DNA from: Oopsacas minuta | Taxonomy: Eukaryota > Animalia > Porifera | Direction of reading: 5' to 3' | DNA: 64,000 nucleotides | NCBI GenBank assembly: GCA_024704765.1 | Contig: JAKMXF010000266.1 | Span: 62,001-126,000 of the forward strand | Part shown: in pieces, positions 1-64,000 of the stretch | Layout of the letters: each line of letters begins with the position of its first letter | Numbering within the stretch: the first letter of the stretch is position 1 | Position numbers and translations under genes: made by a program | The notes under the pieces: generated by a model | What the model was told of the DNA's origin: nothing | Seen by the model: the letters and a program-made list of their open reading frames with translations, nothing else | Databases searched by the model: none

Positions 1-484
1 TGATTTACCAGCTGTATATTATACTCATTGCTAGTGTTATAGTAAGATTAGATTCTAATAAATACATACCAATAGTTGACAACTTATCTAGCGTCAGATA
101 TATCGGTAGAGTTGTAGATAATTAGTATATTTAGGTAATCTTACCCCGTGATAAGATATTGATTGCTAATTTCATGATTTGGTAAATATATAAACTCTAC
201 ATCACACTAGGCTAGAATATGCAGCATCTACTTATGTAGCATGCACGTTGCGTATTTAATTCATTAAATTATTCTCTATCAACCAATGTACTAAATTTAT
301 CTAACAAAAATCATAAAAGTTTAATATTTTGTTACTACAAAAGTATCCACGTTGCTATAGACTATCGCATTGACATCTCCTGATTTTATATAATTAGCAC
401 AAGACGTAACCAGATCATCAATACGTTAATCATAGTCTTTGGTATCTATTTAAGACAACTTTAAGAAACTTAACATCAGAAAAG

Positions 485-2770
485 ATGGTCCGCTTTGCAT
501 CTAATATCCTAATCGTATCTCTATTCATCACGGTAATACAGTGTCTTCCTCCAGATAAGGAGCTATTTGATAATGTGGGTCAAATAAACTATAACTCTAT
601 GAGTTATACAAATGTATACAAATGTATGTCTGAACTGCTCAATCGACAGAACTGGTTGAGGCTAATAGCACAACCTGAAGCAATCACTAACGTTTCTAAC
701 AAATGCATTGAGAGCTTTAGAAGATTTAACACTAGCATTTCGGGTCGTCCTGAGGATATAATATATCTACTTGATAGCTTTTCAAAGCCTCAGCCTGGTA
801 TCCTAACAGGAAATATGCAATGGCTTGGTAATTGGGACGAGTGTAACAACCTACACAACACACGTTACATTACTCTATCTATACCATTATCAATATCAGG
901 TCTTGTATCACAAATGGTACAGATTGATATATGTCTGCCAGTAGAATGTGACAATGACACAGATATCAGGGGGCTATTGAGTGTATTAAGTGTTATTGGG
1001 ATAGATGCTGATAAAGTAGGTATATTCTCTCATTTACCTCATGAACTAACAGTTGGTAGATATGCTGTTATAATTCTTCTATGTGTGTTCGGAGTTCTTA
1101 TACTCATAAGCACTGTAGTTGATTTTATAGAGCGAGCAGTGTATGGACTGAATAATCTATTCCGTAAGGAGTATTCCCGTAGATCTGTGTCTCAAATTCC
1201 TTCCTATAATTACCATACAGGGAATACTGATGATGATGATCTCAGACTCAAAGGCAGCACATTAAACAGGGTTGAATCTGACCTGACTGACAATAACGAG
1301 GCTAATGAGTACTCTAAACTGTTACGTAGTGAGACATACAGTAGGAGTATAAGCAAGCAAGCTGCTACCATTATCCACAGATTAATAGTCCCATTCTCTT
1401 TGTACACTAATGTTAAGAAAGTATTTGATACAAATCAACCGCCTAATGCTATACGCTGCTTGAATGGTATTCGGACTATCTCTATGTTCTGGGTGATATT
1501 AGGTCATGTATATCTCTTCACCCTATCATCAGAGACTAACACCATGGACATTATTACAGACATCGCTTTAAGATTTAGCTTCCAGCCTGTTTTAAATGGA
1601 TATTTCTCTGTAGATACATTCTTTGTGTTGTCAGGACTTCTAGTAATGTATCTTTCACTTAGAGAGCTAAACAGATCAAGCAAGAAAATCCGCAGTTATA
1701 TCATCTTCTTGGTGAAGTTCTATATACATCGAATACTCCGTATAACTCCTACTTTATTCGTAGTGTTAGTTGCCTTCTGGCAACTAACCCCTATCATTAC
1801 TGATGGACCTTTATGGAGACCAGGGATTGATACTACAGTTGGAAACTGCGATGGGTTCAATTGGATAACTCCCCTCTTGTATTTGAACAACCTCTACCCT
1901 AGTTTCAAAAATGGATGTATGGCATGGACTTGGTATCTTGCCAATGATATGCAGTTCTTCTTTATCTCCCCTATTTTCATCTTCCCTGCATTTCTCCTTC
2001 CTTTTCCCTTCCCGCTTATCCCATTAGCAGTTGCTATATTCATTTTCTTGATCCCATCATTCGTTATCCCAGGAGTATTCTCTCTACATTCTAACTTCTA
2101 TTTCCCATTGAATCATCTGACAGATGGCTTGTTTCCAATTGCATCTAACATGACTCATGGTGACATCACTGAGTACTTTTACATTAAGCCCTACTGTCGG
2201 ATTAACCCTTATTTAATGGGCTTAGCCCTTGGCTATATAATTTATAAGGTCAGTGAGTGGAAGAGAGAGAGTGGGGATAAGAAATCGCTCCAATTGAGAA
2301 TGGCTCTTATAAACACCATCTTCTGGCCTGTATCCTTTGCCATATGCTTTGGTCTAGTATACGGACTATACGGCTCCTTCCATGGACACCTGATGAGTGA
2401 TTTTGAGAACATCCTCTACATCGGTTTGAGTCGTACTCTTTGGGGATTAGGCCTTTCAATGTTTATATTTATTTGCTATTCAGGCATGGCTGGCCCTATT
2501 GATACCTTCTTATCCTGGGGCTTATTTGTCCCGTTAAGCAGACTAACATTTTCAGCTTATCTTATCCATCCAGTTGTTCTACTAGTGTTTTCACTGAGTC
2601 TACGAGATAAGCTATACTACTACGATATTACCTTCTCGTTTATAGTAGTGGGACTTATTACTATGTCTTATGCAGCTGCGGCTATTATAGCTATTTGTAT
2701 TGAATTTCCTTTATCTAACGTAGAAGATTTGATTCTGAAACGGAAGAAGAGTGGCAGACAGACTGTATAG
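485..2770 (+). CDS. NRF-6/OACYL-family O-acyltransferase (NRF domain + acyltransferase_3), intronless, nested in a TAOK intron
   Basis: 761-aa ORF with signal peptide, NRF motif DSFSKPQPGILTGNMQWLGNWDEC and acyltransferase_3 motifs CLNGIRTISMFWVILGH, SVDTFFVLSGLL, HRILRITP, WTWYLANDMQ, LSRLTFSAYLIHP. Confidence 0.92.
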   Translation: MVRFASNILIVSLFITVIQCLPPDKELFDNVGQINYNSMSYTNVYKCMSELLNRQNWLRLIAQPEAITNVSNKCIESFRRFNTSISGRPEDIIYLLDSFSKPQPGILTGNMQWLGNWDECNNLHNTRYITLSIPLSISGLVSQMVQIDICLPVECDNDTDIRGLLSVLSVIGIDADKVGIFSHLPHELTVGRYAVIILLCVFGVLILISTVVDFIERAVYGLNNLFRKEYSRRSVSQIPSYNYHTGNTDDDDLRLKGSTLNRVESDLTDNNEANEYSKLLRSETYSRSISKQAATIIHRLIVPFSLYTNVKKVFDTNQPPNAIRCLNGIRTISMFWVILGHVYLFTLSSETNTMDIITDIALRFSFQPVLNGYFSVDTFFVLSGLLVMYLSLRELNRSSKKIRSYIIFLVKFYIHRILRITPTLFVVLVAFWQLTPIITDGPLWRPGIDTTVGNCDGFNWITPLLYLNNLYPSFKNGCMAWTWYLANDMQFFFISPIFIFPAFLLPFPFPLIPLAVAIFIFLIPSFVIPGVFSLHSNFYFPLNHLTDGLFPIASNMTHGDITEYFYIKPYCRINPYLMGLALGYIIYKVSEWKRESGDKKSLQLRMALINTIFWPVSFAICFGLVYGLYGSFHGHLMSDFENILYIGLSRTLWGLGLSMFIFICYSGMAGPIDTFLSWGLFVPLSRLTFSAYLIHPVVLLVFSLSLRDKLYYYDITFSFIVVGLITMSYAAAAIIAICIEFPLSNVEDLILKRKKSGRQTV

Positions 2771-2964
2771 AGTGTTTGTATTACTTTTAGTTATATAATA
2801 CTGTTTAAGATATGTTTACTTGTACACAGTAATTCTTTTATATTGTACGTCATGTGTTTTGATAAATACTCCCTTGACCTTATCTTATACTATCTGTTAT
2901 ATGAGCTGTAAGGGATTGAACTATTCCACTCTCTGGATTATGATGTAATTATATGCATCTATAG

Positions 2965-7254
<4,290 letters not shown>

Positions 7255-7571
7255 TTATGAGCTCTATGTCCAGTTATTTACCTATACAGTGCAGATCTTA
7301 GTGCATTTCGCCCACACCTCCATATTAATATCTACCCTCCCGTTTAATTACTGATTGTAAGTATTATATAACTTGTACGTTGTAATAATATTTCTATGCA
7401 CTACTGCTTCTCCAGAATTTTCTTCTTACTCTTGATGCATAGAGTTTTTATTTTGTATCCTTCTTGTCTTCTAACCGTTTTTATACACAATACGTAATAA
7501 TAATATTGTAAGCAATTACAAATGATTATGAGTAACAATATAATATTTAATTCTCTTATTCTGATGTATTT

Positions 7572-7729
7572 AGCCGGGTACTGCATACACGCGGCTTCTA
7601 CACTCTTTTAGGAACTACAGTGTAACCGTAACCTCCACAAACGGAAACGGAGTACCAGGGACACCGAGTAATGCTACTCCGTTTCCCTGCCTCGTTTGTA
7701 AGTGAGTTATAGCGGTTACAAATCTATAG
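7572..7729. other. Unidentified structured element: short hairpin (7572-7596) plus 115-nt long hairpin (7615-7729); candidate ncRNA or UTR element
   Basis: AGCCG/CGGCT; CTACAG/CTATAG; TGTAACCG/CGGTTACA; ACAAACG/CGTTTGT; perfect 12-bp GGAAACGGAGTA(7643-54)/TACTCCGTTTCC(7675-86). GC-richer than its flanks. Confidence 0.45.
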
Positions 7730-8479
7730 GAGCTCTCTTCGTGCGAGTCACCTGATTTCCAATTGATTAATTCATGGAAACTTACAGAACTGAGCTTCTA
7801 TTATATGTAATTTACCATTGAATTATCTCCAATTAATCAGAATAATGACAATCAGCAATATTCTGTTTAAGATATGGTCAGCCATATGAATAACTTTGAA
7901 TGATTCTATCTGAGAGGATTTAAGAGATTTGATCATAAGTCCATAATCACGGAATTTCTATCCATCTTTATTCAGCTGATCGATTATACACGTGGCTGAT
8001 TTTACTGAGATCTATCCTAGTTTGACAGCTCATGAGTTTTAGTAACTTAATTTTATTAGACTTAATCTCATTTGTCTTTATTGAACTTTAACTGAATTGT
8101 AAGATTTCTTTCAAGGAAATTATATTTGTTAATAGACAGAGAATAGTAATCAGAAATTCGCAGATTTCGCTAGATTAATATTGTAAAATTTCCGTTTTTG
8201 GGAAAAGATATGCTTCTTGCATTTGTTATAATTTCCAGATAAACTGTCTCCTAATAGTACTGATCGTGCATTTTTAGAGTTTCATCATCACCTAGCACGT
8301 TATTATATTCCGCTACTCACCCTGATATCACTACAAACCTACTATATAAGAATACTCACCGACAGCACATCCATGGCTAAGATCTCATTGTCCTAAGCAG
8401 ATTATCATATACTTATACAGTCTCCCCAATAAGCATTCATAAGACTAATTTATTGGCTACTTGAATTTTAATTCTACAA

Positions 8480-10547
8480 ATGTTTCCTGGTTGGCGACGT
8501 ACAAAGTCAGCCTCATTGATTTCTCATCCTGGAAGTGACAGGAGAATGGATTCGGTTATTTCTCAGCTTACCTCTAAGCCTGTTCCTCTTATTCTAGAGT
8601 CTCCTATTTCTAGGCCTGATACTCCTACCAATTCTCCTACTAAACCTGCTAATAGAGGTAACGATAAACCGATTTGTTACAGTATTTCAATTGGAAGAGA
8701 TTTCTAATTTTGATACAATTTGCTATTTTTACATTTCTGGTTTCAACCCCCATCTACTCTCTCTCTCTCTCTCTCTAGCTAACAGTATATCTCCTATAAG
8801 GAATAAGCCATCAAGTCCCTACCTTTCCTCTAGAGATAAAATGAATAGGAAGCGTAGAAGTCAGACAGGTATATGCATATTTATGATATTTATTTGTAAC
8901 ATATTTTACAGAAATCTTGTGTGCAGGTCCTCCATCAATTTCCCCAACTCGTGTTACTGGAGAGCCTCCTTCCCGTACACAATCTGACCTCCCTCACTTA
9001 GCACAGGCTCTGAACCCTCCACAGCATCACAACCCTGCTACACAGCTACAGAGCATTTCTTCTTCCTCTGGTATTCTCTCTAGCGGGTAAGTTCATAATT
9101 TTCGCTTGGAAATATTGCATCCTAATAGCACATAATCTTGCGTTATGTAACAGATTTCGAGTACAACATTTCCTGTTCTATCCAACAATTTCATATCATT
9201 ACATCTTTTCAATACATTCCTTCATTCAAGAAATGTGCTGCATAATTGTTTACTGATAAATTATAGTGTTTTGACTGTTCGTACATTCCTGGCTAGTGTA
9301 TGCAAATTTCGGAATTTGTTCTTATTTTGGCTAACCCATATTGTATTGTTAACGTGTCAGTTGGCGAAATACCTAGTCATAAATCTCTTTATTTTGGAAT
9401 ATTACACTGTCTCAACTCTTTGTTAAATGCTTGCAGAAAGCTAGATGATATTTTGTTTGATTTTCAAACTGCGATTGACTCCTCATTTATTCAAAAGCAC
9501 CACTATCACTATTCCTCTCCTCCACTTGAAACAATCTGGTGTGTAGATAATTTGTATAATATTCTTATCTAAATACATACTTCACATTCTACCACCTAAT
9601 TACCTACAATATTATACCAACATCTGCAATAATTCTGCATTATAGTAATTATTTCAATCAAAACATGGGAGGACTTATACTTCATTCCATAGCATTATAT
9701 TTCATCTATAGCATATTTGTAATATTGTTAGTAATGTTATATCATATATCAAGAGCACCTGTAAAAGCTGTAAGTATATATTATAGCAGGTATATAACAT
9801 TTGTATTACGCTAATTCTAAAACCTTCTGACATGAATTTAATCATTCGTTTAGTGTTAATTTTGCTAGAATATTCATTACCAAATTATCACGTAATGCTG
9901 TATATTCCCTCAACTTGTGTAAACACACTCAAGTTGGTATACATCAGGATGTTATTATGTTAATATAACCCTATAATATTGTCAACACGAAACCAGAAAT
10001 ATGACAGCATCAGGCTGAAGATCGATTTTACTCCTGACTAAACTGGCATATTAGCTTCTTGAAACCGACAAATATCAATTTATACATTTGTCAGGTTATA
10101 AGGCTATAATCATATGGTTAATTATAATGCTAAGTATAGCGGATAAGTTATGCGTAACGAATTTTTGTAATCAGCGTACTATTCTCTACTTGAATAGAAC
10201 TGTAAATTATTCCCTCCTTGCCTATTTGTTGTAGATCAATATTCAGTGCGTATGCAGATTCTACCAGCAGTGTAGCTACTAGCGGGAGTGAGCAAGTACA
10301 GCCTACATACTCAGATTTAGATCAAGCTATAATTAGTCATGTAGCGAAATCCCCACAGAATAGACCTACAAATCTAACTATCCCTCATAATAGGAGAGTT
10401 ATAACCTCTAAAACTCCTTCTCCTCACAAACCAATGCATCCTGATATGACAATAAAATCTCCTCACAAACTACACTTGTTCTGGGGACCACAACAGATAG
10501 GATCCGTAAGTCCATGGTATTTCATTTATGATAATTGTGGTTTGCTT

Positions 10548-10597
<50 letters not shown>

Positions 10598-13500
10598 ATG
10601 ACTAAACAGCTATTTATAGATATCCTGTATGGCTAGACAACACACCAGTCTAATTGTTTATGTGATAAATACTGAAGAATTATAATTTATAACAGTATAT
10701 ACTAGATGTCATACGATGAGAAGTTTACACGGCCTTTTACAGAAACTTCTGATGGTTTTGCTGACCCTTCTCTCGTAACAGTCCCTTCTCATGTTATACC
10801 GACATCTCTAGCAGATAAGCAGACGTGTATAACTCCACAAGATGATTGTAGTATTCAATTGAAACAGACTCCTTCTGTTGATTCTCTAGCTTCATCAACA
10901 GTACATGTTATCACCTCTATCAGAGAAGAAATACAGGTTTGTATATAGAATAATATACTTAGCATACTTCTATATTATTCTTGTAATTTAGGATTTGATT
11001 GGTAACAGCTCTGCTACCAGTATGGCTAATAAGAGTGATAGCTCTCCAGATATTTCTTGGGTACAAAAACACTCATCTAAAGAGTCTATTAATGTCACCA
11101 AACAATCTTGGGGTATATATTTATATGTCAATTTTGTATTACAAATTATTACCTTATATTTCCTATCGGATCAGGTCCAGTATCTCGTATGCTAGACTTC
11201 TGCTACACATGCCTAGAAGATGATGTAGTAGGTCCTAGTAGTAGTCCTGCTTCTCCTATTCCACCTCAAGCTAATAATCCTGATAAATCACATCATCCTC
11301 TCAGGAGATCTAGAGCACTATCTACACCGGATGAGCGTACAGTTACCTTTCAGAGATCAAATCCTCTCCCTTCTCTTATCCCTGGTACTTTTATATCATT
11401 CACATATAAAACAGTTCACTCTTTTATATTCCTTTTGTATTACAGAGAATTCAAATAGAGATATATTCCTTCTTACCTCTAACATAATTCCTGTCCCTAA
11501 CGCATCAGCTCCTAGCCCCCTGATACCACCAGCTCACAAGTTCTCTCTTCAACGATTGCATTCCCTCCCCAGCAAGAGTATACACTCTTCTACTGCAGGT
11601 AGCTCCAGTACCAATACCTTTACTGATCACTCTGATAACACTCCTAATAAACGGGCGAGCGAGTACGCAGAGACTAACAAGACTCCCGGTTTAACCATAG
11701 AGTTACGTGACAGAAATAAGAGCTCAGGTTTGTTCATACATTAAACTGTTGTCTCGATAAGTGAAGAAATATGATATTCACCTAAATAGATTGTCTAGTT
11801 ATGACTTCAAATAAGGTTTTTGTAATATAAGAACCATTATTTGTAGATATTTTTGCTTCGCTAGACATAATTTTACAATAAATGCTTGTTGACATATCTG
11901 TTTAAATAATATCGACTTGCTCATAACAAATTGGATGATGTATTGTGTAGATACGGGTAGGAGAGTTTTTAGAAGAAAGTCGAGTTCATTTTCATCTATT
12001 ACAAGTGAGGTACAAATGCTAGAAGAGGGTCAGAATACCGAAACTATTTTCTGTCCCAGAATTACTGCCAGGAGGAAGAGAAGCCTAGAACGATTGGAAA
12101 GTGTAGAAATACCTATGAGAGAGAATATAGCATTCAAAGCTGTGAGTATTTACCTAAATGTTATAAGATGGATAACTCTTATTGATATTTATTTCTCTGT
12201 TTATTTAGGAATTGAGAAAGTATGTTATTATGAATTTATTTGACACAGAGATCTCATATGTCAGATCTCTTGAATCTATCATAAAGGCAAGTAATACATT
12301 TATTACAGTAATATTAAATACAATATATTCTACCATTTAATCTCTCCCAAAGAATTAATTGGGAAATATTCTCTGTAATGTCTAATGCACTCATCTAACT
12401 TGTTCATCCAGGTACATAGTCGTAAGAACATTTCATAATTAATCCTTATTCCTAGGTTATATCTCTCATCTCCTATATTGTGTTTAAGATAGTATTTTCC
12501 ATAGTCTCCTAATAGAATCCCTGATACAGTTTGTGTATTATGTCCATTTCTCTTAACTATTGTAAGCTGTGGATTGCCTTTATCATCATTGTTACTATCA
12601 CAATCTAGAAATGTTGTAGAGAATGTTTCATGTCTACTACTACAAATGGACTCGTTAATACTACTTACATCGTTATCTATGAAGTTATATCCTAACTGTT
12701 TGATGGTTAATCCGCATTGAGAATTGTTCTGAGTTGGCGTGTTCATGTGTATAGGTATATATGTTTGCTGTGATTTATCCAGCTTAATCAGGGCATAGTT
12801 GTACTTGAATCTCTCCGATTCCTCCTTCATTTCTATCCATTCTATTGGGAATAATACCTTGTTAATCTCTACTTCTTTCTGTTTTGCTACCCCATCCGTT
12901 ACCCACATTACATACACCCGTGGATTCTTATAATAACTAAAATATATACATTGTGCGCTTGTTAACACATATTTGTATCCAATTGCTACTCCATTACAGC
13001 GATGTGATATACTGACTACTGCATTGTTTGGGTAAACTGTATTATCTACTAAGAAGAGAGGATTTCTACGAAATACTGATCTCTCTGTTCTAAGTTCACA
13101 ATCAACTTCATTTAACGTAGTATAGTTCATATTAGGATCAAGATTCTCATTACAGGTCTCTAACTTTATTAATGTTATAGTTGAGCTATGTAACTCTGGA
13201 TTATTGTGTGATCCCGTTACTTCATAGTAAGATGTGTTAAGCTGGTGTGTTGTCTCAGTTTTGTTTGTGTTTTGTGGTAGAAGTTTTGTATACAAATATA
13301 TTCTATCACTACATAGAGTTATGTTTATACAGAATAACAATAAAATACACAAAATGAACATTCTTGAATGCAAAATTGAACTAAACTTATCTTCAATATA
13401 ACAGTCTTTAAACTGTTCTACCTATTGAACTGGTTATTAATCCTTATAAATTGTCTAACCATACTAAACCCACAAGCATATATACATTACTATTATCGTA

Positions 13501-16500
13501 GAGATAATCAGCAATTAATTTTAATTATAATATTGTGTCCTATCAGGATAATGGAGAACGATTAACACTACAAATCCAGCTACACAACCCTCTGCTTCTC
13601 ACCACACTAGAATCTCTACTCAGCCATCTAGCGCTTTTGTTCAACAAGCATAAATCTTTTCTCATGCGTATTGAAGCAGCTTACAAGAATTACAATCAGA
13701 TGACCACAATTGGTGGTATCATATGGCAACACGTAAGGGCTATTGGAATGTTAATTTATTAAAACTATTCGTTTAATTAATAATCTATAGTTCTCACAAC
13801 CTGTTCTCCTGGAGACTTATCTCAAGTATATTCAATGTTATCAAGCTCTCATTGATACACTACGGATAACCACCAGCAAGACACCTAATAAACAAGTAAA
13901 TAACCTAGTTACTGTAATTGGTAATTGGTAATTGGTAATTGGTATTTAATACTTTTTCCTGTTAGAAAAAGAATCCAAATTCTAAGGATCCCTTCGAGAA
14001 ATTAACTCTAACAGACTTGTTGATACAACCTATACAGAGACCATCAAGATATACTCTTATTATTAAAGTGAGTATTCGTATATTGTTAATTTGAAATGTA
14101 TTACTATATTTGTGTAACTTTAGGATCTACAAAAGCAAAGCATCCCTGGTAGCTCTGAGTTCCAACAGCTAGCTAATGCAATGCAACAAGTAGGAACATT
14201 TACAATGAAGATGAATGCTTTTTTGAAGAAAGATATTCCATGTGGCCCTGAGGTTCTGAAAGAGTTGGAAATGATGATAGATGGACTTGAAAATGTAAGA
14301 TAATTTATTCGGGAGTTTAGAAACCCTGTTATCTTTGCTGAATTTTGCTTGTCACTAACTTTTAGTAGTACTAAAAGACTTCCTAATCAAATTCCTTATG
14401 ACAACTTTGGTAGTCAACATGTGCTAGAAACTTTATAATCGCATTTTATCAAAGTAACTCACTACTTTAAAATATTCTACTTGTTATCTGTAGTTAACGA
14501 AGCCTAACCGTATGCTATTGAGATTAGGAGGAGACTTCGTTACAGAGACGGTGAGTACAATAGTTATTCATGAATCCATTTATTGCAGGATGAGAATTAT
14601 ATAATAGTGGTTTATTTGGTATACTTTCCTAATGTTTCGTTATAAACTAACTTATAATGTTGTCGACCAGCCATTCAAAGATATCGTACAAACCTTGCAC
14701 GAGGTTTCTTTATTCAATGAAGTTTTTTATCAAATAGGCTAGCAAAGCGCTCTCGTTTATATAAAGCAATATTATTCCATGTGTTTATAATTCAATACAA
14801 AAATGGCATCGAGATTCACCCCAATGGAAGATATGATATATGTGAAAAACAGTGTTGAATATGCCGGTTATAACCAGAGTTTGTTGGTGTCATGTCTGAG
14901 TGAAGTTGAAAAGAGTCTTCTTACCTGTGTAACATGTGATGGTATCTTACGGCAGGCGTGTCTAGCTGATACAGGGTATAAATGTGGAGGTTGTGTCGAA
15001 AAAGGTGAAGACGCCAGACCAGCTGAAGCGAATCGTCGTGCTACAAAAATGTTGCAAGTAAACTGCCCGTTTTATGAACAGAAATGTGGTTGGAATGGTA
15101 GTTTAGATGACTTACACGAACATCTGAATTCAGAATGTAGTCATCTTCCTGTAGAATGTCCATATGGTTGTAATCAATGTGTAGCTAGAAGTGAGTATCA
15201 TTTGCACACACAATACGAATGCAATATGCGACCTACTAAATGTACTTACTGCAATCGTGTATTAGCTAGCTCAGTTTTAAATGAGCATTATACAAAGTGT
15301 TTAGAGGTTCCTGTCAGCTGTCCTAATTGTTGTTCTGATGCTGAAATACCACAGAGTCAGCTGATTGGTCATTTAGATAACGAGTGTCCTCTTTCGCATG
15401 TCAGCTGCCCGTATGGAAAGTATGGCTGTGTAGCTGATAAAATGCCACGTAGAGACATACAAGAACATGAGAGATTGTGTGTACATGATCATTTGAGGAT
15501 AATATGCAGGCGATTGGATAAGCTGGATGAGGCAATAAAGACAAATCAGTCCGGAGGTGCTCTATGGAGGGTTGACTCTATCAAGGATAAGTTATTAGCT
15601 GGAGCTACATTCGTAGGACCTCAGTTCTATGTTGGGATGCGCAAATTCCAAACTGTGATTATTACTCAAGGAAAGCAAGCTAATAGGATCAGTTTCTACG
15701 TACGTCTGCTACGTGGAGATCTAGACGAGAGCTTGGCATGGCCTTTCAAAGGAAAGATGACCTTTACTTTATTATCCAAGAAACCGAACGAGAGGAAAAG
15801 CCTCAAATATACGTTTTTGAGTGAAATTAACAATCCTAATGCTTTCACTCATCTAGCAGAGGATAATGCTTGTTGTGTAGGATTCACTATCAACAATGCT
15901 CTCCAACATCTCTCTAGTGAAAAGCTGATACAGGATAACTCTATATTGTTACGCTCATCCGTAGAAGTATATCTGTAATTATCCCACATCACTTTGTGCC
16001 ACAATATCATAAGAATATCATAAGATATATTAGGATACTCACTACATGCTAATTATTCTGAGCATAGCTATGTATTATTGTCTCTTTGTTACAGTTATTA
16101 GTATAGGAATATAATGTACACATTATCTGTGAATTAAACACAAAATCGAATGAATTAATTGCAATATTAGAGCTCCCCTGTCTCTTGAGCTTTGTAGAAT
16201 TGTATTTCCTTTTCGAGAGAGCTTTTCTCTTCCAAAAGTTTGGATCTTCTCTTCTCTAACTCTCTTACTTCTGTTTCAATTCGTGTCTCTATTTCTCTTT
16301 GAATAAATCTACTTTTCTTCATGTAAGCTTTACATTTAACATTCCTTCTTAGTTGTCGAATATATTCAATTTCTTTCTGTGAATAGAAACCTAAACTTAA
16401 TATATAGTTAAGATGCTTGATTGGTAATTCTTCAATCTCTTTCTTGCCTAAACACAATGTATTCTGTAGTGGATTCAATTTTTGGGATATCTCACCATAT

Positions 16501-19500
16501 TTTGGTAGAGTTATTCCATAACTTGAGTTGGTCAAATCTACCATTGAAATCGTTTCTATTGAGCTGTCATTTTCTCTTCTATTAAATTCAAATGCCATTT
16601 CTTAGAATATACCTTTATTTATTCCATTTTAGTTATGTTATATTTATACTTTGTGGAATTTCTATTTCAAAGTTTGACGTATCAGGAAATGTTTAATTTT
16701 TAATATCCTCAATTAAATATTTCTCATATCCTTGTTGTACCATATTGGGTTTGGGTTTTAGCTAGCTTCCTATCAGACAGGATTCAATTATATTTGTACA
16801 TTCTACTTCCATGTCCTTGTACTTGTAACGTAACAACGTCTGATGATTTGATAAGGATGTCTTTATTGAAAGATTAATTGGGTTATAATTCAATCTTTCA
16901 ATGTGGATTCTCTTACCAATACTGTTCATCTAATATTATTATTTGATTAATTATACTTTCCGTTTAGAGAAGTCCAACTTATTACTTGAGTCCTCGAAGA
17001 GACAAATGTATATTTCTGTTCTCTGACCTGATTATTCTCTGCAGCTCCAGACCTAAGAGCGGTTCCTTAGTGAGAGCTTCTTCTTTCAAGTAAGCACCAT
17101 TTCTATTTTATATTATCAATAATAGCATTTATTTTAATAATTATTCTGTAGTAGTAGTGAGTCTAGTATAATTGACTTAGCTAAGAGGAAACTCAAATTG
17201 ATATGGGAAGCTCCTTTGCATAAAGTTGCTATTGAGAATTATGACTGTAAGTACACCAGTAATAATCTGTATTCTTTATAAGCTAATTCTAATGTTTGTA
17301 TTTGTTTTCTTAGCTCAAGCAGATCGTGAGAAGACTAAAGCAGATAAACACGTAGAAAAGCTTATAGAGGATGAGAAGCGTATGAATGAAATGCTCTTAC
17401 AAATGCAGGATTTTCACTATGGAAATAATGTACGCTTGTTTATTCTTTACTTTTTATTGCTAAAATTACAAAATTTTATTGTAGAACCTAGAGAAAGTAC
17501 TCACAGAATCTTTACACATATTACAAGCACAAATTTATGAGAAAAGATTGAAACTTCCAAGTTTCAGTGCTTATCTAACTCTAATTGATATTGAATCGTA
17601 AGTATACAATACCCTACCCTCCAACACTAAATATACGAGATATTACTTCTAACAATTGTCTTGTATAGGTCTGAGAGGAGGATAATTGTATTTGCAGACG
17701 AGCAGACTAAATTAGACTGGGTTAAAGCTTATAGAGAAGCTCGTAGCAAACAAGGTTAATACCCAAGTCTATAATAAAATAATTTGAGATTTTGTTAAAT
17801 GTGTTCATAGATTCTGAGCGTCAAGAGTTAAGCTGGAGTGTAGATAGAAAAGAAACTCTGTCTCTACCAAATTTCCTTAACCCTTTAATGCTAATGGAGA
17901 GTAGAAGTGGTATGGAAGCTACTTGTGCTTGTCAAGTAGAGACTACACGTTCTGACATAACTACTATGTGGGTATGTCGTAGCGATAAGTTCGGGGGTCA
18001 GGTAGTAGAAGTAATTTCACAGAATGGAGCTCCTCCCAACGTTAATGCTTCTTACACTGTTAGTGCTTCTCCTATTCTTTGTCTAACATCTGTACCTGAG
18101 ACTAGCGTAGAGCTGAATACGATAAATGAAGGTAAGTTACTAGAAATACTCCTAAGAACTGTGGCTAGTGCTATATGTTTTAATTAGAATTACACAAGGA
18201 TCGCGCCATGCTTGCACTGCAAGAAGAAATTTCACGATATAGACCTTACATTAAAGCATCAGGAATGAGATCAGCGTATGCTAGATATTCTAGACCATCT
18301 TCTGGTAGACATTCTGCTATAAGTACATATTCAGAGGGTCTATTAGAATCAGCTACTATCTCTAAATGTTCTTCTACCTCTAATCTATCTGATCTATCAT
18401 CATCTACTAGAGATGTGAGTTGATACAGCGTGTTTGTTTACAATTTGTAATATTTTCTGGTTTAGTATCATATGTCATCACTTGATCAGCTGAATTCTAG
18501 CTTCTCAAATACACAATGGAATGATTCGCCATTCTACATAGAATCATCAAGGAGAGCTGGTGATCTTATCAGTATGGTAAGTGGCTCTGTAACGAGTCTA
18601 GCTAGCTCTTCTGATTACGGACAATCTCTACAAAGCTTAGCAGATGACTGTAGTGCTTCTAATCATTGGGTTAACTCTTCAATTCATGCAACTTCTAAAG
18701 ACGATTTGACACATTTAACTTCAGTGAGTTTATATGAAAATATTTTCATTTATTATTTGATATGTAAGCCATCATAGGAATTTACGAATACTGGGAGAGC
18801 AGTTAGTGAAGATTCACTTGTACTTCCTAAGAACCTGATGAAGCAAATAACACAGTTAGACGATACACACAGCAGAGATAAAGTTATAATATCTAAATAT
18901 GAGAGGTGAGGGAAATCTTATATTATTTATATCCCTCTATTTATGTATTTTCGACAGATTTGGGATAAAGCAATCCTCTCTTGAAGTTCCACATTTAGAC
19001 AATCACAAACAAGAACCTCTAGGTCCTATTAAAACTGTACAGAAATTAATTCAACAATTTTCTCCTGAGAAACGTCACTCTACTAAGGTAGAAGATACAG
19101 AAAATGAGAATTTTGAAGATTACAGAATATTACCAGAAGATAACAGCTCTGAAACACAATCAAAACCTCCGTTACAATCAGCTGAGGAATCCAGTAGGAA
19201 TTTAACTGGCATCTCTCCTGACATTACTCAGAACAAACGGAATTCTAAAGAGCTCAACAGATTATGGCTAGATTCTAGTTTTAACAAGTCTAACCCTCAG
19301 ATACAGATTACTGTTAATGACCCTCAAAACCAGACAGTTATACTCCAGAAGCTTTCAGAGGGTCATAGTATCGATTTACTTTCTACTCAATTAGATCCTC
19401 CTGACAATAAAACTGGTAATATATGCAGAATTTATGATAAATATTCCTATTTTGTTTGTACAACATATCTTTGTTTAGATAAAGAGACTGAGAAAAACGA

Positions 19501-20898
19501 AAAGGTTGAAAAGAAGACAAGTTTCAATAAGATATTGATTCCCAAGATATTCTCTCATATTACTCGTAATTCTAATCCTAAACCTCGGGATATTCCTCCC
19601 TTCACTACCCCTGCTTCTCTTAATCCTGAGACTACTGTTAGCCACAGTAGTCTAGTCAGATCAGATTCAGGTTCACAATCTGATCACAATCGTCCTGCAT
19701 CCAGGAATAAGTTCAAGATGGACGGCCCTACTGTTTGGGTAGGGACTGAATCAGGGGGGTAAGGATGTGATTTCTCTGCTTAATTATAATTATTATAACT
19801 CTTGTATGTTTGTTATAGCCTGATGGTATTCCAATCTGATGCTAACATCCGTACACAATCTAAGCATACAATTAGACTGACACACCCTGCTTGTTCTATA
19901 TGGTAATTACCTATTGATTAGTTTCTGCCATTTCTTGCAATTTAATATTTCATCTCTTCTTAGTTATCACAGGAGCAAAGTGTTCGTAGGATTAGGAAAT
20001 GGACATATGATAATATTTTCATATTCTAAAGGTAATTGATATGTGTAACACTTATAAGTACACTTTTTAACACATAATATCTGTAGTTTCACAGGAGTGG
20101 GCTCAATCCGAGAAGAGACAAGTCTCCCATATAGACCACCGTATCCTCTGTATAACCTCTGTACAACAAGAGACTCTATGGCTAGCAGAGGCTAATAGGG
20201 TACATGTATTTGCTGGAGATGTATTCAAATTTCCAGTTAGTTAATATATCAACATTTAAAGTGAAGAATTTTTGAGTAATTCATATTTTTAGGTTAAGAA
20301 ATTCTCTCTCTGGCCGAAACAAAGGAATTCTTCTCTGATAGTAATCAACCAGATGGTATATGATGGTAACGAGGGTGTATGGGTGTGTCTAGACAGAGAA
20401 CCAACCCTCCATCTGTATAGCATACTTACATTTTCGCAGATACTGCAAGTAGATTGTATGGAGCCTTCATTGAGACTAATCAAAGGTATTTTATATTGAA
20501 TACTATTATCTATCAAGTAATTATATTGTCTATTTATTTTAGATAAAATTCTGTATAAACATATGTCAGATCAATTTCGTATCAGTTCAGTACACGCAAC
20601 TACAGAAGGCACCTGGGTTGGTACCAGTTCTGGGATATTGGCATTCATCTCTACCCCTAAATATGATGCAAGAGAATGTGAAGTAATAACTCCCCCAAGT
20701 GTGTGTCCATCTTATCACGGGCATACAGCTGGCATAAAGTTTATTATTCCTTGGAAGCACAAGTTTATCGAAAGTAACTCACAAGAGATAATTGTTACTG
20801 GAGGCATAGGCTACGAGTATAGAGGAAATACAAAGTATCCTGTAGAATTTGAGAGAGATATTCACAATAGCGGGACTGTTCTTATATGGAGTACATGA
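8480..20898 (+). CDS. ARHGEF17: ARHGEF17/ARHGEF10-family RhoGEF (low-complexity N-terminus, DH-PH, C-terminal WD40-like), multi-exon; hosts 3 nested genes
   Basis: DH start ELRKYVIMNLFDTEISYVRSLESIIK (ends 12286), LTDLLIQPIQRPSRY, PH segment RDKCIFLFSDLIILCSSRPKSGSLVRASS (from 16968), GPTVWVGTESG and TWVGTSSG repeats, stop 20898. N-terminal exon assignment is less certain. Confidence 0.85.
10548..10595. repeat. (AAC)16 microsatellite, intronic
   Basis: 16 perfect AAC units downstream of the GTAAGT donor at 10506. Confidence 0.95.
12330..13361 (-). CDS. Secreted PRSS23/PRSS35-like trypsin-fold protein, catalytically dead, intronless, antisense-nested in an ARHGEF17 intron
   Basis: Signal peptide MFILCILLLFCINITLC. 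YPNNAVVSISHRCNGVAIGYKYVLTSAQC, KYNYALIKL and CDSNNDDKGNP align to the TAAHC, DYAL and GxSGS motifs. First ATG is at 13361; the ORF track starts at a TTG. Confidence 0.8.
   Translation of the reverse strand: MFILCILLLFCINITLCSDRIYLYTKLLPQNTNKTETTHQLNTSYYEVTGSHNNPELHSSTITLIKLETCNENLDPNMNYTTLNEVDCELRTERSVFRRNPLFLVDNTVYPNNAVVSISHRCNGVAIGYKYVLTSAQCIYFSYYKNPRVYVMWVTDGVAKQKEVEINKVLFPIEWIEMKEESERFKYNYALIKLDKSQQTYIPIHMNTPTQNNSQCGLTIKQLGYNFIDNDVSSINESICSSRHETFSTTFLDCDSNNDDKGNPQLTIVKRNGHNTQTVSGILLGDYGKYYLKHNIGDERYNLGIRINYEMFLRLCTWMNKLDECIRHYREYFPINSLGEIKW
13914..13941. repeat. (GTAATTG)4 tandem repeat, intronic
   Basis: Four perfect 7-mers inside a short ARHGEF17 intron. Confidence 0.9.
14803..15978 (+). 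CDS. TRAF-family protein (degenerate RING, TRAF zinc fingers, MATH), intronless, same-strand nested in an ARHGEF17 intron
   Basis: CPFYEQKCGWNGSLDDLHEHLNSEC and CPYGKYGC zinc fingers; MATH domain ISFYVRLLRGDLDESLAWPFKGKMTFTLL. Confidence 0.9.
   Translation: MASRFTPMEDMIYVKNSVEYAGYNQSLLVSCLSEVEKSLLTCVTCDGILRQACLADTGYKCGGCVEKGEDARPAEANRRATKMLQVNCPFYEQKCGWNGSLDDLHEHLNSECSHLPVECPYGCNQCVARSEYHLHTQYECNMRPTKCTYCNRVLASSVLNEHYTKCLEVPVSCPNCCSDAEIPQSQLIGHLDNECPLSHVSCPYGKYGCVADKMPRRDIQEHERLCVHDHLRIICRRLDKLDEAIKTNQSGGALWRVDSIKDKLLAGATFVGPQFYVGMRKFQTVIITQGKQANRISFYVRLLRGDLDESLAWPFKGKMTFTLLSKKPNERKSLKYTFLSEINNPNAFTHLAEDNACCVGFTINNALQHLSSEKLIQDNSILLRSSVEVYL
16167..16598 (-). CDS. Small Maf/CNC-like bZIP protein with atypical basic region, intronless, antisense-nested
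   Basis: EHR-like EIEELPIKHLNYIL...EIEYIRQLRRNVKCKAYMKKSR followed by a Leu heptad zipper. Confidence 0.75.
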   Translation of the reverse strand: MAFEFNRRENDSSIETISMVDLTNSSYGITLPKYGEISQKLNPLQNTLCLGKKEIEELPIKHLNYILSLGFYSQKEIEYIRQLRRNVKCKAYMKKSRFIQREIETRIETEVRELEKRRSKLLEEKSSLEKEIQFYKAQETGEL

Positions 20899-21222
20899 TT
20901 GTGATTATTCATTTATACCGATTTCGCTTACAAATACAAACATCCATCGAGTTTAATGAGTTTATTAATTCGAATCCGATAGTTTGAACATGCCCACACT
21001 TCAAAGACAATTTGTAAATCTTCATATTGCCTAGTTTGGAATTTTTTTTAGCTGAAGAGTGATCTTTTCTATTTTCACTAGTTTTATATTTTATATTACA
21101 TTTTGTTATCTAAAAATTATTTCTGCTTTTGTCTTTTTGATGACATCAGATAAATTAGAATACTTATGTAAAATCCATAGGAGTTGCAGAGCAGATAATC
21201 ATTGGTCTACAGTGTACTAATC

Positions 21223-21292
21223 GTAGGGCGAATTGTCCCGAGACATTACTTTTCGGGAAGAGTTCATTCTGACCTACATTTTTGCAATTTTG
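21223..21292. other. Intergenic three-stem hairpin followed by two U-rich Sm-site-like motifs; weak ncRNA candidate
   Basis: GTAGG/CCTAC, GAATT/AGTTC, TCCCGAGA/TTTCGGGA around loop CATTACT; ATTTTTG at 21278 and AATTTTG at 21286. Confidence 0.25.
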
Positions 21293-21487
21293 ATCATATA
21301 AAACGGACTTAGTTTTAGAGATATGGATAAGCAAGGTGGTTGAGCTACTAGGAATTGAGAATTGCTCTATGCGTCATCTTTTGTTATCATAATCCACGCG
21401 CAATATCCTATCCATAGTATGTTACTGTTATATTTGATAAATTTACCTTTCACTATTAGATTCCTTTTTCGGTACCCAGTTAGCTCA

Positions 21488-22075
21488 ATGCTTTATCTCA
21501 CATCCTTCCTAACTACCCTCCTCTTATTGATAAACCTATCACTATTCACATGTGTACAGGATCCTCCTACAGAAGCATATCTCTTCGCTTCTAAACGTAT
21601 CCTAAACACATACCTAGCAGAGGGTAAAGACATTACTATTATGTATGGTATATTTAACATAGGAATGAAGACCGCATATGATATCAATCTAGATGATGAA
21701 TCTTTAAATAACTCAACTCTTACGATTATTACTGGGCTGACAGATGTAACCTGGCCTGAACTACCTCCTGACTCTAACATAACTCATACAGTTATACTCA
21801 GATCTCCTTTGAATACTGCTAACTATTTGAACTTCTCTTCTGCTATACTAACATATAAACTTTCGAAAGAAGACTCGAATGTTGTTACAACACCCACTAG
21901 CTCTCCTAAGCTAGTTGGCTTGATAGCTAACGCAGAATATTCTAGAAAATTCGATGCTCATTACGTAGACTGGATTGCTTTAGCAGTAATGATCCTCCCT
22001 ACCCTAGCTATTCCCTTTATGATGTTCCGTCACTCTAATAATAGATATGCTACTAACAAAGCTAAATCTCATTAG
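21488..22075 (+). CDS. SSR2: Translocon-associated protein subunit beta, intronless
   Basis: Signal peptide, LFASKRILNTYLAEGKDITIMYGIFNIG, WPELPPDSNITHTVILRS, C-terminal TM segment after YSRKFDAHYVDW. ATG 21488; the ORF track starts at an upstream TTG. Confidence 0.93.
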   Translation: MLYLTSFLTTLLLLINLSLFTCVQDPPTEAYLFASKRILNTYLAEGKDITIMYGIFNIGMKTAYDINLDDESLNNSTLTIITGLTDVTWPELPPDSNITHTVILRSPLNTANYLNFSSAILTYKLSKEDSNVVTTPTSSPKLVGLIANAEYSRKFDAHYVDWIALAVMILPTLAIPFMMFRHSNNRYATNKAKSH

Positions 22076-22249
22076 TCTCAAGTATAAGATCTGTATGTGT
22101 TAATTAATCAGCTAGGGAGATAGGATAATTATATTAGTTTGATAAGTTTGTGTATGCTGAATTGATTAGTTATGAAATTCAATTGTGAATGGGACCCTTT
22201 CCTAATATGTATGTTGTTATTTATTTGATTTAGATTTTACTTATCAGTT

Positions 22250-23969
22250 ATGACAGACGACGCAGATCTAGATAGGTACATTAGAGCTGTTTAGTTGGCT
22301 CAGAATATATATTTATACTCTGTTCTGTAGGCAAATTGAAATACTTAGAAAGTGTGAGGTTATCAAAGAGAGTGAAGTTAAGACTTTATGCTCTAAAGCA
22401 AGGTAGTAACATATCTTAATTACAATTACCGATATTTATTAATTGTATTTATATAGAGAACTGTTGGTTGAAGAGAGCAATGTACAGAGGGTGGATTGTC
22501 CTGTAACAGTTAGTAATGTCATCATGTCTCTACTCTACTCTACTCTACTTCATTACTGTATTTGTAGATATGTGGAGATATTCATGGTCAATTCTATGAC
22601 TTAAGAGAGCTGTTTAAGGTAAGATAGTAAGCTATTCTAGGGCTCATTCTTTTGATGCAAATGACGTAGGTTGGAGGAGATGTCCCTGAGAATAATTATC
22701 TATTTCTCGGTGATTTTGTGGATAGAGGTTACTTCAGTGTAGAAACATTCTTACTGTTATTAGCTCTTAAAGTTAGACATCCAGACAGGATATTTCTAAT
22801 CAGAGGCAATCACGAGAGTAGACAGATTACACAGGTATTAACTAACTCATTGATATAATTAATTCTTATGTCACGTGTACTTCCTCTAGGTATATGGATT
22901 TTATGATGAGTGTAAGAAGAAGTTTGGCTCAGTTAACGTGTGGAGATATTGTACTGAGATATTTGATTTTCTAAGTTTATCAGCTATCATTGAGGATAAG
23001 ATATTCTGTGTACATGGAGGTCTCTCTCCTTCCATAAACACTCTAGACCAGGTTACTGATTAAATACGAATACATATCTCTTCCTAGCTATTAATCATAT
23101 TTATACCTAGATTCGATTGATTGACAGGAAGCAAGAAGTACCACATGATGGACCTATGTGTGATCTCTTATGGTCAGATCCTGAAGGTTACCATTACATT
23201 ATATCTCTTAGTCGTAATATCCACGAATTTGCTTTAAGGGAATTGATAATAGGAACAGCATTGTATATTATATATTTGGATTTACAGATATCGAGGGGTG
23301 GGGAATGAGTCCAAGGGGAGCAGGTTATCTATTCGGACAGGATGTAGTACAACAGGTATAATTCATAATTATTTGTATTCATATCCTATTTTGACAGACT
23401 GTCTTTAGTTTAATCTTATAAATAATGTCGAGATAATATGCCGAGCTCATCAGCTAGTGATGGAAGGATTCAAATGGCATTTCAGTAATACAGTATTGAC
23501 GGTATGGTCAGCTCCTAACTACTGCTATAGGTATTTACTATTGATAACTTTTGATGTTTGTTTGTGTGTAGTATACATATACTGTATAATATAGATGTGG
23601 TAATGTAGCTGCTATATTCATGCTGGATGAACTCCTAGAACATGAATTTAAGCTATTTGAAGCTGCACCTCAGGTTTGTATTATTATATACAGAAATACA
23701 ACTATATGTTCATTCAATTCTAACCATGGATGGTTGATTACGTTTATCTGCTTGGATGTTGTTCTAGTTATTTGAGGAAATTTTCGCTTGGTTGGAGGGA
23801 GATTTATAGATAACATAAAATGAACGAAATTCGCTATCCATGGTTAAATATCTAATAAGCATATATAGAACCATTTTTGACATAAGACACTTAATGTTAT
23901 TCTATATCTATATAGGAGGAGAGAGGAGGTCTCCCTGCCAAGAAGCCGATAGCAGAGTACTTTCTTTAA
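22250..23969 (+). CDS. PPP4C: Ser/Thr protein phosphatase 4 catalytic subunit, multi-exon, intact
   Basis: Joined exons give [60 protein letters not shown] and C-terminal EYFL*. Confidence 0.95.
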
Positions 23970-24160
23970 CTACCTGTTGTACTAACACGAGGTGTTAAAT
24001 ATGAGTTATGCATGCTTACAGTGTGTCTGTGATCCCTTGTGAATTCTGCACTAGATTAATGTTACCACTCTATAAGTTAATTAATGTATATTTGCTATTC
24101 TACTTTAATACAGAATTTATGGAATTTTCCGGGCTTTGAACTGTAATTACACATATTAGG

Positions 24161-25837
24161 ATGTCAGTAGTATTTAGAAGATTTCACGTATTTACAACTA
24201 ATCTGAGAATATGTAAATGCCATCACTCTGGCTCCGTTCTTGTCCTTGGAGTACACAATCTATTCCAGAAGGATCAAGCATTAACTCCACTCTCTAAGCA
24301 AATTAATAAAGAGCTCAATGGACAGATTGTAGCAGGAATTGATAGGATGCGGATTGAGCATGACGTCACTCATGATAAATTCTCTCCTGCAGTAGTTTTG
24401 AGAGATATAAAGTTTGAATCTTTTTCTAAGATCCATATAGTCAACTTATTGCCCTACACTCCACCTCCTGATTCTATCTCACTCCCTCATAGTTCTCAGC
24501 TGTTGTCACTAAGCTATTGTCTGGAGCAGGGTGATTGGGGAGAATTTGAAAATTTTCGTTACAGTGAATGGGTTAGAAGACAATCTGCTTTAGCAGTACA
24601 TCACAATAGGAAGTATAACAGTATCCATATGGACCCTATGTGTGATCCTCAGAGTGTAGCGGAAGGTGCTACTCTAGCTTCTTTCAAGGTTAATTTGAAA
24701 TCCAAAAGTAATGCTAAAGATAACTTGCCGAATATCTCACAATTCAAACAAGGAAATGGTCACGTAGAGCTTTGGAATAAAGGTGTTTTAATCGCGGAAA
24801 TGCAGAATAACGCCCGTAGACTATCAGAACTCCCATCTAATCTTCTAGACCCCGCAGGATTCGTTAGCAATGCTCGATCACTTCTCTATCCAAACGATAC
24901 AGGTTGTCTTAACTATGACGTCAAAGACCCCAAATGGATAGAACATAACCTACCAGGAGTACACCATGTGGCCAAAGGGTCCAAAACAGAACCGCGGTTT
25001 TTAACAATATCATACGAGGGAGACAAAACTACAGAAGATACATATGTAATAATAGGTAAAGGTGTAGTATTTGATTCTGGTGGAATTAGCTTGAAGCCTC
25101 CAGCTAGTATGGAGTTAATGCGAGGAGATATGTCAGGAGCAGCTGTTGCTCTATCAGTATTCAGTGCTTGTGTTAAGCTTAAAGTCCCAATCAATCTCGT
25201 ATGTTTAATCCCATTAGTTGAGAACATGCCTTCCAGCACTGCTATTAAGCCTGGTGATATGATAACAATGCATAACGGTAATAATGTCATAGTCAATAAT
25301 ACAGATGCAGAAGGGAGATTAATACTAGCTGATACATTGAGTTATGCTAACAAGTATAATCCTAAACTAGTTGTGAATATCGCTACATTAACTGGAGCAT
25401 CTGATATAGCTCTGGGAGATTCATATTCAGCTCTATTCTCTAATTGTAATGCATTGAGTGATAAGCTATCTGTGTGCGGGGCTGCTACTGGGGAGTTCTT
25501 ATGGCCAATGCCTATACATTATGATTATCTAGCTGCCTTACGTAAATCCAATGCAGATCTAGATAATATATCAGCTGGCCGATCAGCTGGCTCTGGAGTA
25601 GGAGCTGCGTTTCTCTCTGAGTTTGTGAGTTACCCATGGGCGCATATTGATATAGGAGGTTCTATGATGCAGAAGAGTGAGTCTATTCCTTACCTTAGGC
25701 CTAAATTAATGAATGGACGTCCTACTCGTGCTCTGATCAACTTCTTCTCTAATCCTAAACTCAGTTCTTGTGAATACGTGCAAACTCCTAAACCTTACTC
25801 TCTTACAACAGATAAATACCAGCCTACTTCTGATTAG
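24161..25837 (+). CDS. LAP3: M17 leucine aminopeptidase, intronless, possible mitochondrial presequence
   Basis: GKGVVFDSGGISLKP, GDMSGAA, NTDAEGRLILAD: all metal ligands present. N-terminus is Arg-rich with no acidic residues. Confidence 0.9.
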   Translation: MSVVFRRFHVFTTNLRICKCHHSGSVLVLGVHNLFQKDQALTPLSKQINKELNGQIVAGIDRMRIEHDVTHDKFSPAVVLRDIKFESFSKIHIVNLLPYTPPPDSISLPHSSQLLSLSYCLEQGDWGEFENFRYSEWVRRQSALAVHHNRKYNSIHMDPMCDPQSVAEGATLASFKVNLKSKSNAKDNLPNISQFKQGNGHVELWNKGVLIAEMQNNARRLSELPSNLLDPAGFVSNARSLLYPNDTGCLNYDVKDPKWIEHNLPGVHHVAKGSKTEPRFLTISYEGDKTTEDTYVIIGKGVVFDSGGISLKPPASMELMRGDMSGAAVALSVFSACVKLKVPINLVCLIPLVENMPSSTAIKPGDMITMHNGNNVIVNNTDAEGRLILADTLSYANKYNPKLVVNIATLTGASDIALGDSYSALFSNCNALSDKLSVCGAATGEFLWPMPIHYDYLAALRKSNADLDNISAGRSAGSGVGAAFLSEFVSYPWAHIDIGGSMMQKSESIPYLRPKLMNGRPTRALINFFSNPKLSSCEYVQTPKPYSLTTDKYQPTSD

Positions 25838-26053
25838 TTTATTACGGTCCTATTTCTACGATTATTTAGGTTATTTTGTAGTTTGTATCACTTTACGAAT
25901 ATCTGGTGGGATGCCAAATACCGATATTACGGAGTTCCACAACAATCAACTGTAGCCTTCAGTCAAATGCTCCTATTATTATTGTTGTTGTTTGGATAAA
26001 CAATTTGTTTTCACATAATTAGCAAAGGTGATAATTCAATCCTACTGTACTAC

Positions 26054-27559
26054 ATGGCATCCTATTATACAGATATAGATAGGTGATAATATTACTTCAT
26101 AAACGGAATCTACATACTGGGACTTAACATACTTCTTTTGTTATAGGTATATAGAGACATTGGAGCAATGTAAACTCATCACCATTACAGAAGTAAAAGA
26201 TTTATGTTCTATGGCAAAGTAGGTTATGTTTGTTTCTTATTATTAATTTTACAGCTGTTTTACAGGAGAATACTCAGTGAGGAATCTAACGTGCTTGAGT
26301 TACAGTCTCCTTTAACAGTCAGTTTATTCTTATATTCTCCATGTTAATATTTCAAATATTATTACTTTAGATTTGTGGGAATTTGGAAGGCAATTTTCCA
26401 GCACTTCAAGAAATATTCAAGGTAATGTAATCATCTCTTCTCCCCACTCCTATATTATGTATATCTGTATTTCAGTTAGTTGGTCGTATACCAGACACGA
26501 ACTTTCTATTCCTTGGAGATCTGGTAGATCGTGGTTACTATAGCATTGAAACTATTCTCCTACTGTTTGCTTATAAAGTCAGATATCCTATTAGATTAAA
26601 CTTAATTCGAGGAAAACACGAGAGTAGAGCTATTACTCAGGTTTCTAATATCACTCCTACTCCGTTATCTCCAATTAAATCATACTTATCGTTACAATAG
26701 GTATACGGATTCTATGATGAATGTCTTAATAAATACAGGTCTACCGATGTATGGCGATATTGTACTGATGTATTTGACTACTTTCCTCTTTCTGCTACTA
26801 TAAATAATCAGGTTATAGTTCTTCGCATAATTTCTCAATATACATTTTGGGCATCTCTTATTATTTGGAGTTTAGACTTTCTGTGTACATGGTGGTTTAT
26901 CACGTTTGATATATACTCTAGATCAGGTATTCCTCCTTGTAAATATCATTATTATCATTATAAGTGAGTTGTATTAATAGTTAAGATTGATTATACGGGA
27001 TGTAGAAGTTCCGTGTGAAGGAGCCATGTGTGACCTTATATGGTCAGATCCTCAAGGTTTGGTTGATTTCATTTTCATAGAATTTCTTTTTCTGAGTTAT
27101 ATCCTTCTGCATAGAGCTAGATGGATGGGGAATCAGTCCAAGAGGTGCTGGCTGTCTGTACGGAGGAAATATCGTTAAAAATGTCTGTATTTCTAGCCAC
27201 TTATCATTTTATCATATTATGCACCAACCTCTCTAGTTTAACCATATAAATGGACTAGACATGATATGTCGTTCAAATCAACTAGAATTACAAGGTTATA
27301 GATGGTATTTCAAAGGAAAGCTATTGTCGATATGGTCTACACCAAATCACTGTTATAGGTACAGATTTTGAGTAGCAAATTTGGAAATATGTAATCATAA
27401 GTTTTTATACAGAATGGGTAATCCAGCTGCTATACTATCTCTTGATACTGACATGACATATAGCATTGCAGAGTTCTATGAACCTAAAGAGGTGATACTT
27501 TACCTTTAGGGTAAATTTCTATTTAATTATTCTTCATCCTTTAGGGTTGGAAAGTATGA
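26054..27559 (+). CDS. PP4/PP2A-family paralog with degenerate active site (candidate pseudophosphatase), multi-exon, absent from the ORF track
   Basis: Exons join in frame at positions homologous to PPP4C: [10 protein letters not shown]|YIETLEQC...|ICGNLEGNF...|...GDLVDRG...RGKHESR...|VYGFYDEC...|TFCVHGG|...MCDLIWSDP|...SPRGAG|...CRSNQ...WSTPNHCYR|MGNPAA...EPKE|GWKV*. No internal stops or frameshifts found. Confidence 0.88.
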
Positions 27560-27644
27560 TGTATTAACCTTTGTATATATATTTTGTTGTTATTTTTGTT
27601 TACTATATCTATACAAAGATATTATAAACTAGATATATTGCCCT

Positions 27645-30600
27645 ATGACTACATCTTGTAGTCTCAAAGAAAAGGATTGGTCCCAGCCTTCTGCTAACAG
27701 AAGTCGCAAATTAAGTCAGCGCGGACTAGCAACAGAAAGTGTAAAGTTCCTAGAGGAACAGTTGCAAAATGTCCTCTCTGTCACTTGCAAGAGTCTGGAG
27801 TGTTCAAATGACGTCAGTATTTATCCTAAACCATTAGAGAAAGCAGCTGAGATTGAAATTGACACTGATTTTGCCTTTAGCTGTGGTAAAGTTAGGTTCC
27901 ATGGTGCGTACGAGGTAGCCGATTCTGCTAAAATTCCTAAAATAGTTTCCATCACTCCAGATTGTCCAGTTTCCAGTCTCCCAAAGATTATCAAAACACG
28001 TAAAACTACAGAAAACTACAGAGAGTATTTTGTTCGTCAATTGAAGCTATGTAAGCCCAATTTGACTCTCGTCCTTCCGTCTACAAGCGAGCATACTCCA
28101 TTAAATGCAATCAGGACGCTTGATCCTAATTATATGAAGAATTTCCTCTCTGACATGCGTCAAATAATCCATAATACTGATACATGGTTGCTTACGAACG
28201 GGTTGAATTGGGGTTTAACTAGAGTCATTGGTGAGAGCATTGCAACGCGGCTTTTATCGCCTTTCACTGCTGAAACTGTTGAATTGATTGGGATACAAAA
28301 ATTCGAAGATCTCCCTGCATCTGTCAGGAATTGTATCTCCCGTCTCTCTATGAATGCAGAATGTGAAGAGGATACTCTCATCAGAGGTTGTCTTGAAGAG
28401 AACCATTCCTTATTCTTAGCTATGAAAGATAACCACGAGCGTACCAGTACACAGACATTCTGGGATACAATCAAAGTGACTCAAATAATTAAGAGAATAG
28501 AAGAAATAAAGGCAGCAACTCGTCGTGAATCTATTCAGGAGCCAGGAGATAAGTCAAATGACCATTTACAGACCAAAAAGAGTGAATCACTTGAATTTAG
28601 CAACAAAGATAATTCTTCTCCTAAGAAAGAATACATTGAATTGGAAAATATAGAAAAACATAAATTCGTGAGTTTCGACGGAGAGCCGGATCGTGTAACA
28701 GAAATTGAACCAGGACCCAGGATTCCATCTGAATATCAAAATCTTTGGTTTAAACCGATAGAATTCAATGACCCAGAAATTAATCCTGCAGTCTGTTTGC
28801 TATTAGACAATTCTATTGATGGATTGAGACACGTCTTAGAATCATTACGTCATAATGTTCCTATAATATTAGTAATTGATAGCGGTATTGCTGCTGATGT
28901 AGTGCATCTAATCCTTCAGCTATCAAGAGAGCCTCCAACCACTAGTATAGCAAATGAGGTCAGGGAGTTTGTCAAACATAACTATCCTCTACACCTACCT
29001 AAACTTGGCCGTGAGCTCCTCAGACTGCTGATCGATACTGTCTCACAAAATGAAAATATGTTTACTGTATACCATCCTTTGAGACATGGTATACACGAGC
29101 TGAATAAAGCTATTCTCCTTTCTTTATTAAAGGGCTATGAAGGCAAGAATAAACGATTATACGGACTTATACTAAGTTTCCATTGGAAGAGACCATCACT
29201 AGCTTTAGAGCAGATATTCATTGGACGTGAAAAGTGGGTCTCTAAAGATGATGCACGGGCTGTACAGCGTATTTTCTTCTCAGCTCTTGTGAATAATAAT
29301 AGAGACTTTGTGCATCGCTTGTTAGACTCTAAAATCGTGAACTCATCTTATTTCGGGAATATATACTACATGGCACAGTTGTATAAGAAAACATTTGAAC
29401 ACTTGTCAGATAGCGAGGAGGATATTATTGTTAATAAGATGGTGAGACTACATTTTGGAAATTGCAGGTCGAAGAAAGATCCTCGTTATATCCTTGTTGA
29501 GGTAGGTGGGTTGATAGAAGCACTGATGGGAAGTGATTACGTTTGTTTCTATCTGCATTTACCGATTTCTCGTAAAGATAAAAAATTTGAAGAAGCAGAT
29601 CTGAAGAAGAATGTAGGTAACTGTTATTACCTTTTCAGACATGGAAGAGACGCATTTAAAGATTGTCTAAAAAGGTTTAGAATTCAACGAATAACAACTC
29701 AAACTCGTAAAGCAAAGACAATAAGAGCTGAAAAAGCGCAGAGGTTATTCGAACTATTCCCTGATGAACAGCTATTCATTTGGTGTATTTTCTTTCATCG
29801 TTGGGAGATGGCTAAACTCATTATGAAATATTGTACTAAGACTTGTCTTACTACTGTGTTAGCTGCCGCGAGACTCGTACGAGGAATGAAACTAAAATAC
29901 AGCTCACGAACGGACGTGGATGAAGTTGCTAGAAACAAATTAGAAGCAAGAGCTGATGACTTTGAAAACTTAGCAATTAATTTATTAGCAGAATTCAGTT
30001 ACACTTCAAAAAACGATTTAACACTAAAACTTTTGCTGAAAAACCGACGTGTTGTAGAGAGTCAAGAACAGCTGATCGGGCTAGAAGTCGCTGCATACCA
30101 ACCGGAAGTACGTCCAATAGATCGAGATGAAATGTTAATGCGAGAACAGGGTGACCCCACTACATACATATGGCCATGGCATGAAAACAATGCTTTTGAG
30201 ATGGCAATGAACGCCGACTGCAAACACTTCATAGCACATCCGTTAATACAAGATTATGGTAACCAGAAATGGTACGCTAATGTCCGTAGGTTAAATCCTG
30301 AATGGAAAGTGTTTATTTGTTTCTTCTTACCATTTCTAATTCCATTCGCTATCCAGATACATTCTAGAAGAAGGAGACTGGAACACCATATAAATCCTGA
30401 TAAAGATCCTACAGCTCGTGAGATAAAATTCCGTCAGAGAACATATTTCCATTTTATAGTTTTCCTAATCTTCGACTACTATCGCAGCATTTATAATTTC
30501 TACAACGCACCTAAGATCAAATACTGGCTCCACTCGGTGTCACATGTCATTTATACGATCTTGTTCACGATAGTAGGGGTCACTCCTTACAGACCAATTC

Positions 30601-31963
30601 GTAATCGTACTGCACAAGATATAGCTAATGATCCTCTCTTGATTATAGAGATTATCGTATGGATTTGGACGTTTACGATAATAATGGAAGAGATCAGTCA
30701 GTTGCTACACGAGAAAGGTTCTGTGAAACTGCGCTTTAAAGGCTATTTCTCTACGACATGGAATATCGGGGATGTTGTGTTCATATTCCTTTTTATCCTT
30801 GCTTTCGGTGTGAAACTAGGCTCTGACAATGCAGAATGGGTTCATCGTATCTACGCTCTGATAATAGTTATACTATGCATGCGGATCTTCCAGTATCTGA
30901 TCATGTCAGCTTACTTCGGAGTTATTGTGCTGACAATATTCGCATTAGCAAATGAAGTTTTATATTTTGTTATAGTACTATTTGTGAGTATGATAGGGTT
31001 CGGAGCAGCTGCTCAGGCTGTTGTATCAGCTACTGCCTCATTGGAGACATTTCGTCCTCAAATTTTGCTGTTTACGATATTCTTCAGACCTTACTGGCAA
31101 ATATTTGGAGAGTTCTTCTTAAGCCAGTTAGGTAGAGACATAACCAGTGCAACAGAAGTCGTAAACAGTGAGTTAATTAACTAATAAATACAGTCCACGG
31201 GCACAGGTTAAAATGGCTGCTTACACAATCATGACATTATTCCTTCTATTATCAATAAATAATTATCTTACATTTCTCTCTAGATACTTCTACCTGTACA
31301 TCCTTATTCCTTGATACTTCTAACAATACTTGTGACAGTCAGAACCTAACTGTCTGTCCTTCTACCAACATAGCTACTGTTGATACTCTAGCAGAATTTG
31401 ATTACACGGTTCATCTACTGCCATACTTGATACTAGCTGCTTGGCTTATATTCTCTAATGTGTTGTTAATCAACTTGTTGATTGCGAAATTTAACAACAT
31501 TTATCTATCTGTGGAGGCTAAATCTAGCATTTTATGGAAGTTTAATCGTTACTCAACCATACAAGAGTTCAGACTCAAACCGATGCTACCTCCCCCTTTT
31601 ATAGTGATATCTCATATAAGAAAATTGGTAAAGTTTGTGTATGGAAAATGTATTTTCCGAATTATCAGGAAAAATCGCTATCGAGAAGATCTTAAGAATT
31701 TCCACAGGAAAAATAATGAGCGTTTCAAGTGGACTAAGGATGTCCAGAAAGAAGGGTTACTACGGTGGGAGTCAAAAATGTTAGCTGCACAAGAAGACTC
31801 CATCAAGCATTTATTCTGTTCTATTGACAATAAGCTAGAAGATGTGTATAGGAACTGTCATACCCTGTTGGATCATCTGGGATCTGATGAACCTATGTTA
31901 GCACATATGACTAATGAATTGAGAGAGGTCAGGAGACAACTGGCGGATTTCGGGGTTAATTAG
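27645..31963 (+). CDS. TRPM-family cation channel, 2 exons (27645-31167, 31284-31963), about 1400 aa, no NUDT9H domain
   Basis: SLOG/MHR motifs WLLTNGLNWG and LFIWCIF, pore RPYWQIFGE, S6 NVLLINLLIAKFN, TRP box WKFNRY. Phase-1 GTGAGT..TAG intron restores the frame. Confidence 0.92.
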
Positions 31964-32347
31964 CTCACTACCATATTAATTTTATGACTATAAAGACATA
32001 AAGTATTGCTCGTTCTTTCTTGCTTTTTAATTAACTCTTAAATGAAGTATGGCTGAAGATTTGTGTTAGTCTCTCTTAGAACATGATGTTTATCGTCTTC
32101 TAACTTTATTTGTTTATTTTTATTTATTTTCGTGTATACTTGTATAGACTCTTATATATTGTGTAATTATTAAATAGTATAGTGGTATAGATTATGTATA
32201 TTTGTATTATCGAGTCAGGTGCATATGAGATTTGAATAATAGTCAACGAATATTTTATAAAAAACTAGATTTTGAGGTCTACAAACTTCGTAGACAATTC
32301 TCCGTAAACTTTCATAAACTTCCAGTTAGTTGTATATTAACAGCATT

Positions 32348-35300
32348 ATGACTTCTATTGTAAAGCTCACAGCTCTATCAGGTGCTCAGAACGAGTCTCC
32401 ACTCTGCTACCTGCTTCAGGTTACACACAGTATATTATACACAATACAATACTTGTTATATATTAGATTCTTATAGGTAGATGAGTTTCGATTTCTGCTA
32501 GACTGTGGGTGGGACGAGAACTTTGACCGTGAGATTATAACTAACTTACAAAGACATGTTAAACAGATAGACGCTGTATTACTCTCATACCCTGATATCC
32601 TACACCTAGGAGCTCTCCCTTACCTCGTGGGTAAGATGGAGTTAAAGTGTCCTATATACGCTACAACCCCTGTGTATAAGATGGGAGAGATGTTCATGTA
32701 TGACCTCTATCAGTCCAGATTCAATGAAGAAGAATTTAACCTATTCTCACTGGATGATGTAGATCAAGCCTTTGAGCAGGTATTCCCCCAAGGATTGCCC
32801 AAAACTGGTCGTCACGCGATATTGTAATTATAGACAATGTGACTGAATAGCGGTAGATAGGAGTAATTATACTTTCCACTTATAAATGCTTATTAATGCT
32901 ATGACTAAATTTATATGCACAGGTCATACAACTAAAATATTCACAGAATCTAGCCCTGAAAGGTAAAGGCAATGGATTAACAATAACTCCGTATGCAGCC
33001 GGGCATATGGTCGGAGGAACTATGTGGAAAATTGTTAAAGATGGAGAGGAGGATATTCTATATGCTGTAGACTATAATCATAAGAAAGAAAGACATCTAG
33101 ATGGAGCTGTGTTAGAATCTCTAGGTAAATTTGTATTACGATTTAGCCCGAATATTTCTATTAGAATTATATTACAGGTCGCCCTAGTCTATTAATTACT
33201 GATGCGTTTAACGCACTTAATGTGCCAGCTAAAAGGAAGAAGAGAGACGAAGCTCTGATTACAGAGATACTACGTACGATGGAGAGAGGAGGTAACATGT
33301 TAATAGCAGTAGATACTGCTGCTAGAGTATTAGAGTTATCTCAATTATTGGATCAGTTATGGCCTAATGAAGATCTGAGTAGGTATAATATTATCTTGCT
33401 TAACTACCAGAGCTGGAATGTTATTAATTTCGCGAAAAGTCAGGTAAATTTTGATTTTTTCTTATATTCTCATGAACAGGATAAACAAACATTATACGTA
33501 TTACAGGTTGAATGGATGAGTGAAAAGATCTTAAAACTATTTGAAGATAGACAGGAAGAGAAGCGTACAAATCCATACGAAGATAAACGAGATAATCCAT
33601 TCAAATTCAGATATATTAGATCTTATCACAGTATAGAAGAACTGGATCGTATTCCTGAACCTAAAGTTGTACTAGCTAGTCCACCTGACCTGGAGTGCGG
33701 TCTTGCGAGAGAGCTTTTTATCAGATGGGCAGGAGACCAGAAAAATTCAGTCGTATTCACTACAAGAACAAGTCCAGGCACTTTAGCTAGAATTTTAATA
33801 GACAATCCTCGGAAAGAGTCAGTAGTATTGGAGGTTAGGAGTAGAGTTAGATTGGAAGGAGCAGAGCTTGATGCTTATAATGCTGAACAAGCTGAAAAGG
33901 AGAAACTCATTAAACAAGAGAAAGAGCAACTAGCAAGCGTGTAAGTAGAATACTGCTATAGTATCTTTTTGTAATTATTGTGTTAATATAGTGATTAATT
34001 AATGGGGAATTTTCCGTTGGTGGAGGTTATACTGTAATTCTATTTATAGGAGCGCATCTCGAGGCATAAGTTCTAACCTGAACCTCTCCTTGAGTCTACC
34101 AGATCTAGATGAAGACAGTGACAGCGACATGGACACAGATCTGGAACCAACTAGCCCGATGGGACAATCAAAACAGCTGAGAACTCCTAGACACGATCTC
34201 ATGATCACAGAGGAGACTAGATCAAGATCTTCCTTCTTCAAGCAGACTAAATCATTTCCTATGTTTATATGCCATGAGCATAAGCCTAAATGCGATGATT
34301 ATGGAGAGATTATACGCCCTGAAGACTATATGAAGGATCCTTATCAAGAAAGGTATGTTAAAATTCTATAGAAATACAGTCAACTCCTGTCATAGCGAAG
34401 CTAAAGGGACCGGGATAATTGCTTCGATAAAACTGATTTAAATAGCTTATGTTTACTACTCATATTGTTATAGACTTGAAGACAGTGTGTTTGGTGGTAT
34501 AGGCTCTAAGATAGGAGATTCACAGAAACGAGACAACACGGTTACACACCCTACTAAGTGTGTAAGCAAGATGCAGTATATTGATATTAAGTGTACGATA
34601 ACTTTCATTGATTTTGAGGGTCGATCTGATGGAGATTCTATCAAGAGAATTCTGTCACTTGTCAAACCGCGTCAGCTGATTATTGTACACGGTATGCCAG
34701 AGCCTACTACCCATCTAGCTGAGTACTGTATCAGGAATATAGGTATTCCTCCTGAGAAGGTATTTACACCTAGAACTAGTGAGTGTGTGGATTGTACCAG
34801 TGAGAGACATATATATCAAGTTAGTATTGTAGTAATCTGTTATAAGCATACCAATTGTACCTGTCTGTTGTTAGGTTAAGTTAAAAGATAGTTTGGTGAG
34901 TTCATTGAAGTTCTCTCGTGCTCAAGATGCTGATCTAGCTTGGGTAGACGGACTTATCTGCTTCGAGGAGGGTGACCAGGAGGACGGTATGGAGTATCAA
35001 CAAGAGGAGAATATAATCAGGGGAGGAGCTAGAGTAAGGGATACAGACAAAGTACCTGTTCTAGACCTACCTCCTAGCTCTAGGTATGTTCTTATAACGA
35101 ACTAGCATATGACACTTTCCCCATTTGTTGAGATTTTCACTGTATTATTTATGAATGTATATATAGCATTACGGGACATGACGAAGTGTTCATTAACGAG
35201 CCTAGACTACCAGATTTCAAACAAATTCTCACTCGTAACAACATTAAGGCTGAATTCTCTGGTGGAGTTCTGATCTGTAATTCTCTAGTCGCTGTGAGGA

Positions 35301-35395
35301 GATCAGAAGCTGGGAAGATTAGTTTAGAAGGAGCTCTCTGTGAAGACTTCTTCACTGTACGCAAGCTCTTATATGAACAATATGCAATTGTTTGA
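32348..35395 (+). CDS. CPSF2: Cleavage and polyadenylation specificity factor subunit 2 (CPSF100), multi-exon
   Basis: [24 protein letters not shown]|[56 protein letters not shown]-terminal [12 protein letters not shown]. Confidence 0.95.
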
Positions 35396-35523
35396 TATTA
35401 GTATGAAATTTTAATTTTATGAATTATTAGCGAATCTCTAGCATTTTAGCACGTAATACCGTAATACGTCTAACTTCATTAATTTCTGATTTGTACTATT
35501 ACAGACTAGCTTTTCTATTTATA

Positions 35524-36225
35524 ATGGCTAATCCACCAACTCAAAAATCGACAGGTTTTAGTGAAAACATAAATTTCAAGAATGTTCTTAAAGAGGCTGC
35601 TTCTGCTAGAGACGCGGAAGATAAATACCAGAGAGAGAATGATGCGAAATTCCGTGCTGTATACCAGAAGGTTGCTACTTATGAGGAGTTCTGTGATATT
35701 GTTCTGGCCTCAAATCTAAAACCACTTGATAAATCTGATTCTATACCATCAGCGGGAGCAGGTCTTACTCCCTGGAATGTAAATGCTACACACACGAACA
35801 AACAACAGAAGAGTGACGAAATCCTTGTCCCACAAATTGAATCTGGGAGTAATAATATAGAAACAATCAAGATAACTTCTCAAGCAGAATTCTATAAAAC
35901 ATACACGAAATTGACTACAGATGATAAATACTTGTTACTGATACAAATTGGTGGAGATAAGCTCTTATCCCTGTTCCCAACAGAGATTGAAGTATTCGAA
36001 GATATTCTATTTGTTCTCACACTAGAATACAGAGATAATGATATGGATATTATCACTAATATATTGATGTGTATGTCTGCCATGAAGAGGTTCTCTCTAG
36101 CTCTACAATTCTTAGAAAAACCTTCCAGAACTGACCTCTCCAATTTATTGAAGTTATTAACAGTATCAGCAAGAGACAAGACTCAAAATGATGAGCTCGT
36201 AAAGGTTGTTTCTATTTATAGCTAA
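35524..36225 (+). CDS. CCDC103: Axonemal dynein assembly factor CCDC103/DNAAF19, intronless
   Basis: KYQRENDAKFRAVYQKVATYEEFCDIVLASNLKPL dynein-attachment motif plus RPAP3_C-like tail (MSAMKRFSLALQFL). ATG 35524. Confidence 0.9.
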   Translation: MANPPTQKSTGFSENINFKNVLKEAASARDAEDKYQRENDAKFRAVYQKVATYEEFCDIVLASNLKPLDKSDSIPSAGAGLTPWNVNATHTNKQQKSDEILVPQIESGSNNIETIKITSQAEFYKTYTKLTTDDKYLLLIQIGGDKLLSLFPTEIEVFEDILFVLTLEYRDNDMDIITNILMCMSAMKRFSLALQFLEKPSRTDLSNLLKLLTVSARDKTQNDELVKVVSIYS

Positions 36226-36314
36226 CATATTATAATTATAATCACTTACACATATCAGTTCATATTAATTTTAACATTATATAGCATGAACTACAGCCCT
36301 ACTAGCTAGTAACT

Positions 36315-37625
36315 TTATATAATGTAAGGCATGACCCTGTAGGGAACACGCTTGCTGTACTCTTCCCAATACTTCCCGTATTTTTCCTTGTTCTTCCACT
36401 CATCTCTTACCACATGTTGTATAACAACTAAGCATAGTGTAAACAGGTATATCCAAGGGAATATGGTGTTAAATAACGCAGGTAGCGTCCATGCCAATGA
36501 GGCAAGTAGTTCTAGAATGCAATGAAACTGTCTAGCCCAGCCCCAGAATCCGCTGACCAGTAAAATATTCACTTTCTCCTCACGATCTCCTACTTTATAC
36601 TTAGCCAAAATAATTTCAGGTTTCTTTCCAAATACCAAACATTTCCCTTCTGTTTCTCTAACTATTTCTTTCTGCATATCTGCCCAATAAGTTAACCAAG
36701 TGAATAATACTCCCAACAAGATGCATGCTGCACAGAACTCCCTAGATATATCAACATTATACATGGCAAGGTAAATAGTTGGTGTGTTGAAACCCACGAA
36801 AACAAATGCAATACATCCCCAGCATATGTAAAAACCAGCTCGATCCCATGCTATATCCATACTCTTAGTATACGCCTTCTCCCAAAGGTAGAACTTGAAC
36901 AGATATTGAGTTTGTATTATAGCTGTAGCCATGTATGCAAATGAAATCTCCCCGTAGGTATTCTGTTGGTATGCTAGCCCTGAGAATATCAACATCTGCC
37001 ATAGCATTAGTCCGAATCTACAGTTCGTGAACACTTTAACATCCCAGCAGAGTACTCTAGGGTATAATTCTGTACCCCAGAAGAAATCGAATACAACATT
37101 CCCTGACAAGTCGCTCTCTACTGTGCTTGGGAAGAATACACCTTTTATGTAAAGGATTCCGCAGAAAATGAATCCAAAGCATACCAGCGTTATTACCAAT
37201 TCTAGGTACAGATCGATTAGTATGCTAGCAGGGAAGAAATTAAGTCCCCAGGAAGAACAGCCTATGAATAGAATACACGTAGCTAGATATGCACAAAGCC
37301 CGTTCTCACGGTATTTCGGTATATGTCCGTTTGGTGCGATCGGTCCATCGTATTCTTTACCTGGTAGAAAGCGCATAAATATCATTTGTGTGAGTGATAG
37401 TACGCCGATTATCTTCCAGCATTGAATTGTCCCACATATGTTCATTATCCACTGTTCCTGTATCAGATTCCAGAACCCAGTCTTAGTTATTTGGTAGATC
37501 AATGCAACTACAGATCCATCTAGCTTAGCCACACAATAAGCGAGTAGCACAGTACTCACTGGCGTAGTTAGCATCAGTAGAAGCGGCCCGATTGTATAGT
37601 GAAATGAAATTCCTATATTCCCCAT
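36315..37625 (-). CDS. ERG4/ERG24-family sterol reductase, DHCR7/DWF5-like, intronless, with diverged C-terminal motifs
   Basis: FFWGTELYPR, DVKVFTNCRFG, KFYLWEKAY..MDIAWDRAGFYICWG, LLVSGFWGWAR, KYGKYWEEY..RVPY. Confidence 0.88.
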   Translation of the reverse strand: MGNIGISFHYTIGPLLLMLTTPVSTVLLAYCVAKLDGSVVALIYQITKTGFWNLIQEQWIMNICGTIQCWKIIGVLSLTQMIFMRFLPGKEYDGPIAPNGHIPKYRENGLCAYLATCILFIGCSSWGLNFFPASILIDLYLELVITLVCFGFIFCGILYIKGVFFPSTVESDLSGNVVFDFFWGTELYPRVLCWDVKVFTNCRFGLMLWQMLIFSGLAYQQNTYGEISFAYMATAIIQTQYLFKFYLWEKAYTKSMDIAWDRAGFYICWGCIAFVFVGFNTPTIYLAMYNVDISREFCAACILLGVLFTWLTYWADMQKEIVRETEGKCLVFGKKPEIILAKYKVGDREEKVNILLVSGFWGWARQFHCILELLASLAWTLPALFNTIFPWIYLFTLCLVVIQHVVRDEWKNKEKYGKYWEEYSKRVPYRVMPYII

Positions 37626-37984
37626 ACCAAAATTCGCAAAGTTTGAATTTCTCAGAACTCTACAATTTCTACAATATTACTGAGTCAAATAATATGCCTA
37701 ACATGTAGAAACCTGATATTTAAGCGATCTACAACCTCCATTACCTTCTCTTTTTCATGACGAGATTTACCAACCATATAATTTTGATGGTAATGTTTCT
37801 TTTGAATTATTTAACGTCTGAAGCCATTTTCTTAATATTACTCCACTTCAATGGATTTCGGTATACTTAAAACCAACTGTGAAATTAACGATGTAGTTAA
37901 TACTATTAATAGATTTATTACATTAACCACAAATCGAGAAAATCGCTGTAATGTGCTTGTATTAGTTACATTCACCAATAATAT

Positions 37985-40102
37985 CTAGCTTATACACATT
38001 CGTATCCTCTTACCAATACATATAACACAACAGAACGGAGCTGCTATGACAGTCAGTATGTATTTGAATATCTTTTCTATCTGCATATCTTCTGTATCCA
38101 TGTAACATGTACATTCAAATGTCTCAGCTCTCCAGTCTAGTATCCTTGTAGGGAGCTTGCCTTTCTTCTTGAAAGAAGCTTGCTTATCTTGAATATACTT
38201 TTTCGCTGCAATAGCTCCTCTACATTTTCCACTACAGTTAAATAAACGTGTGTCTCTTTGTGAACCACTTTCTTTCAGCTGATTTTCAAGTTCACTTTTC
38301 AGGCTCTTCTTCCAGCATACAACACGTCCTATAGCCAGCTTAAAGCAACCAGGGATGATAATACATGAGGCGATCATAACCGCTAATCCATCGAACCTGC
38401 ATGCAGCTACTAATGTCAATAACAGTAATATAACTCTATTCCTCCATTTCTCTGTAGAATCTTCTAATATCAAATCTATTGGCGATTCATAACACTCAGT
38501 TTCATTACCTCCTTCACACGTACATCCACAATTCGTAACACAAGCACAAGTAGTATTTGTACTAATAACAAACTCTATAGAATCCACTGTATTAATTGCA
38601 CTGTCCCATAGCATTGCTATACAATTGTACTGTTTGCCTTCTTTTACGAATGACTGTACACGGAATTCAATTGATCTCCGTTCGCTAGCATCTAGTGTAA
38701 CTTTTTTGTTTCTAATGTTCGTTAAACCTTCTGGACACATTAATCCTATGTTGAATGCACTTGTCAATGTCCCTGTGTTCTCAATTTCAATTGTTACTCG
38801 GCCAAATTCCGTGAGAGCTTCGAACTCACTTGAATTTATCTTTAAAATAACTCCGCTCGCTATGTTCCTTACAAGCGTGACGTCATCTGCTTCAAGTTCT
38901 AGTGTTATTCTAGTTGTGTGTGTATTTAAGTCTTCACATTTAATTCGTAAGCGATCTACAGAAGTCGATCTATGTATGCTACAGATTTGTGCTAAGAAAT
39001 ATCCTTTATCTTTCTCACTTATGTGAATTTCATTTTTTATCAATGCATTACGTATCTTCTCGCTCTCCAGATAGAAATCCCATAGTTGATTTCCTAGACA
39101 CGATCCATTCCTATAATTACATCTGCTTATCTGGTTTTTGAATCCCGTATAGCTTACACCAACTCTATCACAACTCAGACCACTCAAATCGACCTTGTTA
39201 ACTGGTATAAGTAGCCAGCTTCTAGCTCCCCCTCTATATGCCCTAGAATACTCACGTTTGGTATTCCTCCTCTGACTAGGAGAGGGAACGAATAAGATTC
39301 TATCTTCAAAAGTATCTATTGCTGAAATAGGAGCATAATCTCCATGTATTTTAGCTACAAGTCCATTCTTTGAGGCTATAGTATCTGATTTAGGATTTAT
39401 AGTTATCGTTTCTACTTCCTCCCAATCATAAGGCATTCCATCCATTCTATCAGCTTCCTTTCCCATTTCTACCTTTACATGAATGGCATACTCTACAACA
39501 GGAGGTTTTATGCTATAAGCGTCATAATACAATTTCTCCATACGTAGACAGTGTGCAGAATATCTACCAGTGAGTGCTTGTATGGTAGTGCATTTGTGTA
39601 ATCGTCTTATGTTCTGTCCTGCCACGTGACATCTACAACAGAAACCAGCACTATCTGGTATTCTCCTATTCTGTTTGTCCTTTGCGAAACCACACTGCGT
39701 GTTTCGCTGATGATCTTGATCACGACAATCCCCAAGATTTAATCCAAATCTCTTCACTACTTCTTCATAAGGACGTCCATTTACAGATTGTTCATATACT
39801 AGGTTATAAGTGAGATGTACCTTTGTTTTTGTTACTTTTATTCTTATTGGTGTTTTCAGGGTAGTTTGTTCCTGGTCGTTACCGTTTGTAGTTCCTATAG
39901 AGTGTATATTAGCGTAGAGAGCATCTGTATCTCCCTTGCTATCATGTATTGCTAGAGATACGAGAATTCTTTGTTTGCAAGTTCCACCTGATAATTCCTG
40001 GTCCTGTATGGTACATGTCTCAATACTGCTCTTAGATAACAATATACTACAGACTGTTGGTAGTGATACTATACAAATGTAAAGAATATGACGAATATTC
40101 AT
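37985..40102 (-). CDS. HAP2: HAP2/GCS1 class II gamete fusogen, intronless
   Basis: Signal peptide, LSKSSIETC, GFCCRC, YSAHCLRM, HAP2-GCS1 domain DLSGLSCDRVGVSYTGFKNQISRC...GSCLGNQL, C-terminal TM and basic Cys-rich tail. Confidence 0.95.
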   Translation of the reverse strand: MNIRHILYICIVSLPTVCSILLSKSSIETCTIQDQELSGGTCKQRILVSLAIHDSKGDTDALYANIHSIGTTNGNDQEQTTLKTPIRIKVTKTKVHLTYNLVYEQSVNGRPYEEVVKRFGLNLGDCRDQDHQRNTQCGFAKDKQNRRIPDSAGFCCRCHVAGQNIRRLHKCTTIQALTGRYSAHCLRMEKLYYDAYSIKPPVVEYAIHVKVEMGKEADRMDGMPYDWEEVETITINPKSDTIASKNGLVAKIHGDYAPISAIDTFEDRILFVPSPSQRRNTKREYSRAYRGGARSWLLIPVNKVDLSGLSCDRVGVSYTGFKNQISRCNYRNGSCLGNQLWDFYLESEKIRNALIKNEIHISEKDKGYFLAQICSIHRSTSVDRLRIKCEDLNTHTTRITLELEADDVTLVRNIASGVILKINSSEFEALTEFGRVTIEIENTGTLTSAFNIGLMCPEGLTNIRNKKVTLDASERRSIEFRVQSFVKEGKQYNCIAMLWDSAINTVDSIEFVISTNTTCACVTNCGCTCEGGNETECYESPIDLILEDSTEKWRNRVILLLLTLVAACRFDGLAVMIASCIIIPGCFKLAIGRVVCWKKSLKSELENQLKESGSQRDTRLFNCSGKCRGAIAAKKYIQDKQASFKKKGKLPTRILDWRAETFECTCYMDTEDMQIEKIFKYILTVIAAPFCCVICIGKRIRMCIS

Positions 40103-40270
40103 AGCTAGAAACGTTCAATGCTATTTGTTTGCAACTCGAAATTTATCTAATTCAACGAATTTCGAATAGTCATGTATTCAACAGAATTCCATCTGTCCTG
40201 TTTGCGATATTTCGTTTAATTCTGCTATCTTCCAATCACGTTACTATCCATTGTATGTCTTGAAGCGATA
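40103..40270. promoter_or_regulatory. Putative bidirectional promoter shared by HAP2 and CatSper4
   Basis: Only 168 bp separate the divergent ATGs. Contains forkhead-like TATTTGTTTGC and X-box-like half sites GCAAC and GTTACTA; motif calls are weak. Confidence 0.55.
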
Positions 40271-41854
40271 ATGTGGGAACGCATAAAGCATCGTAAATTT
40301 ATCCCAGAGTCATCAGAAGAGTTGACTAAGCGAATACGTCTCAATCCTTGCATATCTCCTGCTAAGAGAGTCATCTCCAAACCAGCTCTTGATCTCAGTC
40401 AAGGTAGTTACTTCATTCCTTACGGGAATGATGAAAGAAACGAGGAAGACGACCTACTCTGCCATACTGAGGTTATGGACCAGGATGAATGTATGCTCGA
40501 GAATGAATACTTCCATCACGCGTTAGGACAGATATTGGATGGCTTACCTTTCAAGCTATTTATACTTGTGGTGATCTTGCTCAACTCCTTTGTAATCGGT
40601 CTCCAATCCTTTCCACACCTAGAAGAAAGCTATGGCGTATACTTCCATGTTTTAGATCGCTTATTTCTGATCATATTTATAATGGAGATGCTATTCAAAC
40701 TCTATTATGACTTTTGGATGTTTTGGCTTGAAGGATGGAACATATTCGACTTCGTAATAATCACATTTACAGTATTGGGTAATAATTTTTACAATTTAAC
40801 CAATGCGAGGATATTTAAAATAATGAAGGTTATCAGAGCATTGAGAAGTTTGAGAAGTATTAGCGCTTTCCAAGGCCTCCAGATCGTGATACACACCATC
40901 TGGCATTCTATACCGGATATGGCTAATATAGCTGCCCTCTTGCTAATTGTTATGTTGATTTTCTCAATTATCGGTGTTTCTATCTTTGGTGAGATTTCTC
41001 CGAAAGATTTTGGGAATTTATGGCGAGCCTGGTTCACTCTTTACATTTGTCTTACACAAGATGGTTGGGTGGAAGTATTCAAACGTCTCGAGGAAAAGAA
41101 TTATTATGAAGTAGCCGCGATATATTTCGCGATATTCATAGTAATCGGTGCATTCGTATTAATGAATTTGGTCGTTGCTGTTGTCATCACTGTGTTGGAA
41201 CGGGCCTTAGAGGAGGAACAGGAGTTGGACGCGCTGGAGAAACTTTCAAAGGCCAAAGCGAATAACTTAGTTGACCTGAAAGCAGTTGATGGGTTTGAGA
41301 AATTAAAGAAAATCAATTTTCAACAGAAACCTATCGAAATTCCTGACTTCAATTTTAACGAGAATGACCTTACATTATATTTTGTAACATTGTCTGCACT
41401 CGAAGATAATTTTATCGAGTTTAAGAAAATAAAAACAGAACTACAATCCATTCTCCATAACCAAAAGATGATCAATAAACTCGTTCAACAGCCAGTGGAA
41501 TCGTATAGCCCTGTTTCTGATATACCTAAAAATCCCTCTACGTCTTATGAAAACATACACTCTACAGAGTCCAGTGACGACATAGCAGAGTTGGAAGACA
41601 TAAGTAAACCAATAAAGCGTAATGCTTCATTTATGCGACGACGTCTTTCAGTCGGTCTTCAAAACTTTAAAAATATCGTTTTACCACCTAGTACTACTCA
41701 AGATTCTATACCTAGTGTCTCTCAAAACCTGACAACAGACGTAGTCAGTAATCTAATGCGAATATCCTCAGCTGCTCATATAGATGTTGAAGGAGCGAAT
41801 GGAATTGGTGATATAATTACTCGTATGAAAGGTTGGAAATTATCTATAGCATGA
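40271..41854 (+). CDS. CATSPER4: CatSper alpha subunit, CatSper4-like, intronless
   Basis: Single 6-TM domain, S4 RIFKIMKVIRALRSLR, pore FTLYICLTQDGWVEVF (TQDGW is the CatSper4-type filter), coiled coil after S6. Confidence 0.85.
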   Translation: MWERIKHRKFIPESSEELTKRIRLNPCISPAKRVISKPALDLSQGSYFIPYGNDERNEEDDLLCHTEVMDQDECMLENEYFHHALGQILDGLPFKLFILVVILLNSFVIGLQSFPHLEESYGVYFHVLDRLFLIIFIMEMLFKLYYDFWMFWLEGWNIFDFVIITFTVLGNNFYNLTNARIFKIMKVIRALRSLRSISAFQGLQIVIHTIWHSIPDMANIAALLLIVMLIFSIIGVSIFGEISPKDFGNLWRAWFTLYICLTQDGWVEVFKRLEEKNYYEVAAIYFAIFIVIGAFVLMNLVVAVVITVLERALEEEQELDALEKLSKAKANNLVDLKAVDGFEKLKKINFQQKPIEIPDFNFNENDLTLYFVTLSALEDNFIEFKKIKTELQSILHNQKMINKLVQQPVESYSPVSDIPKNPSTSYENIHSTESSDDIAELEDISKPIKRNASFMRRRLSVGLQNFKNIVLPPSTTQDSIPSVSQNLTTDVVSNLMRISSAAHIDVEGANGIGDIITRMKGWKLSIA

Positions 41855-43271
41855 TACTAATCTATTACTTGACGTCAGTATACATACCCCCCTCTATTCC
41901 TATCTCTACCAATCATATCATTTTTATTCAAGTCCAACATTCATGCTGATTCGATTATCTTTCAATAATTAAATTCTACCTATCAGAAGGCTATTTAGTC
42001 GCATATATTTTAACCGTAGCATTCGTTAATATTATTGTCTCTTTCCGAAAATAAAAGTATTTTCTATATTACAACAGATTCTCAATGAACCCGCATGAAC
42101 ATTCCAAACTTTGCTCGTACCAACCACCATATATTTCCATAATTAATTAAATTGACCTCTCTCCACTCCAGAGCTTTATACCTACATTACCTATTACAGC
42201 TTCAATTCCAATGGTCCACCTGTAGCTCTATAGTTCAGAATAGTATATCTGGTTTAATTAATTCAAAATTACATCATGAGATTGTTAAGTACTTCAGAGA
42301 ACTGATTACACATGATTATTTGATAAGAAGCTTGTATACTTGACACGTACACATACTTTTGCACTATTACAACGAATCAAATACGTTTTTGGTAATAATA
42401 TATTAGTATTATAAATTAATTCACGTGAAGTTGTCATGAAAAACAACCAGGTCTTCTGAGAATCTATTATGATGCATGAAACAGGTAATAAAATATTTAA
42501 TAAGAAGTGATTTCTATCATTTATACTTTGTATCAGTAAAATATACTTTTGTAAGCAATCTTTAATGGATACGTTTCTTGCTAAGTGTACTCGTGGCTAT
42601 TCGATTCTAATTCTACTTTGCAAAATCACTTACTAACAGTCAGAGACGAAATCGTGCTTTTGTTGTTCGTAGAAAAACACATTCAAATTTACTGAAATTC
42701 TCATTTTTGGCAATTCTGTCACTATCAATTACCTTTTTGTAAATTCAATACACTTACAGGAATAAAATCCGCTCACAGAATTCGTAAATTTTCCAATACA
42801 GTCAATTCAATTAATCAACCCTTTTGTGAATGCTTCTAATTAACTGTGGAATCCCGTTTAAAATATCTTAGCGTTGGAAGACACTTGGTCTCATTTTCCT
42901 TTAGTTCTCCGCAACAACAGCTTTTATCTCTATGATTAGGAGAGCGTTTTATAGATATTCCACATCACGATTCTAAGTATCTGTATTATCGGCATTTGTA
43001 TGATTGTTGAACAATTATATTTATTTGACTATTGGCTTATTTCTTGGGTTATCTCCGCACGTCACGGTTAATCTCTTGTTATCCATAAGAACTCTATAAA
43101 CCATTATAATATCTGCTTAGAGGTCGCTACATAGCTGTTGTAAACAATTGAGATAATTATGTTAACACAATTGAGAAACCACATTTCGTATTTCTTATAT
43201 GTCTATTTTACATTTGTCATGAATTAATTAGCTATTAAATCGGCAGAGGTTCCTTCCACATTAACTCTCTG

Positions 43272-45149
43272 ATGGTATTGTTATGCAAATCTCCATTTAA
43301 TGGGAAGACAAATAAAATCATAATTACAGCTCTTTGCTTCCTACTTTCAATCTCTTTAATTCGTATCTGGTTTTACAATATCCAAATATCAGATTTCAAA
43401 GCTAGACTAAGCGATTCCTTCCACACACAAGCTAAATCGTCTCTCCAGTACATTTATACATGTTTCCTTAACAGTAGTCAATCATTTTCCTCATTCGTGC
43501 CCTCAGATATTAAGACTGATATTCAGTATGCTATAATAATAGATGCAGGTAGTTCAGGTTCCCGTGCATACATATACTACTGGTCAACTCAAGCTGAGAT
43601 TACTAACACCGGTGTAACACAAATCTCACAACTTGTTGATATCCATGACCAACCCATAATAATGAAGGTATCTCCTGGGCTAACTGACTATAAATATTCT
43701 AAACAAGCTTATGAAGATGGGATTAAACCTCTTCTATCGTATGTATTGCAGCATATTCCTGGTGAACAAATTCCAATCACACCTGTTTATATCCTAGCAA
43801 CGGCTGGGATGCGTTTGATCCCTACACAACAACAGAACAGGATTCTCGCGGAAATTGAATTAGGAATTAGACGCGATTTCGGTTTTAAGATCAAAAGTGA
43901 GAATGTTCGTGTTATCTCTGGTATAGATGAAGGTGTTTACAGCTGGCTTGCAATTAATTACATCTTAAAACGTTTAGATTCTGCACACCACAACGAATCC
44001 AAATCAACAAGTACCGTTGGGTCTCTAGATATGGGCGGAGGGTCGCTACAGATCGCTTATGAAATTCCTATCCATAAAACTGATGGGAAATTTATCCAAC
44101 ATCTGAATTTTGGTATAAATCTCCAATACAAGTTGTATGTGAATACGTATCTGAACTTCGGTGCGAATCAAGTGAGAGATGCTCATTTTGCTTACCTTAT
44201 CAATACCAGCATGTCCTCAATACATAACTATTCTATATATAATCAATCCACAATACAAGTTACGGATCCTTGTCTACATGAAAATCAACACGAATATCGT
44301 ATGTATGCAGGACGAACTGTCAAAATATTAGGATCAGGGAATTACAATTTGTGCCGTAAGCAACTTATAACTCATCTAAAGCAGGATAATCCATGTCCTC
44401 CTTCACCAATCCACTGTAAAATGAACGGGATGTATCAAGCTCCGATTGACTTTACTAACATGCAGTTTTACGGTTTCTCAGAGTTCTGGTATACCATGGA
44501 TGACGTGTTCAATATTGGAGGTGTTTATTACCGCGAAAAGTATGATCTATCAGCTGTTGAGTACTGCAGCTTGGATTGGAGCACTATCATGGATTGGCGA
44601 GGGAAGAATTTGTACCCTCGTGCTGATTTGAATCGACAGGCGACACAATGTTTCAAATCTGCTTGGCTATCTATAGTCCTTCATCGCGGCTTTGGATTCC
44701 CAGATGACTACAATCATTTACAGTCAACAGATCGAATTGATGGACGGGAAATTCAATGGACAATGGGTGCACTGATATACAGTCTTATGCAGAACAAGGA
44801 CACCGGATTAACCTCATTATCACACATCTACAAACTCACAAATCAAAAGTTATCCCATGACCTTATGCTACCTGTTGTATTCGTGTTATTAGCCGTATTA
44901 ATACTGTTCTTTGTTTGGTATTTCCTTATTTCAAAGAGGTCTAAGAAATCTGGAATGAAATCCTATCTACCTATGTTAGACAGTAGAAACAATCGCGGGC
45001 ACTCAAGAGCCTCAAGTTTCCCGTTTCCTCATACTCCCTCAAAATCTGATATTCCTAGAGTCACAAGCAACAGCTCATTACGCAGTATCCTCTCTCTGAA
45101 TGGAGACAGAGAATCCAGCATGTTTTTAAATGTAGAAAAGGTGGAATAG
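43272..45149 (+). CDS. GDA1/CD39-family NTPDase (ENTPD4/7-like), intronless
   Basis: Apyrase conserved regions DAGSSGSR, ATAGMR, DEGVYSW, DMGGGSLQ, WTMGA; N- and C-terminal TM segments. Confidence 0.93.
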   Translation: MVLLCKSPFNGKTNKIIITALCFLLSISLIRIWFYNIQISDFKARLSDSFHTQAKSSLQYIYTCFLNSSQSFSSFVPSDIKTDIQYAIIIDAGSSGSRAYIYYWSTQAEITNTGVTQISQLVDIHDQPIIMKVSPGLTDYKYSKQAYEDGIKPLLSYVLQHIPGEQIPITPVYILATAGMRLIPTQQQNRILAEIELGIRRDFGFKIKSENVRVISGIDEGVYSWLAINYILKRLDSAHHNESKSTSTVGSLDMGGGSLQIAYEIPIHKTDGKFIQHLNFGINLQYKLYVNTYLNFGANQVRDAHFAYLINTSMSSIHNYSIYNQSTIQVTDPCLHENQHEYRMYAGRTVKILGSGNYNLCRKQLITHLKQDNPCPPSPIHCKMNGMYQAPIDFTNMQFYGFSEFWYTMDDVFNIGGVYYREKYDLSAVEYCSLDWSTIMDWRGKNLYPRADLNRQATQCFKSAWLSIVLHRGFGFPDDYNHLQSTDRIDGREIQWTMGALIYSLMQNKDTGLTSLSHIYKLTNQKLSHDLMLPVVFVLLAVLILFFVWYFLISKRSKKSGMKSYLPMLDSRNNRGHSRASSFPFPHTPSKSDIPRVTSNSSLRSILSLNGDRESSMFLNVEKVE

Positions 45150-45704
45150 TTACAATGTTACTACACTTGTGTAGTTATGTAATCAATTCTAATACAAGCT
45201 TGCCATAATAATGTGTGGGACTACGTAGATTATCTCAACCATTCTTGGTTTTGATGTTGTTATTTATTAGCTCCTAATAATTAGATATATATAACTCATT
45301 ATGTAATAAACTCATCACAAAGACCACCCACTTTCTGACTTGCCTTTTCAAATTTGCTCTCTCTATACTCACATGTGTGACGAATATTTTGCATTCTTGA
45401 ATTCTTAAAATTACTAGCTTCATGATGTATTACACGTCATCCTCGATGATGAGCTATTCTAGCATTTACAAACCATTTCTTGCCCTGAATAAATCAATTA
45501 TTGAAATAATTTCACTTTAATGCAAATTTTCAATACTAAATCAGTGCATTTAGACATAGACCTCCAAGGTCCGAGTGACTATAAAAATCTACACAATTGA
45601 ACACTTTATTTGTGCGGTCAAATCGTGTAAGTTTGTGTGATCAAAATGAATTTCTGTTTCTCTTGAATAGAATTTAAACACAATTAATTGGTCGTATTTC
45701 GCAT

Positions 45705-46859
45705 TTATAGTGTGTTCCAGGTCTCTCTGTTGGATTTCAAGTACGCAATTGCTTCTCCAATAACTTCACAGTTCACAGCATTTTGCCAGCACTCGAATAG
45801 CGGTAGAAGCACATAGTTTATAAAACCGACTTGTGATTGAGGGATTTTCTCTTGCTCACGGTTGCAAAGCGGTGAGATTGGAAGTTCCATTTCTTTCTCA
45901 ATATCCCCTTGTATAAAAAACTCCCCCATAATATTCTCAGCCCATGATTTACAAACTATCCAGGGTCTACAACCATTACTGATATCTGCACATTTTATAG
46001 CTATGCAAAGTGTAAGGATTTTGGTTTTTTTGTCTTTCATATTCAGTCCTGTAGCAACACATACGTTGAATTTCTCCATATATGTTCGATGCTGTTCCAT
46101 ATCTGTAGCGAGAATTAGATGGTTGATTATTGTGTAAATCTCTTTCTGCACATCGTCATCTAGATGTTTGATTAGACCTGATGACTTGAGTAGGGTGTGG
46201 GCTCGAGCAGCGTGGAAGTTTTCTAGGGGAGATGCTTGATAAGTAGACACGATAATGTGATCTGTATTCCTTAGGAATTTCTGGTTTACTCCTGGATGAT
46301 TTAGGTCGTGACATAAAGCAGCTAGAATGCAGGCGAAGTAGTCTACTTTTGTTACATTTTCGCTTAGAAATGGACATCGTGTCAGTAGAATATTCATTGA
46401 CTGGGCAACATCTGCAGCATGTGTTGCATTATGATATAAATTAATGCTCCAATAATTCCGTTGTACCTCGTAGAGAAACATGGAAAGGCAGGTTGTATTC
46501 AAACCGAATTCTTCAATTAGTCCATGCGATTTGAGAAGGTACATACCAACACAGCAGATTGGATGATCTTCGGATAGATCCGAAATTTCGAAGATATTCA
46601 TGTCCCAACAGTCAATTTTAGAAACTAAATCAACTTTGTGTTCTAACTCTTGAATTTTCTGTTCGATATATTCCTTTGGTTGGGAAGTCTTTTCGAAATC
46701 TTCTGTGCTCTCTTTAATAAAACTTGACAGATCTGACAGCATTGGAACACCCCCGCGACGTCTGTTTAAAATTTTTTCCGAAATGGGAATGTCGAGGGGA
46801 AGTTTTTTTAGGTTTGTACGGAAATCAATTTCAACATCATGACTAGTGCAGGTTCCCAT
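45705..46859 (-). CDS. PDE7: Class I cyclic nucleotide phosphodiesterase, PDE7-like; coding region uninterrupted
   Basis: YHNATHAAD, HDLNHPGVNQ, ATD, KCADISNGCR, EFFIQGDIEK..ISPLC, QVGF. ATG 46859 directly follows a YAG, so an upstream exon is possible. Confidence 0.85.
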   Translation of the reverse strand: MGTCTSHDVEIDFRTNLKKLPLDIPISEKILNRRRGGVPMLSDLSSFIKESTEDFEKTSQPKEYIEQKIQELEHKVDLVSKIDCWDMNIFEISDLSEDHPICCVGMYLLKSHGLIEEFGLNTTCLSMFLYEVQRNYWSINLYHNATHAADVAQSMNILLTRCPFLSENVTKVDYFACILAALCHDLNHPGVNQKFLRNTDHIIVSTYQASPLENFHAARAHTLLKSSGLIKHLDDDVQKEIYTIINHLILATDMEQHRTYMEKFNVCVATGLNMKDKKTKILTLCIAIKCADISNGCRPWIVCKSWAENIMGEFFIQGDIEKEMELPISPLCNREQEKIPQSQVGFINYVLLPLFECWQNAVNCEVIGEAIAYLKSNRETWNTL

Positions 46860-47125
46860 CTGTGCAAGAAAATTTATATGATTTTGATACGATAAATACA
46901 TATATTATAACAAATCTTTTGTGCGGTATATATTATCTGGAGATATATTCTAGTCCCTATTTTGCAGGCTGTTTATTTCTGATTCGTACCCTATATATAC
47001 TTGAGTCTGACTGCATAGGTAGCTTGCTTCATTGAATCGCCTGTAATAATGCCTATACGGTAAATGTACATATTATTTATCTCTACAAAGTGAATTTATT
47101 TTAATTGCAAATAATTACAGGTAAT

Positions 47126-47281
47126 CCAATTGGCTGATGGAACATTTTGAAGAGACTATTAGCCAATTTATCTGCCAATTGAATTAAAACTACGTCAATT
47201 CACTAACCCTTTGTTTCAAAATTACGTAGCTATAGTATCGGTTTCGTCATTGATTCCAAATAGACGTCATAATCCCCGTCA
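47126..47281. promoter_or_regulatory. Cluster of CCAAT boxes and CRE half-sites in the divergent PDE7/HAUS2-like interval
   Basis: CCAAT at 47126, 47163, 47175; CGTCA at 47193, 47245, 47265, 47277, all in the same orientation. Confidence 0.4.
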
Positions 47282-47677
47282 TGAATTTTTGAATGGACCT
47301 TTTCAGTGGCCTACATGAATAGAATTGTTTTCTGTTATTTCACTCTTAGCTCTCCATATCATTAATACAATTAGAATATTTGATTATGAATTTCACATTT
47401 CATCATTGAATAGAACAATAACCATTCTTCACTTGCTTGCATTTGGCGGAAAATGGAAGATTTATGCCTTGGTAATACGTATATATTTTTCTGTAAAATT
47501 TGCATACAAAATATAAATATATTGTGAATATAAGAAACAGATTTAATTTTTGAAGTATTCGCGTCAAATTTTCTTGTATCTTCCTTTGCTAATGGGTTAA
47601 TTCTAATAATCTCTCTTCTACATACACTAATAGTATATAATTTCTGATAATTAATTTTTTGATTACAAATCCGTTAA

Positions 47678-48313
47678 ATGGCACAAGAATATCCTACTTC
47701 TTCCAATCCTTGGAGCGAGTATCTTTCCCCAAGGGCCAAACTCAACAGTTCGTCTTTCAACAGAGTACTTTCTTCACCAATAGCTCTCACTTTATTGACT
47801 GACAATTTCAATCAACAGGTTGATACAGCATACAAACAATCTCATACGTGCAGATTTGTTTGTTTATGTGAGAGGATAGATGATCTTTTAACAGAATTAT
47901 TCAATCTGAAGCAAACCTACCAACATTTGGAAGCTATGAAAGAAATCTATAAATTTATTTCAAAAGATAGATTAAACGAGTATTTAAACGCATTAGATGA
48001 ACTCACTAAGTTATTCTCAAACCTATCAGAACAAAAAGATCTTATAAACTCTATAATAGCGATGGAAACGAAAAATTCCGATTTTTACCTTCACCCCAGT
48101 ATCCATGAGCCTCTACAAGAACTCTTGAGTGATATACAAAAGTATATTACAGCTGTAAACTGCCTAAAAATCGATTTAACACAAATTCAGGCTTTATCAA
48201 AGGAAAAGAATATATTACTCAATTTACAAGAAATAACTTGTTACATTGACGATTGCGTGGATAATTATAATTCTACTTACACTAAGATCACTAATCTCAC
48301 TCACTTAGTTTAA
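47678..48313 (+). CDS. Helical coiled-coil protein, possibly augmin subunit HAUS2, intronless
   Basis: 211-aa ORF. N-terminal NPW motif and ...KDLINSII....FYLHPSIHEPLQELL resemble recalled HAUS2 features; similarity is weak. Confidence 0.45.
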   Translation: MAQEYPTSSNPWSEYLSPRAKLNSSSFNRVLSSPIALTLLTDNFNQQVDTAYKQSHTCRFVCLCERIDDLLTELFNLKQTYQHLEAMKEIYKFISKDRLNEYLNALDELTKLFSNLSEQKDLINSIIAMETKNSDFYLHPSIHEPLQELLSDIQKYITAVNCLKIDLTQIQALSKEKNILLNLQEITCYIDDCVDNYNSTYTKITNLTHLV

Positions 48314-48921
48314 TCATTATCTCTTAATTTATCTATTATACTCTCATTTAAACTACGTGGTTGTTGTGTGGAAACTGCTCCCAGCTGGGAAATTGGTAAA
48401 ACAGCTTAATTCGATCACGAAAATATTGTTTACTACCCCCAAGTATGCCATAAACAGCCAAAACTTATTACCCAATAATTAACACGTTCTCGAAGTGTCT
48501 ATTTTCCTTAAAATACGTAATTTCCAGTAGCGTGTATATGCCCTTTACTTGTATCTCCACACAATAATCAATACATTCGTCATACTTATCAATGGAGTTG
48601 TATTGTTCCATATGCTATACTTGCGCGAGAAGATAATATTTATAAATGAAGCACCTGCTCTATTATAGAGGCCATGTTTAGACTCAATGAATAGCAAAAA
48701 TGCTGGCCTCATACGTGTACGTAGCATGATGAAATTAAATTACTAAAAAACTTGCCAATTCCTTTTGGATTCTTTTGCTACGTAACTGGTAACTGACTGC
48801 TCATGCAATAATATTTAGTTTCCCAAAATTTTAAACTGAAGCCATGTACTAAATGTGTAGGTATTTTTTGCATCTATAGATTGTTTGAATACAAATAATG
48901 TTTGCGTAATGTTATATTAGC

Positions 48922-49182
48922 ATGAGTGGTAGACCTGTACGTAGCTTTGCAAACCAATCAGAAGCTTCTCTAGAGCTAAGGACACACCATGAGGATTTGG
49001 CTAAACTATATCAATTTCTAGGAATAAGAGTTGATGAAGGATTGCTACTTGAAATATTTATGCTATTGCATTGTAGAGTTCCTGTAGATGTACTGCTTGA
49101 GACTCTAAAGGAGATTGAAGATAGAGATATTGAGTATCAAGATCTTAAGAATGCAAACAAGATACGCTCACAAACTAGCTAA
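48922..49182 (+). CDS. Small protein, possibly MOZART2 (gamma-TuRC microprotein), intronless
   Basis: 86-aa ORF. LAKLYQFLGIRVDEGLLLEIFMLLHCRVPVDVLLETLKEI resembles the MZT2 core pattern. Confidence 0.5.
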   Translation: MSGRPVRSFANQSEASLELRTHHEDLAKLYQFLGIRVDEGLLLEIFMLLHCRVPVDVLLETLKEIEDRDIEYQDLKNANKIRSQTS

Positions 49183-49311
49183 TGAGTATACGTACTTTGT
49201 GATGTTTTGCATATTTTGTGCTGGCATTAATATTGTTTGATTTCTGAGAAATTTGCATGAATTTTCTTCAAACATTTTGTTACTCTTATTTTATATGTAG
49301 TTAGAGTCATC

Positions 49312-52292
49312 ATGGACCTTAGTTTAGCCTTGAAACTCTACGTCACAATGATGATAGAAGACTCCAAGGATGGCATGAAGGTATTCTTAATGGATAAACA
49401 AACAACCAGTATTATTAGTATGATATTTACACAGACTGAAATGCTACAGAAAGAAGTATTTCTATTCGAGCATATTGACACCTTACATCGAGAACCTATG
49501 AAGCATTTGAAAGCAGTTTGCTTCGTACAACCTACACCAGACAATATAGTTCATTTAGAAAACGAATTGCGATCACCCAAGTACGAATCTTATTATATTT
49601 ATTTTTCTAATTCAGTCAGTGATAGTTCTGTACAGTTACTTGCTCAAGCAGATGAGAGTGAGCTAGTTCGTGAGATAAAAGAATTCTACATGGAGTATTT
49701 AGCTCTAACTCCACACCTATACTCAGTCAATTGTCCATTTTCCTCTATTCCTAGTCGTATATGGGAGCCTGATAGCTTTATAAACAGTCGTGCTGGACTC
49801 ATTTCTGTATTGCTAAGTTTAAAGAAATCTCCTGTAGTTCGTTTCCAGAATGGTTCCGAGCAGTGCGAGAGGTTGGCTCGAGAAGTAGCAAATGCTGTGA
49901 AGAGGGATGAATCCTTTCACTTTCGACAGGTTAGTTTGATTAATTGTTTTACAGAAACATGTGTCGAGTCGTAGTCTGTAGAAGCTTTGTTCTGTTATAA
50001 TAATCAATGTTAATTAATTCAAATGGAGCCTTCAATCGTTCTCATAAATTATAGCTAAGATAGTACATTGTTGATAAATCTCAACTCAAAAGTATTACCT
50101 TTTTAGAATGTCTTAATATTATACTCAGAAAGATTACTGCGAATGTTATCCAAATACTGATATTTGATTTAATTGGCTCTGATTGCTTCTCCATTCTGTG
50201 AAATATCATATCTCCCTCGCTTATCTCACTATTTTGAGTCTGTCTTAGCATTTGCTAGTTTTCCACTTCTAATTGGAAACGATGTCTTAATATACAACTA
50301 TGATAGCAAATTAATTATTCCCTGAACCGACAGATTCGCCAATACAGATACCAGTCAGGTTTCTCCTCCTTGCTCACTCAATTTAAACCATCTTACCCAT
50401 CATATAAGATATTACTCTGAGTGTTGAACACTTATTTTGCTCTATGCCACGACTGCATATAATAATCTATCTATGTCAACTAGTTTGCTTTAGATTCCTT
50501 CAATTCAGTGCTACTTGTGGAAATAATTAAGTATTCAAAATTATTGGACATCTTTCATTGCGTTTGATTTCCATCAGCTACACTTATAGTGTTTCTATTA
50601 ATTCTGAAATTCATATTTTTCTAACAGAAAGAAGCTCTTCCACTTTTGCTTATTCTGGATCGAAGAGATGACCCAATCACTCCCCTACTCAACCAATGGA
50701 CATATCAAGCAATGGTTCATGAGCTCTTGGGCATAACTAAGAACCGAGTAGATCTCTCTAAATTCCCTGATGTTCCAAAGGATCTTCATGAGATAGTGAT
50801 GTCATCTGATCAAGATGAATTCTATAGGGAGAATATGTATTGTAATTACGGGGAAATTGGTTTGAATATTAAACAACTTGTGGATCAATATCAGGTATAT
50901 TTGTGTAGGTTTTTATGGTTCACAGCTGTTTAATATTCCGCGGTTTTTAGACAAAGTTTAAAAGTCAAGCTAAAGTAGAAACAATCGCCGAAATGAAGGC
51001 TTTTGTAGAAAGCTATCCACAATTTCGTAAGCTAAGCGGTACTGTGTCAAAACATGTAGCAGTTATGGGGGAACTGTCTAAGATTGTTAAGCAGTGTAAC
51101 TTGATGGAAATATCAGAATTAGAGCAGGAAATTTGTGCGAAATCAGAACATTCAAAGCATTTACTTGCTGTTAAACAGATACTAGCTCGTAGTAGTACAA
51201 GTGAGATTGATGGATTGAGATTAGCTATGTTATATGCACTGAAGTACGAGAAGAATAGCTCAAAGGACCTACAGGTATCTATATTATTTGACAAATTATA
51301 TACACTACCTTTGATAATATTATCAAAAATACTTCAAGTTAGTATCCTAGCGTATTTTCTCAAGTGAATGCTACTTATTCAACTCTTATTTGAAGTTACA
51401 AGATAGAGTATCCATCTGTATTGGTTTCACGGTATACCCTTATATGGTTATTATCATACACGACCTGTATTATACATGAGCCATACACTTATTTTCTGAT
51501 ATGTAATCGCGTTTTATCGCTAATTACTCTTTATAAGTAAACGACGGTTATTTATTTTCAATTGATAGTTCGCTAAATTTTGATATTTCTAGAGTGTCTA
51601 ACGATATCTATATGTATACCGTTTAGCTACGTATTGTTATTTATTCGATAATTATGTCATTAGTTAAGACATAAATTTGTAATTAATTTACTTATCTATC
51701 ACCTCATATACGTATGTTTGTTATTATTCTCTACCTGATTATTAAGTTACACAATGATCTAGTTTATACGACATAATTATCTTGCTACTATCTCTAGCCA
51801 ATCGTTGAGCTTCTCACACATAACAGTGCTACTCCAGACAAAGCTAGAAGGCTCGTTTCAGCTATAACAGAGTATGGAGGATTTGAGCGTCGAACTAGTG
51901 ATCTGTTCGGTACAGCTTCTCCTCTCTCTTTTACTAAAAAACTCTTGAAAGGTTTGAGAGATGTAGAGAATATTTATACTCAACACACGCCCCTATTAAC
52001 CACAACACTAGAAACTGCATTGAAAGGGAAACTCAAAGAATCTCAATTTCCTGTAGCTACTTCACAAAGCGTAGAGCGTCCTCAAGACATCATAGTGTTC
52101 ATGGTAGGTGGAGTTACCTACGAGGAAGCTCTTGCTGTTGCTAATTTAAACAAATCGAATCAAGGTGCTGTTAGAATTATACTAGGTGGTACATATGTGC
52201 ATAATTGTAGGAGTTACCTGAAAGAGGTTTTACAAAGCACTTACGCTGGCGGTGGAGCTAAAAAGGGAGCTATGAAGAAAGATATCCCTTAA
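49312..52292 (+). CDS. VPS45: Sec1/Munc18-family protein VPS45, 4 exons (49312-49929, 50628-50894, 50951-51274, 51798-52292)
   Basis: [75 protein letters not shown]. Confidence 0.95.
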
Positions 52293-52528
52293 GCTGTTCA
52301 AAGGCAATCTATTATTTGTACATCAAGGATTGATAATATTTGTTCTTCATTTGTTTGAAATATTATTCAAAATTGCTGATTCTATAATATTAAATTAATT
52401 ACTTAAACATTCGGGTTTAATAATAACAATAAGATGCCTTCTAAAAAAATCACGGCTTGATGAAGTCATTGCATTAAAATCACATTTCTAAAAACATAGG
52501 ATTCTAACTATGAACTTGTAGCTTAGCA

Positions 52529-55500
52529 ATGGATACGTCATACGACCCCAGTTTTGCTTCTCTCATTAACTCAACCTCGAGACCAGAAGAAAGAATTAAA
52601 GACTTAGAAAGGGAATTGTTGGTAACTCGTGAGAAATTAAATGAAGAGATCGGCCGCTTAACTCGAGAGCAATGCTCGATCCGTTCTGAATTAGAACGTT
52701 CTGAAGCTGCAAGACAGAAAGTTGAGTTAGAACTGACAAAATCGAAAAGGAGAGAAGACGAAATGACCGAACAAAACAATGAATTAGAGACTGTTTCAAG
52801 AGAGACTCGTATAAACCTAGAATCAAAAGTTACTCAGCTAAGCAAACAGTGTAGGGAATGGAAAATAACGCTAGACGCAGTCCATAGAGCAAGAGTACAA
52901 GAAAAACAAGAACAAGAGGTATACATTAATTTAGCTATTCATTTTATCTTTCTTTCAGTTAATGAGGTATTGCAATTGTTACAGATATCTAACTGAATTA
53001 TACATGTAGGAATTCTCTTATCTTCTTGAGAAAACTTATGTTAGTTTTTAGCCATTCAATTATTTAAATTAACTATCAACCATTACGTGTAATACACTTT
53101 AAACTAACCTTGTAAAATGCTATAGTGGCATAGACCTTATCTATTAAATGTATTGCCAATTTTGAATAGAGCGATATTTTTATGATAAGATTTTAAGATG
53201 TTTGGAGTGTTAATTAATGTCATTATTAAATATAACTGACAAGAAGGTTATTATAAGACTTTAATTTTCTGCTAATACGCAAATATGACGCACTTGTTAT
53301 TAATTGTATTATGCTGTTGACGTCATTAGGTCTTATTAAAGCAGAAAGAAGAGAAAAATACTCATCGAACTTTTGAGTTAGATAAGTTACAACATGAACA
53401 ACGTGCTAGGGAAACTGACATATTACAATTACAGCATAATTATGAATGTCTTGAGAAAGAACTACACTCTACTAAAGATACTAACCGGAAGCTGTCTCAA
53501 CAGAATGAGTTCTTCTCTATCGCTGTTGACACAGGAAAGGAGGAAGCTATTGCATTGAGAGACGAGTTGAAGGCATTTCAACATAGTTTAGAGAATGAAC
53601 GTACTACTGCTATGGAGATTAAATGTGGTAATGAGGTTTTGACTGTCAAGGTATTTGTTAATTATAAGGGTGATGAAAATAGTAGCTATTGTGTGACTAT
53701 TTGATGTGTATATAGGTTCATGATTTGGAGAGGTTATTAGAGTCTGAGCGTGAAATTTCGCGAGATTGCAGAACTAACATGGAACATTTGCAGGAGTCTC
53801 GTAGAGGGCTTGAAAAGAAGCGAGACGAAGATATTAAGATGTGCCAAGAATTAAATGAGAAGTTAATCCGCACTGAATCGGAATTTCGTGGCCTTCAAGA
53901 TCAGCTGTTCACGAAAGAGCGTCTAATCCTAGAACTTTCTGAACAAGTTAAGCTCCACCAAGATAATTTTTCAAAGCTCAGAGATGAATTAGAGAATACT
54001 GTAATACAACAATCTGAATTACATGACGGATATTCACGTGAAATGTCTCAGATAGAGACTGTCCTACAGTCTTTTCAAAGAGGTACTATGCTGACCAACA
54101 AAAGTTCTGTATGTTGATATTTTAATTTCTATCATTAGTAACCTTGTCTATTACTAATTATCATATTAGGAACTCTCACAACAAATCAAATCCATATTAA
54201 CAAAATTCCATACAGATTCAGTAGAGAGTAAAACTGAGTTCAACCAGTTGAAAGATAGTTTTGATACCCTAAACGGTGAGTACAAATCTTATAGGGATTT
54301 GATTCAGGCAAATAATGGGACTATGAGACAGGCAGAAGAGAAACTTAGCATTCAAGATGAAGTTATTACAAAGCTGAAACGTGAAGTAGAGACTGGTGAA
54401 AAGTTGAGTCAATCTCTAAAACAAGATTTGGAAAAGATTACTCGTAAGAGAAATCATGCGAAAGAAGAGCTTGAAAAAGCGCAGAAAAACAAGCAATCAG
54501 ATTATGAATCACACTCAAGGTAACTATGTATATATTACTGCTTTTAATATTTAATTACTTTTAATATATGTAACTCTAGATATCTGCATTATCTGTATCA
54601 ATTATTGGTACATGGACATAGTTCAGCACGTGTACCGACTTATAGTGAGATCTCACCACCAGGGGAAGAGACAGCCCCATTATCCTGGAAGCAGCTAGCT
54701 ACAATGGTAGCAGAACAAACTCAAGCTAAACTGAATATAATATCAGAGTATGAAGGTAAACTGGCACAATTCGACCAGAATTCTATTGAGCATGCAGCTA
54801 AGTTCAGTCAGGTATCTTTCATTTGAATTTTATCCAATTTCTCTGTAAACTTTCATGTACGTGCTAACACAGTGTAGTTTAATTTAATATTAGCTACAGA
54901 AATATATCAGTTATGGGAATTATTTCATTCAGGTTAAAGGGTTGTACCAACAAGGCTTGGGTAAATGTGCAGAATTAGAGAAACATCTAGAATTAATAGG
55001 ACGAGAGAAGCTTAATTTAGAACAGCAGTTAGTGCACACGAAGGAGCAATCAGCTGTATCTATAAGGGAGAGAGAGGGAATGGAAGAAGAGAATAAGAAT
55101 AGGTTAAACGAACTAGAACAACGAACTATTTCTCAGGAACAAGAATTAGATAGAGCTTTTGAAGCCCTCGCAAAACGAGAACAAGAATTGACCATGTTCT
55201 TAGGTGCTCTTGCCCTCCTTACATCCACTCTAATCCCTTCTTTAAGAGCCTGTTCTGAATTAGCTATACAGAAAAAGTTCTTACACAGCGAATTCTCCAG
55301 ACTACATATCCTCAAACAACAGGTAACTTATATATTGGATTCTACATATCCTAGTTTTGATATTTTGAATCTTACATTCCATTGGATAATCGTGATTAGA
55401 GAGCATTATGGTAAAAACAATAGAGTACGAGTGTATGATAAATACTCCACAAATCCTTAATGAGTGCGTATTTTTTTGAGTATTGTATGGCTGTTTCATA

Positions 55501-58500
55501 AGTCTATATTTTCTATTGTAACTGTCTGGACTAAAGATCGGGTTAACTACTATCAATGCAACCTAGACGATTACAATTATTTCTTTTAGTTATAAGTCTA
55601 CTTGATAATTATGTTATAGTAGATGAGTTCTATCAATTCCAAGCGAGTTAATTTGGTCAATTTATGATGCTTATCAATTTTGATGGGTTCCTTATATTGT
55701 TCATTAACATAATGTCCTCTAAGTTTTTGTGCTATTTTACAACTTCTCTTACTCTGCAATTACTGATTTAACCAAAGGCCTGTGGGAAGCCATCACTTTT
55801 GCTATACTCTCATTTTCGATAAGACCGCAATGCCGACTATAACACAATTGGCAATAATTATAATCAAATCAATTCTATACAAAGGAACATTGCTTCATGA
55901 AGAAATCTGACTCATTTTACAATAAGCTATCTACCATACAATAGCTTTACTCAGTAGTTTATTTGTTTCTAATTATGTTAAACTGATTTTAGAGGGATAT
56001 ACAGCTGTCTTAAGGATTTATGTACGGCCATGAATGATCAACAACAACAACAATTTGTGAATATCATATTGCATATAACTTGATTTCTCTAGGTTTCAGA
56101 GCTAGTATCTTCCTTACAAGAAGAAGCTATTATATCTGGGATAATACCTTCCCCACACAATGCATTGGATAACCCAAATCCAAAGGCTAATTTATCTAAA
56201 TCTACTCCTAAGCGAGTACGTAAAGGCTGCATAGCTCAATCTGTATTTAGTGTACAGGACGAATTCCTTAACTCACCGGCTATGAAACTACGTAGGGGCA
56301 TTATAGTTGTAATGGCAACTAAAAGGCTATTTTATATTTATAAAGAGAAGCGGAATACAATAAAACTTTGTGTGAAAGCAGGTCCTAGTGAGTTAGGAGC
56401 TATAACTACATCCATGTCTATATCTTCTGGAGCTACAGCTGTTACTAATAAGAAATCAGATCCATTCTATGATTGGATGGTAAGGCTATATGACTAAAGT
56501 GAACTCTTGTATAACGTCCGTACACTCCTTTATAATGAGAGTTTATGTATTATTTGTCTTATATTTTCGCTATATAGACTAGTCCAGATCTTCACGAGTT
56601 GGTAGTTAGAAGTATGCTAGAAGCATACGCGTATATTCGCAGCAACCAGGAGAAAGAACATGCTACTAGATTAGGGCCAGACCGAGCCTTCGACATATCT
56701 ATTGCTCCTGCGTATCAGGCATCAAGAGGACCACACCCTGCTGAAAACTCCCTAAAATCTCTCCTAACAAATCTACAAACATTCTTTCCATTCCATCTCT
56801 CCGTACATTCACCAAATGAGAGATGGGATCATCAAGGGTGGGCTCCTGTGGGTACACGTGTATCTAATGGACCTAGTGCTCCTGATGCGAGCTTACTCTC
56901 CTTGTTAGGAGATGGACTTAATGCTCAAATCAGGAAAAATAAAAAATTTATACCTGTAGATGATATAGGCATGATGCTAGAAGCAGGTTAGTGGCTTAAT
57001 AGGAATTATGCTATGTGAATTCTCAGTATTAGTGAGTAGCTATTGATTTTTAGGATTATTGGGATTAATTTCAAGACTTAAGGAGTCTGAACTTGCAAAA
57101 GACAGACTTCACCAGAAACTGCTTAGATCCGAGGAACAAGGAAATGAACTCAAGATTGCTTGTCAACAAGCTCTTAGAATGGAGAATCAAGTAGACCAGC
57201 TTAGTCTACAACTCCAGACTCATGTCCCGAAGGAAAGTTACGAAAGTATGTCATCAGAACTGCAAGAGGTTTGTTGATGCGATAATATCATTAATCCGCC
57301 TACAGCTCATTCCACATCATTGTCTCGTATTAATAATATGAGTATAACTATCTACAAAATTATGTATCACAAATTGCATAATAGAATTGAAAAGAATACA
57401 TCAAACAATACACAAATACTTGGTGATCTGTTCATAGGCTAGGCTAGTCATGCTTTCTCAAAAAATATTTTTCCAGGCAATTGATCGTGAGCATCAAACT
57501 CAAACAGTGCTGACAACTCAATCAGAGAAGATTGAACAGTTGAAAGGCAGGCTACAGAAAAACACTTTGGAGTTACAACGGAGAGAGAATACCCTACAAG
57601 AATCCCTACAAGAATTGACCAATGTTAAACAGGATTCAGCTCGTGCGAATCAACAATCCCGTCTCTCAGATCGACAACTAACTCAGCTTCAGGACACTTG
57701 TCAGCATACTCAACTACAATTGAGAGATGCTCAGCTCGCTCTACGGACGACTGCACGAGAGAGAGAAATTCTTGTGAAATATCTACGTAGAGCAAATCAT
57801 ATTTTTATAGAAGCGAAATCAAAGCTACATCTATCTGCCCACACAAATGCACCATTAGAGCTTGAACGTATGATGTCACCTAGTACTGAACTACTCAACA
57901 GTATGGAAGAGCATAACAACTTTCCACAATTAGATTCGTGTATGGTAACGGTGAGTGTTAGCATGTAGACTTTAGGAATTAATTAATTAATTAATAGAAC
58001 GCAAATAGCATACGTAACATCAGAGATATCTTCCATTGTATAAGACATTACCACAAAATATTGGCTTGAACACTGTATAATAATCCTTGTAGGTTAAGAC
58101 TTTTCTGGAGTTCTACCAATATTCACTAGGCCGTATCAGCTTCCTACACTCACAACTAATTCAGACTCAATCACATGCTACTGCTCTCAAACATGAAGTA
58201 GACGCTGCAACACGTAGACAGCTGACTGAAGCTGCTATTAGCATTGATAACCCAAGTAGACACTCAAGGCAATATTCTCCACTACCAGAAATCGCAATTA
58301 CTCGCACTTCCCCGATGAAATCAAGCCCAAAGTTAGACCATGGCGGTCATTCTAGGCTATATTTAGACACATTAAATAACGAGCTACGTCCAGACTCTCA
58401 GTTTACAGACACCCTATCTTTTGCACCTCTCCAAGGTACTCCTATTAACGTATCTTACAGGAGTGACACTCATCTGTCATCTGACACATATTTTCGCCCC

Positions 58501-58590
58501 ATCCCCCTTTCTCCAACTCCCTCTGAACAAGGTCAGCAATTAGGCCAGCGTATTGCTCAGAGCCTCGAGGGGTATAATCTATCCACCTGA
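52529..58590 (+). CDS. CCDC171: CCDC171-like long coiled-coil protein, multi-exon
   Basis: Coiled-coil exons plus YLHYLYQLLV, LSWKQLATMV, LIPSLRACSELAIQKKFL and MKLRRGIIVVMATKRL matching recalled CCDC171 segments. Confidence 0.75.
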
Positions 58591-59246
58591 ACACTTTCTT
58601 CCTCAACAAATTTTAATCCATTTTGCTTTGTATTTGCTCACTAATACTCTTGTATTCTCACTGTTTCAAACCTCTTACCTTTTAGGTTCGTTATACTATG
58701 CTCTTTCTATATATATATATGTATTTAGTTCTATCTAAACATGGAAAAGTCAAAACAAATTTGCACGAATTACTTTATCTCATAAACTAATAATCATGCT
58801 ATGATTTTCCTATCCCATAATGATAAAGTGTTCACTCCATCCCCACTGATGTTAATAATGATGTACACAGTATTATGGTGACATAGATTGATACTTAAGG
58901 AGAACAAGGTAGGATTGCAATGTCATCAACTACTAGAAATATGATTCTAACCAATTATATATGAATTAATGTAATTCTAACAAATAGACATCATTTGCAT
59001 TTCCCCCAAAATTGGATTACATTCTGTTAATACGTATCTACCTATGACAAGTGGTTTCCTAATCATATGAAATTAGAAATACACAAATACTTGGTTGTTA
59101 TCTTCTACGTGTCCATTTCAAATGTGGTTGTGATAATGTCTAGCTCTTTCTTCCTCGAGTTTCAGTACTTTGATGTTAGATTACTTTATATTCCCAAACA
59201 TAGAGTTTACATTAATTGTTAAAACCCAATTAGCCAATTAATTTTG

Positions 59247-62200
59247 ATGTCAAAAAGTCGCAACTTAAGATCCTACTTCACAGAATGGGACAGGGGTCTT
59301 GTTAAGACCCGAGGTGAAATTCTATCAAATTTTATACATGAATCTAAAGGCATGACAGCTCCAGAGTTAGAACAAAAGTTTAAATTAGGAGCTAGTCTCT
59401 TTCTAGCAAGAATTACATCTTGGCTGAGGCTGTCTTATCTATCAGATAGATCTCACTTATCACTTCAACTCAAATCAATTGCTATATTTGTAAGCACTGC
59501 TAATGGCACTAGGTTAGTATATCATTTTATCCTTATTTTGCATTGATTCCTCTATGTTTACAAGATGTATAATTATGTTAGTGATAAATGTATTGAAAGG
59601 TCACTTTCTTACACAATTCTATTTCGCATAATCGTTCTATTTGTAATCCAATGATCTTCTCCTTAACGAATCCCATCCATTTTCTTGTTAACAATTCTTC
59701 CAATTTGTGTTTGCTTAGTACATCAGTATTCTATAAATTATTACAGAGTTTTGATGGCTAATTTTACGTAGATTATTTCTGTTTTATTCTAGTTAAGATA
59801 ACTATTAACAAATTGCTTGTATTTTGACGGAATTCTTCTATCTCTTAACTAATTTATAATTTTAATATCCTTTCTTAATGTCTACTTAACTTTGTTAGAG
59901 TGATCCGCAATTTTACAATATTTATTTCTTTAATTCTACCTCTAAATTAGCTTGGCCTTATGGCAAGTTCTGCTGAGTCAGATATTACTAAAATTGATCT
60001 AAATCAGGATAACCAAATTCCTGTCTTCCAAAGGTCCACTTCTAACAATCCGATGTCATTCTATGAAGCATTAGTTGACAGATATTTAAACGCACATGAG
60101 TATCAAGTACCATCTTTTGTGCATTTTCAAATTCCACCCATTGATTACGAGAGTGACGGTTGCAAACTTGGAAAACTTAGAACTTTGGTACTTGACAAGA
60201 AGAATATCTACAAAGCTGGTATTCCAGATGGAGGCTTATCCAAACTCTGTCCGAACATAACTCTGATACATCTATCAAGGAATCCCTTAAAGAGTTGGTC
60301 TGTGATTGAATCGATTTTACGGGAATTTCCTCTTCTAGAAGAGTGTAATCTACATAGGACATGCTTCACTATTAGCCCAGAAGACCTCTCAGCTATCTCA
60401 CCTACTATAATATGTCCAAAATTACATACTTTAAACCTAGCTCATACCAATATAGGCTGGTCGGAGATCCAACACATTGCTCTACAATGCCCAAACTTAA
60501 GAGATCTAGAATTGGTTGGTAACAGCCTCGAGAGCATTTCTACAAAAGCTCTTGACTGCTTACCTAATATAGAGTGTTTAAATCTATCTCTTAACAAAAT
60601 ACACTCTTGGGAAGAGGTCACTAAATTGGGTAAATTACCAAAACTAGAAATCTTACATCTGTCTAACAATCCGATCAGTTTCCAAAACTACTGTACACAT
60701 CCATCTATTGCTTGTAATACAACCTCAGTTGAGACGATACCCACAGAAATTGAATTTCAACAACAAGACAGTACAAATAATGAAACTGTAGAACCCCCAC
60801 AAATACCTCTATTCCCTTCTCTTTTAACTTTATCACTAGCTGAGGTAAATCTATGTAAATGGCAAGAATTGGATATTCTAGCTGCACTACCTGTTTTGAA
60901 GAATATTAGATTAAAAGACCTTCCTCTTGCCAGTGATATCTCCCAGGAAGATAGACGTAAAATTTTCCTATCTTGGTTCCCAAATATTGTTAAACTAAAC
61001 GGGAGCACTTCCGATGTGAATGAACGAATAAAATCTGAACGATTCACTCTTCGATATTTCTACTCTCTAGAGTACAAACCATTATTTCTACCACGTCTTA
61101 TTAAAAAGTATGGTGACTTAAAGCCCCTTATAGATATAGACTTATCATTTGGATATAAGGAGATTATTGAGGTGGAGTTTATGTATAAATCAAAGTTATG
61201 GCGTCGCGAAAAGATCACTGTAAAACAGACAGTTAAAGATTTAATATTTTGGCTGAAGAAAGAACTCAATGTTCCTAAGAACTCATTCACTGTATATCAT
61301 CTCCCCGAGTCAGCTGATAGAAATAGCTTCACTGACATGGTGGAGCTCTACATGTCGTCACTACCTTTGAGTAGATTTGACATACACGAAGGAGATCAGA
61401 TAATAATTACATAAGCATGTTATGATGCTAACTATTAACTCTATCTTAAGTTTAGGCTTGACTTATGAGTTTTGTTATGTTAATTATTATTTTCAATTTT
61501 ATTTTTGTTGATTTTCTATACATTTTTGATAGATTTGTTAGCTGTAAGGATGGCACAGTACTATTTTTCAATGGGACTAGTAGATGATAATTTCACTACT
61601 GCGTTTATTAATCTTAATAGACTTGAAGTTGACAGCTTTTCAGAATTCTTAGAGTTAATCTTAGTTTTCCTTTCAAGCCCGAAAGAAGCTCAACAATTTA
61701 TTTCCAAACTAGAGAAATACGCGGGCAGTCTTAACATTCCGTTTTCAGCTATACAGTTGATAGCCAAAGCGGTACTGTTATTTTTCCGTGGCTGTCTGCA
61801 GAAATCTCTCTCAATCACACAAATAGCTGAAGATCTCTCCAACTTAGGTCTGAATGAAGATAAAACACGTCGCTTAACACAAAACTGGAGTCATTCTTTC
61901 GGAATTATTTCTAATGTCAACCAACAGCGAGTATTGACAATCCACCAATTGACTGACTTAGAATGGAGATTTGGTGTAACAACAGGGAATTCACTTGCTA
62001 GCAGAGTTGGAAAGATCTTCCTACAAATGAAATTTAAAATATTCACAGGCGAGATTATTAGCATTGAAATGAGTATAGAGCAGTTCTACTCATTTCTCCA
62101 CGAAATGGAGAAAGCGAGAGCTAGTATTGAATATCTAATCTAGCATATACGTATTATCTATGTATTTGATTGATATAATGTATAAAGTGTTGTTAAATTC

Positions 62201-63962
62201 TAATAAGATTATTTATCCAGTAATATTGTTATATAGAAAAATACATAAATAAATATATTAGTGATAGTTTAAATAATGCAAATTTCTGACGAATTCGCAG
62301 CTGAATCCGGTCTGGGCTATACCTGGGAAGCAGAGTATGAGAAGAGTTGGGAAGCTCTTAAGGAAGATGAGATCGGAGATCTACAGTCGAGTATTGATAA
62401 AATAGTAGCTGACAAGGCATTAGCAAAGAGAAAATTGTTATTACGTCAGCGTCTCCCAAAGAATATTCGTCTGGGTATGACCAGATGTTTGTGCTTAGTA
62501 ATCGACCAATCTAGATGGATGATAGAACGTGACATGAGACCTACACGTCTTGGATGTTGTTGTAAACTAATCCCAGAATTCATTAAACAGTTTTTCTCAC
62601 AAAACCCTGTTTCTCAACTCTCCATTATAGTTAGTAAAGACGGTCGTGCTAGCCTAGCTTCTCCAATGCTAGCTCAGGTCCAAAAACATATTAAATCTGT
62701 TACCGCGTTAAAACCAATAGAATGTTCAGGTGATATTTCCCTACAGAACTCATTAGAAATGTCTATGAGACTTCTTAAACATGTTCCCTCGCATATGAAC
62801 AAGGAAATCCTTGTCATAACAGGCTCTCTCAACACATGCGACCCTGATAACATCAATAATTCAGTACAAAAAGCCATTGATGAAGGTATAAGATGTTCAA
62901 TTATATCTCTAGCAGCTGAAGTATTCATTTTCAAACACGTAGCAAAAAGTACACAAGGTTCTTATGACGTGTGTATTGATGAAAACCATTTCAGAGATCT
63001 TTTACTTTATCATACAAATCCACCTCCTTCAAAACCTGGCCATGAAGCTTCGCTTATTAAAATGGGTTTCCCAATTTACACTGTAGAGTCACAACCTGCA
63101 TTATGCTTGTGTCATATTAGTCAAAATTTATCAGATATAGAATTGCTATCCAAACCTACGTATTCATGTCCACAATGTGCTAGTAAATACTGTGAAGTAC
63201 CGATAGAATGTAAAGGATGTGGACTTCCGCTCGTATCAGCCTCGCATCTAGCTCGTTCATACCAACATTTATTCCCCGTGCCTCCATTCGAGGAGAGAGA
63301 ATTCGACACAAATTGGATTCAAGCTGTGAATTGCGCAGCTTGTGGAGTCCCGTTTAGTAATAAACAAAAATTGTTTACTTGTACTCAATGCAGTAATAGC
63401 TATTGTATAGATTGTGATATCTATATACACGAGACATTGCATTCATGTCCTGATTGTGTCAATTTACATTAATTCTAATTCTATTATTTATGTTTATCTT
63501 GAATATTTCATATGTTATCATTCTTAATTTAGGTTTTTAATCGAGTTTATGGAGGCAGGAGGGCCTCTTACTGTTATGGAGATTGTAAAGTCCCGAGAAG
63601 GAAAGGAATCGGATAAAACAGAAGCCTTACGTCTGCTGTTACAAATAATTAACTCTGGTAGACAGTATAAGGAGTTTCTATGTGAAAATGGTGCTATAAG
63701 AGGTATAGCTGAATGTCTGGGAAATAGCGCTAATATTCAAACACAAGAAGCTTGCAAACAGGTCAATAATCCTTTATGATTTATTTGGTAAATTGTATTT
63801 ATTGTGTTTAATAGGTTCTGTATAAACTAGCCATAGGCAACCCGCGTCACAGCTTGAAGGTGTACACAGCCTTGGTAGCACTGCTACAAGCTAGGAGTCC
63901 TTCTGCACAAAAGCTAGCTGCTTCTACTCTAAGGAAAATACACCCAACTTTAGATCCTATAG
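59247..63962 (+). CDS. ARMH1: Armadillo-like helical domain protein ARMH1 (C1orf228), 3'-partial; exons 59247-59512, 63533-63761, 63815-63962; first intron hosts 3 genes
   Basis: Exon 1 EWDRG...GMTAPELEQKFKLGASLFLARITSWLRL...TANGTR joins in phase 2 to FLIEFMEAGG...NSGRQYKEFLCENGAIRGIAE and then GNPRHSLKVYTALVALL. Confidence 0.9.
59960..61414 (+). CDS. TBCEL: Tubulin-folding cofactor E-like (LRR + C-terminal Ubl, no CAP-Gly), intronless, nested
   Basis: SFYEALVDRY, LRR repeats, IVKLNGS..ERIKSERFTLRY, C-terminal IHEGDQIII. Confidence 0.88.
   Translation: MASSAESDITKIDLNQDNQIPVFQRSTSNNPMSFYEALVDRYLNAHEYQVPSFVHFQIPPIDYESDGCKLGKLRTLVLDKKNIYKAGIPDGGLSKLCPNITLIHLSRNPLKSWSVIESILREFPLLEECNLHRTCFTISPEDLSAISPTIICPKLHTLNLAHTNIGWSEIQHIALQCPNLRDLELVGNSLESISTKALDCLPNIECLNLSLNKIHSWEEVTKLGKLPKLEILHLSNNPISFQNYCTHPSIACNTTSVETIPTEIEFQQQDSTNNETVEPPQIPLFPSLLTLSLAEVNLCKWQELDILAALPVLKNIRLKDLPLASDISQEDRRKIFLSWFPNIVKLNGSTSDVNERIKSERFTLRYFYSLEYKPLFLPRLIKKYGDLKPLIDIDLSFGYKEIIEVEFMYKSKLWRREKITVKQTVKDLIFWLKKELNVPKNSFTVYHLPESADRNSFTDMVELYMSSLPLSRFDIHEGDQIIIT
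61550..62143 (+). CDS. COMMD7: COMM domain protein 7, intronless, nested
   Basis: PKEAQQF, LEWRFGVTTG...VGKIFLQMK, QFYSFLHEMEKAR. ATG 61550. Confidence 0.9.
   Translation: MAQYYFSMGLVDDNFTTAFINLNRLEVDSFSEFLELILVFLSSPKEAQQFISKLEKYAGSLNIPFSAIQLIAKAVLLFFRGCLQKSLSITQIAEDLSNLGLNEDKTRRLTQNWSHSFGIISNVNQQRVLTIHQLTDLEWRFGVTTGNSLASRVGKIFLQMKFKIFTGEIISIEMSIEQFYSFLHEMEKARASIEYLI
62276..63472 (+). CDS. GTF2H2: TFIIH subunit p44/Ssl1, intronless, nested
   Basis: GYTWEAEYEKSWEALKED, vWA domain (QNPVSQL, SLQNSLE, GSLNTCDP), CPQCASKYCEVPIECKGCGLPLVSASHLARSYQHLFP, C-terminal CIDCDIYIHETLHSCPDC. Confidence 0.97.
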   Translation: MQISDEFAAESGLGYTWEAEYEKSWEALKEDEIGDLQSSIDKIVADKALAKRKLLLRQRLPKNIRLGMTRCLCLVIDQSRWMIERDMRPTRLGCCCKLIPEFIKQFFSQNPVSQLSIIVSKDGRASLASPMLAQVQKHIKSVTALKPIECSGDISLQNSLEMSMRLLKHVPSHMNKEILVITGSLNTCDPDNINNSVQKAIDEGIRCSIISLAAEVFIFKHVAKSTQGSYDVCIDENHFRDLLLYHTNPPPSKPGHEASLIKMGFPIYTVESQPALCLCHISQNLSDIELLSKPTYSCPQCASKYCEVPIECKGCGLPLVSASHLARSYQHLFPVPPFEEREFDTNWIQAVNCAACGVPFSNKQKLFTCTQCSNSYCIDCDIYIHETLHSCPDCVNLH

Positions 63963-64000
63963 GTAAGTAAATACTACTTACTAATATGCGAACTACACTT

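Follow-up and report, generated by a model that had tools for sequence, protein, structure and literature searches.

The window examined here, a stretch of 64,000 nucleotides from Oopsacas minuta, carries two PP4C-like genes on the forward strand, separated by an aminopeptidase gene.

22250 to 23969, + strand: gene A, canonical PP4C, 11 exons, 308 aa, ending in AEYFL*, with spliced RNA contigs
24161 to 25837, + strand: M17 leucyl aminopeptidase (LAP) gene, intronless, between genes A and B, Peptidase_M17 (Pfam) at E=1.8e-101
26054 to 27559, + strand: gene B, PP4C-like divergent paralog, 12-exon model of 891 nt encoding 296 aa plus stop, in frame

An earlier, sequence-only reading of this DNA had described a PPP4C neighbouring gene B; a canonical PP4C is present, but it does not directly adjoin gene B, as the aminopeptidase gene lies in between. 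Gene A displays the motifs GDIHG, GDFVDRG, RGNHE, HGG, RAHQ and SAPNY, and 260 of 292 columns are invariant among its orthologs. The RNA splice joints include three that match variants of gene A intron 7. Furthermore, the O. minuta genome also encodes PP4R2 (C309:172055-172738), PP4R3 (C221:517064-518542) and TAP42/alpha4 (C22:934222-935169), which are potential partners of gene B.

The 12-exon, in-frame model of gene B proposed by that reading translates to 296 aa, with GT..AG borders at all 11 introns, which range from 47 to 64 nt in size. Over 291 codons, genes A and B share 54-55% identity; exon 5 of gene B matches residues 73-125 of PP2A-C (E=5e-19) and scores 28.8 bits against the Metallophos model (Pfam; cut-off 21.5), while exon 6 scores 18.2 bits. 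The parts of the gene are listed below, where X4 denotes the RNA run from which the contigs derive.

26054 to 26082, + strand: exon 1, 29 nt, ATG; exon 1-2 junction in RNA contig 27 of X4; same length in six orthologs
26147 to 26218, + strand: exon 2, 72 nt; both junctions in X4; length and phase as gene A exon 2
26266 to 26317, + strand: exon 3, 52 nt; junctions in X4; length as in gene A
26371 to 26421, + strand: exon 4, 51 nt; CGNLEG replaces CGDIHG, followed by a conserved EGNFPAL segment
26476 to 26640, + strand: exon 5, 165 nt; GDLVDRG kept; RGKHE (Asn to Lys), with K or R in all orthologs
26701 to 26811, + strand: exon 6, 111 nt; upstream junction in X4
26812 to 26875, + strand: intron 6, 64 nt; paralog-specific, splitting the single 162-nt exon of gene A; retained in an RNA contig
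26876 to 26926, + strand: exon 7, 51 nt; CVHGG, His kept; downstream junction in X4
26981 to 27056, + strand: exon 8, 76 nt; both junctions in X4
27115 to 27182, + strand: exon 9, 68 nt; SPRG, Arg kept and invariant in the B clade; junctions in X4
27237 to 27358, + strand: exon 10, 122 nt; CRSNQ (His to Asn) and STPNH
27413 to 27491, + strand: exon 11, 79 nt; upstream junction in X4; length as gene A exon 10
27492 to 27544, + strand: intron 11, 53 nt; unspliced in an RNA contig
27545 to 27559, + strand: exon 12, terminal mini-exon encoding GWKV*

A homolog search with LAP as synteny anchor led to seven syntenic loci in ENA assemblies of related genomes (L001-L007), the taxonomic breadth of which is gauged from divergence (LAP 66-73% identical, dS mostly >1.5). 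The gene order TRAP-beta, PP4C, leucyl aminopeptidase, gene B and TRPM2-like is common to all seven, and gene B orthologs are found at the syntenic site in every one of them, as six complete models and one partial model, the L007 copy being interrupted by runs of N. Exon lengths are identical in the six complete models (29, 72, 52, 51, 165, 111, 51, 76, 68, 122 and 79 nt), with intact frames and no stops. At the position of intron 6, six of the gene B orthologs carry an intron of 54-62 nt, which is absent from all gene A orthologs. In all six relatives this intron holds in-frame stops (L001, L003, L004 and L005) or breaks the frame, and it must therefore be spliced out there. The 64-nt segment forming intron 6 in O. 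minuta was also considered as a mobile-element insertion, which was rejected, as the segment is unique in the genome and six orthologs have an intron at the same position. The terminal mini-exon is likewise conserved in six of the seven relatives (L001 and L003-L007), where an AG followed by GGTTGGA... lies 50-131 nt past exon 11 and the coding sequence reads GW[KT][VLIM]*; in L002, the most distant ortholog, this mini-exon was looked for and not found. As exon structure and altered metal ligands both recur at the syntenic place, the proposal that gene B is maintained rests on comparative evidence that goes beyond an open frame.

The active site of gene B departs from that of gene A at four motifs, all of them as first described: GNLEG (N-L-E at 26380-26388), RGKHE (K at 26614), RSNQ (N at 27276) and STPNH (T to H at 27339-27350), while GDLVDRG, VHGG and SPRG are retained. 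Aligned to gene A and to solved PP2A-C, whose numbering is used here, the Lys of RGKHE corresponds to N117 and its His to H118, and the Asp and Arg of GDLVDRG correspond to D85 and R89. Four of the six metal ligands are thus replaced (D57N, H59E, N117K and H241N), the same count as originally reported. The further proposal that substitutions concentrate on catalytic residues proved inaccurate, as the divergence amounts to 45% over the whole protein. Likewise replaced, as the same reading had noted, is the YFL tail: the (D/E)YFL end with its methylatable Leu is absent from gene B, and the modelled tail is GWKV*, provided by the conserved mini-exon.

These replacements are shared across the orthologs. 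The GDxHG motif reads G[NST][LI]EG in seven genomes, with the Glu at the His position (E57 in gene B numbering) invariant and N55 of gene B present as N, S or T, and in 7/7 gene B sequences GDLVDRG is invariant, the GNHE position reads RG[KR]HE (Asn to Lys/Arg, His kept), the His of HGG is kept and the His of RxHQ is Asn (RSNQ). Among the best 150 representatives from an exon 5 search, which were drawn from outside the records of O. minuta itself, none carries K or R at the GNHE Asn; a word search with the same exon matched only three canonical fragments, full-length proteins falling outside its length filter. In PPP enzymes, D85 is the bridging Asp, H118 the general-acid His with D88 as its partner, and R89 and R214 grip the phosphate. 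D85, D88, R89, H118, R214 and the HGG His are all invariant in the B clade. Of ten active-site columns, eight are invariant, one is K/R and one is N/S/T, making the pocket more conserved than the protein average of 47% (136/292 columns).

Such a conserved pocket would also fit a working site, and gene B could be speculated to encode a remodelled phosphatase or phosphoesterase, perhaps with a single-metal site and preferring other substrates or metals. The invariant general-acid His, D85, D88, HGG His and both phosphate-binding Arg are compatible with this, and the Glu and Asn found at two ligand positions are residues that can ligate metals, such that one metal might still be coordinated by Glu, Asp and a polar residue, allowing weak or altered catalysis. 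However, the conserved Lys/Arg at the GNHE Asn is unable to ligate a metal, and the N/S/T variation at the first ligand would be unusual in an essential one. In PP1, lambda phosphatase and PP2A (e.g., H59Q and H118Q in PP2A), mutating just one of these ligands already lowers activity by orders of magnitude, and we know of no active PPP with the residue combination of gene B. Retained catalysis is consequently considered unlikely, and its loss is the reading that the ligand changes favor.

Gene B is kept by purifying selection and is most likely not decaying. In unsaturated pairs of orthologs, dN/dS is 0.07-0.22 (NG86) or 0.14-0.30 (ML), or about 0.1-0.25 overall, as compared with 0.02-0.05 for gene A, and pN/pS of gene B is 0.19-0.26, with Fisher p-values for pN<pS of 2e-12 for one pair of orthologs and 2e-24 for a second, independent pair. 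The sequence-only reading had suggested that the gene encodes a maintained protein and had set a dN/dS near 1 as the sign of the opposite; the observed values are far below 1. In 300 runs of neutral evolution that started at an A-like ancestor and ended at the observed amino acid identity, the simulated sequences averaged 11 stop codons and always had at least 4, while gene B has 0, and the mean BLOSUM score of replacements is +0.14 as observed versus -0.68 +/- 0.16 as simulated, neutral changes being far less conservative. A decaying pseudogene is contradicted by the lack of stops in seven genomes, the canonical splice sites, dN/dS of 0.07-0.30 and the synteny.

Gene B is transcribed in O. 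minuta. The RNA evidence comprises contigs of one run (X4) from one sample, and these Logan contigs represent the majority path, without minor isoforms. The absence of transcripts, named at the outset as evidence against a maintained gene, was not observed, as spliced gene B contigs exist, and their joints confirm 9 of the 11 splice junctions in X4; the exon structure is in this respect borne out by RNA, but introns 6 and 11 are unspliced in the contigs. Record 27 spans 26699-26926 unbroken, hence retaining intron 6, which shifts the frame, introduces a stop at 27016 and gives a 210-aa product. Record 28 spans 27411-27572 unbroken and retains intron 11, and the read-through tail becomes ...EPKEVILYL*; such tails are not conserved among orthologs. 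None of the 15 joints listed for the window leads to exon 12; of four joints beyond this listing, three match the gene A intron 7 variants. A fully spliced gene B mRNA is not directly seen in the X4 contigs. Although both introns are retained, intron 6 and the mini-exon are conserved in the relatives, and the pattern is therefore read as intron retention and not as the death of the gene.

The same contigs could be taken to mean that, in O. minuta, gene B is being lost or serves mainly as a regulated or unproductive transcript, with most mRNA retaining intron 6 and giving no full-length protein. This is suggested by the read-through in records 27 and 28 and the early end of the retained form, and contigs of the 3' half break at each exon boundary, suggesting mixed splicing. 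Yet the open reading frame is intact, all splice sites are canonical, and the terminal branch of O. minuta gene B in the protein tree (0.11) does not exceed the length seen in other B sequences (0.06-0.11; L002, 0.48). Moreover, constraint is similar upstream and downstream of intron 6, removal of an intron at this very position is required in six relatives, and a spliced minority may exist among the minor isoforms that Logan contigs drop. This reading is thus decidedly improbable. That the functional product is only the N-terminal half (residues 1-160 plus a frameshifted tail), translated from the intron-6-retaining mRNA, is barely credible: although this isoform is the one assembled in X4, exons 7-12 are strongly constrained at the protein level in all orthologs, the frameshifted tail is not conservable because intron 6, at 54-64 nt, has neither a fixed length nor a fixed sequence and contains in-frame stops in L001, L003, L004 and L005, and half of a PPP beta-sandwich would be unlikely to fold.

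As to its origin, gene B shares all ten introns of gene A, with the same phase and exon length, and has one extra, while the intron positions of the PP6-like gene differ from this pattern. Among 23 signature columns of gene B, 10 are PP4-like and 5 are PP2A-like. In the protein tree, gene B falls outside PP2A+PP4 with weak support (81/76). In AU tests, a clade of gene B with PP4 is not rejected (p-AU 0.245), and a pairing of gene B with only the sponge PP4C as its sister is marginally rejected (p-AU 0.03). A PP4 ancestry is thus suggested by the ten shared intron positions and by linkage, and the protein tree leaves it neither demonstrated nor refuted.

Most probably, gene B encodes a pseudophosphatase without enzymatic activity that acts by binding; the gene would be an old duplicate of PP4C, linked to it and retained as protein-coding in this group of sponges. 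In the proposed mechanism, the phosphatase fold would be conserved, and the two-metal centre would have been rebuilt and then frozen. The second metal site would be abolished, with the Lys/Arg side chain probably filling its space, and normal PPP hydrolysis would be lost with a basic, phosphate-shaped pocket kept. Its most likely binding role would be that of a holder of phospho-proteins (a trap or reader) and/or a non-catalytic partner of, or competitor for, PP4/PP2A-type assembly factors; here we infer both the binding of phosphate and the identity of the partners. As the YFL tail has given way to a conserved EGW[KT] followed by a hydrophobic residue, holoenzyme assembly should differ from that of PP4C, and since X4 largely shows both weak introns unspliced, little full-length protein may be made, or its amount may be controlled at the level of splicing.

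The closest comparison is PPP4C itself, as gene A, with which gene B shares the Metallophos fold signature, ten intron positions, the neighbourhood, GDxVDRG, HGG, SPRG and the His of GNHE. Gene B differs in the four replaced ligands, GW[KT][VLIM] in place of YFL, the extra intron and the new conserved EGNFPAL segment after the first motif, and it evolves ~5-10 times faster (dN/dS of ~0.15 versus 0.02-0.05). A parallel within the wider superfamily is VPS29 of the retromer, which has a calcineurin-like metallophosphoesterase fold, has lost metal ligands and acts as a scaffold for protein binding. VPS29 resembles gene B in this loss within a shared fold, but it belongs to a distant non-PPP branch, is ancient and universal in eukaryotes and is without the PPP-type phosphate-binding arginines.

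Within the PPP fold, PfPPP8 and its apicomplexan relatives are described as pseudophosphatases, PfPPP8 having been called the first of the PPP family in 2023 (PMC10317984). Like gene B, PfPPP8 combines a PPP domain with substituted metal ligands, conservation across species, retained positive residues and a proposed binding role (PMC10317984). In contrast, the aspartates of GDxxDRG are mutated in PfPPP8 (GNLINRG), whereas in gene B this motif is intact and the three others are altered, and PfPPP8 is of independent origin in another PPP subfamily and kingdom. Kinetoplastid kPPP and a second PP2B cluster are further candidates, predicted from sequence only, and resemble gene B as lineage-specific PPP paralogs with substituted catalytic residues; unlike gene B, they are protist-specific, have long branches and are not PP4-like, and the study describing them reports no synteny, selection or expression evidence of the kind given here (PMC2175518). 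Finally, STYX and EGG-4/5, pseudophosphatases cited in the PfPPP8 report (PMC10317984), are proposed to hold a phosphorylated partner without hydrolysis, as is proposed for gene B, yet they have the cysteine-based PTP fold, of unrelated structure and chemistry. In the literature, PPP-type pseudophosphatases are known in protists, and none of the PP2A/4/6 group was found described. Gene B may be the first animal pseudophosphatase family of the PP2A/PP4/PP6 type, found in glass sponges, with Lys/Arg standing for the second metal, a role in trapping or reading phospho-partners or in titrating PP4 factors, and gating by two conserved, poorly spliced introns, a composite picture that we put forward tentatively.

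Much work exists on pseudophosphatases with the tyrosine-phosphatase fold, but those with the PPP fold are barely known. An annotation counting gene B as a second active PP4 would need correcting. In gene B, nature has carried out an experiment on a core signalling enzyme: the protein has the full size and shape of the PP4 catalytic subunit, with a fixed replacement of four ligands and all phosphate-contacting residues kept, and selection has preserved it over a divergence so deep that synonymous sites are saturated. Gene B is a candidate for how Lys/Arg may substitute for a metal ion, and a clean candidate for roles of PPP subunits without catalysis, such as the holding of substrates or competition for PP4R2/R3, alpha4 or PTPA.

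The O. minuta assembly examined comprises 61,460,524 bases in 365 contigs with ~35% G+C, and the published genome has 365 scaffolds, ~61 Mb and 36% G+C (PMC10280926). A six-frame motif scan of the window located a canonical PPP gene at ~22.5-23.5 kb on the + strand, displaying GDIHG, GDFVDRG, GNHE, RAHQ and SAPNY, and a second PPP-like gene at ~26.5 kb on the + strand with GDLVDRG and RGKHE. These genes, here named A and B, are separated by a leucyl aminopeptidase (LAP) gene:

22250-23969, + strand: gene A, PP4C, 11 exons, 308 aa, C-terminus AEYFL*
24161-25837: LAP gene, intronless M17 leucyl aminopeptidase, between genes A and B
26054-27559, + strand: gene B, 12 exons, 891 nt, 296 aa

The sequence-only reading had described genes A and B as neighbours; they are indeed close and on the same strand, but the LAP gene intervenes, so they are not strictly adjacent. 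The motif coordinates it reported for gene B were all correct, and its 12-exon model translates in frame, with every intron GT..AG and 47-64 nt long. The two proteins share 54-55% identity, and all ten gene A introns have counterparts in gene B that agree in codon position and phase, the exon lengths being identical. In addition, gene B contains an extra intron (26812-26875, 64 nt), so that what is a single 162-nt exon in gene A (exon 6) is split into pieces of 111 and 51 nt. No second copy of this segment was found in the genome, and a repeat insertion as its source was therefore rejected. Within gene A, intron 10 is 242 nt, compared with ~55 nt for its neighbours, because it holds a dispersed repeat (23763-23866, ~100 bp), where DNA-contig depth rises from ~100 to 750-1150 and many contigs continue into unrelated sequence. 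Alignment of gene B exon 5 to solved PP2A-C places residues at D85, D88, R89, N117 (Lys in B) and H118. Together with the A/B alignment, this mapping gives the metal ligand changes D57N, H59E, N117K and H241N, with D85 and H167 unchanged.

Exon-level searches of databases without records of the window's own genome found no B-like protein, and the intronless LAP gene was therefore taken as an anchor. Seven LAP relatives (66-73% identity) were found on long ENA contigs (loci L001-L007), all sharing the gene order TRAP-beta, gap, LAP, gap, TRPM2-like channel. At 7/7 loci, tblastn placed an A-like gene between TRAP-beta and LAP and a B-like gene between LAP and the TRPM2-like channel. B orthologs were modelled by splice-aware chaining, requiring AG/GT boundaries and no stops and allowing +/-15 nt per exon. 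The models of L001-L006 reproduce the O. minuta exon lengths exactly (29, 72, 52, 51, 165, 111, 51, 76, 68, 122 and 79 nt) and share the position of the extra intron, which is 54-62 nt long in them, while the L007 copy is broken by runs of N. In every species, reading through the extra intron would meet an in-frame stop or shift the frame, its length not being divisible by three, so that, on these models, the conserved exons downstream can be translated only once it is removed. At a distance of 50-131 nt past exon 11, O. minuta, L001 and L003-L007 have a terminal mini-exon (AG then GGTTGGA..., encoding GW[KT][VLIM]*), of which no counterpart was found in the most distant relative, L002; the read-through tails of B orthologs are not conserved. 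The A orthologs are nearly invariant and all lack the extra intron. Intron 8 of gene A has been lost in L003 (3376-3565) and L006 (2920-3109), where a single 190-nt exon replaces exons 8 and 9; the B copies of these loci keep all introns.

The altered site is shared across the B clade.

PPP motifs and their state in the B clade (seven B sequences, 292 alignment columns)
GDxHG: G[NST][LI]EG, Glu invariant
GDxVDRG: GDLVDRG, invariant
GNHE: RG[KR]HE
HGG: VHGG, invariant
SPRG: S[PH]RG, Arg invariant
RxHQ: RSNQ, invariant
SAPNY: [ST][TN]PN[HF]

Overall, 136/292 columns are invariant in the B clade compared with 260 in the A clade, and the two clades are fixed for different residues at 26 columns, including H to E, H to N and the block EGNFPAL for HGQFYDL. 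Among ten active-site columns in B, eight are invariant, one is K/R and one N/S/T. This clearly exceeds the background of 47%, and the pocket is therefore being maintained in a new state rather than drifting.

Selection estimates agree with the earlier suggestion that gene B is a maintained protein, as dN/dS against orthologs lies well below 1 (0.07-0.30). By NG86, dN/dS was 0.07-0.22 for B orthologs and 0.01-0.04 for A orthologs; by maximum likelihood (ML), for pairs with dS 0.25-0.64, the values were 0.14-0.30 and about 0.02-0.06. In two independent pairs, pN/pS was 0.26 for B (Fisher p 2e-12) and 0.02 for A (L003-L006), and 0.19 for B (Fisher p 2e-24) and 0.04 for A (L001-L005). The O. minuta B terminal branch in the ML tree (0.11) is not longer than those of other B sequences, giving no sign of release from constraint in this species. 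Furthermore, the gene A CDS was evolved neutrally with intron base composition to the observed amino-acid identity in 300 runs. The simulated sequences contained a mean of 11 stops (minimum 4), their replacements had a mean BLOSUM62 score of -0.68 +/- 0.16 compared with +0.14 for the far more conservative replacements of gene B, and third-position identity was 78% compared with 45% observed. Gene B has therefore been under protein-level constraint for most of its history, and the signal in this comparison is alike upstream and downstream of the 64-nt intron.

Four sequencing runs hold the stretch; X1-X3 behave as DNA (unspliced contigs, even depth), while X4 has spliced contigs and is RNA, so the RNA evidence comes from a single run of one sample. 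Logan contigs follow the most abundant path and omit minor variants, and the X4 joints considered here are the best ones listed, four fewer than the total. Transcription of the predicted exons is borne out by spliced X4 contigs at 9/11 junctions, with GT..AG joints exactly on the model boundaries of introns 1, 2, 3, 4, 5, 7, 8, 9 and 10, and depth accounting gave zero coverage within introns 4, 5 and 10. Among the listed contigs, introns 6 and 11 are retained (record 27, continuous over 26699-26926, and record 28, over 27411-27572), although a minority of transcripts with these introns spliced is conceivable. Retention of intron 6 leads to a frameshift, a stop at 27016 and a 210-aa product; retention of intron 11 only would give the tail ...EPKEVILYL*. 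The proposed GWKV* tail is thus supported by the conservation of the mini-exon in relatives, but the RNA contig leaves intron 11 unspliced. The X4 contig with gene B exon 1 begins at 25818, within the last 20 nt of the LAP ORF (stop 25835-25837); therefore, the gene B 5'UTR overlaps the LAP 3' end, or both genes are co-transcribed. In gene A, intron 7 (23182-23289) shows variant X4 junctions from 23182, 23184, 23185 or 23186 to 23287-23289, some carrying 1-4 extra letters.

The ancestry of gene B was inspected in an ML tree of genes A and B with sponge PP1, two PP2A copies, a divergent PP2A-like ORF and five database proteins. The B clade received 100/100 support and was placed outside PP2A+PP4 with weak support (81/76). 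In AU tests, a B + PP4 clade was not rejected (p=0.245), while B as sister of sponge gene A alone was marginally rejected (p=0.03), with long branches in play. Gene B is slightly nearer to A (49-55% identity) than to PP2A (47-52%), and its 23 signature columns are PP4-like in 10, PP2A-like in 5 and neither in 8. A multi-exon PP6-like gene elsewhere in the genome (L011, G000:C297:216000-221000) has intron positions unlike those of genes A and B, so the ten introns common to A and B speak specifically for their shared descent. Relative to the B-specific intron 6, one intron of the PP6-like gene sits five codons further upstream. The PP4-derived origin proposed earlier appears the best reading, favoured by the shared introns and the PP4-like columns, but not by the tree placement. 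The duplication goes back at least to the ancestor shared by the eight genomes.

To our knowledge, and from literature searches, no pseudophosphatase has been described in the PP2A/PP4/PP6 clade or among animal PPP genes, and a full-text search for PPP4C with pseudophosphatase returned nothing relevant. In the apicomplexan pseudophosphatase PfPPP8, the substitution is in GDxxDRG (PMC10317984), and the kinetoplastid PPP and PP2B-like candidates are predicted from sequence (PMC2175518). Gene B is a candidate for an independently evolved PPP-type pseudophosphatase. An intronless 293-aa PP2A-like ORF (G000:C66:195204-196085, + strand, equal to L009:605-1486) is a second candidate, with GDLFG, GNYIDRG, RSHK and SASNF and without a YFL tail. 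Two tandem intronless PP2A genes were also found on G000:C318 (L008:737-1663 and L008:1922-2854); in the upstream copy, GWGIGWGSGYTFG stands in place of a differing segment of the other gene, so that the phosphate-binding Arg is lost, and its C-terminus is ...KYF* rather than DYFL*.

In PPP phosphatases (PP2A numbering), metal 1 is bound by D57, H59 and D85 and metal 2 by D85, N117, H167 and H241; H118 serves as the general acid, and phosphate is bound by R89 and R214. Gene B retains D85, D88, R89, H118, H167 and R214. Of the changed positions, 57 is occupied by a polar residue that varies, 59 by Glu, 117 by Lys/Arg and 241 by Asn. Lys and Arg are unable to ligate metal, and at 117 they would place a fixed positive charge about at the metal 2 site. 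Gene B is predicted to have lost canonical two-metal hydrolysis but could still possess a pocket for anions or phosphate, which probably favours a binding role. Residual or altered single-metal catalysis is conceivable. In a binding role, gene B might retain partners that are phosphorylated or tie up factors recognising PP2A-type catalytic subunits; candidate partner genes in the genome are PP4R2, PP4R3 and TAP42/alpha4. Finally, the YFL tail governs methylation-dependent assembly, and as gene B has swapped it for another conserved tail, its partner set would be expected to differ from that of PP4C.

What the first reader, a model, noticed from the sequence alone, without database searches (positions are those of the whole stretch)
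59513..63532. One intron carries a same-strand train of three complete genes (ARMH1 intron 1 contains TBCEL, COMMD7, GTF2H2)
Seen: ARMH1 exon 1 ends ACT AG|GTTAGT at 59512 and resumes at TTTAG|G TTT TTA ATC GAG (63533), restoring R-F-L-I-E-F in phase 2. The 4,020-nt intron is almost filled by three intact, intronless, head-to-tail genes on the host's strand, separated by 135 and 132 nt. Established: nested genes are usually single and mostly antisense, and GTF2H2 and COMMD7 are multi-exon housekeeping genes in other animals. Inference: making full ARMH1 mRNA requires reading through three same-sense 3'-end signals. Either the intron is itself a polycistronic precursor cut into three mRNAs, or 3'-end processing is switched off in cells that express ARMH1. 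This is my best candidate for an undescribed system in the window.
Basis: partly seen in the sequence, partly recalled or inferred. Interest (0 to 1): 0.9.

Follow-up and report, generated by a model that had tools for sequence, protein, structure and literature searches.

The report
Three-gene train inside a sponge intron
In what is very probably a glass sponge, three complete housekeeping genes sit head to tail inside the first intron of ARMH1 on the same strand. RNA data show the host is spliced across them while the guests get a spliced leader, so this looks like a nested version of the known trans-spliced operon rather than a new system.

Summary
ARMH1 (Pfam DUF5578) is split by a 4,020-nt GT..AG intron (59513-63532). 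The intron holds three intact intronless + strand genes: a TBCE-like protein without CAP-Gly, COMMD7 and GTF2H2. An RNA run of the same sample contains the 59512/63533 junction at a depth close to that of the exons.

That run also shows the same foreign 5' tail (AAAAAACTTAC, then a shared AG) at the TBCEL acceptor, at the GTF2H2 acceptor, and at the ARMH1 exon-2 acceptor itself. This is spliced-leader trans-splicing. RNA contigs bridge both guest spacers.

The whole nest is conserved in five other assemblies and in a closer relative's DNA run, with splice sites, intact ORFs and spacers of 60-300 nt.

Best reading: a trans-spliced, operon-like train nested in a host intron. Transcripts that run on into exon 2 give a leader-capped ARMH1 lacking 94 residues, starting at a lineage-specific Met.

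This is a variant of known things. Spliced-leader operons are well known, and nested genes plus a spliced leader are published for glass sponges and ctenophores. Operons, however, had not been reported in hexactinellids as of a 2021 review statement. First readers of this scan noted similar nests and acceptor signatures in other windows of this genome; those notes are unchecked.

The parts
59234..59512 (+). ARMH1 exon 1. ATG at 59247. Possible leader acceptor TTAG at 59230-59233. The exon ends in phase 2 before GTTAGT.
   Evidence: DUF5578 profile 12-92, E 3e-25. RNA depth rises to about 1,450 here. The exon and its 5' splice site GTRAGY are conserved in six loci. The 5' boundary is inferred only.
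59513..63532 (+). ARMH1 intron 1, 4,020 nt, GT..AG, holding the three guest genes.
   Evidence: RNA joint 59512/63533 in run X4, depth 975. Homologous introns of 3,899-4,876 nt occur in L001-L005.
59513..59950 (+). 5' part of the intron: the outron of the guest train and the possible site of an internal promoter. It ends in the acceptor AATTAG.
   Evidence: No RNA contig at 59676-59872. Length is 398-1,163 nt in six loci, against 60-300 nt for the other spacers. AATTAG|C is kept in 5 of 6 loci. No block is conserved in all six.
59951..61414 (+). TBCE-like (TBCEL-type) guest gene. The leader-joined 5' end is at 59951 and the CDS is 59960-61414.
   Evidence: Loose end AAAAAACTTAC before 59949, followed by AG. 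The ORF is intact at 474-499 aa in six loci.
61415..61549 (+). Spacer 1 (135 nt, 51% T), with acceptors GATAG and GTTAG just before the COMMD7 ATG.
   Evidence: RNA contig 61368-61558, depth 210, bridges it. A TTAG|C or TAG|C acceptor is found in all six loci. Composition.
61550..62143 (+). COMMD7 guest gene.
   Evidence: 197 aa in all six loci, 71-84% identical. A leader on this mRNA did not appear in the part of the output shown.
62144..62275 (+). Spacer 2 (132 nt). The leader acceptor AG is at 62260-62261.
   Evidence: RNA contig 62091-62289, depth 120, runs through the acceptor. Loose end AAAAAACTTAC before 62260.
62262..63472 (+). GTF2H2 (TFIIH p44) guest gene. The leader-joined 5' end is at 62262 and the CDS is 62276-63472.
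   Evidence: 77-86% identical in five loci.
63473..63532 (+). Spacer 3 (60 nt, 57% T), ending in the TTTAG acceptor that is used both in cis and in trans.
   Evidence: One search shows the joint and a loose end at the same AG. The spacer is 60-110 nt in six loci.
63533..63761 (+). ARMH1 exon 2. Its first ATG, at 63549, is in frame and would start a leader-capped isoform lacking 94 residues.
   Evidence: DUF5578 profile 95-169. Leader tail at 63531. Met is present in all six loci but is L or I in other animals.
63762..63814 (+). ARMH1 intron 2 (53 nt).
   Evidence: RNA joint, depth 1,268.
63815..63962 (+). ARMH1 exon 3. The gene runs beyond the window end.
   Evidence: A loose end of 65 nt behind 63962, at a GT donor.

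Best explanation
The three guests form a spliced-leader (SL) trans-spliced, operon-like train lying inside intron 1 of ARMH1 on the host's strand.

Polymerase II does not stop at the guests' 3' ends. Transcripts that still carry exon 1 can be cis-spliced from 59512 to 63533, which discards the whole train and gives full-length ARMH1 mRNA. Transcripts without a linked exon-1 donor are cut into TBCE-like, COMMD7 and GTF2H2 mRNAs by SL addition at the acceptors before each start codon, together with 3'-end formation. Such transcripts either started inside the first ~440 nt of the intron or have already been cut.

What runs on past GTF2H2 receives an SL at the exon-2 acceptor. ARMH1 exon 2 onward therefore behaves as a fourth cistron, encoding an N-truncated ARMH1 that starts at the Met at 63549.

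Shown: the nest, the cis junction, SL tails at three acceptors, RNA continuity across two spacers, and conservation in six or seven genomes.

Inferred: that the guests share one precursor, and where that precursor starts. My odds are about 55:45 for an internal promoter in the intron against the ARMH1 promoter alone.
For: -: in RNA run X4 the same 11-nt tail, AAAAAACTTAC, lies before 59949, 62260 and 63531. Each of these places starts with a genomic AG preceded by TT or AT. So one foreign leader ending in ...CTTACAG is joined at three true acceptors.
- a GT..AG joint at 59512/63533 has depth 975, against exon depths of about 1,450-1,760.
- RNA contigs at 61368-61558 (depth 210) and 62091-62289 (depth 120) cross both guest spacers, the second running through the GTF2H2 acceptor. 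No joint from exon 1 to any guest acceptor is listed.
- An SL on exon 2, only 60 nt after the GTF2H2 stop, is what read-through from the train predicts. It is hard to explain with a separate promoter.
- the order, strand, splice sites and intact ORFs are kept in five other assemblies, at GTF2H2 77-86% and TBCE-like 57-65% identity. Spacers are 103-300, 103-155 and 60-110 nt, in the range of known SL operons.
- acceptors of the (A)TTAG|C type lie before the guest ATGs in the relatives.
- the Met that would start the short isoform is kept in all six loci and is L or I in other animals.
- Literature: glass sponges have an SL and about 12% nested genes (PMC10282587). In SL operons, trans-splicing resolves polycistronic RNA (PMC7986045).
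Against: - No single read or long cDNA spanning two cistrons was seen. A contig across two genes does not prove one molecule, as itself warns.
- The SL on COMMD7 did not appear in the shown part of the output; 43 loose ends were not listed.
- Only 11-13 nt of the leader were recovered, and no SL RNA gene was found in the window or the loci.
- No poly(A) sites were mapped.
- No motif is conserved in all six outrons, so an internal promoter is unproven.
- If there is only one promoter, the C. elegans rule predicts exon 1-TBCEL chimeras, which were not seen. That rule, from my memory of Conrad et al. 1991/1993, is that an upstream 5' splice site turns a trans-acceptor into a cis-acceptor.
- Depths are contig k-mer means from one whole-sample library.
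- The taxon (glass sponge) rests on genome features and earlier notes, not on a test made here.
Confidence: 0.6

Rival explanations
1. Three independent monocistronic guest genes. Each has its own promoter in the preceding spacer and its own terminator, and the spliced leader only trims their 5' ends. The host is made from rare read-through transcripts.
For: SL trans-splicing also occurs on monocistronic genes in all SL-using animals. For example, about half of chaetognath genes are trans-spliced but only 18% are operonic (PMC12460157). No polycistronic molecule was directly seen. Operons had not been reported in hexactinellids (PMC7986045).
Against: The spacers of 103-163 nt (one of 300) and 60-110 nt are poorly conserved and leave little room for a 3' UTR plus a promoter plus an outron. 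RNA contigs run across both spacers and through the GTF2H2 acceptor. The host junction depth (975) is as high as guest expression, so read-through is not rare. An SL on exon 2 would need a promoter within 60 nt.
Confidence: 0.2
2. One promoter with a strict either/or switch. Every transcript starts upstream of ARMH1 exon 1. It is then either cis-spliced, giving full-length ARMH1 and destroying the guests, or trans-spliced and cleaved, giving three guest mRNAs plus short ARMH1 and wasting exon 1. This is a sub-case of the best explanation, counted inside it.
For: No motif is conserved in all six outrons. Host and guests have similar steady-state depth. Exon 1 depth (about 1,450) exceeds junction depth (975).
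Against: The exon-1 donor should capture the first acceptor (TBCEL), yet no such joint is listed. The 5' part of the intron is 3-10 times longer than the other spacers in all six loci, as expected if it holds a promoter. TGCTTWGTACATC is kept in 5 of 6 loci about 230 nt before the acceptor, though it is not enriched in the window.
Confidence: 0.27
3. ARMH1 really starts at exon 2, with leader-exon 2 as the main mRNA. On this view 'exon 1' is a separate small gene or a relic, and the 59512/63533 junction is splicing noise.
For: A leader is joined at the exon-2 acceptor, and an in-frame Met follows 16 nt later in all six loci. Gene callers in relatives start the product at that Met (P0134 and P0135).
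Against: The junction depth of 975 is of the order of the exon depth. Exon 1 matches DUF5578 positions 12-92 (E 3e-25), and the spliced product is colinear with orthologues whose exon-2 part starts at residue 90-96. The exon-1 ORF, its phase and its donor are conserved in six loci.
Confidence: 0.05
4. Assembly join error or collapsed haplotypes create a false nest.
For: None found.
Against: One long-read contig covers 58100-64000 with no differences. DNA depth is even. The same order is found in five independent assemblies and in a relative's DNA run.
Confidence: 0.01

Closest known systems
Spliced-leader-resolved operons of nematodes, tunicates and chaetognaths (PMC7986045, PMC12460157, PMC2481426)
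   Same: Same-strand genes 60-300 nt apart. A spliced leader is joined at an acceptor a few bases before the start codon of downstream genes. Transcription continues past upstream 3' ends. The genes are of housekeeping type.
   Different: The whole train lies inside an intron of a fourth gene on the same strand, and the last 'cistron' is the host's own exon 2 onward. No operon-specific leader (SL2 type) could be tested. The polycistronic precursor is inferred, not seen. Operons were stated not to have been reported in hexactinellid sponges (PMC7986045, 2021), and I found no later report in the held library.
Nested intronic genes of glass sponges and ctenophores (A. vastus, PMC10282587; Hormiphora, PMC8527503)
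   Same: Compact genomes with many single-exon genes and about 12% of genes nested in introns. Many are parallel to the host and several can sit in one host. A trans-spliced leader is present. Microsynteny is conserved among glass sponges.
   Different: [quoted passage not shown] They do not show how host and guests are processed. Here the RNA shows the host junction, leader addition to guests, and dual use of the host acceptor.
Cholinergic gene locus (VAChT/unc-17 inside the first intron of ChAT/cha-1, same strand; from my own knowledge, Alfonso et al. 1994)
   Same: A complete same-strand gene sits in the host's first intron. Host mRNA is made by splicing across it, and the arrangement is evolutionarily conserved.
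   Different: There the guest shares the host's 5' exon by alternative cis-splicing. Here no exon 1-guest joint was seen and the guests carry a spliced leader instead. Here there are also three unrelated guests rather than one functionally linked gene.
Internal trans-splicing and 'unusual operon arrangements' in C. elegans (from memory: Morton and Blumenthal 2011; the paper is not held)
   Same: One acceptor can receive either an upstream exon or a spliced leader, which gives N-terminally different products.
   Different: I could not read the paper, so the comparison is a lead only. The organism and the leader are unrelated.

Membership tests
SL trans-splicing operon | Two or more same-strand genes with short spacers (tens to a few hundred nt). 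| tested here: met
   Spacers are 135, 132 and 60 nt in the window, and 103-300, 103-155 and 60-110 nt in five relatives.
SL trans-splicing operon | Downstream mRNAs begin with a spliced leader joined at a 3' splice acceptor. | tested here: met
   The same tail, AAAAAACTTAC(AG), is at the acceptors of GTF2H2 (62262), ARMH1 exon 2 (63533) and the first guest (59951). COMMD7 was not visible in the listed rows.
SL trans-splicing operon | One promoter and a polycistronic precursor. | tested here: inconclusive
   RNA contigs bridge both guest spacers (61368-61558 and 62091-62289), but contigs do not prove single molecules. No start-site data exist.
SL trans-splicing operon | An SL RNA gene with the leader followed by a GT donor and an Sm site. 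| not testable with these tools
   None in the window or the five loci, and no Rfam match.
Nested intronic gene (parallel type) | The guest transcript lies wholly within one intron of a host whose flanking exons are joined in mRNA. | tested here: met
   The 59512/63533 joint in RNA. The guest ORFs and leader sites all lie within 59513-63532.
Cholinergic-locus type (shared 5' exon) | Guest mRNA carries the host's first exon. | tested here: not met
   No joint from 59512 to 59951, to about 61541 or to 62262 is listed, and the guests carry the leader instead. Rare chimeras below the listing threshold are not excluded.
ARMH1 (Pfam DUF5578) | A colinear match to the DUF5578 domain over the N-terminal ~170 residues. 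| tested here: met
   Profile 12-92 plus 95-169. Gap-free alignment with 11 orthologues across the junction. The Atlas cluster 'Armadillo like helical domain containing 1' carries DUF5578.
Hexactinellid (glass sponge) genome | Compact, AT-rich, with many single-exon genes, many nested genes and an SL. | tested here: inconclusive
   These features fit (PMC10282587), and earlier follow-up notes say glass sponge. No marker gene or named hexactinellid homologue was obtained here: the nearest named GTF2H2 hits are only 48% identical.

The most novel reading that the evidence does not exclude
In glass sponges the exon-1 donor of a host gene and the spliced-leader snRNP compete for one acceptor downstream of an intronic operon. 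A single precursor is then committed either to full-length ARMH1 or to three housekeeping mRNAs plus an N-truncated ARMH1, whose start Met arose in this lineage. On this reading it is a regulated either/or RNA-processing switch. It could apply to much of the roughly 12% of genes that are nested in these genomes, and it would make sponges another animal lineage with true operons.
Probability: 0.25. Interest if true: 0.7.

Novelty: new variant of a known kind. Interest (0 to 1): 0.5.

Why it matters
Published glass-sponge and ctenophore genome papers report thousands of same-strand nested genes and a spliced leader. They leave open how host and guest are processed from one strand. This locus gives a concrete, conserved and RNA-supported example.

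- The guests are leader-capped.
- The host is spliced across them.
- The host's own acceptor is used both ways.

If the shared precursor is confirmed, it would be transcript-level evidence for operons in sponges, where none had been reported as of 2021 (PMC7986045). It would also explain how compact early-branching animal genomes tolerate parallel nesting.

There is a practical consequence for annotation. Gene callers cut ARMH1 at the internal Met in relatives, and no call for the nested GTF2H2 of this genome turned up in the protein collection.

Tried and rejected
- **Taxon guesses from the leader tail.** Chaetognath leaders (PMC2481426; one listed form ends ...TTTGTTTAAA) and the ctenophore leader (ends AATTTGAG, PMC8527503) do not match ...AAAAAACTTACAG, so both were dropped.
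- **Literature search for the leader string.** It gave nothing relevant. The A. vastus leader is only in a supplementary figure that is not held. Douris 2010 and Morton and Blumenthal 2011 are not held.
- **SL RNA gene.** None in the window with up to 2 mismatches, none in the five loci, and no Rfam family in the window.
- **Internal promoter.** No k-mer is shared by all six outrons above the shuffled expectation. The 5-of-6 motif TGCTTWGTACATC is not enriched in the window. The bacterial-type promoter and terminator scan is at chance level and irrelevant here.
- **Window-wide acceptor test.** TTAG lies within 40 nt of the first ATG in 7 of 21 long ORFs, against 16% of random 40-mers. This is weak, because many of these ORFs are internal exons, so I did not use it as evidence.
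- **Poly(A) signals.** No consistent AATAAA in the spacers. The 3' ends remain unmapped.
- **Holes in RNA depth** (59676-59872, and 63478). I treat them with caution, because the tool states that a hole proves nothing.
- **Read laying limit.** Only one call was allowed, so 43 further loose ends, among them possibly the COMMD7 leader and poly(A) tails, could not be seen.

Full report
**What is in the sequence**

The region holds three uninterrupted + strand ORFs: 59960-61414 (484 aa), 61550-62143 (197 aa from the first ATG) and 62276-63472 (398 aa). They are separated by 135 and 132 nt.

- The third has Ssl1 + TFIIH C1-like domains (E 5e-70) and is GTF2H2/p44.
- The second has COMM_HN + COMM domains. 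Its best solved-structure match is human COMMD7 at E 1e-36, against 1e-3 for COMMD10.
- The first has only LRR hits in Pfam and no CAP-Gly. Its best PDB match is tubulin chaperone E, aligned after that protein's CAP-Gly part. The nearest Atlas clusters by features and by predicted structure are TBCE and TBCE-like proteins with a ubiquitin-like end. 'TBCEL' is therefore a fair name.

**The host split**

The peptide from 59247-59510 matches Pfam DUF5578 positions 12-92 (E 3e-25). The peptide from 63534-63761 matches positions 95-169 (E 2.5e-21). DUF5578 is the domain of ARMH1 clusters.

In ARMH1 orthologues from many animals the exon-2 part starts at residue 90-96. Exon 1 spliced to exon 2 aligns with eleven of them without a gap across the junction. 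The 4,020-nt intron (59513-63532) starts GTTAGT and ends TTTAG.

**RNA evidence (one call allowed)**

Four runs were laid on 58100-64000.
- X1 is a long-read DNA run with one contig covering the whole stretch without a difference. It is probably the source of the assembly.
- X3 is short-read DNA with even depth.
- X5 is DNA of a closer relative (organism B, 90-99% alike). Its contigs tile the nest and bridge exon 1/intron, intron/TBCEL, COMMD7/GTF2H2 and GTF2H2/exon 2.
- X4 comes from the same sample as X1 and X3 and behaves as RNA. Its depth follows the exons, and it has two GT..AG joints.

The first joint skips exactly 4,020 nt (59512/63533) at depth 975. Exon 1 has a depth of about 1,450 and exon 2 about 1,070-1,760. 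So the spliced host mRNA is a main product, not noise. The second joint is the 53-nt intron 2 (63762-63814).

**The spliced leader**

In X4 the same 11 letters, AAAAAACTTAC, lie in front of 59949, 62260 and 63531. At each place the next two genomic letters are AG, preceded by ..ATT or ..TTT. The simplest reading is a leader ending ...AAAAAACTTACAG that is joined at three real acceptors:
- 9 nt before the TBCEL ATG, with the exon starting at 59951;
- 14 nt before the GTF2H2 ATG, at 62262;
- at the ARMH1 exon-2 acceptor itself, at 63533.

Three independent hits of one foreign string at AG acceptors are not what an adapter gives. Real adapters appear as other strings in the same table.

Only 11-13 nt of the leader were recovered. 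The length is the same at all three sites, which would fit several leader variants that branch the assembly graph. The A. vastus paper also reports many leader variants (PMC10282587).

A leader on COMMD7 is not in the listed rows, and 43 loose ends were not shown. Acceptors do lie 8 and 17 nt before its ATG.

**RNA between the genes**

X4 contigs run from 61368 to 61558 (depth 210) and from 62091 to 62289 (depth 120). They go from inside the upstream coding region, across each spacer, and into the next coding region. The second passes through the GTF2H2 acceptor unspliced.

No X4 contig lies in 59676-59872, the 5' part of the intron. The tool warns that contigs across two genes do not prove one molecule and that holes prove nothing. 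I take this as consistent with a shared precursor, not as proof of one.

No joint from the exon-1 donor to any guest acceptor is listed.

**Conservation**

GTF2H2 has relatives at 84-86% identity and then nothing above 48%. The TBCE-like protein has six relatives at 59-65%.

I fetched five of their contigs, from ENA long-read assemblies. All five have the same order on one strand: DUF5578 exon 1, TBCE-like, COMMD7, GTF2H2, DUF5578 exon 2. The flanks are also the same, with a CCDC171-like gene upstream and SH2 and adaptin genes downstream.

Measured:
- Exon 1 ends AG|GTRAGY and exon 2 starts TTTAG|G (CCTAG|G in L003) in all six loci.
- The guest ORFs are intact: 474-499, 197 and 398-428 aa.
- The donor-to-TBCEL ATG distance is 398-1,163 nt.
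- The spacers are 107-300, 103-155 and 60-110 nt.

The spacers themselves hardly align. What is kept is the acceptor: AATTAG|C before TBCEL in 5 of 6 loci, and TTAG|C or TAG|C before COMMD7.

**The short ARMH1**

The first ATG of exon 2 lies 16 nt after the acceptor and is in frame. It is present in all six loci. In other animals this residue is L or I, as in ..EFLEVGG...

A leader-exon 2 mRNA would therefore encode ARMH1 without its first 94 residues. Gene callers in relatives already start the product there (P0134 and P0135). Whether that protein is made is not known.

**What organism**

The window is 32-39% GC. It has 53-nt introns and many long single-exon ORFs.

Published glass-sponge genomes have exactly this character. 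A. vastus is 80 Mb, 12,409 of its 19,578 transcripts are single-exon, 2,432 genes are nested, and it has a ~37-nt trans-spliced leader (PMC10282587). Earlier follow-up notes of this scan call the genome a glass sponge, and one names Oopsacas minuta. I did not test this independently, and no named hexactinellid homologue appeared in my searches. It therefore stays a well-fitting inference.

The O. minuta genome paper does not mention nested genes, trans-splicing or operons.

**How it most likely works**

The data fit a spliced-leader operon placed inside a host intron.
- Polymerase passes the guests' 3' ends, as it does in known SL operons.
- RNA that still carries the exon-1 donor can be cis-spliced to exon 2, which removes the train.
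- RNA without a linked donor is resolved by leader addition plus 3'-end formation.
- What continues beyond GTF2H2 is leader-capped at exon 2.

The leader on exon 2 is the most telling point. With only 60 nt after the GTF2H2 stop, it is best explained by read-through from the train, or by direct competition of the leader with the distant exon-1 donor.

Where the train's transcription starts is open.
- For an internal promoter: the 5' part of the intron is 3-10 times longer than the other spacers in all six loci, and exon 1-TBCEL chimeras are absent. In C. elegans an upstream donor converts a trans-acceptor into a cis-acceptor (my memory of Conrad et al.).
- Against it: no motif is conserved in all six outrons.

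I put about 0.6 on the polycistronic, leader-resolved reading as a whole. Within it I lean slightly towards an internal start. Independent monocistronic guests get about 0.2.

**Comparison with what is known**

SL operons are established in nematodes, tunicates and chaetognaths (PMC7986045, PMC12460157, PMC2481426). [quoted passage not shown] They are also described for a glass sponge (PMC10282587).

A 2021 review passage states that operons had not been reported in hexactinellids (PMC7986045). I found no later report in the held library.

The classical same-strand nest, VAChT inside ChAT intron 1, works by a shared 5' exon. That feature was tested here and not met.

So this is not a new kind of system. 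It is a new arrangement of known parts with first RNA-level support in a sponge. First readers of this scan have flagged many similar nests and acceptor-before-ATG patterns in other windows of this genome. Those notes are unchecked, and I did not use them as evidence.

**Verdict**

This is a new variant of a known kind, of moderate interest.

Noticed in passing
L002:4956-5068 and L002:7073-7187: Two inverted copies of a ~115-nt GC-richer repeat, 73% alike. One is in the 5' part of the ARMH1 intron and one in the TBCEL-COMMD7 spacer of this relative. This explains its 300-nt spacer, and the element looks like a small mobile insertion tolerated inside the train.
   Followed up: partly
window 58642-59261: A low-depth RNA contig (33x) runs from the 3' end of the highly expressed upstream CCDC171-like gene (depth 2,400-6,400) across the 656-nt spacer into ARMH1 exon 1. 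This suggests read-through from the upstream gene. A TTAG acceptor at 59230-59233 lies 13 nt before the ARMH1 ATG.
   Followed up: partly
window 59944-59951, 59227-59234; L001-L005 before the TBCEL and COMMD7 ATGs: Leader acceptors share the context (A)ATTAG|C, which differs from the cis acceptors seen here (TTTAG|G, AATAG|G). This may be a distinct trans-acceptor consensus.
   Followed up: partly
window 62276-63472: The protein collection returned no 100% match for this window's GTF2H2, although it did for the neighbouring TBCE-like gene (P0121). In relatives, ARMH1 is called in pieces starting at the internal Met. Nested genes and their hosts seem to be under-annotated in these assemblies.
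   Followed up: no
L003:9317-10603: In the most distant relative the GTF2H2 ORF is 428 aa from its first ATG, and no AG lies within 60 nt upstream of it. The true start and acceptor are probably further in.
   Followed up: no
window 62181-62189 and the matching places in L001 and L002: ATGTATAAAG, about 40-55 nt after the COMMD7 stop, is the only well-kept block in that spacer among three loci. It is a candidate 3'-end signal.
   Followed up: no
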